Below are positions 1 to 64,000 of a DNA stretch of 64,000 nucleotides, in pieces. Numbering within the stretch: position 1 is the first letter of the stretch; each line of letters starts with the position of its first letter. This DNA comes from Chiloscyllium plagiosum. Its lineage: Eukaryota. The stretch covers positions 80,727,187-80,791,186 of the forward strand of contig NC_057718.1 of NCBI RefSeq assembly GCF_004010195.1, written 5' to 3'. A program made the position numbers and the translations under genes. The notes under the pieces were generated by a model. It ran no database searches. It saw nothing but the letters and a program-made list of their open reading frames with translations, and was not told the origin of the DNA.

Positions 1-1671
1 GACACCTAGCAGAAGCATGTCAAATCAGAGATGTCACTGAGCTCAAAAGTCAGTGTTGAAGGACTAATGTGGTATGAGAGTTGATCTGAGAGAAGCCTTA
101 ATGTTGTGATGAGGTTGATGATTTGCCACTGCCGACTTGAGTAGATGAAATGTTGAAGAGGATGGTGGGATGAAGCATACAAGGAAGTTATGCTGCGTAC
201 AAAATTGAATGATGGTTCGTACAAGCATGTGAAGAGTTGCAGCTGACAGTTAACTGCTCTGATCTTCTTGTCTGGAATGTACGCCATCTAGTTTATCAGG
301 GAAAGAGAGAAGAATTGGAAATAGAATAAAAATAAGGTGAGCTGGTTTAATTATGAGATGAAAATGCATAGAAATAAGATAGTTGATGCTCAATAGATTC
401 TGAACTTGTCATTTAAATCTTAAGGGTAAAACTGCAAAACATTTTCTCAATGTTGAGATTCTGATTTTTTAATCCTCGCTATATTTTCTAAAGTATCTTG
501 ACATTGCCCATGTCATATCAGGGAGGACAAAATTCCTCAATTCATTCTACATTGGAGCATAAAACCTTTCTGATTTTTTTCCTATTAGGTCTTTCTTTGC
601 AGATGTGCTGAATCTGTATAGGGAACACAACCAAATGATTTGTTTGCTTCAATTTTGACATGAGCTGAGTGCAATCTGACCAAATGTTTTTGAAACTGAC
701 TGATACTGTCACCTCTGCATTTTACCAATATAAAATAGAAGTAGATTGCAGCAGTTTTTTTTCATATGGAAGAAGCAAAAAGCTATAGACGCAGTCACAA
801 CTTCTTACATCTTAAATTAGTTTGCAAATGCTCCATTGAGCTCTCTTATGTCCTGACTTCAAAGAAATCACATGGTATTTGAAAACATGATGAAGTTAAA
901 TGTTTACAGTTATGAGGAAACAATACAAACCATGAAATGAAAGTCAAACTATAGTATGTCTATATAACACTCAGATTATTACAATCTTTTGGAAATTTGG
1001 CAACTTTTATTTCATTTTCATCAGATTTAGAGGCTGCAATTTTGATTTCAGGAAAGGACTCATTATACTTCAGCCTATGTTCTCAGCAGAGCTATCATCC
1101 ATTTTTGAGTATTTTCTATTTGGATTTTTCAGCCCCAGTTATTTTAAATCACTTCCAATTCACATTGGCTTCACAAGCTTCAGTATACAGGTATGCTTAC
1201 AGAACTGTGCTCAGAATAATGAACAAAATAACCCTTCTGTTCATTACTGTAACTTGTTGAGTTATGTATGTCATGCCACCAGAGAATTCCTCTCCAGTTT
1301 TTGAAAGACCATGCATCATCACAACATCAGACTTTGGCTTTTTAACTGTCAAGCTAATTTATTTAATAATAAACAAATGGTTAAATAATGGCAATGCAGC
1401 ACATTTATGTTTAAGGTGAAAACTAGCTGATAATTAGATTCTAAATTTTTCTGTACTGCTCCTCTGGAAGTTCATTCTGTTCATTGATCATTCTTTGTGT
1501 AAAGAATTCCCTGACATGCTTTTATGAATCAGAATCTATATTTCCTTGTCCTTCTCTCACTTTTTCATTGATAGCAGTACTCCAAGTTTATATTTTTCAT
1601 TCCCATAACTATTTATATAACTCTAAGATTTCTCTTTTTCAGTCTGGAAAAGACCACTTAGAGTAATGGAT

Positions 1672-3100
1672 TCATAGAGTTGTACAGCACAGAAATAGAC
1701 CCTTCGGTCCAACTCATCTTTGCCAACCAGATATCTAAATTAATCTTGTCCCATTTGCCAGCATTTCGCCCATATGCATCTAAACCATTCCTATTCACGA
1801 ATCTATCCAGATGAGACCTTGGAGTGCAGGTTCATAGCTCCTTGAAAGTGGAATCGCAGGTAAATAAGATAGTGAAGAAGGCATTTGGTATGCTTTCCTT
1901 TATTGGTCAGAGTATTGAGTACAGGAGTTGGGAGGTCATGTTGCAGCTGTACAGGACATTGGTTAGGCCACTGTTGGAATATTGTATGCAATTCTGGTCT
2001 CCTTCCTAGAGAAAAGATGTTGTGAAACTTGAAAGGGTTCAGAAAAGATTGACAAGGATGTTGCCAAGGCAGAGGGTGGTACGTGTATGGAATGAGCTGC
2101 CAGAGGATGTGGTGGAGGCTGGTACAATTGCAACATTTAAGAGGCATTTGGATTGGTATATGAATAGGAAGGGTTTGGAGGGATATGGGCCGAGTGCTGG
2201 CAGGTGGGTCTAGATTGGATTGGGATGTCTGGTCAGCATGGACGGGTTGGACCGAAGGGCCTGTTTCCATGCTGTACATCTCTATGACCCTATGATTCTA
2301 AATGTTGTAATTGTACCAGCCACCACCACTTCCTCTGGCAGCTCATTCCATTCACGCACCACTCTCTGTGTGAAAAAGTTGCCTTTTAAATCTTTCCTGT
2401 CTCACCTTAAACCTATTCCCTCTTGGTTTGGACTCACCTGCCCTGGGAAAAAGATCTTGGCTATTCACCTTATCCATCCCCCTCATGATTTTATAAACAT
2501 TTATGTGGTCACCCCTCAGCCTCTGACGATCCAGGGAAAACAGCTCTTGTCTATTCAGCCTCTCCACAAGCTTAATCCCTCCAACCTTGGCAATATCCTT
2601 GTGTATCGTTTCTGCACCCTTTCAAGTTTAACAATATCCTACCAATAGCAGGGGAGACCAGAAGTGACCACAATATTCCAAAAAGAGCCAACAAACCAAT
2701 GTCCTGTACAGCCACAATATTACATCCTAACATCTGTATCCAGAGAAAGCACTGACCAATAAAGGCAACTATACCAAATACCTTCTTCACAATACTGGCT
2801 ACCTGTGACTCCACCTTTTAATAACTGTGAACCTGCACCCCAAGATTTCCTTGTTTGGCAAAGTTCCCCAGAGTCCGACTATTAACTGTGTAAGTCCTGC
2901 CCTAATTTGCATTACCAAAATACAATCCCTCACATTAAATTAAACCCCATCTGCCACTCCCCGGCCCATTGGCTCATCTGATCAAGGTCCTATTGCACTC
3001 TGAGGTAACTTTCTTCACTATACACTACATCACTAATTTTGGTGTCATCTGCTTACTAACCATTCCTCCCATATTCACATCAAATCGTTTATATAAATGA
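1672..3100 (-). mobile_element. CR1/HER1-type LINE 3' portion, interrupted by an opposite-strand CR1 fragment
   Basis: Tail tcatagag...cagcacagaaatagacccttcgg. Minus-strand RT C-terminal fragments (ERLNRQELFSL..RLRGD..VYKIMRG). Confidence 0.85.
1812..2297 (+). mobile_element. 5'-truncated, internally deleted CR1 3' end nested in another CR1
   Basis: ORF pieces VQVHSSLKVESQV..LYRTLVRPLLEYC and VWNELPEDVVEAGTIATFKRHLD. Ends in a (ctatga)n tail. Confidence 0.85.
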
Positions 3101-3894
3101 CATTCATTCACAAGGTGGATGCATTTGAAGAGTGGTGTGTGCAGGTCATGCCCGAGCATCATCCTTGCACACTGCAGTTGGCCGTTGTGTTGTCCACATC
3201 AAAGCACTGCAATCCTGAATGACACAATTCAAGTATCTTGATCCTGAAGCTATCTACAATCAAGATGGCAGAGTTGTTATTGTGAAAGGTTGTTTACAAT
3301 TACATGTTACCCGAAATATCTATGTACATTCAGTATGTTGTTTTCTTCCTCTATCTCCCACTACATCTAACTGCAGTCCTGGAGTGAAGGGAGCCTCCCA
3401 CTGTTGTTGATCTGGAAAACTTAGGCATGTGGCCCCAGGATCTGTTTGGGCCTAGAGGGCTCTGACCTGCAGAGTCTGCCCCACCCGCATACAGGCTCAC
3501 CCTCCTTGGTTCCTTGGAGTCCTGCAGTTTTGTCATGAAAGGCAGGAGCAAGGTGCAGGAACCACATGTCTCTGGTGTCCTTCAAAGAGCCTGAGTCTAC
3601 TTCCCCACCTATGGGTTCCTGCCTGTCTCTCTGAAAAGAAGTAGAACCCAGAGTTAGATTGAGGTCCCTTATCCTTTTCTTACCTTCCATTGATTCAGAG
3701 TACCTATGGCTAGATAGAGTATAGGCTCATGTGCAAATCCAGGAGGCACAGAGGGGACTAGACCTGGGTTCCATGTTAGTTGCTGAACACTCCATGGAGA
3801 TAGTTAAACACATGTATGCCAAAACCAGCATTGTTCTCTCACAAAGAGTGCTAAAGAAACCCAGCAGGTCTAATGGCATTTGTGGGGAGAGTCC

Positions 3895-4022
3895 ATTAAG
3901 AGTCATATTTGACTCGAGATAGTAACTTGTTTCACTCTGCACAGATGCTGTCAGACTTGCTGAGTTTCTCCAGCACTTTCAGTCTATATTTCAGATATTT
4001 AGCAACCACAGTACTTGCTTCT
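3895..4022 (+). mobile_element. Degenerate Penelope-like pLTR fragment
   Basis: cagatgctgtcagacttgctgagtttctccagcac matches the pLTR arms at 32581-32800 and 34070-34258. It is preceded by a stem II remnant gagtc-atattt-gactc. Confidence 0.55.
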
Positions 4023-4519
4023 ATTACAGTGTTGTTAATCTTGGTGGACTCCTTCATTCTTCAATCTAGCTTGGCAAATACCTCTGACGAACCTGCTTGC
4101 TGCATTTTGTCTACCTATGTTTGATGAAGTAATTAATGCTGAGACCTTCTACCTGGGGCTGTGCAGGTGTTTGGTCTCCAGCAGTCATCTGAAGTGCCAA
4201 GACCTGGAATGTTTCTTCCTCAACCAAATGTGCTCTGCAGACTGGATTCCAATGTCCAGTAGAATACCCACCACAGTGAAAGTTCCTGAGTTGCTGGAGC
4301 ATATAAGTACATTGATGGTACATCCTCAGGGGGCTCAGCGGCTTCTTCCTCAGAGGTGGAGGTGGTATTGTGGGTCACCAGTGCAAGCCACTTCTGGGCA
4401 GAGGATCACCGGGTGTCGCGAATGACTGCATGACAGAAGAGTGGAAATTAGTTGTCAAAGAAAGATAAAAGCTTATGGTGTTGTTAGAGCAGTTGCTAAT
4501 GTTGTTAATTGGTTGCTAA

Positions 4520-5185
4520 TGTCAACTAATTGTCAACAGGAGAGCTAGACAGCACAGCAAAACAATAGTTTGCCATTGAAGTCTCCTCATCACCATATGA
4601 GCAACCATGCTCTTCTCCATCCAAATCTTGGCTTGATTATGGGCCAGTCTTTCCTGCAATAAGACAAAAAGAGAGGTTGAGCTTGTTGGCAGTGGGTGGA
4701 AGAGCAGTTAGTAGTGATGCAGGAGTGAGAGAAATGGTGAGATGGCCTCAGTGAGTGAGTAGGAAACACGAAGAGCAGGGAAGTTAAGTAGCTTGAGGGA
4801 GGAGGCTGGTGAGACCTGTTGATTGAACATGATGCATGCAATAATAAGAAAAAAAACAACCTATAAATGTGTACCATGGCAGCATTAGGTCAACTTGTGG
4901 CTATGTAAGTGTAAGTGTGAGATAGTAGAGAGTAGATAAATGCCCTTAATCTTGTGAAGTATAGAGGATCATTGTCCTTCTTCCTGCACTGCTGTGCATT
5001 CCATTAACTCAGGATGCAGCACTTACCACGGCCATTCTCTGTGTCCATGTTAGCTGTACCTGGTAGTGAGAGCTCCTTTGGTGGGTGATAGGAAAAAGAG
5101 CTGTCCCCTCTCCACCCTCTCAATTAGCACTTTCATGTCCCTGTTTGTAAAAGGAAAAGCTAACTTGCCTTTCAGGGTGATTTTC
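4520..5185 (-). mobile_element. PIF/Harbinger transposon remnant (Myb/SANT-like accessory gene)
   Basis: Minus strand reads KGKLAFPFTNRDMKVLIE, then NAQQCRKKDND, then after an AG acceptor ERLAHN. Same layout as 37990 and 57200. Confidence 0.55.
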
Positions 5186-5347
5186 TCAGTGATGATGTTT
5201 GAGCACCACATCTGAGGTTCCACATCACCGCATTCCTAGTTTGCAGCATTTGAACTGGTGTGCAATTAAGCTTTAAGTACAGCACCAACAACATGAATGT
5301 TTGAAAGTGCTGGCAATGGCCCACACCCGGGTGATTTACCTTTTCTC

Positions 5348-8300
5348 ATAGAACCCATTGAAAGTAGGAGCAGGAGTAGGCCATTCTGTCCCTGGAGGCT
5401 ACTCTGCCTTTCATTGTGATCATAGCTGATCATCCAACATGTTTCCATTTTTTCCCCTTTAGCCCCAAATGCTACATCCAACTCACACTTGAAACCAGGC
5501 AATGTTTTGGCCCCAACTGCTTATGGTGGTGGTGAATTCCACAGGTTCACCACTCTCTGCATGAAGAAATTTCTCTACATTTTAATCTTAAATAGTGTAC
5601 CTCTTTTCCCTAGACTGTTACCCTTGGTTTGGAATCCCCTGCCATTAGAAACATCTTTTTCACACCCTGTCTAGAACTGTTAGAATTTTACAGATTTCTA
5701 TGAAATCATCCCTAATTCTCTGGAACTCAAGCTAATATAATGCTAACTGATTCAACCTCTCCTCATGTCAGTCTCACATTTCCAAGAATCAGTCTGGCAA
5801 ACCGTCACTGCACTCCCTTCATAGCACGAACATTCTTGGTCAGATAAGGAGGCCAAAACTACACATAATATTCCATGTGTGGTCTCATCAATGTCCTGTA
5901 TAATTGTAACAAGACATCCCTGTCCCCAGACTCAAATCCTCTTGCTACATAGGCCAGCATACTATTTGTCTTCTTTAGCATCTGCTGTACCCACATGCTT
6001 GCGTTCAGTGTCTGGTGTATGAGGATACATATTCTTGTGGTACAATCCCCTCTCTCAATTTGCAGTCATTCAGGTAATAATCTGCCTTCCTGTTTTTGCT
6101 ACCAAAGTGGACAATCTCATATTTATCCACATTATACTGCATCTGCCATACATTTGCCCACTCACTCAGCTTGTCCAAATTACGCTGAAGCATCCTGACA
6201 TTTTCATCACAGTTCACCCTCTCACCCAGCTTTTGTCATCTGCAAATTTGGAGATATTACATATAGTTCCCTCACCTAAATCATCAGTGTATATTGTGAA
6301 AAGCTGAGGCCTTAGCACTGATCCTTGCAGTACTCCACTAGTCATTGGCTGCCATTCAGAAAAAGATCCATGTATTCCTATTCTTTGTGTCCTGTCTGCC
6401 AACTAGTTTTCTATTCATCTCAATTCTATTCAATCCCAATCCTATGCACTTTAAATTATACAATATCTCTCATATGTGGGACTTTGTTGAAAGCTTCTGA
6501 AAGTCTAAATAAACTATATCTGCTCGCTCCTCATCACCAACTCCACAATTACATTTTCAAAAAATTTCATTAGATTTGCCAAACATGATTTCCCTTTTGT
6601 AAATCCGTGCTGACTGTCTGTCATAGTTTTCCTCATGCTCTGCTACTAAATCTTTTATAATAGACTGTAGCATTTCCCCACTACAGATATCAGGGTAACT
6701 GGTCCATTCTCAGATTTCTCTCTACTTCATTTAAATTAAGAAATTTCATTAGCTATCCTCCCATCTGTAAGAACTGTTCTGGAGTCTGTAGAATTCTTGA
6801 AGGTGACTACCAATGCATCCACTATTTCTAGGCCTATGTCCTTAATCTGCATTCCAACATTACAGAATTCTTACCAGGCCTTAGAAATTTACCAGTCTTC
6901 AATCCCATCAATTTCCCCAACACCATTCCTTATTAATACTGATTCCCTTCAGTTCCTCCCTCTCACTAAACATTATGTTCCCTAGTATTTCTGGTAATGT
7001 TATTTGTGTCCCCCTAGTGAACACAGAACCAAAGTATTATTTAGTTGATCAGCTACTTCTTTGTTCCTCATTATAAATTTCCCCTTTCTGATTGAAAGAG
7101 ACCTACAGGTGCCTTCGCCAATCTGTTTTCTCTTCACATATCTATCGAATGTTTGCAGTCAGTTTTTATGTTCTCCACAAGCTTGCTCTCATATAGTGTT
7201 TTCCCTTTTTTAATCAATCCCTTTTTCCCCCTTTGCTGAATTCTAAACTGCTCCCACTCCTCAGGTTTGTTGTTTTTTTTCTGGCCAATTTGTATGCCTC
7301 TTCCTGGGATCTAATATTATTTCTAATTTCACTTGTAAGCTATGGTTTAGCCACCTTTCTCATTTTACATTTTTACCAGACATGAATGAATAATTGTTGC
7401 AGTTCATCTATGTGCTTATTGAATGTTTTCCACTGTCATCCATTTAAGTAATGTCCCCCAGTCTATCATAGCTAAGTCATGCCTCATACCATTGTGGTCT
7501 CCTTTATTTAGATTCAGGACCCTTGCCTCAGAATCAACTATGTAACTTTCCACCTTGAGTGAAGAACTTTATGATATTATGGTCGCTGATCCCCTGTGGA
7601 CCTCAAACAACTGGATTGCCAATTATTCATTTCTCATGACACAATACCCAACTTGCGATGTGCTCTATCTCCTCTGTTGGCTCCTCAACACATTTGTTAC
7701 GTATGATTCCAGAAAACCATATTGTTTACAGTCCAGGAATTCTTCTATGATATCAATAGCAATTTGATTTGCCCAATATATATGCAGATTAAAGCTACCC
7801 ATTATTACAGATGTTTCTTTATTGCTTACAGCTAGTTCTGTTATGATGCCTTGGTTGCGTTCCAGCGAAACCTCACTTAATCGAAATAATGGGGGCCAAT
7901 GGGAAAAATGAGGTCAGGGGCAGACCAGCAAAAAAGTCACTCACAATCACTCAAAAAACACCCAAAAGTATAACGCAAAGTATAACACAGCCTGAATGAA
8001 GGTCAAAATCGTATTTATTAACAAAATGAAAGTAAATTGAACACAATACATTTAAAAATGTAAGAAAGCTGCTATCTGTACAGTACGTCTCACAGAAACC
8101 TGCTCTACTGGCAGCTGACTTCGGCACATGTGCAGAACAGCATGAAGACCTGAGTTCACTTGCTCATGCACAGAATGGCACATAGACTTCGGCGCATGCG
8201 CGGAGCAACATGAAGACTGGCACCGATATCACACATGCATGGACATCGGAGAATGCGCAGGATGGCACGAACATGGGCATATGTGCAGAACACCACAGAA

Positions 8301-9900
8301 ATTTTGGCACACACATTCATGCATGCACAGAAAGAAGTACATGAACCAATCTCCACTGAAGTTGCACTATTGCCAATAGAGATAAGCGTTCTCCAGAATA
8401 CTGTTCCCTAATTTTTCAGCGACATTATAGCCAAATCACGCTGCCAAGATGCACATTATTACCAGAACTACCTGAACATCTCTGAATTCCTATATAATTC
8501 CATTTCCAACATCACTGCTATAGTTTAGAGGCCTATATACAACTCTACTAATGGTTTTTTTGTACCTTGGTGTTTCTCAGCTGGACTTATACAAATTCCA
8601 CATTGTCTGAGCTAATAACCTTATTCACTACGACATTAATTTCCTCTTTAACCAGCAATACACAGTTCCCCTGCCTTTTCCTTTTTGTCTGTACTTCCTA
8701 AATGCTGAATACCCCTGGATGTTCAGTTCTCACTCCTGTGTCACCTTGCAGCCATGTCTCCATAATCTCAACTATATCAAAAATCTGTTTTCATCTATTT
8801 GCATGATTAATTCATTCATCTTATTGTGAATGCTCCACACATTAAAGGTCAAATATCTTTTTAACGTTTCTTGTCCAGTTCCCATTATTTTTCACTATAT
8901 CTCTGTTTGATCCTGGCCCTTGATTTCTCTGCTATAACACTATAACTTATCTTATTTCCCCATCTGTCTTTTGTTCTTCTCCTTGATTCCCTTTCCTCTG
9001 ACTCCTTGCATTGGTTCCCATGCCTCTGTCATTTTAGTTTAAAGTCTCCACAACCACTTAAGCAAATACTGCCCCCAAGGCAATCATCCCATTCTGCCCA
9101 TGTGTATTTGTTCCATCTCCACCAGAACTAGTCCCAATGTCCCAGGGATTTTAAAACCTCCCCCTTGCCCCATCTATTCAGTCATGGATTCATCTGATAA
9201 ATCCTCCTATTTCTACTCTGACTAGCATATAACACTGGTGGTAATCTTGAGATCACTCCCTTTCAGATTCTATTTTTCAATTCCGCCTTTTTTTACCCAT
9301 ATGATTTTTTTAAACCGACACCACTGGCTGTTCTCCATCATCCTCCAGAATGCTCTGATACATTTTTGCCATAGTACCAGGGATGCAACGTGGAGTCTAT
9401 TTTGGCCACACAAATGCCTATCTATTCTTCTTACAACTGAATCATTGTAATTATTGAATTCCCACACTTTTTAATCTTCCCCCATGTAGCAGAGCCAACC
9501 ATAGTGCAGTGAATTTGGCTGTTGCTGCTTTCCTCTGAGAAATCATTTCCCTCAACAGTATCCAAAGCTAATTTACAGGGTATTAGCCACAGGAGACACC
9601 TGCACTGACTGCTTAATCCTCTTGTTCTGTCTGGTGGCCATCCATTCCCTTCCTGCCTGTTGAGTTTTAGGTTATGGTGTGACCAACTCTCTATATGTAC
9701 TATCACATACACTCTGCCTTACGAATGCTCCACAATGTCCCTTGTCTCTGTTTGAACTCTGAAACCTGGACTTTCAGGAACTGCAGCTGGAAACACTTAC
9801 TGCACACATGCTAGTTCAGACACTGAAATGTTCCTGGCTTCCCACAGAGAGCAAGAGCACATCATGGTTTTGAGATCTCATGCCATGACTTAATCCTTTA
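5348..9900 (-). mobile_element. Near full-length decayed CR1 LINE (older subfamily)
   Basis: RT motifs SGVLQGSVLRPQLFTIYTDDL..KFADD and LQRNLDKLSEWANVWQMQYNVDK. ORF1-like start CSCSLWE near 9850. 3' tail near 5350. Confidence 0.8.
7829..8474. mobile_element. Non-autonomous Tc1/mariner(Tigger)-like DNA transposon (MITE) inserted in CR1
   Basis: Imperfect terminal inverted repeats CAGCTAGTTCTGTTA ... TACCAGAACTACCTG, preceded by TA. CR1 sequence resumes on both sides. No transposase ORF. Confidence 0.6.
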
Positions 9901-10644
9901 AAATCACCCTTTTTGAAGAGATTTAATACAGATAATATCAATTACTCTCAGGCCTTTATTGTCTGGTCCTTATTACAGAATATAGGCTTTATAAAATAGA
10001 AACCATAAAAATATCTTACAAACTATAAACCAAAAATAGAGCAAAAAACATCTCTTCTGTACCAAATTCCCACTGTGTTTCAAATTCCAAGATGTATACA
10101 TTTCTTTTGGTTGTGTCTCACTCAGGATGTGCTGTCCCCCAACAGCTCATGTTCGAAGTTTACTGATGCTATGTAATTCCATAAGAAGAATACCAATGGC
10201 ATGAATGTCTGAAGGTCCTGGCAATGACCAGTACTTGCATTTCTCCTACCATGCAATTCCACAAGGAGGGTGCCAAAGAGCCAATTGCATAATTGATGAG
10301 GTGAAGAGCAGAAGGTTGTGTGATCACTCTGAGCCACATTGGACTGGGACCATGAATTACACTTAACAAAACATTTTAATTGAAATTAGAAAAATTCAGC
10401 TCCAAAATTTACTTGAGTAAAAATAAGTCAAGTGCCAACGTAATCAGAATTGCAAGTGAACTCTATACCTACAAGCTGTTAAAATAGACCATGCCTGAAA
10501 GAAATCAGAGCCAATGGAATGATCATGTTCCCAAAAATACTTAACCTGCTTAATTGAAGATTACCTGAGCTCAATGAATGTTGTGACAGAGCTCTTAAGT
10601 GCCTGAAATAACAACAGAAAATATTCAAAACATTTGATAGGTCA

Positions 10645-13600
10645 AGTCAAAAGGGAGAGGGGCTAGCAGGAGGTCATTGTACACATTGGAGCTAACGACA
10701 TAGGAAGAGAAAAGGATGAGGCTCTGAGGAGAGAATATGGAAGTTAGGCAAGAATTTAAAACGGAGGTCCTTGTGGGTAGGATTATCTGGTTTACTCCTG
10801 GTGCCAAAAGCTAGTGAGAATAGGAATAGGGGAATAGAGCAGATGAATGCATGACTGAGGAGCTGGTGTAGGGGAGACGGATTCACATTTTTGGATCATT
10901 GGAATCTCTTCTGAGATAGGAGTGATCTGTATAAGAAGGACAGGTTGCACCTGAATTGGAAGGGGGCTAATATACTGGCGGGGAGATTTGCTAGAGGTCA
11001 TCAGGAGGATTTAAGCTGATAAAGTGGGAAGATGGGACCCAGAGACTTAGTGAGGAAAGAGATCAGTTGGAGATTAGTAAAGTTGGGAAAAGGAGCAAGT
11101 CAAACAGTCAGGGCAGGTAGGAACAAAACAGAGAATGAGGTATAACTAATAATTTAAACTACATTTATTTCAATGCATGAGGTCTAACAAGTAAGACAGA
11201 TGAACTTAGGGTATAGTTGGGAACATGGGACCATGATACCATAGTAATTGCAGAGATGTGGCTCAGGAATGGACAGAACTGGCAGCTTAATGTTCTAGGG
11301 TATAGATGGTACAGGAAGGATAGAAAGGGAAGCAAGACAGTAGGGTGAGTGGTGTTTTTGATTATTGATAATATTACAGCTATACTTAGGGAGGATATTC
11401 CTGGGAACGGATGTTATTCGGGTGGAATTGAGAAATAAGAAAGGGATGATCACCTTATTGGGATTGTACTATAAATCTGAGGAGCAGGAGAATCGACATT
11501 TTCCCCCAGCCCATAAGCTTTATTCCTAATGAAGGGCTTATGCCCAAAATGTTGATTCTCCTGCTCCTCAACCGCTGCCTGACCTACTGTGCTTTTCCAG
11601 CACCACACTCTCAACTCTGATCTCCAGCACCTGCATTCCTTACCTTCTCCTGTGCAGTAGATCCCCCAATAGTCAGCAGGAAATTCAGAAACAAATTTGT
11701 AAGGAGATTGCAGTTATCTGTAAGAATAGGAGGGTGGCTATGGTAAGGGATTTTAAATTTCCAAACAAAAACTGGGACTGCCATAGTGTTAAAGGCTTGG
11801 ATGGAGAGGAATTTGTTAAGTGTGTACAAGAAAATTTTCTGATTCAGTATGTGGATGCATCTACTGGAAAAGGTGCAAAACCTGACCTACTCTTGGGAAA
11901 TAAGGCAAGGCAGGTAACTGAGGTGTCAGTCGGGGAGGACTTTGGGCCAGTGGCCATAATTCTATTAGTTTTAAAATAATGATTGAAAACGATAGACCGA
12001 ATCTAAAAGTTAATGTTCTAAATTGGAGGAAGGCCAATTTTGACTGTATTCAGCAAGAACTTCTAAAAATTGTTTGGGTGCGGAATATTTGCAGGCAAAG
12101 TAAAGGCTGGACAGTGGGAAGCGTTCAAAAATGAGGTAAAGCGAGTCCACTGACAACATGTTCCTATTAGGGTGAAGGACAAGGCTGTAGGTGTAGAAAA
12201 TGCTGGATGACCTGAGAAATTGAGACTTTGGTCAAGAAAAATAAGGAAGCATATGTCAGGTATCGAGTGAATCCTTAAAAGAGTATAAAGGTAGTAGTAT
12301 ACTTAACAGGGAAATCAGGAGGGCTGAAAGGGGACATGAGATACCTTTGACAAATAGGGTTAAGGAGAATCCAAAGAGATTTTGTAAATACATTTAAGAC
12401 GAAAGGGTAACCAGGGAGAGAATAGAGCCCCTTAAAAGTCAGCAAGGCTACCTACACGTAGAGCTGCAGGAGACGGGGGAAAGACGAAATGAGTATTTTG
12501 CATCAGTGTTTACTGTGGAGAAGGATTTGGAAGATACAGAACGTGAGGAAATAAATGGTGACAGTTTGAAAAATGTCCATATTACAGAGGACGAGATGCT
12601 GGATGTCTTAAAATGCATAAAGGTGGATAAATCCACGCGACCTGGTCAGGTATACCCTGAAACTCTGTGGGAAAGCTAGGGAAATGATTATTGGTCCCCT
12701 TGCTGATATATTTATACTTTTGATAGCCACAGGTGAGGTGCCGAAAGACTGCAGGTTGGCTTACGTGGTGTCACTATTTTAAAAAGGTGATAAGAAAAAG
12801 CTAGGGAACCTTAGACCGATGACTCTGACATTGGTGGTGCATAAGTTTTTGGAGGGATGCCTGAGGGATAGGATTTACGTGTATTTGGAAAGACAAGTAC
12901 TGATTAGGGATAGTCAACATGGCTTTGTGTGTGGGAAATCATATCTCACAAACTTGATTGAGTGATTTGAAGAAGTAACAAAGAAGATTGATGAGGTGCA
13001 AAGCAGTGGATGTGATCTATATGGACTTCAGTAAGGCATTCAAAAGGTTCCTCGTAGTAGACTGGTTAGCAAGGTTAGATTACATGGAATACATGGAGAA
13101 CTAGCCATTTGGATACATAACTGGCTTGACGGTAGAAGACAGAGGGTGGTGGTGGAGAGTTGCTTTTTAGACTGGACGCCTGTGTCCACCAGTGTGCCAC
13201 AAGGATCGGAACTGGGTCTGCTACTTTTTGTCATTTATAGAAATGATTTGGATGTGAACGTAGGAGATATGGTTAGTTACAGATGACACCAAAATTGGAG
13301 GTGTAATAGACAGTGAAGAAGGTTACCTCAGAGTACAATGGGCTTGATGAGGATGGGTCAATGGACCAAGGAGTAGTAGATGGAGTTTAATTTAGATAAG
13401 TGTGAGGTGCTGCATTTTGGAAAGGCAAATCAGGGCAAGACTTACCTACTTAATAGTAACGTTCTGGAGAGTATTGCTCAACAAAGATACCTTGGAGTGC
13501 AGGTTCATAGTTCCTTGAAAGTGGAGTATTGGGTAGATAGGATAGCGAAGAAGGCATTTGGTATGCTTTCCTTTATTAGTCAGTACATTATGTATAGGAG

Positions 13601-14189
13601 AGTTGGAGGTCATGTTGTGGGTGTACTAAGCCACTTTTGGAATATTGTGTGCAATTCTGATCTCCCTGCTTTCCGAAGGATGTTGTGAAACTTGAAAGGG
13701 TTCAGAAAAGCTTTACAAGGGTGTTGCTAGGTTTGAAGGGTTTGAGCTGTAGGGTGAGGCTGATTAGGCTGTGGCTATTTTCCGTGGAGTGTCAGAGGCT
13801 GATGGTTGACCTTATCGAGGTTTATAAAATCATGAGGGGTATGGATAGGGTAAATAGACAAGGTCTTTTCCCCGGTATGGGGAAGTCCAAACCTATAGGG
13901 CATAGATTTAAGGTGAGACAGTCAAGATTTAAAAGGGACCCAAGGGGCAACTTTTTCACATAGAGGGGGTGCATGTATGAAATGAGCTGCCAGAGAGAGT
14001 GGTGGAAGCTGATACAATTACAATATTTAAAAGTCATCTGGATGAGTATATGTATAGGAAGGGTTTAGAGGGATATCAGCCAAATACTGGCAAATGGGAC
14101 TAGATCAATTTAGATATATGGTTGACATGGATTATTTGAACTGAAGCGTCTGTTTCCATGCTGTACATCACTATGACTCTACTACTCTA
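10645..14189 (+). mobile_element. CR1/HER1 LINE: ORF1 esterase end, endonuclease, RT and tail, decayed
   Basis: EVIVHIGANDIG (esterase-like), DFKFPNKNW..EEFVKCVQENFL (endonuclease) and MEFNLDKCEVLHFG (RT). Tail ctatgactctatactcta. Many stops and frameshifts. Confidence 0.9.
11474..11657 (+). mobile_element. Fold-back Penelope pLTR mini-insertion with decayed hammerhead, inside the CR1 endonuclease region
   Basis: Interrupts CR1 ggattgtactata|gatccccc (compare the uninterrupted copy near 24240). Inverted arms ggagcaggagaatcgacattt / aaatgttgattctcctgctcc. Confidence 0.75.
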
Positions 14190-15811
14190 AGTATCATCTG
14201 TTTTTGAAGAAGGGCTTACATTAAACATTGACCTTTGTTTTCTCTCTGATTAAGCTACACTGAACATTTACAGTGTTTTAATTTTTATTTTATTTACTTG
14301 TTTCTCCTAATCAATTTAGGCAGCCCTATGTACCTGAAATCTTCTCCAGATAACCTTTAGTTTGTATGACATTTTTGCACAGATTTCTGTTTCCTCAATC
14401 ATTCAGCCACTTCGAAAAGTTTTAAATAGATGAGTGAAGAAATCTGCTTTTCCTTCAGACCTGATTTCTACATGGAAGCTGCAATAAGTTGTCAGTACAA
14501 TACATTCATAATTAGTTGCTCAAATAGGTCCCCATCGTAATGTTTGAAAGCTTACATTGAACAGATACGCACAGTATTATATAGCAGTAAGTAATTTTTC
14601 CTTATTCATCTACTGAGACTTGTACACAATGTGCATAGGGAAATTTACTGAACTCACCCCTCAGAAAAGTAATTAAAGAAATGCCAGTTTAATGATGAAA
14701 TGTTTCATACATTAAAATGCATTTTTAGATTTCTTTGAAATATTTGAGTGCAGCAATTCAAAGCATGTGAACTCATATTTTCTTGCCAAAACAAGGTTAA
14801 ATTATATAATGTCATTTGAAATAGACAACAGTATTAGATATTTAGCATAATTTAACTGTTGTTTTGGTATGGTGCTTCATAAAATCTCTAAGTACAGAAG
14901 ATGACAGTCATGCCTTTACCTCTTGAAGAATAGATTGCTTTCTGAGATCTGCATTTGAATCGAATTCAGATTAAATGGAGTGAATATTTCCTCCAACTGC
15001 TGACTATAAAGCTCCTCCTTGATCCAGGATTATCAAAGCTGGAACCCACAAGTTCAGCACAGAAGCAGGAATTGAATCTGTGTTCTTCCTAATCAGCATG
15101 CTCATCTTCCGTATGAGATCTAATACTGATTTTTCCAAAAGATAATTCAAAAATTTGGTTAGAAAATAGTTGTATCATATTCCCAGATATGCAGCTCACA
15201 CTCTGAAAGATATACCAAATAAAAAGAACATAGAAGGACAGTGTTTTGTGTAATGTATATAGTATAATATCCCTTGTACCAAGCAATGTGATTGCTGAGA
15301 TGTTCAGACCTATGAGTGGATTTCATTATCCATCACGCTAATGCAATTTAAATCCAGATTTATTTTGTACTATTAGTATCAATATTTTGATCTTTCCCAG
15401 AATCAGACATGCCCATTTATTTTGCCAATATTTACAGTGACATTATTGACAAAAGCTTGTTGAAGATCTACATCATATGGTACATAGGATTACTGTTGTG
15501 ACAGGATTGAGTGGAAGATGTCAAAGTTGACAAGGCAAATTTATCAGAATGAGCAAACCATCAACACATTCACCACTACCAATAATTCCGATAACATTTT
15601 TTTTTTATCAAATAAGTACATTTTAAGAATATTCAGATCCAAGATGTATTATACTGTTCTACGTCAGGCAAGGCTTTTTGGCTTTTATGAAGTTACCACC
15701 ATAATAACTTACTTTGTAGCTTCACTTGCTAGATCATTTGGAGAGTAGAAAACCCAATTTTTATACTTGCAAAGTTTATGCATTACTTTACATTCAAAAC
15801 TGACCATACAT

Positions 15812-16520
15812 AAAGTTCCAGAGTCGTACACCACAGAAATAGACCCTTTGGTCCAAATCGTTCTGCCAACCAGACATCCCAATCTGACTTTGTTTCATTT
15901 CCCAGCATTTGGTCTATGTCCCTCCACACCCCACCCATTCATATACCCATCCTGGTGCCTTTTAAATTGCACTCGTGTCCACCATTTTCTCCAGCAGCTT
16001 GTTTCATACATGCACCACTCTCTGCATGGAAAAGGTACCCCTCAGGTCTTTTTTAAATTTTACCCCTCTTACTTTAAACTTATGCCCTCTAGATTAGGTT
16101 TCCATTGCCCTTGGAAAAGACCTTGGCTATTCATCATATCCATATTCCTCCTGATTTTATAAAACTCGACAATGTAGTCCCTCAGCCTCTGACACTCCAC
16201 GGAATAAAGTCATATTTATTCAGCCTACCAATGAAGGTAAGCGTGTCAAATGCTTCTTCACTAACTTGTCTACCTGTGACTTTGCTTTCAAGGAACTATG
16301 CACCTGAACCCCTGAGTCTGTTTGTTTGGTAACACTTCCCAGGGCCTGACCATTAACTGTATAAGTCCTTCCATGGTTTTCCTTACTTTGCAACACCTCA
16401 CACTTATCTAAATTAAACCTCATTTGCCAGACCTCGTCCAATTGGCCCTCTGATCAATGTTCCATTGAATTCTGAGATAATCTTCTTCACTGTTCAATAC
16501 ATCACCTATTTTGGTGTCAT
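15812..16520 (-). mobile_element. CR1 3' fragment with internal deletion
   Basis: Minus ORF WQMRFNLDKCEVLQ..VQVHSSLK. CR1 3' UTR at 15815-15950. Confidence 0.8.
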
Positions 16521-19500
16521 TGAGTCAGATTCATAGAAATGTACAGAACAGAAACAAACACTTCCGTCCAACCCGTCTTTGCCAACCAGATATCTTAGAT
16601 AAATCTAGCCCCATTTGCCAGCATTTGGACCATATCTCTCTCAACCCTTCCTGTTCATATACCCATCCAGATGCCTTTTAAATGTTGTAATTCTACCAGC
16701 CTCCACCACTTCCTCTGGCAGTTCATTCCATCCATGCACCACCATCTGCGTGAAAATGTTGTCCCTTAGGCCCCTTCCAAATCCTTCCCCTCTCACCTTA
16801 AATCTGTGCCCTCTAGTTTTGGACTCCCCCACCCAAAGAAAAATACCTTGTCTATTAACATATTCATGCCCCTCAAGATTTTATAAACTTCTACAACTCA
16901 CCCCTCAGCCTCTGACTCTCCAGGGAAAATAGCCCCAGCCTATTCAGCCTCTGCCTATATCTCAAATCCTCCAACCCTGGCATTATTCTTGCAGATCTTT
17001 TCTGAAACCTTTCAAGTTTCACAAAATCCTTTCCATGGCAGGGAGACCAGAATTGAACACAATATTCCAAAAATGGCCAAACAATGTCTTGTACAGCTGC
17101 AACATGACGTCCCAACCCAATGTTCTGGCAAAAAAGGCAAACATATCAAACACATTCTTCACTATCTTATGTTCCTGCAACTCCACTTTCAAGGAATTAT
17201 GAACCTACACTCCAAGGTCTCTTTGTTCAGCAACACTCCACAGGACCCCAAAGCATTAAGTGTATAAGTCCTGCCCTGATTTACCTTTCCAAAATGCAGC
17301 ACTTCACATTTATCTAAATTAAATTCCAGCTGCGACTCCTTGGTCTCTTGCCCCATCTGATCAAGATCCTGTAGTACTCTCAAGTAACCTTCTTCACTGG
17401 CCACTACACTTCCAATTTTGGTGTCATCTGCAAATGTATGGACCAGGCCTCCTATATTCACATTCAAATCATTTATATAAATGATGAAAAATAGTGGACC
17501 CAGCACCAATCTTTGTAGCACACCAGTGGATACAAGCCTCCAATCGAAAAATAACTCTTTACCACCCACTGCCTTCAAGCCAATTTTGTATGTAATTGGC
17601 TAGCTCCCCCAGATCCTATGTGATCTAATCTTACGAACCAGTTGACCATGCAGAAACCTGTTAAACACTTTGCTGAAGTCCTTATTGACAAAGTCTACCA
17701 CTCTGCCTTCATCAATTTTCTTTGTCACCTCTTCAAAAAACTCAGTCTTTAGTGAGATATGATTTCCTACGCTCAAAACCATATTGACTATCCCTAATTA
17801 ATTCTTGCCTTTCCAAATACATGTAAATCCTGTCCCTCAGAAATCCTTGCAACAACTTACCCTCCATTGACATAAGGCTCACTGGTCTATAGTTCCCTGA
17901 CTTTTTCCTACCACCTTTTTTAAATGAAGGCACCACATTAGCTAGCTTCCAGTCTTCGGCACCTCACCTGTGGCTGTCACTGTTACAACTATCTCAGCAA
18001 GGAGTCCAGCAATTTCCCCCCTAGCTTCCTACAGAGTTCTAGAGTACACCTGATCAGGTCCCGTGGATACATCCACCTTTATGCATTTTAAGATCTCCAT
18101 CACCTCCTGTTCTGTAATATGATTAGTTTTCAAGATTTCACTATTTATTTTCCTAATTTCCCCAACTTCCCAGCCCTTCTCCACAGTAAATGCTGTCACA
18201 AAAAAAATTATTTAGTATCTCACCCATCTCCTGTGGTTCCACACATCGAGGACAACATTGATCTTTAATGGGCCCTGTTCTCTCTCTAGTTACTCTTTAG
18301 TCCTTAATGTATTTGTAGAATCCCTTTGGATTCACCTTAATCCTATTTGCCAAAGCTATCTCATGTCCCCTTTTTGCCCTCCTGATTTCCCTCTTAAGTA
18401 TACTTCTAATCCCCTTATGTCCTCACGGGATTCACCCACTCACAGCTGTGTGTACCGGATAGATACAAAGAACAAAGAATATTTACAGCCTAGGAACAGG
18501 CCCTTTGGCCCTCCAAGCCTCAGCTGATCCAAATCCACTGTCTAAACCCAATTCCTAAGCATCTGTATCCCTCTGCTCCCCACCTACTCATGCATCTGTC
18601 CAGATGCACCTTAAGACATGCCTTCTTTTTCTTGACCAGAGTCTCCATTTCTCTAGTCAACCAGCAATCCGTACACCTACCAGGCTTGCCCTTTACACTA
18701 ACAGGAACATACTGTCTTGGGACTCTCATCTGATTTTCATAGGCCTCCCACTTCCCAACCGTTCCTTCGTTTGTGAATAGTGTCTCCCAATCAACTTTTG
18801 AAAGTTTCTGTCTAATACTTTCAAAATTCATCTTACTCCAATTTAGATCTTTAGCTTTTTCATCTGTTCTATCCTTTTCCATAACTATTTTAAATCGAAT
18901 GCAATTATGATCACTGGCTCCAAAGTGCTACCCATTGATACCTTGGTCATTTGCCCTGCCTTATTTCCCAAGAAAAGATCAAGTATTGCTCCTGCCCTAG
19001 TAGGTACATCCACCTAGTGATGAAGAAATGTTTCTTGTACACACTCAACAAATTTCTCCCCATCCAAACCCTTAACACTATGGCAGTTCCAGTCTATGTT
19101 CGGAAAGGGTTACAACCCTATTATTCTTATAGATATCTAAGATCTCCTTACATATTTGCTTCTCAATCTTGTACTGACTATTGGGGGGCCTATAATACCA
19201 TGCCAATAAGGTGAACATCCCTTTCTTATTTTTCAGTTCCACCCAAATAACTTCCCTCGACGATTCCCCAAGATTTTCCTCTCTACGTACAGCATAATGT
19301 TATGTCTAACTGTTACAAAGTTGAAAGAGTGTGCATTCACTTTAGGATAGAAAGTGTTTTCTGAATTTTAAAGTAAACTTAAAATACAGCCACAGCTGCC
19401 AGAACAGAACAGTTATGAGACGGGCTGTTCCAGAATAGATACATGTAGCAAATGGCTGTTAAATGGATATCTGAGTTTTGGTTGCTGTTTTGAAAACAAT

Positions 19501-19680
19501 TCAAATTTAATCAATTAATTTAAGTTATGCCCAGGACACTAAAACCCAACTGAGTTTGAATTTATTGTTTTGACAATATCGGACCAATGAGAGGGAATGA
19601 TACTGGGGGATTTAAAAAAGTAGTTGAAACTTTATTGCTGGAACAGCACAGCAGGTCAGGCAGCATCCAGGGAACAGGAG

Positions 19681-19716
19681 ATTCGACGTTTCGGGCACAG
19701 GCCCTTCTTCAGGAAT
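19681..19716 (-). ncRNA. Minimal type I hammerhead ribozyme motif in a Penelope pLTR
   Basis: Minus strand reads AUUC-CUGAAGA-A-GGGC(CUGU)GCCC-GAAA-CGUC-GAAU. Stem I AUUC/GAAU, 4-bp stem II, palindromic ACGU in place of stem III, GUC cleavage triplet. Confidence 0.75.
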
Positions 19717-19983
19717 GAGCAGAGAGTGTTCAGCAGGAGAAGATAAAAGGTAGGGAGGAGGGACTTGGAGGAGGGGCGTTGGAAATGTGATAGGTGGAAA
19801 GAGGTCAAGGTGAGGGTGATAGGTCGGAGTAGGATGGAGGCGGAGAGGTCAACAAGAAGACTGCAGGTCAGGAAGGCGACGTGGTCGACGGTGCCCTCCA
19901 CCGCATCTCCTCCACTTCCAACTCCCCTCCTCCAAGTCCCTCCTCCCTACCTTTTATCTTCTCCTGCTGAACACTCTCTGCTC

Positions 19984-20019
19984 ATTCCTGAAGAAGGGCA
20001 TGTGCCCGAAACGTCGAAT
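19984..20019 (+). ncRNA. Minimal type I hammerhead ribozyme motif in a Penelope pLTR, sense to PACRG
   Basis: AUUC-CUGAAGA-A-GGGC(AUGU)GCCC-GAAA-CGUC-GAAU. Predicted cut after C20015. Confidence 0.75.
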
Positions 20020-20059
20020 CTTCTGTTCCCTAGATGCTGCCTGACCTGCTGTGCTGTTC

Positions 20060-20168
20060 NNNNNNNNNNNNNNNNNNNNNNNNNNNNNNNNNNNNNNNNN
20101 NNNNNNNNNNNNNNNNNNNNNNNNNNNNNNNNNNNNNNNNNNNNNNNNNNNNNNNNNNNNNNNNNNNN
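20060..20168. other. Assembly gap (109 N)
   Basis: Run of n characters directly next to the pLTR inverted repeat. Confidence 1.
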
Positions 20169-23100
20169 GCGGAGGGAGTGGTCTCTACGGAAAGCTGATA
20201 GGGGAGGGGAGGGAAATATATCCTTGGTGCTGGGGTCTGTTTGGAGGTGGCGGAAGTGACGGCGGATGATGCGCTGTACATGGAGATTGGTGGGGTGGTA
20301 GGTTAATTAAAAAAGTAGGCATTTTGAAAATTGGTCAGAGCAACTGCCTCAGAGCTGGAGAGCTAACTGCCCATCTAAATTCTTGCTCTCAAAGAAATTT
20401 GAACACACTCTATATCAAAAGATATTTTTTCCTGTAAAACATACTCAGAATAAAAATAAAGAAGACCCAGGGAGTTCAGCAGACAGCAGATTGAAGACAG
20501 CAGAGAAGACAGAGAGTCTGTGGACTTGAGATTAAGTTAATGTAATGTTTAATAATTGTGTTATTGGAATAGCATGTTAATAGCATTGTGTTCAGTTAGA
20601 GGAAAGAGTGTGCAGTTTATTAATAGTTTTGTTTGGTGCTCTATTTGGAAAATAAATTGTTATTTTTCTTTAAACAGTGGAAATTAGGAGTTGTCTGTCA
20701 CTCACTCACATTTTAACAAATTATGAGGCGAGGCAAGCTTTTCGGAGTATTTGGTTTTAATTAACAGAGGGATACGACCTCCGCATCATAACAGTTTGGG
20801 AGTTCATCGTCCAGCTTTTGGACAGGTTTAAATGGACCTGGACAGACTTGGACAGGTTTGGGGTACAAAGGTTCCAGCAAATTTAAACATACTTGCCGAT
20901 TAGGTGTCCTAGATCTTTAAATAAAACTTAGGTAAGAAAAATCTGTTTAATTTTGGCTACTTGTAGTTGGTTAGATTAAAAGTGAGAGAAATAAAACTTT
21001 CAATTACTAAATGTTTTCTTGGGAGTGGAGGAAGTAACTTTGGGAATTTTACATAAGCTGAGCAGGAAAAAGCTACTGCAATTGGCAGACAATCTGGAAC
21101 TGGAATTGCCTGTGTCTCCAAAAATGAAGAGGTTATTTTGAAATAGCTCAACAATTAAATGTGTTGGAAAGGCTGTTAGAATCTTTGGAAATGGCTAAAA
21201 TGCAATTACAAATGAAGCAACTTGAGTTAGAAAGTACAGAAAGGGAGAAAGGATTCTTAGCTGAGCAAAGAGAGAGAGAAGAAAGAGGAAGAGAAGAAAA
21301 AGAACATGAGAGAAGGTTCTTAGCTGAACAAAAAGAAAGAGAAAATTTGAACTTCAGAATTTGTGAATTAATTAGGATGATCAAGTTACCGGAATGGAGT
21401 TGAAAGGAAAAGGTAGAAATGGATACAAATATGTGAAAACATTGCCGAATTTCAATGAGAAAGATGTTGTTGAAGCCTTTTTTATTTCTTTGAAAAATTA
21501 GCCAGGCAGATGGAATGGCCAGACACCTTGTGAATAATGCTCGTTCAGACAAAGCTGGTAGGCAGGGCTAATGGGGTATTTGCACTGCGATCAAATCAAG
21601 AGATTATGCAGATGTCAAACAGGCTATTTTGAGTGCCTATGAATTGGTACCATGGAACACTATGCTGCCAGTCTTGTCCATCCCTGAGCCATGTTTCTGT
21701 AATAGCTATAGTATCCCAATCCCATATTCCCAAGCATGCTCTATGGTCATCTGCCTTACCTGTCAGGCCTCTTGCCAAGCACCTGTCTGCCTTCGCTATT
21801 TGACTTGCTCCTCTTATCTATTGTACCAGCCTCAGCCTTTTCTCTTTCCTCACTATAGCTTTCGTTTGCACCCCACCTTTATTAGTGTAAAGCTTCACGA
21901 GTAGCACAGGAAAATTTCCTTTCAAGAGCCACATCCCTTTCCCTGCTTATGCCATTGGTGTCAAAATGGCTGGCACTGGAAAAGAACAGCAGGTCAGGCA
22001 ACATCCAAGGAACAGGAGAGCCAATGTTTCAGGAGTAAGCCCTTCATTCATTCACAACAATGTCCTGCTGGTCACTTTCCCCTTGCAGACCATTCTGCAC
22101 CTACACTGAGACATGCTGGCACCAGGAGGCAGCACACCATCCCGATGTTTTGCTCACGGCTGCAGAAGCATCTATGTTTGCCCAGACTGCACCTCAATTG
22201 CTTGGAACCTGAAATACCTGCTATTAAAGTAGAGCCAGTCATGGTACCAGAAACCTGGCTGTCAGTGCTATGTTCCTTTGAGAGGCCATTACTCCTTCTA
22301 GTATCCAAAATGGCATATCTGTTTCAGATGTGGACAGCCACAGGAGACTCCTATACTACCTGGCTGCCTCTCCTATTATTACTAGCAGTCAGCCATCTCC
22401 CTGACTGTATCTGCAAATTCTCCACCTTCCGAAAACTGCCATCTATCACACCCCCTAGCCCTTGTAAACTCTTCATTGCCTCTAACTGCCACTCGAACCA
22501 ATCCATGCAATCTGATAGGATTCACAACCAAACACACTTCCTATAGATATTGTCTTCCAGAGCATTCAAATTCTCCCTGATCTCCTATATCTGACAGGAA
22601 AAGCACATTATCCAACGAAGAGTCATTTCGGCCCTTTTAACAATCTACAGACCCAGAAATTACCTAAAAATGGAACACAGCACAACTAGCTCAAAAACAC
22701 AGCATTAGCACAGTCTTACTTGTCAAAAACACTGCTCTTGGATAATGTAATACCAATACTTAATATTAAAAGTAAATCAAGAGACAGATCTTAGTATAAA
22801 CAAAAAAATGCCTTCGCCTTACTCAATATTATAGATTTACAGAAGAAAAGGTTTAGAAGTTTTATACATCTTAAAATCAAATACTTAGCTCATCAGGCTC
22901 AAAAATCAAAGATCATCCTCTTCTCCTGTAGTTTCATGCAGTGATTCTTTTAAAAATCACCGATACCTCTGCAAGTGTGCATGAGGCTGGATGTTAGACC
23001 TCACATGTCAACGATGAAACTGCACTGCTTGTTTGTTATTTCAGTGCAACCTCAATCTCTAGAGTCTTTGTGCAATTTCTCTGTCTGACAGCTGTGAAAC

Positions 23101-23632
23101 TATATTTGTCAGCTGCTTCATAAAAAGCCAGTCTCCAAGCCTTTATTCAATTCTTCGGAAACGATCTTGCCACATGGTCACTGTCCCAAAACTCTCTCTC
23201 CTTCCTCCCTTCAAGTACTTTTGTTTTCTTCAAAACATAGACCATGATAGTGTCAAAGGTTAGTATTTTGCCAAAATTTGTATCTTAATAATTGCATTTT
23301 GTCTGTCATTTCTTCTGTGCTAATGGGCACTATTTAATTCCAAATTTATGTTGTAAAGTTATAAGCGAAGGAACCATTTCAAAGGCAGACCTCTGGGAAT
23401 TACAACTATAATGAAATAGATACCAGTCTGGCTGAACAATGTTTTCACTAGGAATTACCGTAATTAGTTAAATCTAATAGCCTTATTGCCTGGCAATCTC
23501 ACGATCTGCATTTTTACTGGTTACTACATGTCAATTACTTCAGGATAAACTTCAAATTCCCTGAACAGCATAGCTCATTTATATTGAAAAAAATTGGTAC
23601 CTTCCATTCAGCTAGCAGGTTTTTCTGCGTTT

Positions 23633-25991
23633 AGAGTCATAGAGTCATAGAAATGTACTGCATGGAAACAGACCATTCGGTCCAACCCATCCATGCCGAC
23701 CAGCTATCCCAACCCAATCTAGTCCCACCTGAGTTTTAATCTAGCAATGCTTTCTGGATCAATTTACAGGAATACACTTTCGCTGGACTCTCGTTATCTC
23801 ATTTCTGAAGACTTTCCATTTTCCTGCCGTCCCTTTACCGCGAACATCTGCCCCCAATTAACTTTTGAAAGTTCTTGCCTAATACCGTCAAAATTGGCCT
23901 TCCTTAAATTTAGAACTTCAAATTTTAGATCCGGTCTATCCTTTTCCATCACTATTTTAAAACGAATACGATTATGGTTGCTGGTCCCAAAGTGCTCTCT
24001 CACTGACACCTCAGTCACCTGCCCTGCCTTATTTCCCAAGAGTAGGTCAGGTTTTGCACCTTCTCTCGTAGATACATCCACAAACTGAATCAGAAAATTT
24101 TCTTGTACACACTTGACAAATTCCTCTCCATCTAAACCCTTAACACTATGGCAGTCCCAGTTTATGTTTGGAAAGTTAAAATCCCCAACCATAACTGAAA
24201 TCTCCTTACAAATTTGTTTCTCAATTTCCCTCTGACTATTAGGGGATCTATAATACAATCCCAATAAGATGATCACCCTTTCTTATTTCTCAGATCCACC
24301 CAAATAACTTCCCTGGATGTATTTCTGGGAATATCCTGCCTCAGTACAGCTGTAATGCTATCCCTTATCAAAAACGCCACTACCCCTCCTCTCTTGCCTC
24401 CCTTTCTATCCTTCCCATAACATTTGTATCCTGGAACATTAAGCTGTCAGTCCTGTCCATCCCTGAGCCATGTTTCTGTAATTGCTATGATATCCCAGTC
24501 CATGTTCCTAACTGTGTCATGAGTTCATCTGCCTTCCCTCTTGCCTCTTGCATTGAAATAAATGAGTTTAATTTATCAGTCCTACCTTGTTCTCTGCTTT
24601 GTCCCTACCTGCCCTGACTGTTTGACTCACCTGTACCAGTTCTCAACTGTACCTGTCTCAGATTGATCTCTTTCCTCACCAACTCTCTGGGTCCCACCTT
24701 CCCACTTTACCAGCTTAAATCCTCCTGAGGACCTCTAACAAATCTCCCTGCCAGTATATTTGTCCCTTTCCAATTCAGGTGCACTCCGTCCTTCTAGTAC
24801 AGGTCACTTCTATCCCAAAAGAGATTCCAATGATCCAAAAATGTGAATCCTTCTCCAATACACCAGCTCCTCAGCCATGCATTCATCCTATTCCTGCCCT
24901 CCCTAGCTCGTAGCACTAGGAGTAATCCAGATATTTCTACTCTCGAGGCTCTCCTTTTTAAATTCCTGCTTTACCCTCAGTAGTCTCCTTTCAGAATCTC
25001 AACCTTTTCCCTTCCTATGTCATTGGTTCCAATGTGTACAATGACCTCCTGCTGACCCCTCTACCCCCTGAGAACATTCTGCACCCTCTCTGAGAGGTCC
25101 TTGATCCTGGCACCATTCTGACGTTTTGCTGCTGGTCACAGAAAAGTCTTTCTGTACCTTGCACTAGAGAGTCCCCTAACACAATTGATCTCTTGGAACC
25201 TGACATACCCCTCATTGCATTAGAGCTAGTCTCAATACCAGAAACTTGGCTGTTCATGCTGCATTCCCCTGAGAGTCCATGACCCCCTAATTTTTCAAAA
25301 CCGTATACTTGTTTGACATGGGGATAGCCATAGAGGACTCCTGCACTACCTGCCTACCTCTCTTACCTTTCCTGGAGTTAATCTATCTATGTGACTGTAC
25401 CTGCAACTTTTCCCGCTTCCTATAACTGCCATCTATCACATCCCCTTGCTCCTATAAATTCCTCATTGCCTCTAACTGTCTCTCCAATTGATCCATTCAA
25501 TTTGATAGGATTCGCAGCCAACGGCATTTATTGCAAATAGAATCCTCAGTAACGCTTAAACTCTCCCTAAACTCCCACATCTGACAAGAAAACATATCAC
25601 TCTACTAAAAGGCCATTTTTGCTTCTTTCAATCTGCAGACCCAGAAAATAGCACTGTTATATTCCTCTACAAAACACTGTTCCTGGTTAAATTAATACTT
25701 ATGGCTTATATTTTTAAGTTTAATCAAGAGACATATCTCAACATAACATATGATCAAGAAAGAATCCACTCTACTGACTACTGTAGACTTACTGTAAGGC
25801 CACACTTAAAATATTTACTTATCTGTTTCTGTGTTGCGACCTCTCTTAAACAGGTTCCTCCAAGATTTGTTGTGAATGTCATTGTTTGTTGATTTTTCCA
25901 GATGCACTCAGATATCCAGTGATACATGAATTCAAACAGCAAAGGCAGTAACTATGCAGGTTCACTGCTGTGTCAGTTAGCAGTGTGGATT

Positions 25992-26037
<46 letters not shown>

Positions 26038-26270
26038 GCACTGACCTCACCATGTGCTGCCTTTGTCTGTTCCTCTCCTTTTTAAAAGTGCTGTTATTTT
26101 GACTTTTTTTTTCTCCAGTTTCAAAGCAATGCAACAGCATATAAAACAGTAACTGCTGCTCCTGGAATTCGAGGAAATCACCTCCAACACCTAAAATACT
26201 TCAAAAAAAGGAGCAACCTGTTCCAGCCAGAAATTTTTCCCACTCTCTATCTTTGATTACCCAGAATGCA
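23633..26270 (-). mobile_element. CR1 LINE keeping 5' UTR, ORF1, endonuclease and ~100-bp 3' tail but lacking the RT domain
   Basis: Minus ORFs IVLGDSLVQG (GDSL esterase) and LGLYYRSPNS..MVGDFNFPNINW (endonuclease). These join at ~23730-23765 directly to the 3' tail agagtcatagagtcatag. Confidence 0.8.
25997..26035. repeat. (CT)n microsatellite in the CR1 5' UTR
   Basis: Direct dinucleotide run. Confidence 0.95.
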
Positions 26271-27469
26271 TGATATTATACACTGACATGCAATTAGCTG
26301 CTATGTGTGCACCTGAGTGTTGACCACTTATCTGTCTCTGTAGGCTTGGGTAAGATGTCATCTCCTCCAGTTATTTGTGGATTGAAGCCACCATCTTCAG
26401 CAATAACCGTATACTTTGTGCCCATGTCACCAATTCTATCTGCCTTGCTTTTTACTCTCTCAAGATGAATAAATTTGTGTATAACATCAATGCCCTATTT
26501 GATCCTGAATTGAGTTTCAGCATTATAAAGACTGCCTACTTCTATTTTTGCACCATTATTTTATCCTCCATCTCTTCTTCAGCCCATCTGCTGCTTATGT
26601 ATTCTAGCAAGTCTCATCACGTGCCCTCACAAAGCTTGAGATTACAGTTAACTAGTGCCCAGTTCTGTTGAGGCAGAAAACATGTAAATGTCTTTTAATT
26701 TTAATCATTTTAGCATAGTGTGCGGCTGAGTGCAAGTCCTACTACTGACTCGCTGTCTCTCAAGATATCTTACCATATGGTGATTTCAGAATGTCGCCCC
26801 CACCCCCATGCAAAAGCTAGCCTTCCCTGTTAAATGGTGATTGCACTCTTCACACAGAAGCTGCGAATGACAGCCTGTAGAGAAAATGGCTACAAAAACA
26901 CCAAAGAGAGTAACAAAGCAAAGACAGAGGTCCAAAGATTTCTGTTACTGCAAGGGTGGTCATAATGCACAAAGTGAGATATGAAGAAGTAGCCAGGGGG
27001 CCATGTGCATACACTCAGTGAGAAATGGGAAAAGATAACCAGGAAGATTAATTCTAGATGATTTCCTGAAATCTGGCAGCAATTTAATGATGTTGCATGG
27101 TTAGTCAAGGCCAGTGAATCCATCATCATTATCATCACTCCACTAACCTCCCTCTTTGCTCAATGCACGACGCTTCCATCACTCACCTATCAGAATCAGT
27201 ACTCAAGTCTAAAATTCATATGCTATACATCACTTTCATACATATGCCAATGCTGCTAGCTTCATACTCACTTTTGTCTGCTTCCGCATAGTTCAAGCTA
27301 TTCAGCTATGTGAAGCAAATCATCTGAGAAAGATTGTAATACAATCATTGACATTCTTCTCATACGGGAAATATTGACACATAAAATCAGAAAACAGCAC
27401 AGAACTGAAGGGAACTGGCATAGTTGCATCACTTGAAACATTCTACCGCTTCACCATTTTCCTGCACTT

Positions 27470-28150
27470 ACCCTGTATCTTTTGATGCCTTGAATATTGA
27501 GAAATCTATCTCTCTCTTTAACATGCACAATGACTGACCCTCCACAGCCTCTGGAGTAGAGAAATCCAAAGATTCCCCATCCTCGAAACAATGAAAACCC
27601 TCCTCATCCTAATCCCAAATTTTTTTCTGGCCTTTATTCTGAAACTGTGTCCCCGATTCTAGACAGCGTCACCCCAGCCAGGGGAAACATCTCTCCTCCA
27701 TCTGCCCCTGTAAGAATTTTGTAGGTTTTAATGAGACTACCTCTCATTTTTCTAAATGTTATAGTATACAGGCCCAGTCTTCTTAATCTCTCCTTCTACA
27801 ACAGCCAGGAACTGGTGTGTTGAACTTTTCATTGTACTCCCTCTCTGATAACTATTTATGCTTGGGTATTGAGACCAGAATTATACACAGTACTCCAGAT
27901 GTGGTGTCACAAAGGTTCTTTCCAATTGCATAAAGACTTTATTCATGTACTTAATTCTGCCTACAATAAAGACCACATATCATTTGCTTTCCTAATTTCT
28001 TACTGCACTTGTATATTGGCTTTCAGTGGCCCATGAGCATCCGGTTCCTTTGGATATCAACATTTCCCAATCTCTCATTATTTAAGAAATAATCTTGATT
28101 TCTGTTTTTCTGACCAAAGTAGGTAACTTCAAACTTTTCCAGACTATAAT
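27470..28150 (-). mobile_element. Old CR1 3' fragment
   Basis: Resembles the CR1 3' regions at 5400-6100 and 39300-40050 (ccagaattatacacagtactccagatgtgg). Confidence 0.6.
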
Positions 28151-30334
28151 CCTTCTCTCCAGCTCAAATTATCATCTTTCCCATTTGAATCCTCCCTCAA
28201 GTTTCAGATTCTCATTATCACCTTCAAATCCCTGCATGATCTCTGATGTTCCCCAACAATACATTCCTGTGACCATATCCCAATTTACTGGTACAAGTCT
28301 GCTTCTTGTTCTTCATTCTACCATCTTGAATTTCTCAGTCTCAGCATTTCCATTTTGTCCTGCTCAATAGATTTAGCAACTTAGGAAACTAACGCTTGAG
28401 CAGATGTTTTCTTCATTCGTGTTGCATCATTTTATTATGAAATGCAGATTGGCAACAAGACTTTTTTCTTTGAATGTAATTTAAGTGTCAGACGCTACTA
28501 AATGTTCAGGCAAGCCACGAGTGAAATGAATTTCTATGGAATTCAAACAGAGAAGAATGCTGCAGACTGAGCTGCTAGCAAAGTAAGCTGGGAACGAAGT
28601 TAGTACTTTTAAAACACAAATAAGCTATGGAAAGTGAAGGAAGTGGAAAGCTTATATTCTTTAATCTTAACAATGGTAAGTTAAAGAATTATTGAAATTT
28701 TTAAAATAAAAATTAATAAATGAAACATAATTAGCAACTTTCAATATATGAAAAACAGTAAATACGTTGAAAATAAAAAAAAGAGAAGAAAATGTTAATT
28801 CAATTAAATACGTTAGAAGTACCAAAAAAAATTGTATTCATCTGATAACCGACATTCATTATTCAGGAACCAGAAAATAGCTAATGTACAATAAATAGAA
28901 AAAGAGTTTCATGTATGAATGCATGTAGCATCAGAAAAAAAATGCATTGGAAGCGCAAACTCAACTTAAAAGATGTAACATGTTGCTAAAAGCTGGGAAA
29001 GAATGGTGGCAAAATATTCCTGGTTGTAGGATCACGAGAATATACTGTGAAGGTGGGAATGAAGAAAGTGTGGCAATTTTGATTACAAATATAACCACAA
29101 CAGTGAAGAGAAAGAACTTCAGTAAGTATGAATAATCTTTGGAAGTGGAAGAACAAGAGAACAGCAAAAATAAGTTAAGACAATGTTTGATGTTTTCAAC
29201 AGACCTCCAGTCACTCATTCAATGAACTAGTGGGTAAATGTATAAACTAGACATCATAGAAGCATGTATCAGAAACAAAGCAACTATTATTGGAGATTTT
29301 AATTTTCACATAGATTGGAGAAGTTAAACAACTCAAGTAATGAAGGCGATTAATTTCTAGAATGTACAGTGGACAATGGGTTAAAATGTGAGAAAGTCTG
29401 GTGCTTGGGCACAGGGGCCATCATTCATGACCTGACTGTGCTAATTGAATTTGAATCAAATTCTTTCAAAATTAGACTGAATGAAGCAACTCAAAACTAT
29501 CATTGCAATATGAATTATTGCAGAGTAAACCCATGATTTTAGAGTGTCGGATGTGAATTTGGAGGCATTAGTGATACAGGTGGGGAAGAGGATAGTAGCC
29601 TTGTTTTCATTGGGAACCATGAGAACCTCAAGCAAAATGATACATAATAGAACAGCAGAGAGAAGGACTGGTAGAGGAATAAAGGAACGAGGGAGGAATT
29701 CTTGTCCTTAACATGGGCTACATACAACAGGGTTCGTTATATCACATGTTGCCGAGAACACTAAAGATGATGCTATGTCCCTACCTATGCCTTTAGCAAC
29801 TTCCTGCAAGTCATTCATCCTTCTATGTGACATGATGTTGGCATGGCCATTGACGTCTTCTTTCCCCTCTTCAGTCACACCAACCTTCACCTTCTGAGTT
29901 ACTGCTTTCACACACCCAAAACTTGCAATATTATTAAAGAGCATCTTGGAATCAGGTTCCAACTTGCAGAGAGGGCTCTTGTGGTGCAATGGTAATGCCT
30001 ATACCTTTGAGCTGGAAGGCCTAAGTTAAAGTGCTACCTGTTCCAGAGGTCTGGAATAATATCTCTAAGCACATTGATTTTAAAATATTTCCAACTGGCG
30101 AGGGTATGACATCGTACTTACCCTCTCCACAGCCTCTGTACCTTTCTCCTGTCATCCTGCAGACTGAGACATACTGGCACTTCTGCACTATTGCTGCCTT
30201 TTACATGGACAGGTCACTTACTCCTCTGCCTCCCCTGTGAAGATGCAATAATACTCTGACAAATCAAGACACCTCTGAGGTACTTCATAATGGGGAATGG
30301 TTACAAGATTAAAATTAGAAAATACACATTTTAC

Positions 30335-31160
30335 TTCCAGTAAGATGGGGATGAAGTAGGGCTTCTGAAGGTGGGATCATCCACTCTATCCACTTGTCTT
30401 CTTGTTTCTTCCTTTTTTTCTCTCTGCTCTCTTTTTTTTCTCTTCTAATTTATTTTACTAACCTCTTGGTGAAGTGCTCAGTTACGGCAATTGCATCAGC
30501 AGCAGCAAGTGAGCCTAGCAGTGTGGACTCATTGGTGTGGCTTTGGGTTCCTGGTGGTGTCTGCTTCATGGAGGTGCTGGTAGAGGTGAATTTGGGCCTA
30601 GTACTAGAGTCAGTTATATCAGCAACGGCTGCATTGGCGAGGTGGGCCCAAAGTGAACTCATGGCATCAGTGAACTCAAATCTGGACAGTACCCAGTGGC
30701 ATGTGCATTGGCAAGGTCAAGCAAGGATTCATCGTAGTGAGGGCGTCAGTGGAGGCAAGATGGCACTGAAAAATTGCAACTTTTGTTGTGGTGGCAATGG
30801 CATGGCGAAGGGGACTTGTGCCTGGCCACCAGCCCCATGGGGAGAAAGTGAGGTCTGCAGATGCTGGAGATCAGAGCTGAAAATGGGTTGCTGGAAAAGC
30901 GCAGCAGGTCAGGCAGCATCCAGGGAACAGGAGAATCGACGTTTCGGGCATAAGCCCTTCTTCACCAGCCCCATGGCACATGATGGAGTATTTGACAAGA
31001 AGGACTGTAAAATTGGACTTTTTTTTATTTCTTCATTTTTCTGCCTTAAATTCTATGTTTTGGTTTATTTTCTGCGACAAACTACAGGACACCGTACAGT
31101 ATAAAAATTTCTACTGTATTTTGTAACAAGATACACATGGCAATAAATAAATCAAATAAA
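30335..31160 (+). mobile_element. Non-coding ~700-bp interspersed repeat, probably a non-autonomous non-LTR element, copy 1
   Basis: Colinear with the reverse complement of 44255-45008. Starts CTTCCAGTAAGATGG and ends caataaataaatcaaat. Confidence 0.6.
30841..30964 (-). mobile_element. Solo ~124-bp Penelope pLTR insertion truncated inside the hammerhead core
   Basis: TSD CACCAGCCCCATGG at 30827-30840 and 30963-30976. Minus strand TGAAGAAGGGCTTATGCCCGAAACGTCGA. Confidence 0.85.
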
Positions 31161-31501
31161 TGGCCAAGTGTTATAACTACTTAAGTAATATTCGTGTATG
31201 GCCCATTTTTCAGCTTGATGCTTTATTTTTGCCTGAGTGAACAATACCTTGTTTTCTGTATATTCATTGTCTAAATTTGCGATCTCAATGTTACTTTAGT
31301 CAATATAACAGCGTCTGATGTAAGCAGGTAATGCACCTTTTTCTCAATAGACCAGTTCATAGGACATAATGAAAGTATCATGGGTCTCATGAAATGGTGC
31401 AAATATATACATTAAATTTGAACCCATAATGTCAAAGATTATTGATGAGGAAAGAACTAGAATCATGTAACAATCTAGCTACAAACAGTGATTATAATAT
31501 C

Positions 31502-31740
31502 GAGTCATAGAGCTGTATAGCATGGAAACAGACCCTTCGGTCCAACCCATCCATGCTGACCGGATATCCCAACTCAATCTAGTCCCACCTGTCAGCACCC
31601 AGCCCATATCCCTCCAAACCCTTCCTATTCATATACCCATCCAAATGCCTCTTAAATGTTGCAATTGTACCAGCCTCCACCACTTCCTCTGGCAGCTCAT
31701 TCCATACATGTACCACCCTCTGCGTGAAAAAGTTGCCCCT
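31502..31740 (-). mobile_element. Young CR1/HER1 3' end
   Basis: Close reverse complement of ~37700-37939. Confidence 0.9.
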
Positions 31741-32584
31741 TATTGGTGGTAGATCTGAGCAGAAGAAGTAATAGTCACAACCAAGGTTTTAAATTTCATT
31801 AAAACAACCTTCAAAAAGATGGAAATCAAACCTTAATGAATTGAATGCCATTGTTATTGTGGTGCTTTCAAAACAACACTGGAATGCATTCAAAGAGGTA
31901 TTTGATAAAATACTGAAATGGCACAGTGACTAAAAGGCAAAGTTTCCACTTGTGTATTTGAACAATAATGCTCAATAAATGGGGAAAGAGGTAGTATCAA
32001 GTTTGTTCTGACTGGGATGGGAGGAGAGCACTGTCTTCCTCCAGTTCCACTATTCATTGGGCCTCAAAATGAATGTAATTGTTTCACCTGGTTCCTGATA
32101 TGACCAATTATGTGCTTTCTTTTTATTAGACTTAAAAGAATAAGATCCATCACACATTTCTTTAATAACACAAAATTAAGGATTTATTGTAAGACAAGGT
32201 TTACTGAATGATCATGCAAAACTGATCAACACACTAAGTTTGTAATATGATAATAAATGGTTACCCATCTTAATAACCCAAATACACACGCACTAGTTGA
32301 AAGGAAAAAAATGGATCTTTCTCTATACAAGAATTCACTTTGAGTTAAAAAACACTTTTGGGCAATTAGTCTTTGTTCTTGAAGACAAAAAGAATAAGAT
32401 TTGAAATGTTTATATGGCAATTAGTCCAATGTTCTGACATCTTTAAATAGGTGTCTATAAATATATATAGATCGCTCTGAGCTCTTTGCACATGCAGCTT
32501 AACAGGAAAAACAGAATTGACACTCTTCTCAAAGACAATAAGGTTTCAGATTGGTTTCACAGCAAAGGTTTTTCCAGAACTGTA

Positions 32585-32800
32585 GACCTGAAATAGGAAA
32601 TAAAAACAGAAAATGCTGGATAAACTCTGGCTGCATCTGGGAGAAAGAAACAATTAATATTTTGAATCTCATCATTCTTTTCGGTTCTTGAAGTTGAAAG
32701 GTTAACTCTGTTTCTCACTTCATATTGCCATACCTGTTGAGTTTCTCTAGCTTTTTCTATTTTTATTCTCAATTTCCAGCAGCTGCAGTTTTATGTTGTT
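32585..32800. mobile_element. Old fold-back Penelope pLTR element
   Basis: Inverted arms aaaacagaaaatgctggataaactc ... gagtttctctagctttttctattttt. Confidence 0.6.
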
Positions 32801-32839
32801 TTTATCTGAGCTGAAATGAGAAGCTTCCTTCTTTCAAGA

Positions 32840-33370
32840 CAAAAATAACTGCAGATAATGGAATCCAAGATAGATAATCAGGAGGCTGGAAGAACACAGC
32901 AAGCCAGGCAGCATCACGAGGTGCAGAAGTTGACGTTTCAGAAGTAACCCTTCTTCAGAACTGGGGATGGGTGTAAGGAGAGCTGCAGGTAAAAAGGCTT
33001 GCTGGGACAGGGTGGTGGTGGGGCTAGGTGAAGACAGGTAGAGGGTACGACCTGGTTGGTCAATAGGAGGAATGACTTCAATAGGTAGCTGGGAGGAGTG
33101 GAAAGGTGGGGGAGGGGGAGGGGGAGGGGCTGTGAAGGGAGTTGAGAAATGGGAGGGAGATTATTTGAAATTGGAGAACTCAATATTGAGTCCTCCAGGC
33201 TGTAGCCTGCCCAGACAGAAGATGAGGTGTTTTTCCTCCAAGTTGCGGTTTGGTGTGTTGTGGCAATGGAAGAGGTCAAGGATGGTCATGTCAGAAAGGG
33301 AGTGGGAAGGAGAATTAAAATGGGCGGTGACTGGGAGGTCCGGTCGCCACCAGTACGCCTGGCTTTCAGC
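32840..33370 (-). mobile_element. Penelope-like element 3' part: GIY-YIG endonuclease C-terminus plus pLTR with hammerhead motif (32928-32962)
   Basis: ORF 33161-33345 reads PDLPVTAHFNSPSHSLSDMTILDLFHCHN..EEKHLIFCLGRLQPGGLNIEFSNFK*. Downstream AGUU-CUGAAGA-A-GGG(UUACU)UCU-GAAA-CGUC-AACU. Confidence 0.85.
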
Positions 33371-33879
33371 AATCTTTCTAAACTGAAAATGCAAAGCCAT
33401 CTCCAAATCTGCAAAATAATGTTCAAACAGAATGCCATAAATCAAATAATAAAAATAGTCAGGTATTTTCCCTGAAGTCGAGTTCAACCAACCAGGACCA
33501 GCAGCTATCTGTAGTCATGTGCTTTCAAAGAAATGGCTTGTTAAAAAGTTCCAACATCTCTTTTCATTTGCCTTTAACAAAAAAAAATTGAGGTATCTCT
33601 ACAATCTTTCAAACTCAAGTGCACCAAATTACTAAATATCATAAAAAGACAGATATGAATTCAGTAGTTTGAGGTAGCAACATGTTCAAACAAAGAAAAT
33701 AATAAGCATGAATAAAGAATATAAACATACTGGAAAAGTCATCACATACGATATTGAAAGTTTTTATGAATATATTTGAGAAAGAGAATGGCAAGGTAAA
33801 ATATGGATGCATATAAATAAATAGATAAGACCATGGTAGAAAAGTTCAATATAGGGAAGAGTTCACAACAAAATATTTC

Positions 33880-34620
33880 TGTTAAATGTGAAAGATTACA
33901 AATTGTGGAAAAGCAAAAGAATCTGAATCGGGACATACAAACATCATTTAGAGCTATCGCACAGCTACAAAATATAATCACTAAATCTACATGAGCATTG
34001 GTCTTTAAACCAAAGATAAATCAAAGATATTCTGTGCTCCATGTATAAAACAAAGTAAAATAAAACAAAGAGGTGTGGTTGGTGGAGATCTGAAATAAAA
34101 ACAGAAATTTCTGGATAAACTCAGCAGGTCTAGCAGTATCTGTAGAGAGACAGCAGAGTTAACGTTTTGAGTCCAGTAATACTTCTTAAGATTCTTCAGA
34201 TTCTCTTGGCTGATGATACCAGACCTGATGAGTTTCTCCAGCAATTTCTGTTTTTGCTCCAGGTATTCAATGTTGGGTACAACACCTTAGAAAGAATATT
34301 ATTGTTTTTGTGGGAGTTTGAACAAAAATAAGAGGTTAAGAGGCGTAAGAGGTGAAATTATGTGAACAGATTGCAAGAATGTGGCTTGCATCCCCTTTAT
34401 TATAGGAAATTGAGGGATGATTTAACTATGGTGTTTCAAGTTATCAAGGGATTTGATAAAGTAGAAAATGAAATTCCTTTTCTGGTGAATCAGAACAAAT
34501 GGGCAAAACTTAAATAAGTTGAGTAAATTAGAGCTTGATGTCAACGAACTTTGACCAAATTGAATGATGAAAGAGGTTTGCGAGGCTGAATAGCCTACTC
34601 TTGTTCTAATGTTCCACTTC
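33880..34620 (+). mobile_element. Old CR1 3' fragment carrying a fold-back pLTR insertion (~34070-34258)
   Basis: CR1-like RT end and 3' UTR. Inserted arms aaaacagaaatttctggataaactcagcaggtct / agacctgatgagtttctccagcaatttctgtttt. Confidence 0.55.
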
Positions 34621-35019
34621 ATAGCAATATTCAGTGTTTTAAATTCAGGTTCAAAATGTATCAGCAATGACTCTTTGTTAATAGATGTGTCACTGTGTAA
34701 CAATTAGCCAATAGCAAGTCTGTTGGTTGAGCAGTTTAGCAAAAGGTTAATAATTAGAGATTTCCATTGAAACTATAACATCAGCCAGGATTTAATGCAG
34801 GGTCTCATTCAATGTTGGAGAACCAGTCGGAGTCCAGTTCTCTGGAAAGCATTCCAATCAATTATTTACCTCATGATTCGGAGATGCCGGTATTGGACAA
34901 TTATTTACCTGGCAGTGTTAGGCCTTTTATCCAATTAGGCATAAGGAAATACCACTCCTAAGGGCTACTGGCCAATTGGCAGCCTTCCAGTACAGATGAA
35001 CACTGTACTGGAAGTTTAG

Positions 35020-35515
35020 TCCATTTATTTAAGGAAGGATGTAAATGCATTAGAGTCGGTTCAGAGAAGGTTTACCAGACTACAGTCTGGAATGAATGGG
35101 TTGTCATATGAGGATAAATTGGAAAAGCTAGGCTTGTTTCCATTGGAGTTTAAAAAAGTGAGGGATAACTTGATTGAAGTAGGTAAGATTCTGAATGATC
35201 TTCACAAGATGGAAGTGGAAAGAATGTTTTCTCTTGTGCATCAGTCCAAAGCTTGGAGACACAGTTTTAAAATTAGGGGTTTCACTTTCAGGACAGAGAT
35301 GGAAGATTTTTTTTTCTTTCAGAGGGTTATACAACTTTGGAACTCTCTGGCTCAGAAAGTGATAGATTTTTGTTCAGCAGGGAATCACTGGTTATCAAGA
35401 GTGGACAGTAATGTAGAATTCAAAATACAAACAGATCAGCCATGATCTTACTGAATGGTGGGGCAGGCTTGAGGAGCCAAAATAGTCTACTTCTCTTATT
35501 TCACATATTCTCATC
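35020..35515 (+). mobile_element. CR1 3' fragment
   Basis: ORF GLSYEDKLEKLGLFPLE..FFFQRVIQLWNSL. Confidence 0.8.
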
Positions 35516-36102
35516 ACCACTGGAAGCAGTGGCGACTGCCAATACTACGCTGGGTCTTTCAGTAAGGCTGAACAATGGATTCCACGTTTTGGCAGGATGA
35601 GGATCATGGTTGGGAGATGACACTGAAGACAAGAACAGGGGTTGCGTCCTGCCTGAGGTGGCCTTCATGACAGCAGTTTTATTGATCTCATGATTTTATA
35701 TAGAGTACTCATAAATGAGGTACCCCTGATTAAATGCTAGAAAATCTGACAGCGTTTGCTGGATAGCTTGTTCAGATGATGTCCCCTGCCACTGCTGCTG
35801 AATGATATAATCATGGAATGAAGTCTTGAAGTGACCTTTAAGTTGGAGATCTCATTTTGCTCGACTTGATCTCCACCTTATGCCCTTTCATCCAATAAAA
35901 CAGCAATTCCCACTAACTAGAACTTGCTGAACAAGATCATTAAATTCCACTCACCACTTAGTTTTGTTTTAAAGCAGTACTGGAACAAATGTACTGGAAC
36001 AAAAGCAGTACTGGAACAAAAACAGTTCCTGAAATTAAAAGTTTTATCAGTCTTATTTATTGTTATAAAAAACATATTTAAGGTTTCATTGTTTTCTTTC
36101 AG

Positions 36103-36274
36103 GTGGAGATTGAGAAATTAGACTATCATCATTATCTGCCTCTGTTCTTTGATGGTCTCTGTGATACAGCACACCCATATGACTTCTTTGCACGGCAGGG
36201 GATACATGACATGCTAGAACATGGTGGCATGAAGATTCTTCCAGTTATCCCTCAGCTAATCATCCCAATAAAAA
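36103..36274 (+). CDS. PACRG: PACRG (Parkin co-regulated gene) internal coding exon, 172 nt, probably equivalent to human exon 3
   Basis: Acceptor ttttctttcAG at 36101-36102 and donor GTaagg at 36275. Translates [57 protein letters not shown], which I recognise as vertebrate PACRG. Ends in phase 1. Confidence 0.97.
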
Positions 36275-36984
36275 GTAAGGTTTTGAATTTTAGAATTTTA
36301 CATTTCCCTCTTGTTAATGGCACAGTATCGTTTTATGGATCGTCAAAAATTAGAGAAAAGGCTGCTTGGTGCAGCATGTGGGTACTGATCATTTGAGCTA
36401 GTTATGCCAGTATGAATGAAAGTTTTAAAATAGTATTCTTCCAAAAAATCAAAACTTTTCGTGTCAAGATCCAATATATTATACTGAATTTACATTTGGA
36501 CACAGATTTAATAACTGCAGTTAAAAATACAGCTCTGATCGTACTTGTTTATTTCTTTCAATTTATTCCCAAATTTATACACTTCCCAAACTGAAAAGGT
36601 ATGACCCTGACTGCCTCCAATTCCCCAATGTTACTGCCCACTAGATGGTATGCAAGAGCAACCAGGATTAACTTGCACATTAATTATGCCACTCTGAATA
36701 TTGGAACGGCAGAGGGCTAAATCATATGATGTTTCAGTTAAATGTAATTTTCTATGAGTTTCATGGAGGTGTTCTCCTCATGAGGCCTAGCAAGTTTTTT
36801 GACATTTTCATCCCAATAATATCTCTTTAGTAACTAATCACACCCTTATGATATCCATCTCATCCAATGTGAGTCCAACTCTCCCACTAATTGTAGTTGG
36901 AAGTATTCATTACGTTGCATATCCCAGGATATACTGATGTACCTTGCTTCAGTGCCATTTTTAAAATACTCTGACATGTCTAGT

Positions 36985-37939
36985 TGATTTGGATGTGAGC
37001 ATAGGAGGTACAGTTAGTAACTTTGCAGATGACACCAAAATTGGAGGTGTAGTGGACAACAAAGAGGATTACCTCAGATTACAACAAAATCTTGACCAGA
37101 TGGGTCAATGGGCTGAGAAGTGGCAGATGGAGTTCAATTCAGATAAATGCAAGGTGCTGCATTTTGGGAAAGCAAATCTTAGCAGGACTTATACACTTAA
37201 TGGTAAGGTCCTAGGGAGTGTTGCTGAACAAAGAGACCTTGGAGTGCAGGTTCATAGCGCCTTGAAAGTGGAGTTGCAGGTAGATAGAATAGTGAAGAAG
37301 GCGTTTGGTATGCTTTCCCTTATTGGTCAGAGTATTGAGTACAGGAGTTGGGAGGTCATGTTGCGGCTGTACAGGACATTGGTTAGGCCACTGTTGGAAT
37401 ATGTGCAATTCTGGTCTCCTTCCTATCAGAAAGATGTTGTGAAACTTGAAAGGGTTCAAAAAAAGATTTACAAGGATGTTGCCAAGGTTGGAGGATTTGA
37501 GCTATAGGGAGAGGCTGACCAGGCTGGGGCTGTTTTCCCTAGAGTGTCGGAGGCTGAGGGGTGACCTTGTAGAGGTTTACAAAATTATGAGGGGCATGGA
37601 TAGGATAAATAGGCAAAGTCTTTTCCTTGGGGTTGGGGAGTCCAGAACTAGATTTCCATAGGTTTAGGGTGAGAGGGGAAAGATATAAAAAAGACCTACA
37701 GGGCAACTTTTTCACACAAAGTGTGGTGCATGTATGGAATGAGCTGCCAGAGGAAGTGGTGGAGGCTGGTATAATTACAACATTTAAGAGGCATTTGGAT
37801 GGGTATATGAATAGGAAGGGTTTGGAGGGATATGGGCCGGGTGCTAGCAGGTGGGACTAGATTGGGTTGGGATATCTGGTCGGCATGGACGGGTTGGACC
37901 GAAGGGTCTGTTTCCGTGCTGTAATCTCTATGACTCTAT
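36985..37939 (+). mobile_element. Young 5'-truncated CR1/HER1 LINE
   Basis: ORFs NFADDTKIGGVVD..WQMEFNSDKCKVLHFG and VWNELPEEVVEAG. Tail ctctatgactctata. Confidence 0.92.
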
Positions 37940-37989
37940 AAGTGCTGGCATCCAGAGCCACTCTACACAAAGGGACACATTAGTCTTGG

Positions 37990-38560
37990 ACATGGCAGAT
38001 AATGACAAATTGGCAGCCTTCTTCTCAGATAGGGACCTGGAGGATGTCATGATGCAGAGGCGGGCTGACCTCTTTCCCATGAATGACTAAAGGTCACTAC
38101 ACCACCTGCCATGGAGGTCACCACCAAGGTCATTGTGGTCTCCATGGTTCTAGGAAACACCCAGCAATACAGGATGAAGTTGAATAACATTCTCCCATCT
38201 GCAAACTCACACTCACTCTACTGCACCCACCTCCCACAAGGCTCATGGCTCTATCACTCTCACCACTGTGTGTTGCGTATTCCTTCCTACCCACCAAAAC
38301 CCCCTACTAATCCTATTCACTCACTCGGGATGCTTTAACAATCTACCTCACCTGCACCAGCATTAACAGTCATACCAGCTCTTTCATCTCACACGATTCA
38401 GCACACCAGCAACGCACTCCACCCCACCCCACCCCACCCCTTTTCATTCCAAGAGTAAACAACCTATAACAACCCTGAAAAGGCCAAAATGGACGATAGC
38501 CTTCAACTCCTCATTCACTATAAGAGGAGGATATTGGACCCCGCTGGAGAAGACCCTGCT
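37990..38560 (+). mobile_element. PIF/Harbinger remnant (Myb/SANT-like gene, two decayed exons)
   Basis: MADNDKLAAFFSDRDLEDVMMQRRADLFP, then EVTTKVIVVS..NTQQYRMKLNNIL. A second exon-like block lies near 38450. Confidence 0.55.
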
Positions 38561-39291
38561 ATCTCTAGCATGCAATTACTAGCAGCCAGGTCAAGTATTT
38601 TCAGAGTCTGTGGGATAAGCACACAGACCTGCAATTCATCACCCGTGCCATTGATTCTTCAAAACAATGGCAAGGTGACAGGAAGAAGAGGGACCTTGAC
38701 TTCAGTTAAGGTACACCTTCACAAGGGAACCAGAATGCACCCAGCCACAGAGAGGCTACCAACAGGCACCAGGTCTGCTGTCAGGCCACTGCAAGATGGC
38801 CGGGCCTTCCACCTCCAGTCTGCCTGTCACCATCAGCCCTGTCTCTGACAAGGACACATACAATTTGGCTGGGCCCTCTAAACACAAACATCCCACCCAG
38901 ACTTCCAATGGCAATGGGCTTCACTGTAGGATAGGCACCCTCCACTTATCTGTTCAGTGGAATTTGCATTGAGACAAACTGACAGAGAAAGAATGAAGAC
39001 AAGCTTCTGAGGGCATATTGGTGGCATGAGTGACACTTTACGTTCTCAGTTTTGTATAGAAACGTTCTGTTTTCACCATTATCTCTGTGTGTGAGAATAT
39101 CTGTCTAAATGCAAATGCAACATTGCAGGTACACAATGCTCCCTGGATCAGGCCTAAGATGAGTAGTGGCTGCATCATGTACAGGCAATTGGTAAATCGC
39201 AGGAAGCTGTAGCTTTGGCAACAATGCTCCATCTCCCTCGGTGCACAGACATTGTTATTACAACCAAGGAGTTAGTGGAGATCAATCATTA

Positions 39292-40465
39292 AAGACCATA
39301 GCAACAGGAACAGGAGTGGGTCATTTGACTCACCATTCAATAGGATTATGGTTGATCAGACATTATTCACATCCACTGTCCTGCCCTTGCCCCGTAACCC
39401 TTGATTCCCCTATTGAGCAAGAATCTAACAATCCCAGCCTTAAATATACACAAGGACTCTACCCCCACAGCACTCTATGGAAAAGAGTTTCAAAGACTCA
39501 CAACCCTCTGAGAGAAGAAATTCCTCCTCATCTCAGTCTTAAATTGGTGCCTCTTTATTCTGAGTCTGTGTCGTCCAGTCCTAGACCTCCCATGAGAAGA
39601 AAAGTTCTCTCAGCATTTACCCTCTCAAGCCCCCTAATAATCCTTTATGTTTCAATGAGATTACCTCTCATTCTGCTCAGAAGACAATCCCTGCAGACCA
39701 GAGATCATCCTAGTGAACCTTCTCTGAACTGCCTTCAAAAAAAGTTATATTTTTCCTGCTCACAGTACTCCAGATTTGGTCTCACCAACACCTTATACAA
39801 TTGCAGTAAGACTTCCATACTCTTACACTCCAACCCTCTTCAAATAAGGGCCAACATTCGATTAGTCTTCCTGATTACCTGCTGCACCTGTGATCTAGCT
39901 TTCTATTTTTCATGCACAGGTACCCCAAATCCCTTTGTGTTGTGACTTTCTTCAGTTTTACTCCAGTTAATTAGTGTTCTGTTCTTTTATTCTCCCTTCC
40001 AAAATGAACTTCACATTTTCCCATATTGTACCCTATTTGCCAACTTTTTGCTCACTTATTTAACCTATCGATATCTCTCTGTAAACTTTCATGACCAGCC
40101 TTTCCGCCTATTTTGTGTCATCTGCAAATTTGGCTGCAGTAATATTATAACCAGTGTGAGCCCAACATTGATTCCTATGGAAACCCACTAGTCATGGGTT
40201 GTCGACGTGTAAAAGAACCTCTTATCCGTACTCGCTATTTCCTGCCCATTATCCAGCTCTTTACCTAATTCTCTATCCATGACAATATAATATCTCCAAT
40301 ACTGTGGGCTCTTATCTTACGACTTAACCTTTTCTGAGGTTCCTTGTCGAGAATCTCCTCACTGTCCAAATACAACACACGTTTTCCTTCTTTCCACTCT
40401 GTTGGAGACTTCCTCACAAAACTGTAATAAATTAATCAGACATGATTTCCCATTCATGAAGCCTG
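39292..40465 (-). mobile_element. CR1 3' portion (older subfamily)
   Basis: Reverse-strand RT motifs (tcatctgcaaattt = KFADD) and a CR1 3' UTR at 39295-39450. Confidence 0.8.
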
Positions 40466-41364
40466 CTAACTTCGGTTAACTAGATTATGATTATACTGCA
40501 TGAGATGCTCAGGCTTGCTTGGAGTAATAGTTGGAGTGCAAACAGTGGGATCATGCCTCAGGGTCACAAGGATTGCAGTCTTCATGGGTCTTTTCACCTT
40601 CAGTATATGGGTGTGTGACCAATGCAGTTGCCTTTTGAAGAGGTTCATATTGCAGCCCCCTTCCTCACAGTGCAAAGCTTACCCCCCGGTATGGTCACAT
40701 CACTTCCGTTGCATACTTGTGATTTACTGAATGAAGGAAGGCATAGTGGCTGCTCCTTGGACAGTGAGGTCCAGCCTTCACCTCTCAATATAGGTGCATT
40801 TCAATACGTAAATCCCTTCCTAGTTGCCCAGAGCAAAGGCAAGATGGACAATAAGAAAGTGAGTAATCAGAGAACATGTGAGCAATCCTGAGATGGAGCC
40901 TGGACCATGAGCTGGATGATGCTCCCTGTGTGCAAAGTATCCTTGCAACAATATTCCAGTGGGAGGTGCTGGTGTGTAGCCTAAAATGCTGCATTACAAT
41001 GCAGAAGGATGCAGTAAGTCGATCAGCGATGTGCCATGGTGGTGAAGAAAGACTGGCATGTGTTAGATACTAACATCCTTGGACATGGGGTGCATGTGAG
41101 CACAATCCGGGGAGTATGTCCTAAGATGTGGTATAGACAAGGTACAATTACAACATTTAAAAGACATTTGGACAGGAACATGCAGAGGAAAGATTTTGGA
41201 ATGCTGGAGGCGAGATACAGGTAAATATGACTAGTTCAGTTTAGGGAACCTGATTGGCATGAACCAGTTGGACCAAAGGGTCTGTTTCCCTGCTTATAGC
41301 CTACATGTTGGTACCAAGTGTCAAAGATGGCAATCTGGAGGAGCAAGTGACAAGCTGGAATGAC

Positions 41365-43700
41365 CATAGAGTCATAGAGATGTACAGCATGGAAAGAGAC
41401 CCTTCGGTCCAACCCGTCCATGCCGACCAAATATCCCAACCCAATCTAGTTCCACCTACCAGCACCCGGCCCATATCCCTCCAAACCCATCCTATTTATA
41501 TACCCATCTAAATGCCTTTTAAATGTTGCAATTGTACCAAACTCCACAACATTCTGTGGCAGCTCATTCCATACACATACCACCCTCTGCGTAAAAATGT
41601 TGCCCCTTAGGTCCCTTTTATATCTTTCCCCTCTCACCCTAAACCTATGCCCTCTAGTTCTGGACTCCCCAACCCCAGGGAAAAGACTTTGCCTATTTAC
41701 CCTATCCATGCGCCTCATAATTTTGTAAACTTCTACAAGGTCACCCCTCAGCCCCCGACGCTCCAGGGAAAACAACCCCAGCCTGTTCAGCCTCTCCCTA
41801 TAGCTCATATCCTCCAACCCTGCAACCTCCTTGTAAATCCTTTTTTGAACCCTTTCAAGTTTCACAACATCTTTCTGATAGGAAGGAGATCAGAATTGCA
41901 CATATTCCAACAGTGGCCTAACCAATGTCTTGTACAGCTGCAATATTTTTTTAGATTAGACTCCCTACAGTGTGGAAACAGGCCCTTCAGCCCAACAAGT
42001 CCACACTGACCCTCCGAAGAGTAACCCACCGATCCCCCTACATTTACCCCTGACTAATCTACCTAACACTATGGACAATTTAGCATGGCCAATACACCTG
42101 ACCAACTCAATACTCTGACCAATAAAGGAAAGCCTTCTTCACTATCCTATCTACCTGCGACTCCACTTTCAAGGAGCTATGAACCTGTACTCCAAGGTCT
42201 CTTTATACAGCAACACTCCCTAGGACCTTACCATTCTGTGTATAAGTCCTGCTAAGATTTGCTTTCCCAAAATGCAGCACCTCGCATTTATCTGAATTAA
42301 ACTCCATCTGCCACTTCTCAGCCCATTGGCCCATCTGGTCCAGATCCTGTTGTAATCTGAGGTAACCCTCTTCGCTGTCCACTACACCTCCAAGTTTGGT
42401 GTCATCTGCAAACTTACTAACTGTACCTCTTATGCTCGCATCCAAATCATTTATGTAAATGACAAAAAGTAGAGGGCCCAGCACCGATCCTTGTGGCACT
42501 CCACTGGTCACAGGCCTCCAGTCTGAAAAACAACCCTCCACCACCACCCTCTGTCTTCTACCTTTGAGCCAGTTCTGTATCCAAATGGCTAGTTCTCCCT
42601 TTATTCCGTGAGATCTAACCTTGCTCATCAGTGTCCCATGGGGAACCTTGTCAAATGCCTTTCTGAAGTCCATATAGATCACATCTACCATTCTGCCCTC
42701 ATCAATCTTCTTTGTTACTTCTTCAAAAAACTCAATTAAGTTTGTGAGACATGATTTTCCACGCACAAAGCCATGTTGACTATCCCTAATCAGTCCTTTT
42801 CTTTCCAAATACATGTACATCCTGTCCCTCAGGATTCCCTCCAACAACTTACCCACCATCTACATCAGGCTCACTGGTCTATAGTTCCCTGGCTTGTCTT
42901 TACCACCCTTCTTAGACAGTGGCACCATGTTTGCCAACCTTCAGTCTTACGGCAGCTCACCTGTGACTATCGATGATACAAATATCTCTGCAAGAGGCCC
43001 AGCAATCACTTCTCTAGCTTCCCACAGAGTTCTCGGGTACACCTGATCAGGTCCTGGGGATTTATCCACCTTTAACCGTTTCAAGACATCCAGCACTTCC
43101 TCCTCTGTAATCTGGACATTTTTCAAGATGTCATCATCTATTTCCCTACAGTCTATATCTTCCATATCCTTTTCCATAGTAAATACTGATGCAAAATATT
43201 CATTTAGTATCTCCCCCATTTTCTGTGGCTCCACACAAAGGCCGCCTTGCTAATCTTTGAGAGGCCCTATTCTCTCCCTAGTTATCCTTTTGTCCTTAAT
43301 ATATTTGTAAAAACCCTTTGGATTCTCCTTAATTCTATTTGCCAAAGCTATCTCATGTCCCCGTTTTGCCCTCCTGATTTCCCTCTTTAGTATACTCCTA
43401 CTTTCTTTATACGCTTCGAAGGATTCCCTCGATCTATCCTGTCTTTACCTGACATATGCTTCCTTCTTTTTCTTAACCAAACCCTCAATTTTTTTAGTCA
43501 TCTAGCATTTCCGATACCGACCAGTCTTTCCTTTCACCCTGACAGGAATATGCTTTCTCTGGATTCTTGTTGTCTCATTTCTGAAGGCTTCCCATTTTCC
43601 AGCTGTCCCTTTACCTGCGAACATCTGCCTCCAATCAGCTTTCTAAAGTTCTTGCCTAATACCGTCAAAATCGGCCTTTCTCCAATTTAGAACTTCAACT
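41365..43700 (-). mobile_element. Young CR1/HER1 LINE, 5'-truncated, with long open RT segments
   Basis: ORF 42203-42859 has QHGFVRGKSCLTNLIEFF, DFRKAFDKVPH, SGVPQGSVLGPLLFVIYINDL and KFADDTK. Frameshifts between segments. Confidence 0.95.
41951..42103 (-). mobile_element. 5'-truncated HE1/V-SINE inserted in CR1
   Basis: (ttaga)n tail and gacaatttagcatggccaatacacctgacc, shared with the full SINE copies. Confidence 0.8.
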
Positions 43701-44180
43701 AAATACCTATTCAGATTTTCATGTTGAGAACTCTCAGCATCTAGGTTCTATTTGATGTGTGGTAGAGTATGAGAACTTAATTATGAATGAAGCAAGATTC
43801 AGTGTTATTGAGGTTGATAACAAGCAATAATCTATGTTACTGGGCATCTCGCTGCTCTGTCGTAAGAATATTATATTGACATGCAGAACTTTATTGGAAA
43901 TTGTTATATGTTGCTCCTGAAATCAAGAAAGGCCTTGTTTAATTTCTTGTAAGATTCTCCCAGATTTCTCACTACAGCCTACGTCACTCAGGGATTTATA
44001 AGATTCTGGTCTAAGATTTCCAATTTTTTATTCTTCTAAACCGCCCTGTCATGAGTAATCACAAATATAAGTCCTCATATTCACAGTCTATGACTGTTAC
44101 GGACTTGCACCACCCCTTGTAATATTGCCAGAGGGTGGGCAACCCTATTTGGAGTTGAATCTTAATGTTCTTAAATCTAA

Positions 44181-44211
44181 CTGTCTGTCGTCTGTCTATC
44201 TGTCTGTCTGC

Positions 44212-44243
<32 letters not shown>

Positions 44244-44253
44244 GATCTATCTA
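44181..44253. repeat. (TCTG)n/(TCTA)n tetranucleotide microsatellite
   Basis: Direct repeats, located at the 3' end of the minus-strand repeat 44255-45008. Confidence 0.9.
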
Positions 44254-44254
44254 C

Positions 44255-45008
44255 ATACGCATGTATTTTGTTACATAACATGTGAAAAATGTTGCCATTC
44301 TCCTGTTTCATCTTAAAATAGAGAAAAATAAACCAAAACATAGAACACAAGGGCCAGAAAAATAAAGAAATAGTGTTCAACTTTACCGTCTTTCTTGTGA
44401 AGAGCTCCGCCATGGATCATGGGCCTGGTGGACTGCCATAAGTCCCCTTCACTTTGCTGCTGGAACAAGAGTTGCCACTCGTTAGTGCCATCTCACCTTC
44501 ACCGATGCCCCCACCGCTATGAGTCCTCACTGAACCCCACCAATGCAGCCACCACTGATGGCGGCAGATACTGCACCGACCCAAACTCAACTCCACTGCT
44601 GCCATGAGTCTGCTTCGGGTCCACTTCGCCAGTGCAGTCGCTGCTGATGCTACTGGGTCTCTACTCCTGCCTTCGTGCATTTGCGCTGACCTCAGATGCC
44701 ACTGGGAACCCAAACTTGCCTCTGCCGCAGCAAGCATGAGTCAGTGCTCAGACCACCTCATTAATGCAGAAGATAGTGGGTTCACTTTGAATCTGTGTTG
44801 GGCCCACTTACCGACAGCCACAAGTCCACACAGGACTCACTCTTGGCTGCCTATCGTGTTGCTGCAGCTGAGCTCTTCAACAAGAGGTAAGTAAAAGGAA
44901 AGAAAGAAAAATGAGAAAAGAGAAAAGAAAAGAAACAAAAATAAAAAACAAACAGAGCGGACGAGCCCTGGGCTCAGCAGCCCTACTCTGCCACCATCTC
45001 ACTGGAAG
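44255..45008 (-). mobile_element. Non-coding interspersed repeat, copy 2 of the 30335-31160 family
   Basis: Reverse strand starts CTTCCAGTGAGATGG and shares internal blocks such as aaggggactt..ccaccag.cccatg. Confidence 0.6.
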
Positions 45009-45468
45009 ATGAACATCATATTTCATCTTTTTTCTCTGTTCTCATTAGTCTGTGCACCAATTTCATCCATGACTCAAAATAACCAAACTTATCACTCCTT
45101 TGGTGCCCACGCTTTCTTTACTGTCTTTGTCTAATTATATATCAATGTGCATATTTCTGATTCTCTTTTCTAATCCTCTGTATCTTTTGCTGTCTCATGT
45201 TGCTTTTCAGTTCTAAATCTAAAAATTGCAGCTGAGATTCCCCTTTGTATCTCTTTGCCATATTATTTTCTATGTGTCTGTACTTCTTTTTTAATTTGCT
45301 TGAAGGGCCCACTGTGGCCTGTCTGCACAACCAGAGCCACTCCAAAGGTTGAAGAAGCCAGAGATAAATGTTGACCTTTATGTCAGAAGTAACAGGACTT
45401 ACTCATCTGTGCCCACAAATAAGATCCCAAAACCCCACCAAAACCTCCTTGTGTCATTCACTTTCTGG

Positions 45469-45695
45469 AGAAAGTAAGGTCTGCAGATGCTGGAGATCAG
45501 AGCTGGAAATGTGTTGCTGGAAAAGCGCAGCAGGTCAGGCAGCATCCAGGGAACAGGAGAATCAACGTTTCGGGCATAAGCCCTTCTTCCTTTCGGGCAT
45601 AAGCCCTGAAGAAGGGCTTATGCTCGAAACGTCGATTCTCCTGTTCCCTGGATGCTGCCTGACCTGCTGCGCTTTTCCAGCAACACATTTCCAGC
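45469..45695. mobile_element. Fold-back (palindromic) Penelope pLTR mini-element centred on hammerhead motifs
   Basis: TSD TCATTCACTTTCTGG at 45454-45468 and 45696-45710. About 90-bp near-perfect inverted arms. Core CTGAAGAAGGGCTTATGCTCGAAACGTC at 45606-45633. Confidence 0.9.
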
Positions 45696-45879
45696 TCATT
45701 CACTTTCTGGTTGGGAGCTGCCTCCAGGCCACCTGACTGCCAGTAGTCTGTCAACCATTTACCCTTCAAAATCTGACATGCTTGCATATGTGGGAAAAAG
45801 CAAAATCTGCAGGGAGGAGGAATGGACTGACCAGGGTACTTTGGTTCAAGACACCTTTCAAGTAGGGAGAGTATAAAGG

Positions 45880-46610
45880 AATGTTATGCTATCAGGAGAG
45901 AGTCGGCAGCTGTGACAATCACTTGCTCATCGGTATGATTGCCTACGTAGGAAATTGTGTGTCACTAGTCATGAGTTCTGTGGCTTCTTGCATGGTTGAT
46001 GAGCCTGATCCTCGAGCAAAATCTCTAACCATACATTTGGCATGTGTTTCCAGGAGGTGGAAGTGGTCTTTAGCCTTAAGATCATTGACATTCCTTTCTC
46101 CAATGCCTTTCCCATACTTTCTCTTGCCAATAGATGTTCTCAAGAAAATGTGTTCCTTCATAAAGGAGTTTCCTCCAAGCCCATTTCTTCTGAACAAGGG
46201 TTTCCAATACATTGACATCTATGATGCATTTCTCAAAGGAAGCCTTCAGAGAGACTTTGAAATGCTTCCTTTGTCCTGTCATTTGAGTGCCTTCATTTCA
46301 CAGGATGAAGAAGATTTGTTTTGGCAATCATAAGTCAGGCATCCTAAGAAATGGCCAGCCCAGTAGAGTTGGCTTCTGATGATCATGGCCTCGATCCTGG
46401 TGCAATTAGCTGCTTCAAGAATGCTGATGTTAGTACACCTGTCCTCTAAGCTGGTGGAGAATCTGTCTCAAGCAGCATTGATAGTATTTCTCAAGAATCT
46501 TGAGGTAGTGTCTACACATAGTCGTAGTTTCAGAGCCATATAGAAGAGTTGAAAGAATAACTGCCTTTTACACAAGGATTTGGTATCAGCATGGATGATG
46601 TGATTTATCT
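45880..46610 (-). mobile_element. RTE-clade LINE 3' fragment
   Basis: Minus strand reads KAVILSTLLYGSET..LEKYYQCCLRQIL..TNISILEAA..QLYWAGHFLRMPD, the RTE/BovB-like ORF C-terminus. Confidence 0.8.
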
Positions 46611-47073
46611 GAGATACTCATCTTTAGGCGTCCAAAGGTGGTATTCGCAGACTGAATGCAATAATTGCATGGTCAGTGGAATTGACACTATTTTGTGCAG
46701 CTGAGAGCATGACTCCATAAGGCTTTGTTGCCAGTCTGGCAACAAGGATTGGGCCATCAGTTCAGGCTGTACAAGAACTTGGAATGGGGAGAGGAGGATC
46801 CTGTTGTCATGATCCATGTAGACACCAACAACACAGCCAGGACCAGGAAAAAGGATTTGTTCAGTGAAAGGAAAAGATCCTCAACGGTAATAAACCTGAG
46901 CCACATGCCAATTGACAGAGAGTGCATAAGATTAGTAGAATGAATACATGACTCAAATACAATGTAAGAGAAGTGAGTTCTGGTTCATGGAGCACTGGCA
47001 TCAGTAATGGGGAAAGAAGCAGTTATACTGTTGGGAGAATCTAAACTGGACAAGGGCCAGTGTTCAAGTAACC

Positions 47074-47385
47074 CATAGAATCCCTATAGTGTGGAAGCAG
47101 GCCATTTGGCTGGTCACGTCCGCACTGGACCTCCAGGAGTATCCCACCCAAACACACACCCTGTTTTCCATGGTTAATACCCATAGTCTGCACATCCCTC
47201 AACACTATGGGCAATTTAACATGGCCAATCCACCTAACCTGTACATCTTTGGACTGTGGGAGGAAACAGGAGGAAACCCACACAGACACAGAGAGAATGT
47301 GCAAACACCACACAGTCACCTGAGGCTAAGATTGAACACAGGTCCCTGGCACAGAGAGGCAGCTAAATGGGCCACAATGCCACCC
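47074..47385 (-). mobile_element. HE1/V-SINE, diverged
   Basis: tRNA-like head, V-domain (gggtttcctc..ctcccacagtccaaaga) and CR1-like tail. Confidence 0.85.
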
Positions 47386-47875
47386 ATGAGCCAACGTGCC
47401 ACCTTGATTATAAGCCATGTAACCAGGGAAGAAAAGAAGGCTTTAAACTAAACGGTGGTGATGAAGTATCAAACTTGAATAGATGCAGCACATTGAGGGG
47501 GGGAGGCAAAGTATGACAGCAAACAAATGTCACAGAATGGTAGTAAGAGACAGATAGAATAACTCTAAGAATACACCAACATACAAGACTCGGTATACAA
47601 CAGTGACATCAGAAAAAAACGAAAGACTCTATATGTGAATATTCATAGTATTCTTAATTTAATTTAAAAATTGATATACACTGAAGTAAATAAATATGAT
47701 CGGATGCCTGTTATAGAGATGTGGTTTCACGATGACAAAGTTTGTATCTAAGATATTGAGATGTTTATGATATTCAAGAAGAACAGGAATTTAGGTAAAG
47801 GTCAAGAAGTAATATTGTTAATCAATGCATCAGTGCAATATTTGGAAATGACCTTAGGAATATTAGGGGAGGCAA

Positions 47876-48700
47876 GTCATAGAGTCATAGAGATGTACAG
47901 CATGGAAACAGACCCTTTGGTCCAACCCGTCCATGCTGACCAGATATTCAAACCCAATCTAGTCCCACCTGCCAGCACCCGGCCCATATCCCTCACAGTG
48001 AGGCACAGTGGCTAGCACTGCTGCCTCATACTGCCAGAGGCCTGGGTTCAATTCCCGCCTCAGGCAACTGTCTGTGTAGAATTTGCACATTCTCCCCGTG
48101 TCTGCGTGGGTTTCCTCCGGGTGCTCTGGTTTCCTCCCACAGTCCAAAAATGTGCAGGTCAGGTGAATTGGCCATGCTAAATTGCCCATTGTGTTAGGTG
48201 AAGGGGAATGAGTCTGGGTGGGTTGCTCTTCGGAGGGTCGGTGTCGGCTTGTTGGGCCGAAGGGCCTGTTTCCATACTGTAAGTAATCTAATCTCATCTC
48301 ATCTCAAACCCTTCCTATTCATATGCTCATCCAGATGCCTTGTAAGTGTTGCAATTGTACCAGTCTCCACCACTTCCTCTGGCAGCTCATTCCGTACACG
48401 TACCACCGTCTGTGTGAAAAGGTTGCCCCATAGGTCTCTTTTATATCTTTCCCCTCCCACCCTAAACCTATGCCCTCTAGTTCTAGACTCCCCGACCCCA
48501 GGGAAAATACTTTGTCTATTTATCCTATCCATGCCCCCTCATAATTTTGTAAACCTCTATAAGGTCACCCCTCAGCCTCTGATGCTTCAGGGAAAACAGC
48601 CCCAGGCTGTTCAGCCTCTCCCTATAGCTCAGATCCTCTAACCCTGGCAATATCCTTGTAAATCTTTTCTGAACCCTTTCAAGTTTCACAACATCTATCC
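47876..48700 (-). mobile_element. CR1/HER1 3' portion split by a SINE
   Basis: Minus ORFs DVVKLERVQKRFTRILPGL and RNELPEEVVE. Tail gtcatagagtcatagag. Confidence 0.9.
47992..48303 (+). mobile_element. HE1/V-SINE inserted in a CR1 3' end
   Basis: Head ggcacagtggctagcactgctgcctca, B box ggttcaattcc, V-domain and (tctaa/tctca)n tail. Confidence 0.9.
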
Positions 48701-50231
48701 AGCAGGAGTGTTCTGCAGGCCTCAACAAAGGAAGATTTCACATAATTCTTTGACAGCATTGTATACAAATCTTCAATCTAACTGAAAATAACATGTCTAG
48801 GCCGGCCTCAGTTAAATTGATGGTAGTGCGCTCAATTTGCATAACTTCATGAGGGTTTTTTTGTTTAGGTGGGTGTTTCATCTGTCTTTAGCACCTTGTA
48901 AATTAAGATCCATAACATTGAGAAATGCCCAAATTATTAGTCGGGCAAAAATGTCTTTTCTTTTAATTACCCAAATACCCAGTTTCTATTGGGAAGATAG
49001 GGTTAAACTAAACCCTAGTGTTTTGAATTTTGCATATAAAATTTCACAAAATTTTTAAAATCTTGCAATGAGCAAAATTATTTTACTTCTTTAAATAAAA
49101 TGATAATGTAGTGACAGATTTTATGATACTGTGTATTTCTTTACAAACAATACTAGAAAACTTTAAATTATAGATACTTCCTTCATACACCATCCAGTAC
49201 AGTTTGTTACAAGTAAGTTACTGTTTTATTCATGGTTTCATCACTGAGATTGTTGGAAAGGTCAGTAACCTATTGTACCAGCAATAATCAAAGGAGTTTT
49301 TTACAAATGTATACAGAAATGCAGCAATTTGTAACAAAATCCATTGTTTCAAAATTTAATGTATCTTTTGTAATACTGGTGTTTATATGTTTTGACGTCT
49401 TAAATGACAGCGTTGTTCACTGTATCAAGTATTTGTTCAAAGATTAATCAGAATGTCTCTATGTAAGCTGTTCTCAAGAGATGGAATTCAGGGGGAGGGC
49501 TGGATCTGGAGGTGTTACTTACAGAAAGACATTATACTTACCTTTAAACATAGCCAACTTGTTCCCAAAACAAAAGGTCATTTGGTCTATTATTCACAAA
49601 AGTGAGATTATTGTCAAACAAAGGCAACAGAAGATGTCTCATAAAGGCAAACAGTACAAAAGGGAATAATCCATGTGTTGCCACACAGATATCTTAGGAG
49701 GCGATACAAAAACTAGTTTGCATGTTAATGTGTTTGTTCATCATTAATGGGGGCGTACAGAATTACTTGCAAACATTTGCCTCTTTGTCCAAAAATGATG
49801 ATTTCCAGAATTTATTCATTGAGCTGCCTTCAATGATTTCTTAGTTATAAGTTCAAAACATAGATGCCCAATTGTTTGATGAGAGAGTATCTGTTGTTGT
49901 GGAACATTGCACATGAGCACAGTTCCACTTGCCCTATGGTACATGCTGTGTTTTGGATGAAGCAGTGAGCAGTCTGCAAAATGAATAAATGAACTGTATT
50001 CTTGGGGGTTAGTGAGAAGTCAGTGCAAATTATGGGAACAAGTAACAGTCAGGACAAGGCAGTGTTTTATAACATTAATGCTGCAATCCATCTTTGGAAT
50101 TTTTCAGAGCTCTGCTAATAAAGACCTACTTGCAATACTCAGCAGAAAATCATTTAATTAAATTTATCCATTAAAGTTTCCTTTTCACAGAAAGCCATCA
50201 TTCTCCTCTGTCTCCTCTTCTGTCCTTGCAG

Positions 50232-50381
50232 ATGCGCTCAACACTCGGAACAAGCAAATCATTTGCACCACATTGAAAGTGCTCCAGCACCTGGTTGTGT
50301 CAGCTGATATGGTGGGTGAGGCCCTGGTACCTTATTACCGTCAAATCCTCCCTGTCTTGAATATCTTCAAGAATGTAAATG
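50232..50381 (+). CDS. PACRG: PACRG next coding exon, 150 nt, probably equivalent to human exon 4
   Basis: Pyrimidine tract plus tgcAG at 50230-50231 and donor GTaagt at 50382. Joined in phase 1 to the previous exon it reads (N)[49 protein letters not shown]. Not present in the ORF track. Confidence 0.97.
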
Positions 50382-52204
50382 GTAAGTTATCAGGGACATA
50401 TTACACCTTGCCTTTTTCTCTCCTTTTAGTGGTATCCTGAAAGGAAATATGTAAGGAAGTATTTTTTGTGATAATGATAATTAAAATCTATTACTTGAAC
50501 ATATCCACAACCATGTGAAACACAAGTAGCCGCTGTGGACGAATCTACACAATGCAGGAATGGGAACCAACATAGCAAATAAATTAAATAAAAGACCCAA
50601 TTTTAGTTTTGCATGCTCAGCAAAATAGAGTAGGATTAGGTTGGATGGACATTTCCAACACTTTCCTACCCACATTACTATGACATAATACGTTAATGAC
50701 TAACATTGTATGATTCATGCCGCAACCAGAGCAAGGAAGTGCAACAACTGTAAATTTTTGTTAAATCTTTCCATTTTTAGATTCTTTCTAAGCTACTTAT
50801 TATTCACAATTATTCCTTTTGTTTCCCTTTTAAATTAAGTTTAATTGTTTAATTAGGGATCACAATCTTTCATGATCATCTCAGACACCAATAGCAAATG
50901 CAACGACTTTCTCGGTCTTACAAGATTATTCTTTATCTTTTTTTTAAATCTCAACTCTCACTCCTCCTTTTTGATCAGTTGAGATACAGTTTCATCTGCA
51001 TTGCATAGCCTTCCAACCAAGTGACCTTTCTTCAGATTGGTATTTGCAGCATTACGGTTATTCAGATCTATGCAAATTTGAGACAGAACTCTGCCATTTC
51101 ATTTCATTTTCCCATTTCATTATACCTCAATATCAGTATGCATTGGCAGAAATGATGTTAAAATTGGCTCCAGTTTTAGTTCCTGCAAAAATATTACAAA
51201 CGTATTTCTAGTATCTCTAGTTAATGTTCTCAATACAACAATATTGTTTCATATTGCAGTGCTATGTAACTGAATGTACTTTTATCAACTTCAGGAATAC
51301 CTCATGTGTTTTGCACTACAGTGTGGATCATTTGGTGTGGATCATTCACACATGCAGGAGATTTTGCATTTGTTTTATTTTCATTTCGATTCAAAACAAT
51401 TTTCAACGGTTTTAATCAATGTCAATTGCACCTCACCATTTATTTAAGCTCCAAAACATTTTCTGAAATTACAAGCTTCTTAATAGTTTGACATGAACTA
51501 GTAGGTTATGTGAAGAGTATATCACAAAGCTACAAACTGTCAATAAAGACTGAAATGATTTTTTGCCTCCAAAATAATAAGTGTTACAAGGAAAAAGTGA
51601 ACATCTTGAAGCTAACACAACCCTACATTTTATGACATAACAATCTGCAAAGAGTCTGCATTACTAGACACAGTGTTGAAATATTTAAAAGCATTTGCCC
51701 ATTGAGCAGTGTTTGATATCTTTTCAAATCTGTCAGGATACCGTCATCTTCACAATGACTATCGTACTTTTAATGCAAATGTACCTCACTGGGTACAATG
51801 TCTGGATTAGGAGCAATAGAAATTTTAATGAGCTGAAGTTTATTGAGGACAGCAATGTATGAATAGGAATTTCAGCCAGGTGATAACACTGGTAGATGAT
51901 GTTACTGAGCTTGAAGTTAGTACTCTTACTATTAGAAAGGATTTAGTTTTGAAAGTTCAGCTTGTGGTCCAATATAACTTTGACTAGTCTAATCCAACTT
52001 GAGACAGGTTGCTGGATTGAGCAATGTAAGTGATGAAAGGGAAAAGTTTTGATGGCAAGGTGATGATCTTGGTTGATCCAATGCTTGTGGAGGAAACTGT
52101 CTCTTGTCCAACACTGATATTGGACAAACAGCCTGACCGTAGAGATAATGGTGATGTAAGGAGAGTTTGTAGAGGGATACAGCTGGCTACTTCTTCCATG
52201 GAAT

Positions 52205-54420
52205 TAAGGCATTGCTGACAAAGCCAGCATTTATTGCCCATCCCTTATTGTCCTTGAGAAGCTGGTAGTGAGCATTCTCCTTAAATCAGTTCAGTCCATG
52301 TGGTGTAGTAAGTATTACACAGGATTGTAAGGGACTGAGTTCTGGGATTTTTACTCAACGACACTGAGAAACAATAAAATAGTTCAAATGTAGTGATTTG
52401 AAAGGCAATTTGCAGGTGGTGCTGTTCCAATGGGTCTGCTTCCTTGGTGCTAGAGGTCATAGGTTTGGAAGGTACTATCAAAGGAACCTTGATAATTTGC
52501 TGAGTCAATCTTTTATCGAGCATACACTGTTGCCAATGTGCAAGGGTGGTGGAGGGAATATTTAGGTTGGTGAATGGGGTGCCACTTAAGCAGACTGTTT
52601 CTTCCCTGCATGGTGTCAAGCTTCATAAATATTTTTGTCATCCGGACAAATGGACACTATTTCATCCCAAATTTGAGCCTTGAAAATTGTGGCTTTTCAA
52701 AATCAGAAGTTGGGTTGCTTACCTCAGAATTTCCAGCCTCTAACCTGCCTTTGTAGACAAATTTATTTATATAGCTGCTCCAGTTCAGCTTCAGATCAAT
52801 GGTAGGCTAAATTAATAGTACGGATTTCAGTGATGGTAATGACAGGTTGGATTACGTCCTGTTAGAAATGGTTATTGCTGTCATTTGTGTTGGCATTATT
52901 GTTACTTGCCACTTATCAGCCCAAGTCTGAACGTTTTCCAGGTCTTATCACAGATTGTCAAGGATGGCCTCAGTATCTGAGGAATGATGAAATGTGCTAG
53001 ACTTTGTGCATTCATTAGACAACATCCCTACTTCAACCTTATAATGGAAGACCTTGAAACTACTTATCTGAGTTCAACATTTTTTGCTATATTTGCAAAG
53101 AGGCTATAAAATGTCAAGAGCCAAGTAGCACTGATGGAACCCAAACTCAGCAATAGAGAGCAGCTTATTGCTATGCAAGTATTGCTTGACTACACTGTTG
53201 GTGACAACATCCATCACTTTGCTAATGATTAAAGGAATACTAATGGAACTGTAATTGACTTAAATTTGTCTTGTTTCTTATGTGCAGAAAATACCTAAGC
53301 AAATTCCATATGTACTACACAAGAACAACTTGGTCAGGACCATGGTTAATTCTGCACCACAAAATTTCTTTCAAGGTGTTGTCAAGGCTCATAGTCTTGG
53401 TAGTTCTTTTTACTATCACATGTAGTGCATAGAAATGGCTGAATATCTGTGGTGTTTGAGAACTCAGGAGGAGGCTAAGGTAGACCATCCACTTGACATT
53501 TCTGGCTGAAAATTGTTACAAATGCTTCAACCTTGTGTGATGAGCTCCCCCCTCATTAAGGATGGAGATATTTTTGAAGCTTTCTCTTCTTGCTAGTTTT
53601 TTTTTAATCGTCCATGACCATTCATAACTAGATATTACGGGACTGCAAAGTTTAGATCTAATCCAAAGCTTGTAGTCATTTAACTCTGGCTATGACACCC
53701 TGCTTTTGTATTTATGTTTAAGTGCTCCTGTGTTGTAGGTCCACAAAGTGGACACCTAATTTTTAGATATGCCTGGTGGTGCACCTTGCAGGTTTGCCTG
53801 CACTCTTCATTGAACCACTGTTGATCCTTTGGCTTGATGATAATGGGGGTTATGCTGGACCATTAGGTTACAGATTGTGGATATGTCCCATTACACCTCA
53901 TGGAAACACAGTTTTGAGTTGCTGGATCTATTTAGCATAATGGTAGCTGGGACTTCATCTTCACAAGGACAATGTGGTGGTCATTCCTACCTATATTGCT
54001 ATGGATTGATAGACCTGATGCAAGCCGAGACCGGCAAAAATGTTGTTCAGGATTTCATCAGCTTGGTCAGTGGTGATGCTACCAAGCCATTCTTTGCTAG
54101 TATACATAAAAGCTCATAGTAGATAGCCCTGACTTCCTTCACATGACCTTCAAAGTGGAGGAGGACTGCATCACTAGTTGAGGGAGAGCAGTAAATGGCA
54201 AGCCAAATTTGGCTTGATGCCATGATATTTCATGTCATCGAGAATCAGTGTTAGGTTTCCTACATCAACTTCTTTCTAACTGTGTACTACTGTACCACTA
54301 CCTCTGAAGGGTCTATCTTGCCGGTCCAAAAGGATAATAACCAGGGGTGGTAATGGTGGTATCTGGGACACTGGCTGTAAGGTATGAGTTAGTGAGTATG
54401 TCAAGCTTTTGCATAACTAA
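52205..54420 (-). mobile_element. Old CR1-clade LINE (distinct family)
   Basis: 3' end gccagcatttattgcccatccc. Partly reverse complementary to 55260-56075. Confidence 0.65.
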
Positions 54421-55177
54421 TCAATGTCAATGGTTTATGTCTCAATGAGGCAGATTATGGATGAAGAAGATGAGAGGATTAAGGAAACATTTTAGGAGAC
54501 TCCAGAGGTAAGAGGGCAGGGACAAGAATAAAACTCTGTGCAGGAGATATTCTGGCTGTGATCAGGGAGATAAGAGTTATAAGAAATGGAGGTAGTCCCA
54601 ATTTCATGTTGGCCAATGAGATAGGCTAAAGGAGTGCCTCACAGGAGAGATGAAGTAGTGAGGTGAAGAGGCAAATGGAGAGCAGATTCCAGAACTGATG
54701 GGTCCAGGTATCTGAAGCAGTTTCCAAAAATGAAGCAATGAAGATCAGGGATGGACATGAGATCAAAATAGAAGAATGCTGAGATTTTGGAAAATGGAGA
54801 AAATTACAAAAAGTAACCGCAATGTATCAGGGATGAAGTTCAAATCATAGGCCCTTGCCTCTGGCCCATAGTTCATTACTTGAGCACAGTCGTCCCACCT
54901 ATGACCTGAAAACAACAGACTCCCTAGAATCCTAGTTATTGGTTGCTCATGTAGGCCCCTGTCCTGAGACCCATGATTGGAGGTTTTAAAACTAGGATAA
55001 GAAATTTAAAATCATTGGGTAGGATCTTATAGGGGTCTGAGCAATGTGGACCATGATGAGATGTGTGGCAGAATTGAGCATTAAGTGCAGCAAGGCCTCT
55101 CTCAATGTTGAGATCACCTCACTCCTATTGTATGCTCTTCAGAAGAGACACGGCAAGGTTTTCACTAGGCAGCAGAA

Positions 55178-55280
55178 AGATGCCAATTTGCAATCATTGT
55201 TGCTTGTTAAACAGCTTTGTAGCTACCAGAACTCATCGCATTAATATTCAGTCTTCCATTTTACCAAATATTTTCAGCTA
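55178..55280 (+). repeat. 103-bp perfect direct duplication, copy 1
   Basis: Identical by eye to 57082-57184. Confidence 0.9.
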
Positions 55281-56080
55281 CTTCATCAATGATCTTCCTT
55301 CCATCATAAGGTCAAAAATGGAGCTGAAAACTAATAATTGCAAATGTTTAACACTGCAGTAAGACCTGTCAATATCTAGGCTTGGGTTGAAATATGGCAA
55401 ATAACATTTGCACCACACAGATAACAGGCAATGACCATCTCCAACAAAACAAACTAACCATTGCCCCTTGAATTTCCTATGATCAACATTTTAGGAGTTA
55501 CCATTGACCAGAAACTGAACTGCACTAGCCATATAAATATAGTGGTTATGAGAACAGGTCAAAGGCTCAGAATCCTGCAGTGAGTAATTCACATTCTGAC
55601 TCCCTAAAGATTGTCCACCATCAACAAGGCACAAGTCGGGAGTGTGATAGAATACCCTTCACTTGCCTAGATGAATGTAGTTCCACTAACACACATGAAA
55701 CTTGACACCATCCAGGATAAGGCAGCCTGCTTGATTGGCAAGAGAACCACAAACATCCACCCCCCTCCACCACTGACACTCTGTTGCAGAAGTGTGTACA
55801 ATTTACAAGATTGACGGCAAAAACTTATCAAGGTTCCTTCGACAGCAGCTCCCAAATCCACAGGCATTTTCATGTGGAAGGACAAGAGCAGCAGATACAT
55901 GTAAATGCCAACACCTTGAAAATATATTGCCATTCCATCAGCATTACTGGGCCAAAAACCTGGAAATCTCTCCATAATTGCATTGTGTGTCTACCTACAA
56001 CACATCAGCTGCAGTGATTCACGAAGGCAGCTCAGCAATGCCATGTAAAGGGTAAATAAGGGTGGGAAATAAATGTCCTT
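55250..56080 (+). mobile_element. Old CR1-clade LINE 3' portion
   Basis: IFSYFINDLPSIIRS, KLDTIQDKAACLIG and GPKTWKSL motifs. Confidence 0.75.
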
Positions 56081-56523
56081 CAATGCTGAACCTCTGGCTG
56101 CACTGTCAACAATCATTAAATTGCTGCAAAAAGTACACTATGCATTCAGGAGCACGCACCCCTCTCATAGACTGGATCAGGCTGCATTTCTGGGGTGTTC
56201 ACTTATTGTCATAGCACTAGGTCATTTTTGTCTTCCTTTTATATTCACTGAATCTGAACCTTTCACTGCCTTACCTTTTTCTCCTTTACTCCCTCAGTCA
56301 TAGATATCAGACCTGTATTGCTGCTGTCTTACAATGCCACTTAGCACAGACACGAAGTCAGGAAACTTGTTATAGTTGTCAGCAGGCCTCAGTCAAGTCA
56401 AAGGCAAGAGCTTTCACTTGGATTCCCAGCACAGCATGGCAAAACCAGCCTTCAGTTCTAGTTCAGGCCCTACTTGGGGTACTCGGAGTCAGGATCGTTC
56501 TCAAAAGGGTTGAGGAGCTGAAT

Positions 56524-56803
56524 GATTAGATTACTTACAGTGTGGAAACAGGCCCTTCAGCCCAACAGGTCCACACTGACACTCTGATGAGCAAACCACC
56601 TTCACCTAACCCTACGGGCAATTTAACATGCCCAACTCACCTAACCTGCACATTTTTGGACTGTGGGAGGAGACTGGAGCACCCGGAGGAAACCCATGCA
56701 GACACGGGGAGAATGTGCAAACTCCACACGGACAGTTGCCTGAGGCTGGAAGTGAATCTGGGTCTCTGGCGCTATGAGGTAGCAGTGCTAACCACTGTGC
56801 CAC
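56524..56803 (-). mobile_element. HE1/V-SINE
   Basis: Reverse strand gtggcacagtggttagcactgc..., V-domain and (tctaa) tail. Confidence 0.9.
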
Positions 56804-57081
56804 ATAATAATGGGCAGCACACCACCATTTTGGCTCTTATTTTGGTCTATTTTCTTCATATGATATAAGACAGACAAGTATTATGGAAGTCAAAAGTAAT
56901 TTATTACTGTTGTCACAAATGGGAAGGCGTCTTCAGCAAATGAGTAGGCAGCACAGAGGTTATACAGGGGAGTAGTGTTGGGGGCGGGGGGGCTGAAGAC
57001 AAATGGAGAAGATGTTGTGGGCAATGGTGAAAGTGGTGGGAGAACATTGGTGGGAGATACAGTGAGTGTGAGGTATCAGAC

Positions 57082-57184
57082 AGATGCCAATTTGCAATCA
57101 TTGTTGCTTGTTAAACAGCTTTGTAGCTACCAGAACTCATCGCATTAATATTCAGTCTTCCATTTTACCAAATATTTTCAGCTA
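57082..57184 (+). repeat. 103-bp perfect direct duplication, copy 2
   Basis: Identical by eye to 55178-55280. Confidence 0.9.
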
Positions 57185-57199
57185 TGGTGAAAATGGTGT

Positions 57200-57440
57200 C
57201 AAGTTTCATGTATGTTAGTGGAGATGTGGAGAATGGTATTGACCTTCCTTCTGCAGTGTTGAGCATTCCTCCAGACAACTGAGAATGCTATAATACAGGG
57301 CCAAGCTGGCATGGTCTGATATGAAGTACTGCATTCTACTGCTGGTCCTGGAGGAAGAGGACCCTCCTCCCCACTCATTCAGTAGGACCTTCAGGTCCTG
57401 GCCCGCAAAAGAGGGCACAAATTTCCCCTGTGCGCCATGC
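57200..57440 (-). mobile_element. PIF/Harbinger remnant (Myb/SANT-like exon)
   Basis: Minus strand KFVPSFAGQDLKVLLNE..RRVLF..WRNAQHCRRKVN, with frameshifts. Confidence 0.55.
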
Positions 57441-57564
57441 CCAAGGCAAACATCCGGAACCATGCAAGGCAGCTCTTAATTGACAGTATTTGTCCAGTGT
57501 TCAACAGCCTTTAGAGAATGCATAGGTACAAGGGAAACTGGTGAATTCCAGGATATCCGATGAC

Positions 57565-58815
57565 TGTCAAGTGAAATAGCTCCACAGAAGCTGGTATCCA
57601 TCATCAAGATCCTTTATTTACACAGGTACAGCCCTTGTCTTTAGTACTGCCTCTTTCAGAGTCAACTACCAGAGTGTCAGCATTTCTGACACTTCCCTTT
57701 TTATATGTCAGTCAGGGCTCCCTTATTGGACCAGATTAACGGCCTCAATCAGGAAACCCATATTCTATGAAGTCCAACTGACTGACCTCATTACAATCAT
57801 TACATGTCTCCCCTTCTGAGTCCTAGGATATAGGCTTGTCATTTTTCTTCGAGAGGTTCCTGAGGCGTTTTACTACTGGGTCAGGTTCCCCCGACTCAGT
57901 TTCCATTCTGGGCAGCGTGCAATGCACAGAAGCTCACCTCTTGTACTAGGAATGCCTCACTACAATTTCAATCTCATCTTCCAGGAGCAAAAGTGTTGAG
58001 GTGGCCACCTCCATCATGTCCATCTCTGATTCTGCAGATTAGTCAACACTTAGACCATAGACCATAATACATAGGAGTAGAAATTAGGCCATTCAGCCCA
58101 TTGAGTCCGTTCCGCCATTTCTCCTTATCTCCATTCTGAAGGGTCTTCCCTTTACTCTAAGGCTGTGCCCTAGTGTCCTCATCTCTCCTGCCTATGGAAA
58201 TATCTTCCCAAGACTTGGCAGAGTGTATGAACCCATGGGTTCCAGCAGCCTTTTTGTTTGCTCCAAGGAAAGGGCACATTTTGCTTCTATACGGTTTGCA
58301 ACTTCGCAGCTTTCATGTGGTCCATGCGCTTGTTCAGAATCGTCACACCTAGCCGGACTTAACACATCACTATTCCTGACCTCGCATCAACCATGCATTG
58401 TACATATGTGGGGTCATTTCCATGATTTGTACTCAAAACTTTGTCCCTGTATCAAAGTGTCTGTGACATTTGTGTCCAGCCATGTGTTCCTAATGCCATT
58501 TCACCTCCTCTCTACTCCCCGCCAAGGTCCAGAAAGACTAGACTCAGTCTGGTGCAGAGTCTTCGACACATTGGCAACTCTACTGGTGCTATCCCTGTAG
58601 TTGCATATAGGGTGGTCCTACAATCAAGTAGAAACCATGACAGCTCAGTATCTTGCAAGGTTGAAGGCTGTTTCGTCAAAATTTTGACTGCAGTTTCTGC
58701 CAAGCCGTTGGATGATGGGTGGTGTGGAGCTATCCTTATATGTCAAATCCCATTTGATTTTAAGAAATAAGGAAAGTCCCTGCAGGTAAATGATGGCTAT
58801 TATCTGCAACCAACA
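57565..58815 (-). mobile_element. Gypsy LTR retrotransposon 3' part: integrase fragment, PPT and 3' LTR (~57565-57804)
   Basis: Minus strand FLKSNGI*HIRIAPHHPSSNGLAETAV..RTTLYATTGIAPVEL. Purine tract agaaggggagaca directly before TGTAATG. Contains a short CR1 tail insertion at ~58050-58215. Confidence 0.8.
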
Positions 58816-59076
58816 ATTTACAATTATTTTCTCAATATCTTGTCATCATATCCTTTATAATAGATTCTTTATAATAGATTTCCAAAATGGAAGCGTTTAT
58901 CAGGAAATCCTATACATATGATTTTCCAATCATTGGCAGTAATTATTATCTGAGTAGAGCAGATTTTCTTATTATGATCTCCTGTATTTTGGAAAAGTGT
59001 TCCAATGGGAGAATACTGGTTTTAGGTGGTGTTTAATTTAGTAGGTTTAAAAACATAGAGAAATAGGAAAAGAGTC

Positions 59077-59657
59077 TGTTGTGAAGATGCTGCTCCTTTA
59101 ACAAGGTTATTCTGTCCTTGGCTTTTATTCCGAGATGGGTCATAAAGGCAGAGGTGCTGAAATGTCTGAACTGGCTACTTTAATAGTGCCTAATAGATGC
59201 TGTCTAAGTCAACAATCAGAAAAGGCTTTCATTTATTTAAAGCACTTGTACAATTAAAGGGGAGTGACCAGTTCTCCCAGTTCACGTTGATTTCTAGTTT
59301 TGGGTTAGTTTTAGCTGGGGACCCAAAGAAACAGCTCTATGCTGATCCTCTCTCTCTTTGACGTCTCTCTCCTATAAGAGCTTGTATTTGAATTTACCTT
59401 TTTGCCAAGGGGTGTGTTTATAGGTTGTTGCAGGAAATCAGAACAGCTCTTTGTTAATTGTGCTTTCATGTCAGTTGGGTTTTCAAATAGTTATATTATT
59501 CTAAATTTGGAATTATTTTGTTTGTGTGTTAAGTAGTTCTGTTTTGTTTAAAACCAAATGGAATTGCTCCTGGATTTGCATTTACTTAAAACAGCTAGAA
59601 AACTTAGATTCTGGGCTACCTTCTTAAAATGTTTTGAGGGAGTCTGGGACCACAACA
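59077..59657. mobile_element. Solo LTR inserted in an old CR1 3' end
   Basis: Perfect terminal inverted repeat TGTTGTG...CACAACA, 581 bp, no ORF. No clear TSD. Confidence 0.6.
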
Positions 59658-60974
59658 CTGTCAAGCCATATCTAACCATTTTTACAATCATGACTAATGA
59701 AACACATCAAATTCTTTTCATCCACACTATGCCCATGACCCTTCATCCCATTGGCAATCAGAAATATATCAACCTCTACTTTCAATATGCAAGAAGACTG
59801 ACTTCCATAGCCCTCTAGGGCAGAGAATTCCAAAGTTTCGCTACCCTCTAAATAAAACAATTTTTCTTTACCTCAATCCTAAATGGTATCTCTCATTTTT
59901 AAATTGTGCCCTTCCCCAACTAGAGGAATCAGCTTACTTGCATCAGAATACTGAATAAATGAGTATGTGATTTAAATATAAGTTATTACATTTTTTATAA
60001 AAGTAGAAAGGAAATTATTTTGTTTCAGTTTACCAAAATATATGTGCTGTTGCTAATTACATTTACATGGATTGCACATTTCTAAAAATATCTATCAGGC
60101 ACCAATATTATGTTAATTTACTGTGATGTAAAGCTAATTTTATCTATCCAGCTCAGATAATGTCAAATGCAATTAGACATTACAAAAAGCCCAAAGATAT
60201 TTTGGTTATTACGGTTCTAGGTAGACATCTTAAATCTAGGCTCTGAGGAGAGAAAGGATGATCTGGCTCCTTTCTTTATTCACCCACTGCCTTGGTTGGT
60301 CACAACAAAGCTAACTTTAAAAGGATCCTTTCCCTGTGGATACCTTTCTCCCAGACCAAATTAATTTGTTTTAAAAGGAGCCAGGCCTAGTTGAGTTAAC
60401 AAGAGTGAGTTTATTCATTACTAAATGCAAAAAGAAAGAATAATGCAATGCACACAACACAGGATTGGAATAAGAAGTGAATCCAAAGAAAATATAACAG
60501 TTAACAGATATATGGATCAGTCTCTCTGGGTGATTCATGAAGAATTTTTGGCTTTGCGATTTCTTCCCACCTGTTTCATTCTGATTGGCATGCTGGTAAT
60601 TTTCTTTCAGTACAGACAGCAAGGACGTCTTTTTACCTGCAATATAGGTATCTTTGACTGTGGTCTTTAAAGCACCTTAGTGCTTCAACTTGTATACATA
60701 AACCTCAACTCACAAGCTCACCTTCCACCAACATGCCTTGTCTCATTTTCACACCTGGTTCAGAATTGCAATCACTTTTAATCTCATACTTTTGTATATT
60801 CCTGGAAGGCCAACAGACAGAAAATGTCAAAAGGAGATAGCTTTCTGCTGATAGAGGGATGACAGTCAGCCCCTTCATTATCTCTTCCTGTTATGTCTTT
60901 CTCTCTGTTCTCTGACACTTTGCAACTGTAACATTCCTGGTGTCCCACACAAGAATTTACCACATATAACATAT

Positions 60975-61291
60975 GGGGCGGCACAGTGGCTCAGTGGTTA
61001 GCACTGTTGCCTCACAGCGCCAGGGACTCGGGTTCGATTCCCATCTTGGGTGACTGTCTGTGTGGAGTTTGCACATTCTCCCTGTGTCTGCATGAGGTTT
61101 CCTCTGGGTGCTCCAGTTTCCTCCCACAATCCAAAAGATGTGCATGTCAGGTGAATTGGCCATGCTAAATTGCCATGTCAGAGGTAAATATTGGGTAGGG
61201 GAATGGATCTGGGTGGATTACTCTTCGGAGGGTTGGTGTGGACTTGTTGAGCTGAAGGGCCTGTTTCCACACTGTAGGGAATCTAATCTAA
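60975..61291 (+). mobile_element. Full-length HE1/V-SINE
   Basis: A box TGGCTCAGTGG 60987-60997, B box GGTTCGATTCC 61031-61041, V-domain and (atcta)n tail. Confidence 0.92.
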
Positions 61292-61963
61292 ACAACACTG
61301 AATTTACAATTGCAGTCTTTTTATTCTGTAATAGGTCTCTTTTAGGAACACATTTTGTAAATAAAAGTTAAAAATAACCATAGTACTTTTGATCTGTAGT
61401 GATGAGACTAATTTACTGAGTTATAAAACATAGAGTCATCAAAGTCCCAGAAGACCATAGGACCATTAGAGAGAGATGACTGGTGATAAATTTAGATAAA
61501 TTTAACCTAAGGGTCATCATGCTTCAGGCACAGTGCAATGTTAAGAAGATGGGACCTTCATGGTGATCTCAGCCAGTGTAGGTTGAGGTATGAAGCTAAT
61601 TTTGTATGTTCAATTGAATGCTTAACATTAAAAGACATGACACTAGCCATCTAAGCACTGACTTGAAGGACAAAACCGAAGTAGAGAGGTGGAGAGGATG
61701 AGGAAGGCAATTCCAAAACGTATAGCCTAAGCACCTGAAAGCACAACCACCAATGACAAAGTGGTTTAAAACCAGGTGCTCAAGAGGCCAGAATTAGAGG
61801 GCCAAGGACATTACAAAGATAAGGAAAGATCAGGTATGAAAGAGTTTGAAAATGAGAATTTTAAAAATAAAAATGTTATTTAACTGGGAGTAAACTAGGT
61901 TAGAGAGCACCGAGATGAGGGTTTGGTGAGAGTTAGGAGAGTAGAATGACTTCAAATTTGGAG

Positions 61964-62865
61964 TTAAAAATCACACAACACCAGGTTATAGTCCAACGGG
62001 TTTAATTGGAAGCACACTGGCTTTCGGGGGGTCGCTCCTTCATCAGGTGGTAGTGGAGGGCTCAATCCTAACACAGAATTTATAGCAAAAATTTACATTG
62101 TGATGTAACTGAAAATATACATTGAAAAATTGATTGTCTGTTGAGTCTGTTTGAATACCATGATAGTTTCACTTCTTTCATATGTAAATCACAAAACCCT
62201 TTTTTTGAAAGTTGCATTCTCAGGTTAGCTGTTAACAATGGGTGATGGCTAGACAATATGTTGAAGCTGTTAGCCCCTTGTGTTCTCTGTCTATGCCATG
62301 ATGTTTGGATTGATTCTAATCTAAAAAGTGAGATAACGGAGTTTTACATGAATTCATGCAGTTTTTGAGCAAAGTACAATGTAACTCTGCAAGTACAAAT
62401 TCACCCCACAAAATATATGTGTGCATGTGGGTCTTTGTCTGTCTGTGTGTGTGTCTGTCTGGGTTGGGGGTTGTGAGTGTGAAAACGTGTATGTGTGTGT
62501 GTAGTGAGTGTCGAGTGTCTTAAGTCTGTGAGGGGGTGCATGTGTGAGTGTGGGAGTGTGTGTATGTAAGGGTGTGTGTGGGTATCTGTGTGCGCGTCTG
62601 TGTATATGTGCGCACGTGTGTATGTGTGTATAGGAGTGTGTGTGTGTGTGTGTAGGAGTGTCTCTGTGTGTGTATAGTGCAATGCTAGTCACCTGTAATG
62701 TGACATGAACCTAAGGTCCAGGTTGAGGCCCTCCCTATGGATACCGAACTTAGCTATCAGCCTCTTTTCGTTGCTGCCTTTCCCGAAGTCCGCCTTAGAG
62801 GATGGTCATTTGAAGGTCCCAGGTCGAATGTCCTGGACCACTGAAGTGTTCCCCAACTGTGAGGG
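61964..62865 (-). mobile_element. Penelope-like element of a different family: GIY-YIG C-terminus, (CA)n-rich UTR, pLTR with mutated hammerhead (62015-62049)
   Basis: TSD ATTTGGAG at 61956-61963 and 62866-62873. Minus strand VGEHFSGPGHSTWDLQMTIL*GG..LIAKFGIHREGLNLDLRFMSHYR*. Motif CAC-CUGAUGA-A-GGAGCGACCCCCC-GAAA-GCCA-GUG. Confidence 0.85.
62417..62675. repeat. Imperfect (TG)n simple repeat inside the Penelope UTR
   Basis: Direct dinucleotide-rich tract. Confidence 0.9.
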
Positions 62866-64000
62866 ATTTGGAGAGGATACAATGTGGTAGTCTTATCATG
62901 CATTTGTTGAATAATCAGATTTGGAGGTAACAAAAGCTTGGATGAGGACTTAGCATCAGAAAAGCTGAGGCAGTGACTTACAATGTTACAGAGGTCAAAA
63001 TATGGCAGGAATATGTGCTTGAAAGCTCATCTCAGGGTCAGAAAATGATACTGATGATGTGAACAAGCTAGTTCAGCACCAAGACAGCTGCTAAGGATTG
63101 GAATGAAATTGATGGCAAGGGTATAGAGTTTCTGTTAGAGATGAAAGTCAATGGTTTCAATTTCCCAAATATTTAATTGGAGGAAATTTATACACTGGAT
63201 GCCTGTAAGTTTGTCAGTTTGGAGACACTGAAGCAGCTGAGACAGGTTAGAGTTACATTTTATAGGTATTCATGTAGAAATTGACATTCTGCTTTCAGGT
63301 GATGTTGCCAAGGGGCAGCATGTAGCTGAGAAATTGAAGTAGATCCTTGAGGGACATCAGAGGTAACTACAGGACTGAGATCCAAAGTCATTGATGCCAA
63401 TTCTTTGGTTATGCTAAGAATAACATTGAATGTCATCCTACTCTATTGATAACAGTGGAGCGGCGTTGGAGGAGAATGCTGTGATCAGCAATATCAAAGG
63501 CTGTACATAGTTTGGGTATGACAGAGGGGGCAATTTGCTTTTGTCATTGTCACATAGAATGACAATTTAACCTTTGGTAAGAGTTGTTACAACATGTTGC
63601 AGGAGTGGAAATCTCACTGAAAGGATTTAAACCTAGAGCTCCAGGAAAGATAGTCATTGGTAGGTAGTCATGCATTCAGTCAGAAATTGGATCATCAACC
63701 AATTTTTCTTTTCCCTCGCCCAGAGTATTAAATCCAGCCATAGGAGCTCAAGTGCAGTTAAGAGCCCAGCAAATTCCTGGAAATCAGGTTTTAAGACAGT
63801 TTGAAACGAGAGACAGGCTTTAGCTGAGCCTGAACCTGCTTAATGTCTGTTGCAATGCTAAAAACGTGTCTGTAAAAAGAGTTCAGAGCTATATAATTAA
63901 AGCTGTACAAAAACCAAATGCTTCAGTCATGTGACAGGTCTCTTGGATGAAGCAATTCAACCTGTTTCTCATCAAAGCTTTTGTGTATTATACAAGATAA

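Follow-up and report, generated by a model that had tools for sequence, protein, structure and literature searches.

Can two hammerhead ribozyme motifs that face each other on opposite strands cut the host transcript to which one of them may belong, or does their inverted arrangement keep both from folding? This question is raised by a locus of the shark Chiloscyllium plagiosum, which we analysed within a 64,000-nucleotide stretch of contig NC_057718.1 (hereafter the window). A sequence-only reading had described the locus as an inverted pair of Penelope terminal repeats inside an intron of PACRG, each arm with an intact minimal hammerhead, and had proposed that the antisense copy silences the sense copy by trapping it in double-stranded RNA. 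Our results make it likely that these are twin minimal hammerheads in one Penelope insertion, predicted to be locked by a hairpin, and that the PACRG pre-mRNA is not cut there.

One complex Penelope insertion

The two 36-nt motifs were found as claimed, at 19984-20019 on the plus strand and 19681-19716 on the minus strand. They lie in a head-to-head inverted repeat of 147 bp (19641-19787 and 19913-20059; 142/147 positions, or 97%, identical) with a spacer of 125 nt. Both arms lie between the two copies of a 12-nt direct repeat, together with an assembly gap and a further 138 nt past the gap, so that the parts follow one another as duplication, copy A (minus), copy B (plus), gap, piece C (minus) and duplication (Table 1). 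As a control for the duplication, 12 nt were shared by 11 of 4969 random window pairs. Since the duplication encloses the arms, the gap and the open reading frame (ORF) piece alike, these are the parts of one complex Penelope insertion.

Table 1 Coordinates of the insertion, its hammerhead motifs and the downstream PACRG exons in the window.
Feature	Position	Strand	Remarks
Left target-site duplication	19612..19623	+	12 nt, AT-rich; exact repeat of 20307-20318, with no other occurrence in the window
Copy A, 5'-truncated Penelope 3' end (part of the terminal repeat, hammerhead, and downstream end abutting the left duplication)	19624..19880	-
Minimal hammerhead of copy A	19681..19716	-	Loop II CUGU; predicted cut after C19685; model R1 45.2 bits
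Short Penelope ORF piece, opens copy B	19877..19919	+	14 codons; translation matches P0016 and P0002 by eye
Copy B arm, cut by the assembly gap	19913..20059	+	Inverted twin of 19641-19787, 142/147 identical
Minimal hammerhead of copy B	19984..20019	+	Loop II AUGU; predicted cut after C20015; model R1 44.6 bits; sense to PACRG
Assembly gap inside the insertion	20060..20168	.	Run of 109 N
Piece C, Penelope ORF between the RT and GIY-YIG domains	20169..20306	-	46 open codons; 5'-truncated at the right duplication
Right target-site duplication	20307..20318	+	12-nt direct repeat
PACRG exon, first exon downstream of the insertion	36103..36274	+	Residues 98-154 of the 257-aa protein; Pfam ParcG E 4.9e-24; PDB sequences; AG/GT ends
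Next PACRG exon	50232..50381	+	Pfam ParcG E 3.7e-18; splice ends

The ORF piece that opens copy B was too short for tblastn at 14 codons. It shares 4 nt with the start of copy A, then jumps into the terminal repeat via a short shared sequence; in other copies of the family, the ORF extends beyond this piece on both sides. For piece C, 20 relatives were found among 23 candidates, the best of them 87% identical and carrying the source label Chiloscyllium punctatum. Six relatives were scanned for domains, with a C-terminal GIY-YIG domain in three (one above the Pfam cut-off) and RVT_1 in two (one above). Judged from these sequences, the domain order of the relatives is that of Penelope. The combination of a reverse transcriptase (RT) with a C-terminal GIY-YIG domain was thus found through the relatives of piece C, neither domain being visible at the locus, and the locus itself has two other features of endonuclease-bearing Penelope elements, namely the 12-nt duplication round the whole unit and, as assembled, 5'-truncated copies joined head to head. 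The ORF pieces and the target-site duplication support the Penelope origin proposed by the sequence-only reading.

The target of the insertion is itself a repeat (about 19310-21650), in which an LTR-like stretch precedes a coiled-coil and gag-like frame with a frameshift. We take this repeat to be Gypsy-like; searches of Pfam and the Atlas gave no identification for it (best Atlas score 0.87).

We placed three independent DNA contig sets (21,660, 34,189 and 13,057 contigs) and one RNA run (1087 reads) on the insertion. The family is very abundant. At the left junction, two runs each had a matching contig (0 and 1 differences) at low depth (25 and 17), with 21-22 element bases, which is short of our 31-base rule for bridging. 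A paralogous flank that is uninterrupted, found in three of the four runs, joins both sides of the insertion with 33 letters against 32 expected, which supports a single insertion and ties the two sides of the gap together. Arm-to-arm fold-backs made up 13 of the 15 contig joints listed (300 in all), and we read these joints as head-to-head insertions at other loci. In run X1, one contig joins 19684 to 19622 with 7 letters between, so that the 3' end of the element is joined to the base just past the predicted cut site; it is a single row of 349 and possibly due to chance.

These observations bear on an alternative that we consider unlikely, in which copy B is an assembly chimera and the locus really holds one 5'-truncated Penelope copy on the minus strand, running from C into A. 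The inverted arm would then have been walked in from another locus beside the gap, and there would be no sense hammerhead in the PACRG pre-mRNA. Copy B does end at the N gap, which sets in 40 nt past the plus-strand motif and interrupts the arm there, and without B, pieces C and A would make up an ordinary truncated insertion flanked by the duplications. The high copy number of the family (13,057-34,189 contigs per run) also favours a chimera, as do the assembly problems noted at such structures in PMC8557442, and among the matches listed (24 of about 70,000), none crosses either the A/B junction or the gap. Nonetheless, both arms carry the same subfamily letters (stem I GAAU, loop II xUGU) although 5 positions distinguish them, and short matching sequences typical of template switching stand at both junctions. 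Gap-free head-to-head pairs also occur elsewhere in the window, one of them with a 15-bp duplication, and a passage from C to A would need about 165 codons plus untranslated sequence (an estimate from P0003), which is more than B and the gap together. Of the two readings, we hold one insertion with both arms to be the more probable.

With regard to the host gene, the insertion lies 16 kb upstream of the internal PACRG exon at 36103-36274, to which one tblastn homologue is 98% identical. The upstream PACRG exons (first 87 residues) were not found in the window by tblastn with 8 of 150 listed homologues. Of the earlier statement that the motifs lie inside a PACRG intron, the downstream exons on the plus strand hold, and the intron position itself is an extrapolation to upstream exons outside the window. 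On this exon evidence, the insertion is intronic if PACRG continues beyond the window, as it likely does; copy B would then be sense to the PACRG pre-mRNA and would presumably be transcribed as part of it. The RNA run is poly(A) single-cell data, of which about 2/100 was covered, and it is uninformative on the locus or on cleavage: read ends showed no pile-up in this portion, 93% of the 1087 reads continue into other loci, and the family reads come from both strands.

Motif anatomy and stem covariation

Both motifs have the hammerhead anatomy given by the sequence-only reading, including the core CUGAAGA / GAAA / GUC, one extra A ahead of stem II and an ACGU palindrome that replaces stem III. 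Specifically, each consists of stem I (AUUC:GAAU), CUGAAGA, the extra A and stem II (GGGC:GCCC), next GAAACGUC. The loops that had been called different differ by a single base at the first position of loop II (AUGU vs CUGU), and the rest of the motifs is identical. Because they are twins within one inverted repeat, the two motifs are one observation and not two independent ones. The hammerhead core pattern matched four times in the window against 0.01 expected, and four matches were reached in none of 100 shuffles. When isolated, the 46-nt motifs are no more stably folded than shuffled sequences (z -0.2 and -0.1), so folding energy is not evidence for the motif.

An Rfam search of the window returned nothing at the gathering score and no hammerhead among 14 weak matches. 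Such an outcome is expected where helix III is absent, and the locus does not belong to the canonical type I hammerheads in which helix III is present. Rfam matches to microRNA and snoRNA models were rejected (25-107 bits under threshold), those to microRNAs reflecting merely a long stem. The motifs agree with the minimal hammerheads of metazoan Penelope-like elements (PLEs) in their CUGANGA and GAAA boxes and UH cleavage site, in the extra base between 9 and 10.1 together with the G10.1-C11.1 pair, and in the absence of helix III with a palindromic 15.1-16.1 (ACGU). They also have a short helix I (4-5 bp) and a helix II, both of which covary across families, and a terminal-repeat position with ORF pieces inside the same duplication-bounded unit.

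Covariation of the stems was one of the tests that the sequence-only reading had named. We scanned metagenomes with 18 fixed bases and took 120 loci from about 6200 estimated, which gave 109 distinct motifs. At unfixed positions, a stem I of at least 3 bp was present in 64 of the 109 motifs, compared with 9.5 +/- 2.8 after shuffling (maximum 19 in 2000) and 1-14 in slid controls. Pair 3 of stem II was kept in 98/109 and pair 4 in 94/109 motifs, and at position 17, 103/109 motifs had C, U or A. Among 33 motifs of similar length, changes on both sides of a pair filled 66 cells against 23.3 in shuffles, a number that 0/500 shuffles reached and that relatedness inflates. Both the stem I pairing (64/109) and the two-sided changes (66 vs 23.3) thus point to covariation across families. 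A covariance model (R1) built on these 33 motifs gave 19 matches, of which our two motifs scored highest (45.2 and 44.6 bits), partly by construction. We note that the R1 scores are partly circular, the loci having been fetched by a pattern from these very motifs, and that the unfixed stem positions alone are independent.

Within the shark family, a base that breaks pair 3 of stem I (the majority letter at 19682) takes up ~70% of the depth in two DNA runs and 64% in the third, and no compensating change of its partner was seen among 40 of the 104 rows listed. Stem I of both motifs is better than in most sibling copies of the family. The window also holds an older Penelope end of another family (32831-33346, minus strand), in which a C-terminal GIY-YIG piece (about 60% to P0003) is followed by a hammerhead. 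In the hammerhead at 32958, stem I differs from that of the 19984 and 19681 motifs by two compensated pairs.

Predicted trapping of both motifs in a hairpin

A region of 460 nt around the arms folds at -343 kcal/mol (z -28), and forcing the hammerhead fold costs 60.4 kcal/mol for the plus motif and 61.0 kcal/mol for the minus motif, values from equilibrium folding that ignore RNA-binding proteins and A-to-I editing. In growing transcripts, the newest bases pair with the arm in 6/6 prefixes tested. The proposal that the antisense twin traps the plus copy in double-stranded RNA is thereby borne out in folding (-343 kcal/mol, with ~60 kcal/mol to free the motif). The models also predict the trapping to be symmetric, with the minus copy locked as much as the plus copy. 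Of the further proposal, that the inverted layout silences itself, the predicted trapping stands, but it affects both strands and would act on a lone motif that is likely inactive anyway.

By analogy with known motifs, a lone motif would likely be inactive regardless of trapping, lacking a partner or the protein of the element. The motif probably does not owe its harmlessness to trapping: single motifs are reported without cleavage (PMC4209133) and the anole hammerhead depends on protein (PMC11167929). Trapping is probably a by-product of the insertion and not an evolved switch.

A double hammerhead can be drawn through ACGU, with computed energies of -14.5 (copy B) and -13.1 kcal/mol, and even without arm A the probability that stem I forms is still 0.03-0.04. 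A private loop base of copy B renders its stem II almost palindromic (19996-20007), and the prediction for two B copies is therefore an inactive duplex of stem II (-26.4 kcal/mol) in preference to the double hammerhead (-14.5 kcal/mol). The remaining plus-strand cores in the window (11526 and 45606) are damaged.

The following course of events would account for the locus. The RT of the element would copy its RNA starting at the end downstream of the ribozyme, stop early and switch template at the short matching sequences of both internal junctions; the head-to-head layout would likely have arisen in this way, during reverse transcription. In the parent element, cleavage would take place in a double hammerhead joined via the ACGU palindrome, probably with the help of the element's protein. 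At the locus, the motif would lack a free partner on its own strand, and the antisense arm would be transcribed first on either strand, so that the pair is probably an inert passenger.

It is very improbable, in our view, that the sense motif sometimes frees itself from the hairpin and cleaves the PACRG intron through trans pairing with family RNA or with the help of Penelope protein. Its core is perfect, its stem I surpasses that of most family copies, family reads lie on both strands in the RNA run (1087 reads), and dimers and protein-assisted motifs do cleave (PMC4209133, PMC11167929); these points have to be set against the penalty of 60 kcal/mol, the stem I probability of 0.03-0.04 even without arm A, and the inactive duplex (-26.4) that outdoes the double hammerhead (-14.5) for copy B. 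Moreover, anole RNA-seq is reported to have had no reads that start or end at the cut site (PMC11167929). We give just as little credence to a function of the hairpin itself, in which editing or dicing of a long intronic double-stranded RNA would contribute to silencing of the family, given that its near-perfect 147-bp stem and the rotifer small RNAs against Penelope families (PMC3846280) are offset by an argument that applies equally to any of many inverted copies and by Rfam microRNA matches far below threshold that only reflect the long stem.

Published counterparts and frequency of the layout

Minimal hammerheads in Penelope ends, opposite-strand pairs of them and head-to-head inversion are all already published. 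Cervera and De la Pena 2014 (PMC4209133) reported that a lone minimal motif showed no cleavage and that dimers and trimers cleave at a low level, and described motif pairs about 100-700 bp apart on opposite strands in metazoan Penelope-like elements; the dimer model of cleavage is reviewed in PMC6765202. The shark motifs share with these minimal hammerheads the core boxes, the short helix I, the extra base between 9 and 10.1, G10.1-C11.1, the palindromic 15.2-16.2 without helix III and the terminal-repeat location. They differ in helix II, which is 4 bp in this shark-type family and 7-8 bp in the Schistosoma families. Cartilaginous fish are not named in the parts of PMC4209133 covered, and its supplements may list one.

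A head-to-head inversion within one duplication is given as the most frequent arrangement in PMC3846280, where it is ascribed to self-priming, and the same inverted form of insertion is described in PMC8557442 and PMC2377424. Our locus shares with the endonuclease-bearing Penelope insertions of these three sources an inverted 5'-truncated copy joined at its 5' end, one target-site duplication around the unit, an internal deletion at microhomology and trouble in assembly. In contrast to them, it shows no full ORF, and a third piece, C, faces the pair across the gap. In the anole element PAc (Poseidon, Anolis carolinensis; PMC11167929), the hammerhead cleaves only with the protein of the element and is dispensable for insertion in vitro, and the RNA-seq of that source has no read ends at the cut site. 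PAc and the shark element both have stems I and II only, near the 3' end of the insertion, and an AT-rich target, whereas protein-assisted cleavage was shown in vitro for PAc and is putative for the shark element. Non-LTR retrozymes (bioRxiv 10.64898/2026.07.22.740005) are likewise hammerhead-bearing, Penelope-related and present in a cartilaginous fish, but they are direct tandem units with a hammerhead each, while the shark locus is an inverted pair with ORF pieces. We rejected retrozyme identity for the locus, as no direct repeat of the motif lies nearby outside the N gap, apart from a decayed solo copy. A narrow literature search found no report of an inverted repeat that silences an intronic hammerhead.

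The layout is a common, ordinary form of Penelope insertion, and the locus is another example of the published kind. A second motif on the opposite strand within 300 nt was found at 11 of the 120 metagenome loci, against 0.63 in shuffled flanks; all 11 pairs are head to head and 9/11 have a detectable inverted repeat. Second copies on the same strand were found 2 times among the 120 loci. Nine loci in the window have such ends, comprising four clear head-to-head pairs (at 19.6, 32.6, 34.1 and 45.5 kb), two with short antisense stubs and three solo copies.

The pair at 45454-45710 belongs to the same family, is gap-free, has a 15-bp duplication and lies in the next PACRG intron; in both of its motifs the 5' side of stem I is missing, and its centre holds an additional antisense piece of 16 nt. 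Two other head-to-head pairs (32576-32797 and 34059-34269) are of a more distant, decayed family. A solo minus-strand copy of 122 nt at 30827-30976, with a 14-bp duplication, begins at U4 of the core; as its sequence reads, without C3 and stem I, it is a dead ribozyme stub.

Taken as it stands, the locus matters little, being one of very many Penelope end-pieces with a published layout, although it offers a clean motif pair for testing whether a fold-back blocks a minimal hammerhead. We regard it as doubtful that fold-back insertion lets intact sense hammerheads persist in host introns while free sense copies are purged by trans cutting. In the window, all six PACRG-sense copies have an antisense piece upstream (four clear, two weak), and the three solo copies are all antisense (chance 1 in 8), which are too few to show an orientation bias. 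If sense-strand intronic hammerheads were to survive mainly when locked in hairpins, this would be indirect evidence that they cut host RNA in vivo.

Five short sibling copies (30964, 45589, 45607, 22050 and 11522) start at the 5' edge of the hammerhead and not at the cut site, and 12 of the 13 fold-back joints listed restart at 19981-19993. The letters TCATTCC at 19982-19988 fit the vertebrate initiator consensus. Together, these starts, restarts and letters suggest a possible start of the template RNA at this edge. In the metagenome families, 5' ends are spread roughly 0-300 nt upstream, with no pile-up at the ribozyme edge. A weak GIY-YIG-like remnant (best E 0.009) lies on the minus strand of the window at 62762-62878. 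Two metagenome motifs on one 6-kb contig (L024 and L025) stand head to head about 2.5 kb apart and may flank a longer inverted Penelope unit.

Follow-up and report, generated by a model that had tools for sequence, protein, structure and literature searches.

The closest described systems are cited here from excerpts of the respective publications. For Penelope-like elements (PLEs), head-to-head pLTRs with palindromes at the junction and target-site duplications (TSDs) of 8–10 bp were reported by Arkhipova et al. 2013 (PMC3846280), where the junction palindromes are read as self-priming on an antisense RNA template. A PLE tail of 30–40 bp, often present on one end only, was described by Craig et al. 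2021 (PMC8557442), and the origin of the tandem and inverted repeats is called undefined in the same text. Inverted pLTRs and 3' extensions are listed as PLE peculiarities in a curation guide (PMC8969392). According to Frangieh et al. 2024 (PMC11167929), the tail lies between two adjacent start sites of reverse transcription, both target strands are cut and extended, and the main template is uncleaved RNA. For the minimal hammerhead of metazoan PLEs (Cervera and de la Pena 2014, PMC4209133), pairs of motifs lying 100–700 bp apart on opposite strands were reported in Schistosoma; sharks are unmentioned in the excerpt of that paper. Non-LTR retrozymes (Li, Clavereau and Pollet 2026, 10.64898/2026.07.22.740005) occur as dispersed monomers and are present in the one cartilaginous fish sampled.

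The window analysed here is a stretch of 64,000 nt from Chiloscyllium plagiosum (GCF_004010195.1, contig NC_057718.1, forward strand, 80,727,187 to 80,791,186), and all positions below refer to it. An exact 15-nt direct repeat, TCATTCACTTTCTGG, was located at 45454–45468 and 45696–45710, enclosing 227 bp. The chance of such a repeat pair is about 6e-7 (rough estimate, 400 boundary offsets allowed). The features of the locus and of its relatives are as follows.

45454–45468, plus strand: left copy of the probable TSD, 15 bp; its terminal GG coincides with the natural 3' end of the family at 45467
45469–45499, minus strand: 31-nt tail, left arm only, recognised by comparison of the arms and from two classes of family ends
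45469–45589, sense on the minus strand: left arm, assigned to the 3' end module of a PLE; starts with GAAGAAG
45590, no strand: single C that fits neither adjoining template; an untemplated base or a later mutation, explained by no model tried
45591–45607, plus strand: inverted 17-nt copy of stem II and GAAA, forming a 17-bp hairpin with 45613–45629 (5-nt loop)
45606–45633, plus strand: minimal hammerhead core motif, predicted cut after 45633; 5' strand of helix I absent
45606–45697, sense on the plus strand: right arm, tail-less, same module as in the left arm; its terminal TC overlaps the right duplication
45696–45710, plus strand: right copy of the probable TSD, 15 bp, exact repeat
30827–30976, minus strand: solo copy with no inverted arm (unit 30841–30962) and its own exact 14-bp duplication
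19612–20318, no strand: more extended fold-back belonging to a sister subfamily (88% identical), with a duplication of 12 bp and its junction well upstream of the core
11474–11650, no strand: older fold-back of the focal module within a presumably CR1-like LINE fragment; junction unlike the focal one

The inverted arms (45500–45589 and 45608–45697) are 90 nt each, with two mismatches at 45564 and 45624. Both are one module on opposite strands, the 5' ends meeting at the centre. The left arm exceeds the right arm by 31 nt (45469–45499), which makes the element an asymmetric palindrome. No ORF and no direct pLTR lies between the arms, and the whole element is reduced to 227 bp. Folded as RNA, it gave -200 kcal/mol (z = -27), and 0 of 200 shuffled sequences were equally stable. 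Inside the insertion, a direct repeat of 17 nt was found (45568–45584 and 45591–45607), and the CCT at 45605–45607 is common to the inverted copy and the right arm. The initial annotation had described an insertion of about 227 bp with a 15-bp duplication, which the exact repeats and the 90-bp arms with their two mismatches confirm. The two inverted pLTR arms meeting at the ribozyme also stand, although the left-only tail was absent from that description. The duplicated 16-mer is real but one base longer, and its reading as an extra ribozyme stem II does not hold.

Each arm corresponds to the 3' terminal module of a PLE with reverse transcriptase (RT) and GIY-YIG domains. The module was assigned to PLEs indirectly, because the sister insertion at 19612–20318 holds a fragment of a PLE reading frame. 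This fragment (46 aa, 20169–20306, minus strand) matched 20 of 23 candidate proteins with a best identity of 87%; the named matches are proteins of Chiloscyllium punctatum, Rhincodon typus and Stegostoma tigrinum, which point to a host genome of carpet-shark type. When matched proteins were scanned, an RT and/or GIY-YIG match was obtained in 4 of 4, with two matches above the Pfam cut-off and some below. One protein, P0007, extends beyond the endonuclease, and the added residues may represent a translated hammerhead core. For a second family, the upstream sequence at 33164–33358 gave a 59% alignment to the end of one such PLE protein. The PLE origin that had been proposed earlier is thus upheld by the coding fragment in the sister-subfamily copy. 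Pfam returned no match for two short PLE fragments (0/2). In an Atlas search with two short PLE fragments, one was left without a usable match and the other gave a lead (GIY-YIG on 15% of the cluster, score 0.89). Exact-pattern scans of viral contigs, metagenome contigs and prokaryote genomes yielded 0 matches. Separately, a single longer PLE end of another family was noted at 32860–33358 on the minus strand, consisting of a GIY-YIG-type C-terminus (last 58 codons), a 3' spacer, a hammerhead motif and a tail; it adjoins an old fold-back at 32590.

The layout of the locus, with head-to-head arms, one-sided tail, variable duplication and junction palindrome, is the published pattern of PLE insertions. 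As in the inverted-pLTR insertions of PMC3846280 and of the Fig. 2 legend of PMC8557442, one arm is shorter, a tail in the range of 30–40 bp is confined to one end, and a hammerhead lies in the pLTR. The features present at the locus comprise a minimal hammerhead in the pLTR, the 31-nt one-sided tail, 5' truncation combined with a head-to-head inverted copy, and a TSD of variable length, which at 15 bp is longer than the 8–10 bp of PMC3846280. The view that the locus represents an undescribed system is not supported; its layout is in PMC3846280 and PMC8557442, and opposite-strand hammerhead pairs are in PMC4209133. In a literature search that covered few subscription papers, in part as excerpts, no paper came up that deals with fold-back stumps in sharks or with a 5' end set at helix I.

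Being small, non-coding, palindromic and flanked by a duplication, the insertion could also be taken for a DNA-transposon MITE with terminal inverted repeats. This reading is next to impossible, since the inverted repeat stops short of the left terminus at the unpaired 31-nt tail and the sequence is the end of an RT and GIY-YIG element. It was refuted by the solo copy and by the varying length of the duplications (15, 14 and 12 bp in the three insertions), in line with the initial annotation. Non-LTR retrozymes are likewise short and non-coding, carry a type I hammerhead and are related to PLE pLTRs (10.64898/2026.07.22.740005). A retrozyme is defined there as a head-to-tail tandem with at least two complete hammerheads, whereas the focal arms are inverted and both motifs are incomplete; this class was rejected as well.

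The focal core architecture matches the minimal hammerhead of PMC4209133, and the hammerhead motif named initially is upheld. It is laid out as CUGAAGA (45606–45612), an unpaired A, a 4-bp stem II (45614–45625), GAAA (45626–45629), CG and UC. In common with the motifs described in the excerpt of PMC4209133 are the core boxes, the unpaired base before G10.1-C11.1, the palindromic 15.2/16.2 lacking a loop 3, and the occurrence of solo motifs genome-wide. Unlike those motifs, both focal arms lack the 5' strand of helix I, and the pair is adjacent and mutually blocking. The left arm starts at GAAGAAG and so also lacks the first two core bases, C-U. In the fold of the whole element, the pair probability of stem II is about 1e-14. 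A working ribozyme at this locus is unlikely on these predictions, because the core is either truncated or buried in the 90-bp duplex. The "extra stem II plus GAAA" was rejected as a functional feature; on the strand where it reads in this way, no complete CUGA box stands before either copy. An Rfam search of the element gave no hammerhead match at E<=1. A miRNA hairpin identity was also discarded, as the two weak Rfam matches were below the gathering score and the match to mir-3127 reflects the hairpin only.

Complete minimal hammerheads including helix I were found in the copies at 19988 and 19712. In each arm of 19612–20318 the minimal hammerhead is whole and its 4-bp helix I (AUUC/GAAU) pairs perfectly, and this fold-back would be a better candidate than the focal element for an intact hammerhead motif. 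A hammerhead-like core of a different family (CTGATGA ... GAAA) was detected by motif scan at 62046 on the minus strand.

For analysis of the target site, contigs and reads from 4 of 24 listed runs, three of them DNA runs (X4, X5 and X8), were mapped on 45230–45625. A contig of a related organism, B, tracks the left flank exactly to 45468 and then continues with 491 nt that are absent from the mapped stretch; 7 substitutions and a 9-nt insertion were counted in 239 nt of left flank. A contig of organism A, from a second sample, matches with 0 differences until it ends 7 nt into the element. In run X5 the depth is zero over 45356–45453, which makes this run uninformative on the locus. The exact repeat and the departure of the organism-B contig at 45468 indicate that the 15-bp repeat is probably a true TSD, as claimed initially. 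Organism B appears to have the empty site, the letters past the breakpoint being unseen. Alleles present in both focal arms are common in organism A and rare in B (G at 45506: 23–27% vs 1.4% of summed depth). From the apparent empty site and the A-enriched arm alleles, the insertion seems to postdate the separation of the two organisms, which 2 differences in 90 nt fit roughly. Family 3' ends at 45467 were seen in 208, 143 and 201 contigs of the three DNA runs, and a second class of ends lies at 45507/45510, about 40 nt away. The outer end of the right arm (equivalent to 45500–45502) lies 5–10 nt outside these common inner ends.

Complex PLE structures often disturb short-read assemblies (PMC8557442); the sister fold-back 19612–20318 contains an assembly gap of Ns (20060–20168), and no listed contig spans the whole focal junction. 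That the palindrome itself is an assembly artefact is nevertheless very unlikely, given the exact 15-bp duplication, the two arm-specific substitutions and the apparent empty site in the related organism, and given that the second-sample contig crosses the left junction into the element, showing 0 differences.

The solo copy at 30841–30962 is the closest relative in the window (4 substitutions in 121 nt against the left arm) and stops at the core edge where the focal left arm stops. Copies of the module other than the focal ones were found at 30843 (the solo copy), 11531, 19622, 19988 and 21976, besides more distant families. In the fold-back at 11474–11650, the sense arm starts with ATTCC just before the core and has kept its tail, and the inverted arm is short. 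Three other fold-backs had been named initially, near 11474, 32585 and 34070, and these score above the best block-shuffled control (45, 41 and 55 vs 29, 30 kb of control); they are old, and a target duplication was sought at them and not found. Two PLE-end fold-backs, at 19612–20318 and 3847–3977, had been missed.

Several other structures in the window were recorded alongside. An old fold-back of a different PLE end family occupies 3847–4008, with one arm starting at a decayed core and the other ending short of the core. Directly after the 19612 element, a decayed insertion extends over 20307–21640; a stretch of it presumably resembles the SCAN/gag-like coding region of an LTR retrotransposon. 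Inverted repeats at 1655–2844, 41125–41538 and 47076–48195 are opposed LINE fragments, which we take to be CR1-like, and are unrelated to the PLE fold-backs. One CR1-like LINE fragment, at 36965, gave an RT match.

Among the focal-family fold-backs of the window (45454, 11474 and 19612), the junctions differ in 3 of 3, and those of the older fold-backs of other families (3847, 32590 and 34097) differ too. A second copy of the focal junction was found 0 times within the window. At least one arm ends at the 5' edge of the core in 5 of 6 fold-backs (judged by eye). For the mapped contigs, 20 of the 27 joints listed, with 207 more beyond these, land on 45601–45605, and among those listed they depart from 16 different points of the left arm, all within 45494–45561. 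At 8 of the 9 joint positions given with letters the core is again preceded by its natural ATT, and an overlap of 1–3 nt with the inverted arm was seen at 6. Stops at the predicted cut site (45563 in the left arm) were found at 0 of the 16 positions among the joints listed. One arm usually ends at the hammerhead 5' edge and not at the cut site, which argues for an uncleaved template. Of the uniform spread of inversion points along the pLTR, which the initial annotation had held against its own reading, one half was borne out: the end of one arm is spread along the pLTR, whereas that of the other gathers at the core's 5' edge. The short side of the joints was 19–23 letters, and only junctions starting near the core could appear as skips. 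Library preparation can make fold-back chimeras at inverted repeats (PMC10908179). The contig data, with these short sides, core-start bias and possible chimeras, support junction variety yet leave room for a propagating subset, and they can neither count copies nor link a junction to its outer ends.

A near-focal junction, one base shorter, recurs in all three DNA runs (10, 6 and 13 contigs), and its summed depth is high in X4. As a percentage of arm depth, the junction bin reached 0.7–2.5% in X4, 0.04–0.11% in X5 and 0.2–0.6% in X8, contig depth not being taken as copy number. For RNA, 1827 of 12,955,460 records mapped, with a mean depth of 1.6 in the junction bin vs 700–1090 on the arm (0.15–0.23%); hairpin RNA may be under-read. 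No RNA data set was listed as containing the locus. Read starts and ends formed no pile-up in a poly(A) single-cell run; this type of library is unsuited to ribozyme cuts, and nothing was concluded from it.

The recurrence of this junction next to stem II in both organisms, together with the high junction-bin depth in X4, would be expected of a non-autonomous palindromic family in which each fold-back is transcribed in full and PLE proteins insert it again as one unit. In cis, pLTR sequences suffice for mobilisation in trans (PMC3846280), and tandem retrozymes are reported as non-autonomous PLE derivatives (10.64898/2026.07.22.740005). Such a propagating family, put forward in the initial annotation, is not supported and is improbable in our judgement: the junctions differ among copies, the window holds no second copy of the focal one, and many different junctions occur in the contigs. 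The roughly 25-fold difference in junction depth between two runs of one organism is unlike a fixed genomic family, and the CCT/AGG micro-hairpin predicts recurrence at the junction in any case. Its RNA would moreover be a 90-bp duplex with core and stem II buried. No greater probability is given to the narrower version, in which only those fold-backs whose junction adjoins stem II would be transcribed again and re-inserted entire, as a PLE-carried palindromic family.

A separate observation was made in the RNA reads of the family in run X21. Within 45497–45577, the plus strand shows T>C, or A>G in the sense of the element, at 8 listed places, including the three A's of GAAA. The frequency was 5–31% in one read direction vs 1–9% in the other, and 0.02–2.8% in DNA contigs. 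The pattern looks like A-to-I editing of double-stranded RNA; against this, a subfamily difference also falls on 45577, rare variants are lost from contigs, and another sample supplied the RNA.

The locus is probably an inert PLE insertion. It is likely to have arisen by a single insertion of the approximately 120-nt 3' end module, from minimal hammerhead to tail, of an endonuclease-bearing PLE, with the inverted half made during integration. What was observed of this comprises the anatomy, the PLE link, the two classes of 3' ends, the differing junctions and the retention of an uncleaved core. De novo formation by reverse transcriptase, the other possibility raised initially, is favoured by the solo relative, the differing junctions and the 16 other inversion points. 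Both the cut site and all of stem II are present in the arms, which were therefore copied from uncleaved RNA.

The following course is proposed. A PLE protein would make a staggered cut with 15-nt 3' overhangs. One target end would prime reverse transcription at the outer start by a 2-nt GG/CC pairing, with the tail included, and synthesis would run to the hammerhead 5' edge, where templates end or the enzyme stalls. The other target end may be primed or joined near the inner start, with a 2-nt TC overlap. The bottom-strand cDNA, ending in CCT-TCTTC-AGG-3', would fold back on 3 bp with a 5-nt loop and copy about 14 more bases of itself, producing the "duplicated 16-mer". Finally, the two new strands would be connected, one odd base being left between them, and fill-in would complete the insertion. 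The bottom strand of the right arm's copy indeed has CCT-TCTTC-AGG at its end, followed by the complement of the preceding bases, which would explain the duplicated 16-mer with no need of an extra ribozyme stem. The focal junction thus fits snap-back of a cDNA 3' end made on a sense template, unlike the reading given in PMC3846280. Alternatively, the left arm could represent the initial cDNA, of which the right arm would be a snap-back copy made after a slip; because it carries the tail, the left arm cannot itself derive from the right one. Within the single-insertion origin, two RNA-templated primings were given slightly more than half of the weight, and the single-cDNA snap-back slightly less than half.

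Some details do not sit well with this origin. The C at 45590 fits neither the two-priming nor the single-cDNA version, and in the two-priming version the snap-back copy has G opposite T at 45624 and would need a later mutation. The recurrence of the one-base-shorter junction and the offset of the right arm's outer end from the common inner ends also count against it. A similar combination of an intact TSD, microhomology at the second priming and end-joining of two cDNAs is described for L1 twin priming and cDNA self-annealing in the excerpt of PMC11702581. Twin-primed L1 segments adjoin on the RNA (1–10 bp duplicated at most), whereas one and the same 90-nt segment is represented in both focal arms.

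Template switching can plausibly act on a long palindrome. The 17-nt repeat might accordingly have been added in a second step, by hairpin-templated polymerase slippage in replication or repair that later remodelled a simple fold-back or a solo copy. The simple form of the junction exists in contigs, and the odd C fits no integration model cleanly. This two-step origin leaves the C unexplained as well, the outer ends and the duplication are intact, and minority subfamily alleles such as the G at 45506 are common to both arms, as from one event; it was given little credence, if a shade more than the propagating family. The single insertion of a PLE 3' end module is preferred.

As an ordinary dead PLE insertion, the single locus has its value as a sample of junctions. 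A more general proposal, held tentatively and with less than even confidence, is that the junction spectrum reflects an origin of the head-to-head repeats of PLEs in which the 3' end of the cDNA snaps back on a template starting at hammerhead helix I. If true, the antisense template invoked in 2013 would no longer be required. The family is very abundant in this shark and short, and it offers many junctions for the study of PLE transposition. If, genome-wide, one arm is fixed at the hammerhead 5' edge and the other is variable with overlaps of 1–3 nt, snap-back would become testable with the protein system of PMC11167929.
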